Positions 1-11,464 of a stretch of DNA of 11,464 nucleotides are shown here, piece by piece; within the stretch, counting starts at the first letter, position 1; every line of letters begins with the position of its first letter. Location of the stretch: IMG/VR virus record IMGVR_UViG_2663763286_000004, positions 1-11,464 of that record; one strand, written 5' to 3'. The notes beneath the pieces were generated by a model. The model saw nothing but the letters and a program-made list of their open reading frames with translations. It did no database searches and had not been told where the DNA came from. A program made the position numbers and the translations under genes. This stretch comes from a virus (Duplodnaviria; Heunggongvirae; Uroviricota; Caudoviricetes).

Positions 1-6255: not shown

Positions 6256-7299
6256 GTGAAAGCCGTAATTACTCCCTTTGTACAAAAAGAGCTTGGCGTC
6301 GCCACATTCAAAGTGGATCAGGAAGTCAGAAAGCTGGTGGAGGCTGGCCGTAAATTTATTATGGAGCCGGTGCCGCGTGAGTTAATCGAGCACATGGACG
6401 ACGGCCTCGTTGTTTCCGAGCAAACTATGGCAACAAATGAGGCGTTGCAGCCGTTTTTTAACAGCGATGAACTGTTTCGCCGTATTGGTGGAATTGACTC
6501 GCTGGTGGCGTGGTTGCGCAGGAAAGAGGGGCAATGCCAGGCCGCAGATCGTAGCTGGTGTGACAACCATATTGTCTACGCTGAACGAGACAATAGCGCG
6601 GTGTTGTTGTGCTGGCATCACGATAACCATTACCGGATGCGTGGTTTTAATGAGCTGAAAGAAACGCTGCATAATAATCGCGTTAACTGGATACTGGATG
6701 TCGCCCGTCAGGAAATGGGGCTTTCAGATGGCCATGATTTAAGTATTCAGGAACTGTGCTGGTGGGCTTTCATGCGCAACATGATGCACCTGATGCCGGA
6801 AGAAGTTTGCCGTATATCAATAAATAAGATGAAAGCCGCAACGCAGGATAGCGGACCTCTGAAAGAGGCGGATATTCGCCCGTATGACGATCGCGCTACA
6901 GCATATGTTCAGATGATGGAAGAACGCGCCGCGCCGATGCGTGCAAAAGTATGCCCTGTGGATGTTGACTCCGACCCTGGCATGGCGCATTTCAAAATAC
7001 CAAAACTGCAATCGCTAAAATTACCTGAGTACATGGACTTTGTTGCTTCCCGTCCATGCTGTGGGTGTGGAGCGGCGGGAGCTGGCGCTCACATTACGCC
7101 TTATATCGTTCGTCATAGTCGATTATGCGCGCATGACATTTACGCAATTCCTCTGTGCCAGTCATGCCAGCGTGATATTGAGCGTGACCGCGATAATTGG
7201 GAGAAGACGCACGGCAGGCTGGCGATGCATCAACGATTGTTCTTTGATTACGCGCTTGGAGTCGGCGCTATCACAAGTCACTCGTCGAGCGTTAGATAA
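6256..7299 (+). CDS. Post-doc region protein (347 aa), Cys/His-rich with possible zinc-binding C-terminal motif
   Basis: GTG start with AAAGGTG upstream; C-terminal CCGCG ... [28 protein letters not shown] cluster; synteny with P1 pdc gene between doc and lpa. Confidence 0.55.
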
Positions 7300-7300
7300 A

Positions 7301-7317
7301 ATTGCTCTAATGTATTG
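7301..7317 (+). promoter_or_regulatory. C1-repressor-type operator overlapping the -35 of the lpa promoter
   Basis: ATTGCTCTAATGTATTG matches the P1 C1 operator consensus ATTGCTCTAATAAATTT at 14/17; putative promoter TTGCTA(7315-7320)-N16-TATTAT(7337-7342). Confidence 0.55.
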
Positions 7318-7387
7318 CTATTTCTTTAATCGAGGGTATTATATTCGTCGTTGATTAGTTGACATGGGCTAATCAGTAGGTGACAGG

Positions 7388-7840
7388 ATGTTACTTAACT
7401 GGCAGGGACGCCACTTCATGGAAATAAATCACTCACGAATTACATCGTATGAGATTGCGGATTACATGATCCGCACTAAATCTCTTCTATCAGCGAAAGA
7501 ACTCGCAGCAATCCTTGAAAAGGAATACCCGCATCTGGATGTCGATAAGCGCGATGTTTATCTGCGCTTAAAGGCTATCGCTGTGTCTAAGTATTCGTCT
7601 GTTTTGATTGATGACAGTACACGCCCACGTAGATTTCAGATCCACTCTCTGAATCCTGAATTCTTTCGCCGTAGCCGCGCTCCGCGCCGGTTTGATGAAA
7701 AACTCCAGAACGAACTCTATATGACGCAGGACGAAAAGGAACGCCGGGAGCACCAGCCTTGGGTAATGGCGCGTCAACTTTTCAATAAGGTGGCCCGTCA
7801 GCACCGTCATTACGGTAATGCCACATCCGCACGTATCTGA
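7388..7840 (+). CDS. lpa: Lpa, late promoter activator (150 aa; alternative start ATG 7418)
   Basis: Position between the pdc genes and pacA, C1-operator-controlled promoter upstream and small basic protein, all as in P1; sequence not independently verified. Confidence 0.7.
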   Translation: MLLNWQGRHFMEINHSRITSYEIADYMIRTKSLLSAKELAAILEKEYPHLDVDKRDVYLRLKAIAVSKYSSVLIDDSTRPRRFQIHSLNPEFFRRSRAPRRFDEKLQNELYMTQDEKERREHQPWVMARQLFNKVARQHRHYGNATSARI

Positions 7841-7850
7841 TTGATTGCTT

Positions 7851-7868
7851 GCCCGTTCCGGGCCTTTT
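7851..7868 (+). terminator. Short hairpin GCCCG-TTC-CGGGC followed by CTTTT, 10 nt after lpa stop
   Basis: 5-bp GC stem plus T-run; weak intrinsic terminator or attenuator ahead of the pacA promoter region. Confidence 0.35.
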
Positions 7869-7925
7869 GACATGTGACTTTCGTTACCCTCGCGTCAAAA
7901 AGAGTTTTTACGAAGGGAAGCATAA

Positions 7926-9119
7926 GTGACCTGGGACGATCACAAGAAGAATTTTGCTCGCCTGGCGCGAGATGGTGGTTACACCATCGCACAGTATGCC
8001 GCCGAGTTTAATCTTAACCCTAATACTGCACGTCGTTATCTCCGTGCCTTCAAAGAAGACACCAGGACAGCGGACAGCCGCAAGCCAAATAAGCCAGTCA
8101 GGAAGCCACTAAAAAGCATGATCATTGATCACTCTAATGATCAACATGCAGGTGATCACATTGCGGCTGAAATAGCGGAAAAACAAAGGGTTAATGCCGT
8201 TGTCAGTGCCGCAGTCGAGAATGCGAAGCGCCAAAATAAGCGCATAAATGATCGTTCTGATGATCATGACGTGATCACCCGCGCCCACCGGACCTTACGT
8301 GATCGCCTGGAACGCGACACCCTGGATGATGATGGTGAACGCTTTGAATTCGAAGCTGGCGATTACCTGATAGATAACGTTGAAGCGCGGAAGGCCGCGC
8401 GCGCTATGTTGCGTCGGTCCGGGGCCGATGTTCTGGAAACCACTATTCTGGAAAAGTCTCTTTCTCATCTCCTTATGCTGGAGAACGCCAGGGATACGTG
8501 TATTCGTCTGGTGCAGGAAATGCGCGATCAGCAAAAAGACGATGATGAAGGGACTCCGCCTGAATATCGTATCGCGAGCATGCTAAACAGCTGTTCCGCG
8601 CAGATAAGCAGCCTGATCAACACCATTTACAGCATCCGGAATAACTATCGAAAAGAAAGCCGGGAGGCGGAAAAGCACGCTTTATCTATGGGGCAAGCTG
8701 GCATTGTTAAGCTGGCATACGAACGAAAGCGTGAAAATAACTGGTCAGTGCTGGAAGCAGCTGAATTCATCGAGGCGCATGGCGGAAAAGTGCCGCCCCT
8801 GATGCTGGAGCAAATCAAAGCCGATCTGCGTGCTCCTAAGACCAATACCGATGATGAGGAAAGGCAAACAGCCGTCGGTGGCCCTTCTCTTGAAGATCTG
8901 GACAAAGTTGCGCGAGAACGGGCCGCCAACCGCCGCGCCGATGCCGCATTGTGGATTGAGCAGCGTAGGGAAGAAATCGCCGATATCGTTGATACAGGCG
9001 GTTATGGAGATGTTGATACTGAAGGTGTATCAAACGACCCATGGCTGGAACAAGACCTGGACGAAGACGAGGAGGAAGACGAAGAAGTTACCCGCAAGCT
9101 ATACGGGGATGATGATTAA
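7926..9119 (+). CDS. pacA: PacA, small terminase/pac-recognition subunit (397 aa)
   Basis: GTG start with GAAGGGAAG RBS; contains the pac hexamer array within its coding sequence; acidic C-terminus (DEDEEEDEE); size matches P1 PacA. Confidence 0.9.
8119..8277 (+). other. pac packaging site: seven TGATCA/G hexamers (four at 8119-8158, three at 8249-8277), each carrying a Dam GATC site, flanking a central cleavage region
   Basis: TGATCA at 8119, 8126, 8138, 8153; TGATCG at 8249; TGATCA at 8261, 8272. Span 159 bp, the 4+3 arrangement described for the P1 pac site. Confidence 0.85.
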
Positions 9120-10612
9120 TGGCCAGAAGTTGCGTAACGGATCCACGTTGGCGCGAGCTGGGGGCGCTATATCGTTATGACTGGATTGCTGCCGCTGATG
9201 TTTTGTTCGGCAAAACACCTACCTGGCAGCAGGATCTGATTATTGAGTCTGTGCAGGAACAGGGTAGCAAGACATCTGTTTCGTCTGGTCACGGTACCGG
9301 GAAATCAGACATGACTTCTATCATGATCATGTTGTTCATAATCATGTATCCCGGTGCCCGCGCCATTATCGTTGCGAACAAAATTCAGCAGGTAATGACC
9401 GGTATATTCAAGTACATCAAGATAAACTGGGCTACTGCCACCAGCCGTTTTCCATGGCTTGCTGATTATTTTGTTCTGACAGAAACCGCTTTCTATGAGG
9501 TTACTGGTAAAGGTGTATGGACTGTAGTACCGAAGGGCTTTCGTCTGGGAAGTGAAGAAGCTCTCGCCGGTGAACACGCAGATCATCTTCTGTATATTAT
9601 CGATGAAGCCTCCGGTTTCAGTGATAGAGCTTTCGGTATCATCACTGGTGCTCTTACCGGACAGGATAACCGCATCTTATTACTGTCACAGCCTACACGC
9701 CCAAGCGGCTATTTCTACGATACTCACCATAAACTGGCCAAGCGTCCTGGTAACCCTGATGGCGTTTATACGGCGATCACGCTTAACAGTGAGGAATCAC
9801 CGCTGGTAACGCCAGCATTTATCAAAATGAAGCTGGCGGAGTACGGCGGGCGTGATAACCCTATGTACATGATTAAGGTACGCGGACTATTCCCTAAATC
9901 ACAGGATGGCTTCCTTCTTGGACGTGATGAGGTTGAACGTGCGACGCGGCGGAAAGTCAAGATTGCCAAAGGATGGGGCTGGCTTGCATGTGTGGACGTT
10001 GCTGGTGGTACGGGACGGGATAAGTCCGTTATCAATATCATGATGGTGTCCGGCCAGAGAAATAAACGCCGTGTAATCAACTATCGAATGCTGGAATACA
10101 CAGACGTTACAGAAACGCAGCTTGCCGCCAAAATTTTCGCAGAATGTAATCCTGAGCGATTCCCAAATATCACCATAGCGATAGACGGCGATGGGCTGGG
10201 TAAAGCAACGGCGGATCTGATGTACGAGTATTATGGTATTACCGTACAGCGTATACGCTGGGGTAAAAAGATGCATAGCCGTGAAGATAAGAGCCTGTAC
10301 TTTGATAAGCGTGCTTATGCCAACGTTCAAGCCGCAGAGGCCGTAAAATCTGGTCGTATGAGACTGGATAAGGGTAATGAAACTATTGAGGAAGCGTCGA
10401 AAATCCCTGTAGGGATTAACTCCGCAGGTCAATGGAAGGTGATGAGTAAGGAGGATATGAAGAAAAAACTCAACCTGCACTCACCAGACCATTGGGATAC
10501 ATATTGTTTCGCTATGCTGGCGGATTATGTTCCCCAGGATGAAGTGCTTAGCGTCGAAGACGAAGCGCAGGTTGATGAAGCTCTGGCATGGCTTAATGAA
10601 TGTTTGCTCTAA
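9119..10612 (+). CDS. pacB: PacB, large terminase subunit (497 aa)
   Basis: Walker A SGHGTGKS and Walker B-like [10 protein letters not shown]; 1-nt overlap with pacA stop (TAATG). Confidence 0.9.
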
Positions 10613-10750
10613 TAAATTGTGTTTTTTAATTACCGATGTTACATTGAACCTGACCTCTTGCGCCTTGAGGCATTTTCGGTTTATGCTTATCAGGCACCTC
10701 ATTAAAACGGGTGCCGGGATTGGCCTCCCGCTTAAGTCTAAGGCGATACA

Positions 10751-10772
10751 GACGCCGCTCGCGTCTTTTTTT
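10751..10772 (+). terminator. Intrinsic terminator-like hairpin GACGC-CGCTC-GCGTC followed by T7
   Basis: 5-6 bp GC-rich stem and seven consecutive T; lies 140 nt after pacB stop and just upstream of the c4-like RNA. Confidence 0.45.
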
Positions 10773-10800
10773 GTATCGGCGTACACGCACACCTCTACAA

Positions 10801-10880
10801 TGGTGGGCTGTATGGGGCTACCTTCGGGTAGGCTGGTTACCTTGGACGCCAGTAAGGCCAACTCCGTACAGTCCACCGCC
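10801..10880 (+). ncRNA. c4: c4-like antisense repressor RNA (immI type), tRNA-like fold
   Basis: 11-bp closing stem 10802-10812/10867-10877, internal hairpin CTACC-TTCG-GGTAG and CTGG/CCAG stem; loop CCUUGGACG and downstream AGGCCAA are complementary to two sites in the flanking sequence, one covering the icd SD. Exact ends uncertain. Confidence 0.6.
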
Positions 10881-10937
10881 AGCAAGATTGGTCTCTTCTG
10901 CGGTGGTTACATACCAACGTCTAAGGAGGCTGCCAAT

Positions 10938-11159
10938 ATGGCTACTATCCCTACCCCAACTCATCCTGAATTTATCTGGCGCTTTTACTCCTGCCAAAAA
11001 CGTCACTATCACTTCGTTATTGCACCGACAGAAGATGAGGCCCGCTCTCAGCTTCCTGACGCCCCATGTATTTTCTCTGCTCGCTTTTCTACCGATTTGC
11101 GCAATTCTCTCAGTTACTGGAGCCTCCCTGTTAACGCTTCTGCTCAGGAGGGGTTATGA
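10938..11159 (+). CDS. icd: Icd-like host cell division inhibitor (73 aa)
   Basis: Strong SD TAAGGAGG 8 nt upstream; MATIPTPTHPEFIW... resembles Icd-like proteins as recalled; stop overlaps ant start (ATGA), as in the P1 icd-ant arrangement. Confidence 0.55.
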   Translation: MATIPTPTHPEFIWRFYSCQKRHYHFVIAPTEDEARSQLPDAPCIFSARFSTDLRNSLSYWSLPVNASAQEGL

Positions 11160-11464
11160 GAACGTCATTAGTCACCCGTGAAGAGATGATCGAGGCAATT
11201 GAACAGCACACTGCCTGTATCAGTACCAGGGATATACCGGGCGTTATTGCCAACTACTTCATGATCACCAAACAACTTTACCGGAGAAAGGACAAGAACG
11301 CGGTTCACCGTATCCTGTTGTCTGATATCCGCGAATACCTGCTCGAACAGGGTCATCTGAATTACGCAACCGTCGCAGCCGAAGCACGCAAGGAGGCACA
11401 CAGAATGAAAGCAACTAACGTTAAATCAGAAAAAATTCATGCACCTTCAGTTCAGGAATCGGAG
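11156..11464 (+). CDS. ant: Antirepressor Ant (Ant1-type), 5' part only, running off the window; internal in-frame start at 11405 with its own strong SD (Ant2-type)
   Basis: SD AGGAGG before ATG 11156; open frame to the window end (103 codons); second SD AAGGAGG 8 nt before in-frame ATG 11405, matching the nested ant1/ant2 organisation of P1 immI. No sequence identity verified. Confidence 0.5.
   Translation, partial: MRTSLVTREEMIEAIEQHTACISTRDIPGVIANYFMITKQLYRRKDKNAVHRILLSDIREYLLEQGHLNYATVAAEARKEAHRMKATNVKSEKIHAPSVQESE

Follow-up and report, generated by a model that had tools for sequence, protein, structure and literature searches.

A c4-type antisense RNA with its own recognition key in a P1-like plasmid-prophage, part of a probable second immI-type module between pacB and c1

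The window, as we call the whole stretch of 11,464 nucleotides that was analysed, comes from a P1-like (Punavirus) plasmid-prophage and carries phd, doc, pdcA, pdcB, lpa, pacA (7926-9119) and pacB (9119-10612) in that order, followed by a regulatory module (Table 1). As pacB and c1 of P1 are just 24 nt apart, the module counts as an insertion when compared with P1. Among phages, vB_EcoM-673R5 matches best, with 97.9% identity over 10600-11464. The 256-nt regulatory region (10690-10945) recurs with 100% identity in plasmids, among them pO111_2 of E. coli O111:H- 11128, and E. coli O157:H7 F1273 is another strain with an identical module. Matches to the region were found in 342 of 5426 complete E. 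coli genomes, with 132 records at least 99% identical, and 272 PLSDB plasmids match the module with a query coverage of at least 80%. In the literature on P1-like plasmids, what is inserted between pacB and c1 appears only as 'two short orfs and an antirepressor', and a report dealing with this insertion mentions no RNA (PMC6906374).

Table 1. Features of the module and their positions in the window
Feature	Positions	Strand	Remarks
C1-repressor operator-like site TTTGCTCTAATAAATTG	10603-10619	+	Overlaps the pacB stop codons; left boundary of the insertion
Putative C1-controlled promoter, TTGTGT-17 nt-TACATT	10617-10645	+	Counterpart of P1 P2c4/P51a, by alignment only
IsrK-type leader RNA	10694-10771	+	Hairpin 1, hairpin 2 (a1 in the loop), single-stranded b1, intrinsic terminator
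a1 target UUGGCCU	10720-10726	+	Perfect complement of a'; covaries with a' in 16 loci
b1 target GUCUAAGG	10736-10743	+	Pairs with 10840-10847; covaries with b'
Intrinsic terminator of the leader	10750-10771	+	AGACGC-CGCUC-GCGUCU and U run, from terminator scan; the 3' hairpin of the isrK model
c4 antisense RNA	~10802-10880	+	Predicted mature form of ~79 nt; RF01695 match, fold and homology to P1 c4
b' recognition element CCUUGGACG	10840-10848	+	CCUUGGAC(G); loop of hairpin 2
a' recognition element AGGCCAA	10855-10861	+	Single-stranded junction of c4
Alternative hairpin	10873-10906	+	CCACCGC (10873-10879), from the 3' side of the c4 closing stem, with GCGGUGG (10900-10906)
a2 target UUGGUCU	10888-10894	+	Pairs with a', including one G.U; covaries
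b2 target CGUCUAAGG	10918-10926	+	Overlaps the icd Shine-Dalgarno; covaries
icd	10938-11159	+	73 aa, 222 nt as in P1; homologue of the P1 cell-division inhibitor
Antirepressor gene, 5' part	11156-11464	+	Start overlaps the icd stop (ATGA, 11156-11159); runs off the window

At the left edge of the module, the operator-like site shares 15 of 17 positions with the operator consensus of P1, where only 0.05 matches with up to three mismatches are expected per window. The site aligns with Oc4 (Op51) of P1 and lies 117 nt upstream of a1, compared to 115 nt in P1, and the alignment with P1 continues from the operator up to the leader, over the Oc4/P51a/P51b control region. The P1 pacB gene itself ends in ...AATGAATAA, without the operator-like sequence. 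The promoter was assigned from the alignment with P1 and from the position of the 5' end of Gifsy-1 IsrK; a generic sigma-70 promoter scan called no promoter on the + strand upstream. By analogy with P1, the putative promoter would be controlled by C1.

The first RNA element of the module is a leader of the IsrK type. The Rfam isrK model (RF01394) matches 10694-10771 with 60.8 bits against a cut-off of 50, and the c4-a1b1 model (RF03163), described as 'a1, b1 targets of C4 antisense RNA', scores below its threshold in the window. The leader of P1 has 51 bits with RF03163 and 35 bits with isrK, and the Gifsy-1 locus of Salmonella has 79.3 bits with isrK, 48.1 bits with c4-a1b1 and 69 bits with C4. 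As both leader models match P1 as well as Gifsy-1, where they overlap, the two Rfam families describe one element. The isrK model was not reported at its gathering threshold for the 673R5 copy, despite the score of the copy in the window. Because the intrinsic terminator at the end of the leader sits between the promoter and c4, the dosage of c4 would depend on read-through.

Beyond the terminator, where the earlier note had placed a c4-like antisense RNA, the C4 covariance model (RF01695) aligns over its full length (model positions 1-87 of 87) to 10796-10883 with 75.9 bits, well above its gathering score of 45 (E = 8.5e-14). The minimum free energy fold is the three-way junction of the C4 family, the same as the Rfam consensus, with a 17-bp closing stem and two hairpins. 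At -41.6 kcal/mol this fold is considerably more stable than those of shuffled sequences (-30.5 +/- 3.2 kcal/mol; z = -3.5), none of which reached its stability. Both the predicted fold and the Rfam consensus structure put b' in the loop of hairpin 2 and a' in a single-stranded junction adjoining the closing stem. The fold is shared with P1 c4, in which the two elements hold homologous positions, though their letters differ from those of the window. Visible as well are a tRNA-like closing stem and an unpaired 3' GCC(A) tail, the predicted RNA ending in GCC. The location of 10801-10880 that had been suggested for the RNA thus stands, but for its 5' end structural homology with the annotated 77-nt c4 of P1 makes 10802 more likely than 10801. 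Given the family match, the fold and the immI-like layout, the P1-like plasmid-prophage has a true antisense RNA of the c4 type at 10796-10883.

The two recognition elements of c4 have complementary sites on either side of the RNA, and a direct check of the sequence found all six elements at the positions and with the complementarities that the earlier note had given. The pairing of b' with b2 (CCUUGGACG:CGUCUAAGG) consists of eight Watson-Crick pairs and one central G.U, in which G10844 takes part, and the first eight nucleotides of b' (10840-10847) pair with b1 (GUCUAAGG) through seven Watson-Crick pairs and the same G.U. Of the nine nucleotides proposed for the b':b2 helix, eight base pairs are conserved, but the ninth pair, G10848-C10918, is unpaired in 12 of 16 relatives, so that the conserved b helix is 8 bp. 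The proposed masking of the icd ribosome-binding site is borne out by an overlap of 4 nt between b2 and the Shine-Dalgarno AAGGAGG (10923-10929), and the icd ATG follows at 10938. An a site followed by a b site 5-30 nt on occurs exactly twice in the whole window on the + strand, at 10720/10736 and 10888/10919, and the two ordered pairs directly flank the c4 RNA, one on each side. Dinucleotide-shuffled windows contain a mean of 0.01 such pairs, and shuffling of the two flanks produced one in 2 and 3 of 20,000 trials. The resulting succession of a1/b1, c4 and a2/b2 reproduces the annotated immI of P1, in agreement with the P1/P7-like order and orientation that had been claimed for both targets.

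When duplexes of c4 with its own and with foreign targets were compared, its own targets scored best, with energies of -14.5 and -15.3 kcal/mol for b' and of -8.6 and -11.3 kcal/mol for a'. When stem nucleotides are included, c4 also forms non-specific duplexes of -6 to -10 kcal/mol with foreign targets, and the orthogonality proposed below therefore rests on differing sequences and not on duplex energies. In the allele of the window, each of the b helices contains the central G.U, and a2 pairs with a further one. These pairs weaken target pairing relative to most relatives, and they may make repression by c4 weaker or tunable.

Related loci were gathered via the Icd protein and via DNA similarity; an Icd scan of the genome collection returned three loci only, and the viral collection was the productive one. 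A joint MAFFT alignment of P1-type and isrK-type leaders placed the b1 sites out of register, and for this reason the two groups were analysed separately. The isrK-type alignment comprises 16 loci, namely the window, P13374, SfV, RCS47, phiP27, Stx1_14744, D6, Stx2_yecE and eight viral-contig loci. Between leader and c4 (a1:a' and b1:b'), 99.6% of the cells of this alignment are paired and 11 of 15 pairs are changed on both sides, while between c4 and the downstream sites (b':b2 and a':a2) 94.9% of cells are paired and 11 of 16 pairs are changed on both sides. The 27 internal pairs of c4 are 100% paired in the 16 homologues, with 12 changed on both sides, which brings the compensatory pairs in the three structures to 34. 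In register-shifted controls, with the partner slid by 1-3 columns, pairing dropped to 26-52% and covariation was nearly gone. For the P1-type group (14 viral-contig loci, P1 and the canonical immI of 673R5), all six elements are matched in every one of the 16 loci.

The alternative hairpin listed in Table 1 has a2 in its 20-nt loop and can no longer form once c4 has been excised. All 16 isrK-type loci keep it 100% paired, with changes on both sides in 3 of its 7 pairs, and by eye P1 has a similar hairpin with a single mismatch.

The elements a', a1 and a2 vary in concert from one related locus to another, as do b', b1 and b2, which supports the suggestion that the pairing residues define the immunity specificity of the element. 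The 68 typed isrK-type loci of P1/D6-like elements have a = UUGGCCU, UUGGAAC or UUGAGAC and b = GUCUAAGG, GUCAAAGG or GCAAAAGG, and these three a types and three b types occur in five combinations. The P1-type loci use two a types (UUGACAG or UUAGCAG) and four b types (GUUAGUG, GUACAUG, ACUUACG or ACGAAUG), and lambdoid phages have further a/b keys beyond the P1/D6-like set. The a and b recognition elements thus seem to behave as specificity modules that reassort independently, with a = UUGGCCU/AGGCCAA and b = GUCUAAGG/CCUUGGAC the likely specificity key of the window.

Downstream of b2, the product of icd matches the NCBIfam model NF033153 (phage_ICD_like) with 46.4 bits and, by eye and without an alignment statistic, aligns with P1 Icd over its full length with many identical residues. 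The N-terminal 93 aa of the following antirepressor are 61% identical to P1 Ant1. An in-frame internal start at 11405, behind another AAGGAGG, lies 249 nt from the first start, the offset of ant2 in P1, so icd is followed by what is predicted to be an antirepressor of the nested Ant1/Ant2 kind. Its full-length homologue, found in phage 673R5, ends in an ORF6N domain, unlike the C-terminus of P1 Ant.

The P1/P7 immI operon, with its c4 antisense RNA, a1/b1 and a2/b2 targets, icd and ant1/ant2, was reportedly described by Citron and Schuster in 1990. In P1, the 5' end of c4 is formed by RNase P cleavage, and ant is subject to Rho-dependent polarity. The window has the elements of the P1/P7 immI in the same order, from the C1 operator and promoters through a1, b1, a terminator-like hairpin, c4, a2, b2 with the Shine-Dalgarno and icd to ant, which overlaps icd and has a second start nested within it. 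The spacing is also close to that of P1, with a1 and b1 16 nt apart from start to start (14 in P1), a2 and b2 31 nt apart (29 in P1) and 12 nt from the end of b2 to the ATG (11 in P1). The key is different, a being UUGGCCU in the window and UUGACAG in P1 and b being GUCUAAGG and GUUAGUG, respectively, and the leader is of the IsrK type, with 60.8 bits compared to 35 bits for the P1 leader. The module also differs from P1 immI in the C-terminus of its antirepressor, as seen in 673R5, and in its location between pacB and c1, where P1 immI lies between sim and kilA/repL.

Unlike in P1, genomes of this kind have a module of the window type in addition to a canonical immI. Phage 673R5 carries both C4 genes, its canonical immI (sim, c4-a1b1, C4, ant1, kilA, repL) having the key a UUAGCAG and b ACGAAUG, and pO111_2 likewise has a P1-type module. 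Co-resident P1-type c4 RNAs have a' CUGUCAA with b' CAUGUAC, or a' CUGCUAA with b' CAUUCGU. The element in the window would accordingly be a second immI paralogue with a non-matching key, and homology and position point to its insertion between pacB and c1. Related isrK-C4 modules are found in Stx-converting and other lambdoid phages (P13374, SfV, phiP27, Stx1_14744) and in D6/RCS47, which are 67-80% identical to the window over the 256-nt regulatory region and have an identical architecture, but each with its own a/b key. Most of the lambdoid modules are without icd; those of RCS47 and D6 have icd but another key, and that of RCS47 is, like the module in the window, located between pacB and c1.

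The annotation of P1 (NC_005856) lists a1, b1, c4, a2, b2, icd and ant1/ant2 in this order, gives c4 a length of 77 nt and states that its binding to a2/b2 represses icd/ant translation, b2 being annotated with 'repression of icd ant translation' and icd as required for ant expression. Repression in trans by the processed 77-nt c4 is established in P1 (P1 annotation; PMC8546580), and a P1 study from 2021 sums up c4 as an RNA that acts in trans to repress the synthesis of Ant. At the locus in the window, the RNA family match, the fold, the complementarities, the covariation and the gene homologies are seen directly, and we consider it very probable that 10603-11464 is an immI-type immunity/antirepressor operon, a paralogue of P1 c4-icd-ant that works in a P1-like manner. 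Transcription would begin downstream of the C1-operator-like site and first yield the IsrK-type leader, which would show a1 in a hairpin loop and b1 as single strand and stop at the intrinsic terminator. The read-through transcript would contain c4, to be excised, with the 5' cut made by RNase P by analogy with P1, as a product of about 10802-10880 with the tRNA-like closing stem and the 3' GCC tail. Most likely, this processed c4 would act in trans on the mRNA of the same operon, its loop b' binding b2 and its junction a' binding a2, and the b'-b2 helix would hide half of the icd Shine-Dalgarno, so that icd would not be translated. As the antirepressor start overlaps the icd stop and P1 ant needs icd translation, the Ant1/Ant2-like antirepressor would be shut off as well, and the C1 repressor would keep the prophage silent. 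Since the key in the window differs from the canonical immI key of the same phage type, the two circuits should not cross-talk.

In this proposal, excision and processing of c4, the translational block, icd-ant coupling or polarity and a decoy role of the leader are modelled on P1 and Gifsy-1. By the same analogy, the a1/b1 leader probably competes for c4 and thereby modulates repression. The leader could act as a decoy for c4, as a lock in cis in the style of Gifsy-1 or through c4-modulated termination in the style of P4.

The Gifsy-1 isrK locus (IsrK, 'orf45'/STnc1160, anrP; PMC4825925) contains both RNA families of the window, arranged in the order found there. As in the window, a1 occupies the loop of hairpin 2 of IsrK and b2 overlaps the Shine-Dalgarno of the downstream antirepressor gene. 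Unlike the module in the window, that of Gifsy-1 resides in a lambdoid prophage, is without icd, the antirepressor starting directly after b2, and has a different key (a UUGGCGU, b AUCACCG). Reading the Gifsy-1 sequence against the numbering of Hershko-Shalev et al. 2016 (PMC4825925) places G28 and G31 within a1 (U26-U32, UUGGCGU), C162 and C159 within a' (A158-A164, ACGCCAA) and A107 in the AUG at the 5' edge of C4, with 'orf45' corresponding to C4 and the a2/b2 region. The compensatory mutants G28A/C162U and G31A/C159U published for Gifsy-1 (PMC4825925, Table 1D, Fig 4) thus fall exactly on a1:a' pairs, providing experimental support for the a1:a' pairing in a homologue. The processed RNA of ~80 nt reported for Gifsy-1, STnc1160 (PMC4825925), is the c4 homologue, and judging from sequence and the mapped mutations the Salmonella IsrK/'orf45' locus is the same leader-plus-c4 system as P1 c4. 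A 2025 review still treats IsrK and c4 as separate, unrelated entries, and some GenBank records of related modules already annotate both 'C4 antisense RNA' and 'isrK Hfq binding RNA'.

The published Gifsy-1 model differs from the P1-type reading of the window in that STnc1160 is not treated as a c4 RNA; the authors propose a structural switch in cis together with a trans-acting IsrK and no trans-acting c4, and constitutive STnc1160 failed to relieve IsrK toxicity (PMC4825925). Hfq binding and trans-activation of the downstream antirepressor are described for Salmonella Gifsy-1 IsrK only (PMC4825925). Transferred to the window, this model would have a1:a' and b1:b' form mainly in cis, with the leader pairing with the c4 region of the read-through transcript and locking the mRNA in a translationally inactive state. 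The short terminated leader would then activate in trans by displacing the cis pairing, translation from the AUG at 10800 (at the c4 5' edge and in the icd frame) would open the downstream start, and c4 would not repress in trans on its own. This is how the experiments on the homologous locus of Salmonella were interpreted (PMC4825925), and the window shares the isrK element and its terminator, has an AUG at 10800-10802 in the same position as A107 of orf45 and a frame open from 10527 to 11159. We nevertheless regard it as rather unlikely that the locus works in this manner. The AUG at 10800 is without a preceding Shine-Dalgarno, and the window, unlike Gifsy-1, has a separate, P1-like icd with a strong Shine-Dalgarno 8 nt before its ATG. 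Further, a2/b2 covary with c4 as strictly as a1/b1, which the cis model does not need, and trans-repression by the processed P1 RNA is, as noted above, established. The P1-type and Gifsy-1-type models are not mutually exclusive and can both hold.

The CI RNA of P4 is a processed antisense RNA with upstream and downstream complementary sites on the same transcript (seqA/seqC) that acts by transcription termination; it forms a separate family, and its locus has no icd or ant. In an analogous manner, the processed RNA and its flanking targets in the window could enforce termination at the leader terminator, farther downstream or at both, without a block of translation initiation. The position of b1 only 6 nt upstream of the intrinsic terminator and the match of the translated region to Pfam Phage_ASH would fit such a mechanism, which was raised by the Gifsy-1 authors, who also likened IsrK to P4 SeqA (PMC4825925). 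It appears improbable to us, as b2 overlaps the Shine-Dalgarno in every homologue, the terminator scan found no terminator-like site after a2/b2, and the operon is homologous to P1 immI (icd, Ant1/Ant2), in which the translational block is the primary event.

RefSeq shows the RNA region as a pseudogene for an 'ash family protein', which PGAP places over the region in pO111_2 and other plasmids. This label raises the question of whether 10683-10913 encodes an 'Ash family protein' and the complementarities are incidental. The reading frame is open, and the conceptual translation matches Pfam PF10554 (Phage_ASH) with 44.2 bits. However, this match falls on the isrK, C4 and target region, which did not come out as a selected protein-coding sequence. 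Two independent covariance models match there, PGAP itself marks the ash feature as an incomplete pseudogene, and nucleotide rather than amino-acid conservation was noted for Gifsy-1 (PMC4825925). The substitutions are those of an RNA, the 34 compensatory pairs keeping the pairing in three structures intact and not the codons, and an ORF would have to cross the promoter region and the intrinsic terminator. We therefore rejected the coding reading, including that of the 210-aa ORF at 10527-11159, and consider it very improbable. That the complementarities are chance matches of short words, as elements of just 7-9 nt with G.U allowed might suggest, is practically dismissed by the two ordered pairs adjoining the RNA where the shuffles give 0.01 per window and by strict covariation in more than 80 loci.

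The P1-like immI operon thus remains the preferred reading, and it may be extended, tentatively, to a circuit of decoy, antisense RNA and mRNA. In this circuit the terminated leader (10694-10771) would be a dedicated anti-antisense RNA that titrates c4 in trans via a1/b1. The Salmonella IsrK/'orf45' locus would be another instance of this circuit, mistaken for an sRNA with a small ORF as its target, and P1-like plasmid-prophages would carry two orthogonal circuits with a/b keys that reassort independently. We think this extension possible, although we would not favour it over its negation; if true, it would amount to a combinatorial immunity code.

The c4 module is a well-understood kind of phage immunity switch, and new here are the key, the location and the second copy per genome. 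As a textbook-type immunity element, the finding alone mainly improves annotation. The parts most worth pursuing are the unification of IsrK with c4, for which the published Gifsy-1 mutations on a1:a' suggest a simpler and testable reinterpretation of IsrK, and the reassorting two-part keys, which could provide naturally orthogonal antisense regulators. Based on the 342 matching genomes among the complete E. coli genomes surveyed, these strains likely have, in addition to the canonical c4/antirepressor circuit, a second one with a different key, which bears on superinfection immunity and on the co-existence of the P1-like plasmids that spread resistance and virulence genes.

An alternative hairpin can form when a downstream GCGGUGG pairs with the 3' arm of the stem that closes c4, which places the a2 target in the loop (see the table). 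Across an alignment of 16 loci, comprising the window and 15 related isrK-C4 loci, this hairpin is 100% paired with 3 compensatory pairs; it and the mature c4 fold are mutually exclusive. The second C1-operator-like site in the window lies immediately 3' of the pdcB stop codon and 5' of lpa (7388-7840), a location matching that of Olpa/Op94 in P1.

Additional features of the window
Feature	Position	Description
Alternative hairpin	10873-10906	c4 closing-stem 3' strand with downstream GCGGUGG; a2 in loop
Second C1-operator-like site	7301-7317	ATTGCTCTAATGTATTG; 3 mismatches

What was published as 'orf45' of Salmonella Gifsy-1 (minus strand of NC_010392, 34076-34316) corresponds to a C4 RNA (Rfam, 69 bits) together with its a2/b2 targets. 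The mutations G28/G31 and C162/C159 published for the Salmonella isrK locus (PMC4825925) map to pairs between the leader target a1 and the c4 recognition element a'. The Rfam families isrK and c4-a1b1 match one and the same element, with overlapping hits, but do not share a clan.

The canonical immI c4, with another key, is also present in P1-like genomes carrying the window's module, namely phage vB_EcoM-673R5 (locus L087, 41813-42021) and pO111_2 (loci L014 and L080). The viral contig IMGVR_UViG_651053023_000001 (loci L071 and L073) encodes two P1-type c4-icd copies in divergent orientation about 2 kb apart, which have a in common (UUAGCAG) and differ in b. The P1-like vB_EcoM-673R5 also encodes a sok antitoxin RNA of the hok/sok type (L087, 45474-45648; Rfam, 89.7 bits) downstream of the repL region.

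In pO111_2 (L088, 3516-4729), IS1203 is inserted immediately 3' of icd and 5' of the annotated antirepressor gene, splitting that gene from the c4/icd control region. In IMGVR_UViG_2609459791_000005, the leader and c4 upstream of icd are replaced by unrelated sequence, with the junction immediately 5' of b2, while b2, the SD and icd are those of the window; icd and the antirepressor gene would there be without a cis-encoded repressor.

RefSeq/PGAP places a pseudogene, an incomplete 'ash family protein', over the isrK and C4 RNA genes (window 10683-10913) in plasmids identical to the window in this region, pO111_2 among them. In SfV, phiP27, Stx1_14744 and Stx2_yecE (loci L090, L092, L093 and L095), a CDS annotated as 'antirepressor' or 'transcriptional regulator' carries a 5' extension over the entire isrK-C4 region; the start codons of such lambdoid phage CDSs were probably mis-called. 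In conceptual translation, residues 58-149 of a 210-aa ORF (10527-11159) match Pfam PF10554 (Phage_ASH) at 44.2 bits, and translated RNA genes may be most of what this family models.

Follow-up and report, generated by a model that had tools for sequence, protein, structure and literature searches.

The window, by which we mean the whole 11,464-nt stretch of Caudoviricetes DNA analysed (IMG/VR record IMGVR_UViG_2663763286_000004), ends in a set of immunity elements on the plus strand. The terminase large subunit gene pacB is followed by a C1-operator-like site, an isrK-type leader, a c4 RNA gene, icd and an ant1/ant2-like gene. The original prediction had placed icd-like and ant-like ORFs and a c4-like RNA 190–330 bp after pacB, and all three are present at about these distances. 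pacB (9119–10612 in the ORF list) has a nucleotide identity of 98.8% to pacB of SJ46/phiW39 and of 81.7% to that of P1. A 4-bp deletion abolishes its usual TGA stop codon, the frame closes at a TAA within the operator, and the product has three additional C-terminal residues (..WLNECLL*). This deletion is private to the window among ~80 related loci and sets it apart from the RCS47-type elements, its closest counterparts. The left junction of the cassette lies directly at the pacB stop codon.

The C1-operator-like site at the left edge of the cassette, TTTGCTCTAATAAATTG (10603–10619, plus strand), matches the consensus ATTGCTCTAATAAATTT at 15 of 17 positions and is the counterpart of P1 Oc4/Op51; together with the flank after it, it aligns with P1 Oc4. 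The window contains two matches to the C1 operator consensus, compared to 0.05 expected by chance, and no such site is found in the pacB–c1 spacer of P1 or of SJ46. A strict sigma-70 consensus scan of 10400–11464 returned no promoters on the plus strand, so that the promoters given here are predictions by homology. Alignment to the annotated P1 leader predicts an operator-overlapped promoter TTGTGT-17-TACATT (10617–10645, plus strand), the positional counterpart of P1 P2c4/P51a. A second predicted promoter, TTGCGC-18-TATGCT (10658–10687, plus strand), would start the isrK-type leader near 10694; at this position Stx phage P13374 has TTGACT-17-TATATT, and Gifsy-1 has TTGACA-17-TATATT. A candidate promoter for c4 alone at the c4 5' end (TTGTAT-19-TACAAT) was rejected because of an overlong spacer and a start that would lie inside the c4 stem. 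Two ORFs on the minus strand (10481–10885 and 10818–11012) are unsupported and overlap the RNA genes.

The leader RNA (10694–10771, plus strand) matches Rfam family RF01394 with 60.8 bits, above the gathering score of 50. Its two 5' hairpins and terminator fit the IsrK covariance model, and a sub-threshold match to the Rfam c4-a1b1 family covers the same two hairpins that carry a1 (TTGGCCT, 10720–10726) and b1 (GTCTAAGG, 10736–10743). An independent terminator scan places an intrinsic terminator at the 3' end, with a stem at 10750–10766 and a T-run. The stability of the isrK-type fold does not exceed that of shuffled sequence (z = –1.0), so support for the leader comes from the covariance model and the covariation of the target sites. 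The c4-type antisense RNA (10796–10883, plus strand) begins 184 nt past the end of pacB (10612) and matches the full-length Rfam model RF01695 with 75.9 bits (gathering score 45), with a predicted fold of –41.6 kcal/mol and z = –3.35. By analogy with the annotated P1 c4, the mature RNA probably spans ~10802–10877. Its recognition segments b' (CCTTGGAC, 10840–10847) and a' (AGGCCAA, 10855–10861) are complementary both to a1/b1 in the leader and to the a2/b2 target sites on the icd–ant mRNA (10888–10929, plus strand, from motif positions), where a2 is TTGGTCT (10888–10894) and b2 is GTCTAAGG (10919–10926). b2 overlaps the icd Shine–Dalgarno sequence AAGGAGG (10923–10929). The spacings are close to those of P1, with 31 compared to 29 nt from a2 to b2 and 19 compared to 18 nt from b2 to the ATG.

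The icd homologue (10938–11159, plus strand) encodes 73 residues with 79% identity (52/66) to P1 Icd. Both its length and the ATGA stop/start overlap with ant (11156–11159) are as in P1 icd/ant1, and icd appears from its sequence to be a leader cistron translationally coupled to ant. The ant1-like antirepressor gene (from 11156, plus strand) is cut by the window end at 11464; the 103 residues encoded in the window align with the N-terminus of P1 Ant1. The nested ant2-like start is conserved as Met84 (11405), preceded by a Shine–Dalgarno sequence AAGGAGG at 11390–11396. In relatives with 94–99% identical DNA, the full-length Ant has 372 residues, contains an ORF6N domain and a PF03374 ANT/KilAC domain (ANT 1e-31), and is 56% identical overall to P1 Ant1. 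The first ~85 residues clearly resemble those of P1 Ant1, and the KilAC domain at the C-terminus is nearly identical to its P1 counterpart in an alignment read by eye, whereas P1 Ant1 lacks the ORF6N domain in the middle. Given this ORF6N middle, C1 may not be the only target of Ant, or a target at all.

We used cassettes from IMG/VR for a covariation analysis, as an Icd search of genome contigs gave six loci with too little diversity. Variant cassettes were recognised by reading the sequence directly upstream of icd; a c4-loop pattern and short-word BLAST searches with the c4 of the window and of P1 missed them. Among 25 distinct sequences of the cassette, all 375 cells (100%) pair for leader–c4 and likewise for c4–mRNA, with changes on both sides in 7 of 15 pairs, while slid controls pair in 25–56%. 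Five cassette specificity variants covary perfectly across all three sites (a1/b1, a'/b' and a2/b2), in a structure that was derived from the window sequence and with the five variants representing few independent events. Duplex energies for b' range from –9.4 to –11.5 kcal/mol for cognate and from –1.4 to –8.5 kcal/mol for non-cognate combinations. The a' segments are poorly discriminated by simple duplex energies, the window a' giving –8.8 on the P1 leader and –8.3 on its own, so the case for orthogonality is made from exact complementarity and from covariation. Neither P1, P7 nor any of the other cassette variants shares the a/b recognition sequences of the window: a'/b' is AGGCCAA/CCTTGGAC in the window, CTGTCAA/TCACTAAC in P1 and CTGCTAA/TCACAATC in the P7 type. 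The ant of the window should thus escape silencing by a resident c4 of a different type.

The arrangement is a known one, of a known kind of system, to which we add modest new detail. Order of parts is the same, and spacings are nearly the same, as in the immI region of P1 and P7 (Oc4-P51a/b-a1b1-c4-a2b2-icd-ant1/ant2). The window shares with it the upstream C1 operator, a c4 with b' in the loop of the second hairpin and a' just after, b2 over the icd ribosome-binding site, a 73-residue Icd, the ATGA coupling and the nested ant1/ant2 starts. It differs from P1/P7 immI in lying at the pacB–c1 site, in its isrK-type leader with a terminator of its own and, in the relatives, in the ORF6N middle of Ant. 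The same cassette and junction are found in the RCS47-type elements RCS47, JL22, vB_EcoM-673R5, pTZ20_1P and pUTAK-11-1, with 94.5–98.7% nucleotide identity over pacB–icd–ant. Insertion of ant between pacB and c1 was mentioned in one sentence by Venturini et al. 2019 (PMC6906374), and the published description and annotations of RCS47-type elements name only "ant" and "two short hypothetical orfs". In all public records examined, the C1 operator, the leader RNA and the c4 gene with its specificity are unannotated; in JL22 both RNA genes are overlain by gp120, an ORF annotated as a "hypothetical protein" between pacB and icd. The JL22 paper, a comparison of 77 P1-like plasmids, mentions neither pacB, icd nor the antirepressor. 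New here are the c4 loop sequences that match neither P1 nor P7, the pairing map and the covariation of five variants.

The RNA part of the cassette also has counterparts in lambdoid phages. In Stx-converting phages (P13374, TL-2011c and phi191), the leader of a Rha/antirepressor gene has ~79% nucleotide identity to window positions 10695–10940 and shares the a1/b1-c4-a2/b2 layout and the first five codons, MATIP. Unlike in the window, this leader feeds a Rha-family regulator directly, without icd and in a lambdoid context, and the specificity is yet another one (a TTGCTAC, b AATCAAGG). In Salmonella, the Gifsy-1 region isrK-"orf45"(STnc1160)-anrP has, as in the window, a promoter, isrK with a1/b1, a terminator, a c4-type RNA and a2/b2 over the ribosome-binding site of the antirepressor, and its Rfam matches (isrK, C4 and c4-a1b1) are in the same order. 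Gifsy-1 differs from the window in having no icd, no C1 operator and other a/b sequences. Its upstream cistron is a 45-codon frame running through the c4 sequence itself, and its antirepressor, unrelated in context, turns on antQ. Work on Gifsy-1 (Hershko-Shalev et al. 2016, PMC4825925) demonstrated read-through, the processing that yields an RNA of ~80 nt and trans-activation by IsrK; it is the one system in which IsrK has been shown to bind Hfq and to activate the downstream antirepressor in trans (PMC4825925). The same paper already described IsrK as a structural homologue of P4 seqA and likened STnc1160 to CI RNA (Hershko-Shalev et al. 2016). Its compensatory pairs G28–C162 and G31–C159 (PMC4825925) lie, by our own count, in a1 (TTGGCGT) and a' (ACGCCAA) of Gifsy-1, and only this explicit mapping of IsrK-type pairing onto P1 a1/a' is added here.

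The insertion site differs from that of immI in P1. The original prediction gave a P1 map in which pacB is followed by c1, coi, imcB/imcA and lox, with c4-icd-ant elsewhere, and the P1 reference NC_005856 agrees: c1 starts 24 bp after pacB, as it also does in SJ46, and c4-icd-ant1/2 lies ~43 kb away, so that P1 itself lacks the adjacency of pacB to c4-icd-ant. RCS47, JL22, 673R5 and pUTAK-11-1 all have the order pacB–cassette–c1–coi(–cre). The cassette of ~1.7 kb replaces only the 24-bp pacB–c1 spacer in these relatives, and immC is intact behind it. c1 is convergent with ant in all four full-length relatives examined and starts ~35 nt past the ant stop codon, roughly 1.15 kb beyond base 11464. 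The earlier expectation that a C1-type repressor is encoded outside the window is supported, with c1 lying beyond the equivalent stretch in all full-length relatives. immI canonically lies between sim and kilA–repL; the cassette instead lies between pacB and, in the relatives, c1, which makes it a second-site paralogue and not the immI locus. The suggestion of a rearranged immunity architecture is right in that the locus differs from P1, but the difference is best read as one cassette more, and not as a moved immI or a replaced immC.

It is very likely that 10603–11464 comprises the initial ~860 bp of a self-contained anti-immunity cassette of ~1.7 kb, carried at the pacB–c1 site by the RCS47-type half of the P1-like phage-plasmids; that this cassette is a paralogue of P1 immI that adds to immC (and to the canonical immI in relatives) and replaces neither; and that it works along the following lines. 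One or two promoters just downstream of the C1 operator would start transcription. Part of the transcripts would end at the isrK-type terminator and give a short leader RNA with a1 and b1, and read-through transcripts would include c4, a2/b2, icd and ant, with c4 presumably excised from the precursor. Pairing of c4 b'/a' with b2/a2 would mask the icd ribosome-binding site and repress translation; as ant translation would be coupled to icd via the ATGA overlap, an established lysogen should make no antirepressor. Leader a1/b1 pair with the same c4 segments, so that the leader could act as a decoy, drawing c4 away from the mRNA and favoring ant, as IsrK does in Gifsy-1. Ant1/Ant2, once made, would antagonise C1, presumably by binding it, and superinfection might be affected in turn. 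The present analysis established the anatomy of the locus, its homologies, its insertion site, and the complementarity and covariation of the pairing segments.

Other explanations of the locus concern its origin and its function. An assembly chimera, in which pacB was joined to immI from elsewhere, has a vanishingly small probability, and no evidence in its favor was found. Four phage records, representing three distinct phages as RCS47 is entered twice (FO818745 and NC_042128), contain the pacB–cassette junction, as do more than 55 IMG/VR contigs and at least 271 complete plasmids, out of 703 P1-like PLSDB plasmids matched by the junction probes. Since complete phages, complete plasmids and viral contigs from metagenomes independently have the identical junction, an assembly artefact is ruled out and the junction is genuine. 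Relocation, in which a single immI moved from sim/kilA–repL to the pacB–c1 spacer and is the sole copy of c4-icd-ant, would fit a window that covers only 11.4 kb, with the rest of the replicon outside it, and P1-like plasmids with a lost or modified canonical immI have been reported by Venturini et al. (PMC6906374). We nevertheless consider it quite improbable. Two C4 genes are present in pUTAK-11-1, the closest relative with a complete sequence: that of the cassette at pacB, and another of P7-type specificity, with a c4-a1b1 leader, that adjoins Ant/KilA/RepL and belongs to the canonical immI. Two species-representative genomes each have one Icd copy at ~96% and one at ~79%, and plasmid NZ_CP058684.1 carries three cassettes with three different specificities. 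The leader and c4 of the cassette are of the lambdoid isrK type, unlike a P1-type a1b1 leader that had moved.

In a different reading of function, the target of the antirepressor is not P1 C1 but the host or the repressors of other resident prophages, as with the cross-acting antirepressors of lambdoid prophages, and the cassette is a lambdoid import that lies beside c1 by chance. The ~79% identity to the Stx-phage Rha/antirepressor leader, including the MATIP codons, is consistent with such an import, as are the ORF6N domain missing from P1 Ant1 and the finding that in Gifsy-1 AnrP, an antirepressor controlled by RNAs of the same layout, switches on antQ expression (PMC4825925). However, both ends of Ant are P1 Ant1-like, the internal ant2 start is retained, a C1 operator precedes the cassette, and the cassette adjoins c1 in hundreds of elements, which makes this reading unlikely. 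That the cassette is a decaying duplicate without a role is very improbable. The frameshifted ant and c1 of 673R5 and one IMG/VR contig (L068) without leader and c4 could be taken as signs of decay, but the 673R5 record also splits pacA, pointing to sequencing errors. All elements are intact in the window, icd and ant are full length at nearly all loci, and the three-way complementarity is complete across variants, with compensatory changes.

For the immI-like cassette added at pacB, a wider role can tentatively be proposed, with somewhat less than even confidence. P1-like phage-plasmids may hold interchangeable, mutually orthogonal c4/ant cassettes that diversify under an immunity arms race. 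An extra cassette would let the antirepressor of a superinfecting element escape silencing by the resident c4 and would protect its own lysogen from relatives with the same cassette, and the isrK-type leader, as a c4 decoy within the cassette itself, would set the point at which the switch is thrown. Reference P1 represents one of two common architectures; the other has one more antirepressor cassette, placed in the pacB–c1 interval. Heteroimmunity of P1 and P7 is based on two c4 specificities; the variants collected here contain many more than two, combined in one element, and superinfection immunity among resistance-spreading P1-like phage-plasmids may be far more finely partitioned than P1/P7 implies. 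At the pacB–c1 site alone there are at least five a/b specificities, with more at the canonical and lyz–pro sites and up to three cassettes per plasmid.

The window comes from a P1-like (Punavirus) phage-plasmid; in it, phd/doc and pdcA precede pdcB (6256–7299), followed by lpa (7388–7840), pacA (7926–9119; 397 aa, intact in the window) and pacB (9119–10612). Behind pacB lie an isrK-type RNA (10694–10771; 60.8 bits) and a C4 antisense RNA (10796–10883; 75.9 bits), both above the Rfam gathering score, a 73-residue ORF (10938–11159) with 79% identity to P1 Icd, and an ant1-like ORF starting at 11156, where its ATGA overlap with the icd stop is the same as that of P1 ant1. The alignment of this ORF to the N-terminus of P1 Ant1 takes in the internal Ant2 start (Met84, at 11405), whose context AAGGAGG-N8-ATG is common to the window and P1. 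The Rfam RNAs, the Icd identity and the Ant1 alignment bear out, in substance and coordinates, the original prediction of an immI-type c4-icd-ant module directly after pacB. Together with its operator we refer to this unit as the cassette.

In P1 (NC_005856), 24 bp separate the pacB stop from the convergent c1, which is followed by coi, imcB, imcA and lox. The P1 immI locus, with the order Oc4-P51a/b-a1-b1-c4-a2-b2-icd-ant1/ant2-kilA-repL, is situated ~43 kb from pacB. The P1 map assumed in the original prediction was thus right, P1 lacks the pacB-c4-icd-ant adjacency, and both the finding and the reasoning behind it were sound. BLAST against phage records showed that only vB_EcoM-673R5 (98.7%), RCS47 (95%) and JL22 (94.5%) match positions 9000–11464 throughout, while for P1, P7, SJ46, phiW39 and 813R1 the match ends at the end of pacB. 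The pacB gene of SJ46 is 98.8% identical to that of the window, yet SJ46 has the P1 arrangement. RCS47, JL22, 673R5 and pUTAK-11-1, the closest plasmid, share the order pacB, cassette, oppositely oriented c1, coi, the cassette having an antirepressor gene of 371–372 aa. Next come cra and cre in 673R5 and pUTAK-11-1; RCS47 has IS elements and dms genes that separate imcA from lox. Judged from the pacB-cassette-c1 order of these relatives, c1 should lie just beyond the window end, in keeping with its predicted absence from the window.

Sequence comparison of the left edge (slash) gives AATGAATAA/CTCATT in P1 and SJ46 and AATGAATGA/ATATTTGCTCTAATAAATTG in the RCS47 class. At the right edge, as seen in the relatives, ant ends in its stop codon, next comes a hairpin (GCCCGGTTGATGCCGGGC), and the c1 stop codon adjoins directly. 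Thus ~1.7 kb takes the place of the 24-bp spacer and leaves immC untouched. The cassette is found with both pacB allele groups (~92% and ~100% protein identity), which implies that this polymorphism moves by recombination. An assembly artefact is excluded by the recurrence of the pacB-cassette junction. In vB_EcoM-673R5, otherwise the closest phage record, frameshifts that are likely sequencing errors split or truncate pacA (7929–9120), ant (11159–11932) and c1 (12335–13158), whereas ant and c1 are intact in pUTAK-11-1.

In the relatives, the pacB-c1 cassette is an extra copy beside the canonical immI. pUTAK-11-1 has two C4 genes, of which the one behind pacB is identical to that of the window. 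The other is the canonical immI copy, with an a1b1-type leader and adjoining Ant (347 aa), KilA and RepL, and its loops, TCACAATC and CTGCTAA, have P7-type specificity. Two species-representative Escherichia genomes each carry one ~96% and one ~79% Icd copy. The 89.6-kb P1-like plasmid NZ_CP058684.1 has three cassettes, all with different recognition sequences: at the canonical kilA/repL site, with an isrK-type leader; between lyz and pro (lysozyme-head-processing), with an a1b1-type leader; and between pacB and c1, of the window type. Its c4 genes are at ~37266 (–), ~65690 (+) and ~77003 (–). With a probe for the window junction, 271 PLSDB plasmids reached a coverage of 80% or more, and a probe for the uninterrupted SJ46/P1-type pacB-c1 junction found 316 (each matched 703 records at any coverage), so both architectures are common. 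Venturini et al. (PMC6906374) mention the pacB-c1 arrangement and name RCS47, so it had been published before, though without its RNA genes. The leader and c4 RNAs are annotated in none of the public records examined. In JL22, gp120 (5601–5807) is a protein annotation over the leader and c4 stretch, between pacB and icd (gp121), and in NZ_CP058684.1 a CDS for an “ash family protein” (37179–37298) includes the c4 position at ~37266. We conclude that the arrangement is common among P1-like phage-plasmids and has been reported before, and that the system belongs to a known kind. What the present analysis usefully adds, short of a new category, is the anatomy at the RNA level, a set of new c4 specificities and the occurrence of several cassettes in one element.

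A C1-operator-like site at 10603–10619 matches the consensus at 15 of 17 positions and aligns, together with the next ~60 nt, with P1 Oc4 and its promoter region. The consensus has two matches in the window compared to 0.05 expected by chance. The other match, at 7301–7317 (ATTGCTCTAATGTATTG, 14/17), is the operator named in the original prediction and lies between pdcB and lpa, where P1 has Olpa/Op94. The operator at 10603–10619 overlaps a predicted P51a-like promoter (TTGTGT-17-TACATT), and a predicted second promoter (TTGCGC-18-TATGCT), with its start near 10694, has the same position as the consensus-like isrK promoters of Stx phage P13374 and Gifsy-1. Both fail a strict consensus scan and are thus only predictions. 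The window c4 folds like P1 c4 (–41.6 kcal/mol, z = –3.35), with the recognition segment b′ (CCTTGGAC) in the second hairpin loop and a′ (AGGCCAA) just past it. Downstream of c4 are the targets a2 (TTGGTCT, 10888) and b2 (GTCTAAGG, 10919), the latter overlapping the icd Shine-Dalgarno sequence. Upstream, a1 (TTGGCCT, 10720) lies in the loop of the second hairpin of the isrK-type element and b1 (GTCTAAGG, 10736) in the linker before its terminator; the spacings are at most 2 nt off those of P1. At a relaxed threshold the Rfam c4-a1b1 model scores 20.5 bits on the same two hairpins, and Gifsy-1 has hairpins that both the isrK and the c4-a1b1 model match above threshold. The isrK-type element is therefore an a1/b1 leader with an intrinsic terminator.

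Positions 10695–10940 are ~79% identical to a stretch that, in many Stx-converting phages, precedes a gene for a Rha-family regulator/antirepressor. P13374 has the layout of the window but a different specificity (a TTGCTAC, b AATCAAGG), and its regulator shares the protein start MATIP with the window Icd, whereas P1 Icd starts with MVNAN. In the cassette ant, an ORF6N domain replaces the middle of P1 Ant1. Given the leader likeness and the shared MATIP, the cassette looks like a chimera in which the operator region is P1-type, the isrK-c4 leader lambdoid, and icd and ant again P1-type. In Gifsy-1 (NC_010392), Rfam models reveal the same order upstream of anrP, with isrK at 34240–34316, C4 at 34131–34214, and c4-a1b1. 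On the minus strand within 34100–34330, the “orf45” that Hershko-Shalev et al. published between isrK and anrP corresponds to the C4 gene (69 bits) and its a2/b2 leader; its start codon is in the ATGG with which c4 begins and its stop in the ATGA of anrP. From its position and size, their ~80-nt processed “orf45”/STnc1160 species is most likely the c4 homologue, and by our own count their compensatory pairs G28-C162 and G31-C159 are a1 (TTGGCGT)–a′ (ACGCCAA) base pairs. The same study showed that in Gifsy-1 the isrK terminator is read through, that processing occurs, and that IsrK in trans raises downstream translation more than 100-fold. As the authors already compare IsrK with P4 seqA and STnc1160 with P4 CI RNA, the isrK-c4 family relationship is not new; a 2025 review still lists IsrK apart from c4.

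A search of IMG/VR with Icd yielded 80 loci, and more than 55 of them have PacB upstream and an ORF6N/KilAC Ant and C1 downstream. The leaders of the pacB-c1 loci fall into five specificity types. Type A, that of the window, has a1 TTGGCCT and a2 TTGGTCT (a′ AGGCCAA) with b GTCTAAGG (b′ CCTTGGAC). Types B and C have a TTGAGAC (a′ GTCTCAA), combined with b GTCAAAGG (b′ CCTTTGAC) in B and b GCAAAAGG (b′ CCTTTTGC) in C. Types D and E have a TTGGAAC (a′ GTTCCAA), combined with b GCAAAAGG (b′ CCTTTTGC) in D and b GTCAAAGG (b′ CCTTTGAC) in E. From type to type, a1, a′ and a2 vary jointly as one set and b1, b′ and b2 as another. In an alignment of 25 distinct sequences, the leader-c4 and c4-mRNA pairings are standard pairs in 100% of 375 cells each, with both-sided changes in 7 of 15 pairs; none of 500 shuffles reached the observed covariation score, for a structure derived from the window sequence and five types that represent few independent events. 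Sliding the partner by 1–3 columns lowers pairing to 25–56%. By duplex energy, a crude measure, b′ binds cognate targets at –9.4 to –11.5 kcal/mol compared to –1.4 to –8.5 kcal/mol for non-cognate targets, and a′ discriminates poorly. Leader type and ant type assort independently (L053, L093 and L095 versus L080–L085, L087, L090 and L094 among the compared loci): isrK-type leaders also precede P1-type Ant1 and KilA at the canonical site, and a1b1-type leaders also precede ORF6N-type Ant. The canonical a1b1-type c4 genes have at least seven b′/a′ combinations, more than the classical P1 and P7 pair.

The anatomy, homology and covariation are direct observations; the remaining mechanism most likely resembles that of P1 immI and Gifsy-1. 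By this analogy, the operator-overlapped and leader promoters would produce short leader RNAs ending at the terminator as well as read-through transcripts, from which c4 would be processed. Pairing of c4 with b2/a2 would block the icd ribosome-binding site and hence the coupled translation of ant1/ant2, while a1 and b1, either in cis or as part of the short RNA, would be competitors for the c4 segments involved and shift the outcome towards expression. Ant, once made, would antagonize C1. A target other than C1 is possible, as suggested by the ORF6N domain and the lambdoid leader, but C1 is favoured by its operator, by the P1-like ends of Ant and by the location next to c1.

Relocation of a single immI to the pacB-c1 interval is unlikely given the arrangement in the relatives, and the idea of a decaying remnant is contradicted by the intact parts and the maintained complementarity. 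The recognition sequences of the window cassette are unlike those of P1 and P7, so that a resident without the cassette should not be able to silence this ant with its c4. That specificities are so diverse and that one element can have two or three cassettes would, tentatively, be in line with selection for heteroimmunity.

In a short IMG/VR contig (L068, IMGVR_UViG_2609459791_000005, 1340–1503), an internal part of pacB is joined straight to the icd ribosome-binding site, without operator, leader or c4. If real, this variant would express icd-ant without antisense control, though it could be an assembly artefact. At 10596–10612 the window lacks 4 bp (AATA) present in RCS47, JL22, 673R5 and pUTAK-11-1. 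The usual pacB TGA stop is thereby lost and PacB is three residues longer (CLL), ending at a TAA inside the C1 operator; among ~80 related loci this deletion was not found, and 38 have the standard sequence. Relatives match positions 1–5400 only piecewise, with 83–88% coverage in the best plasmids. The many short ORFs of this variable region carry, in other records, the labels ead/Ea22-like, DUF551 or hypothetical protein.
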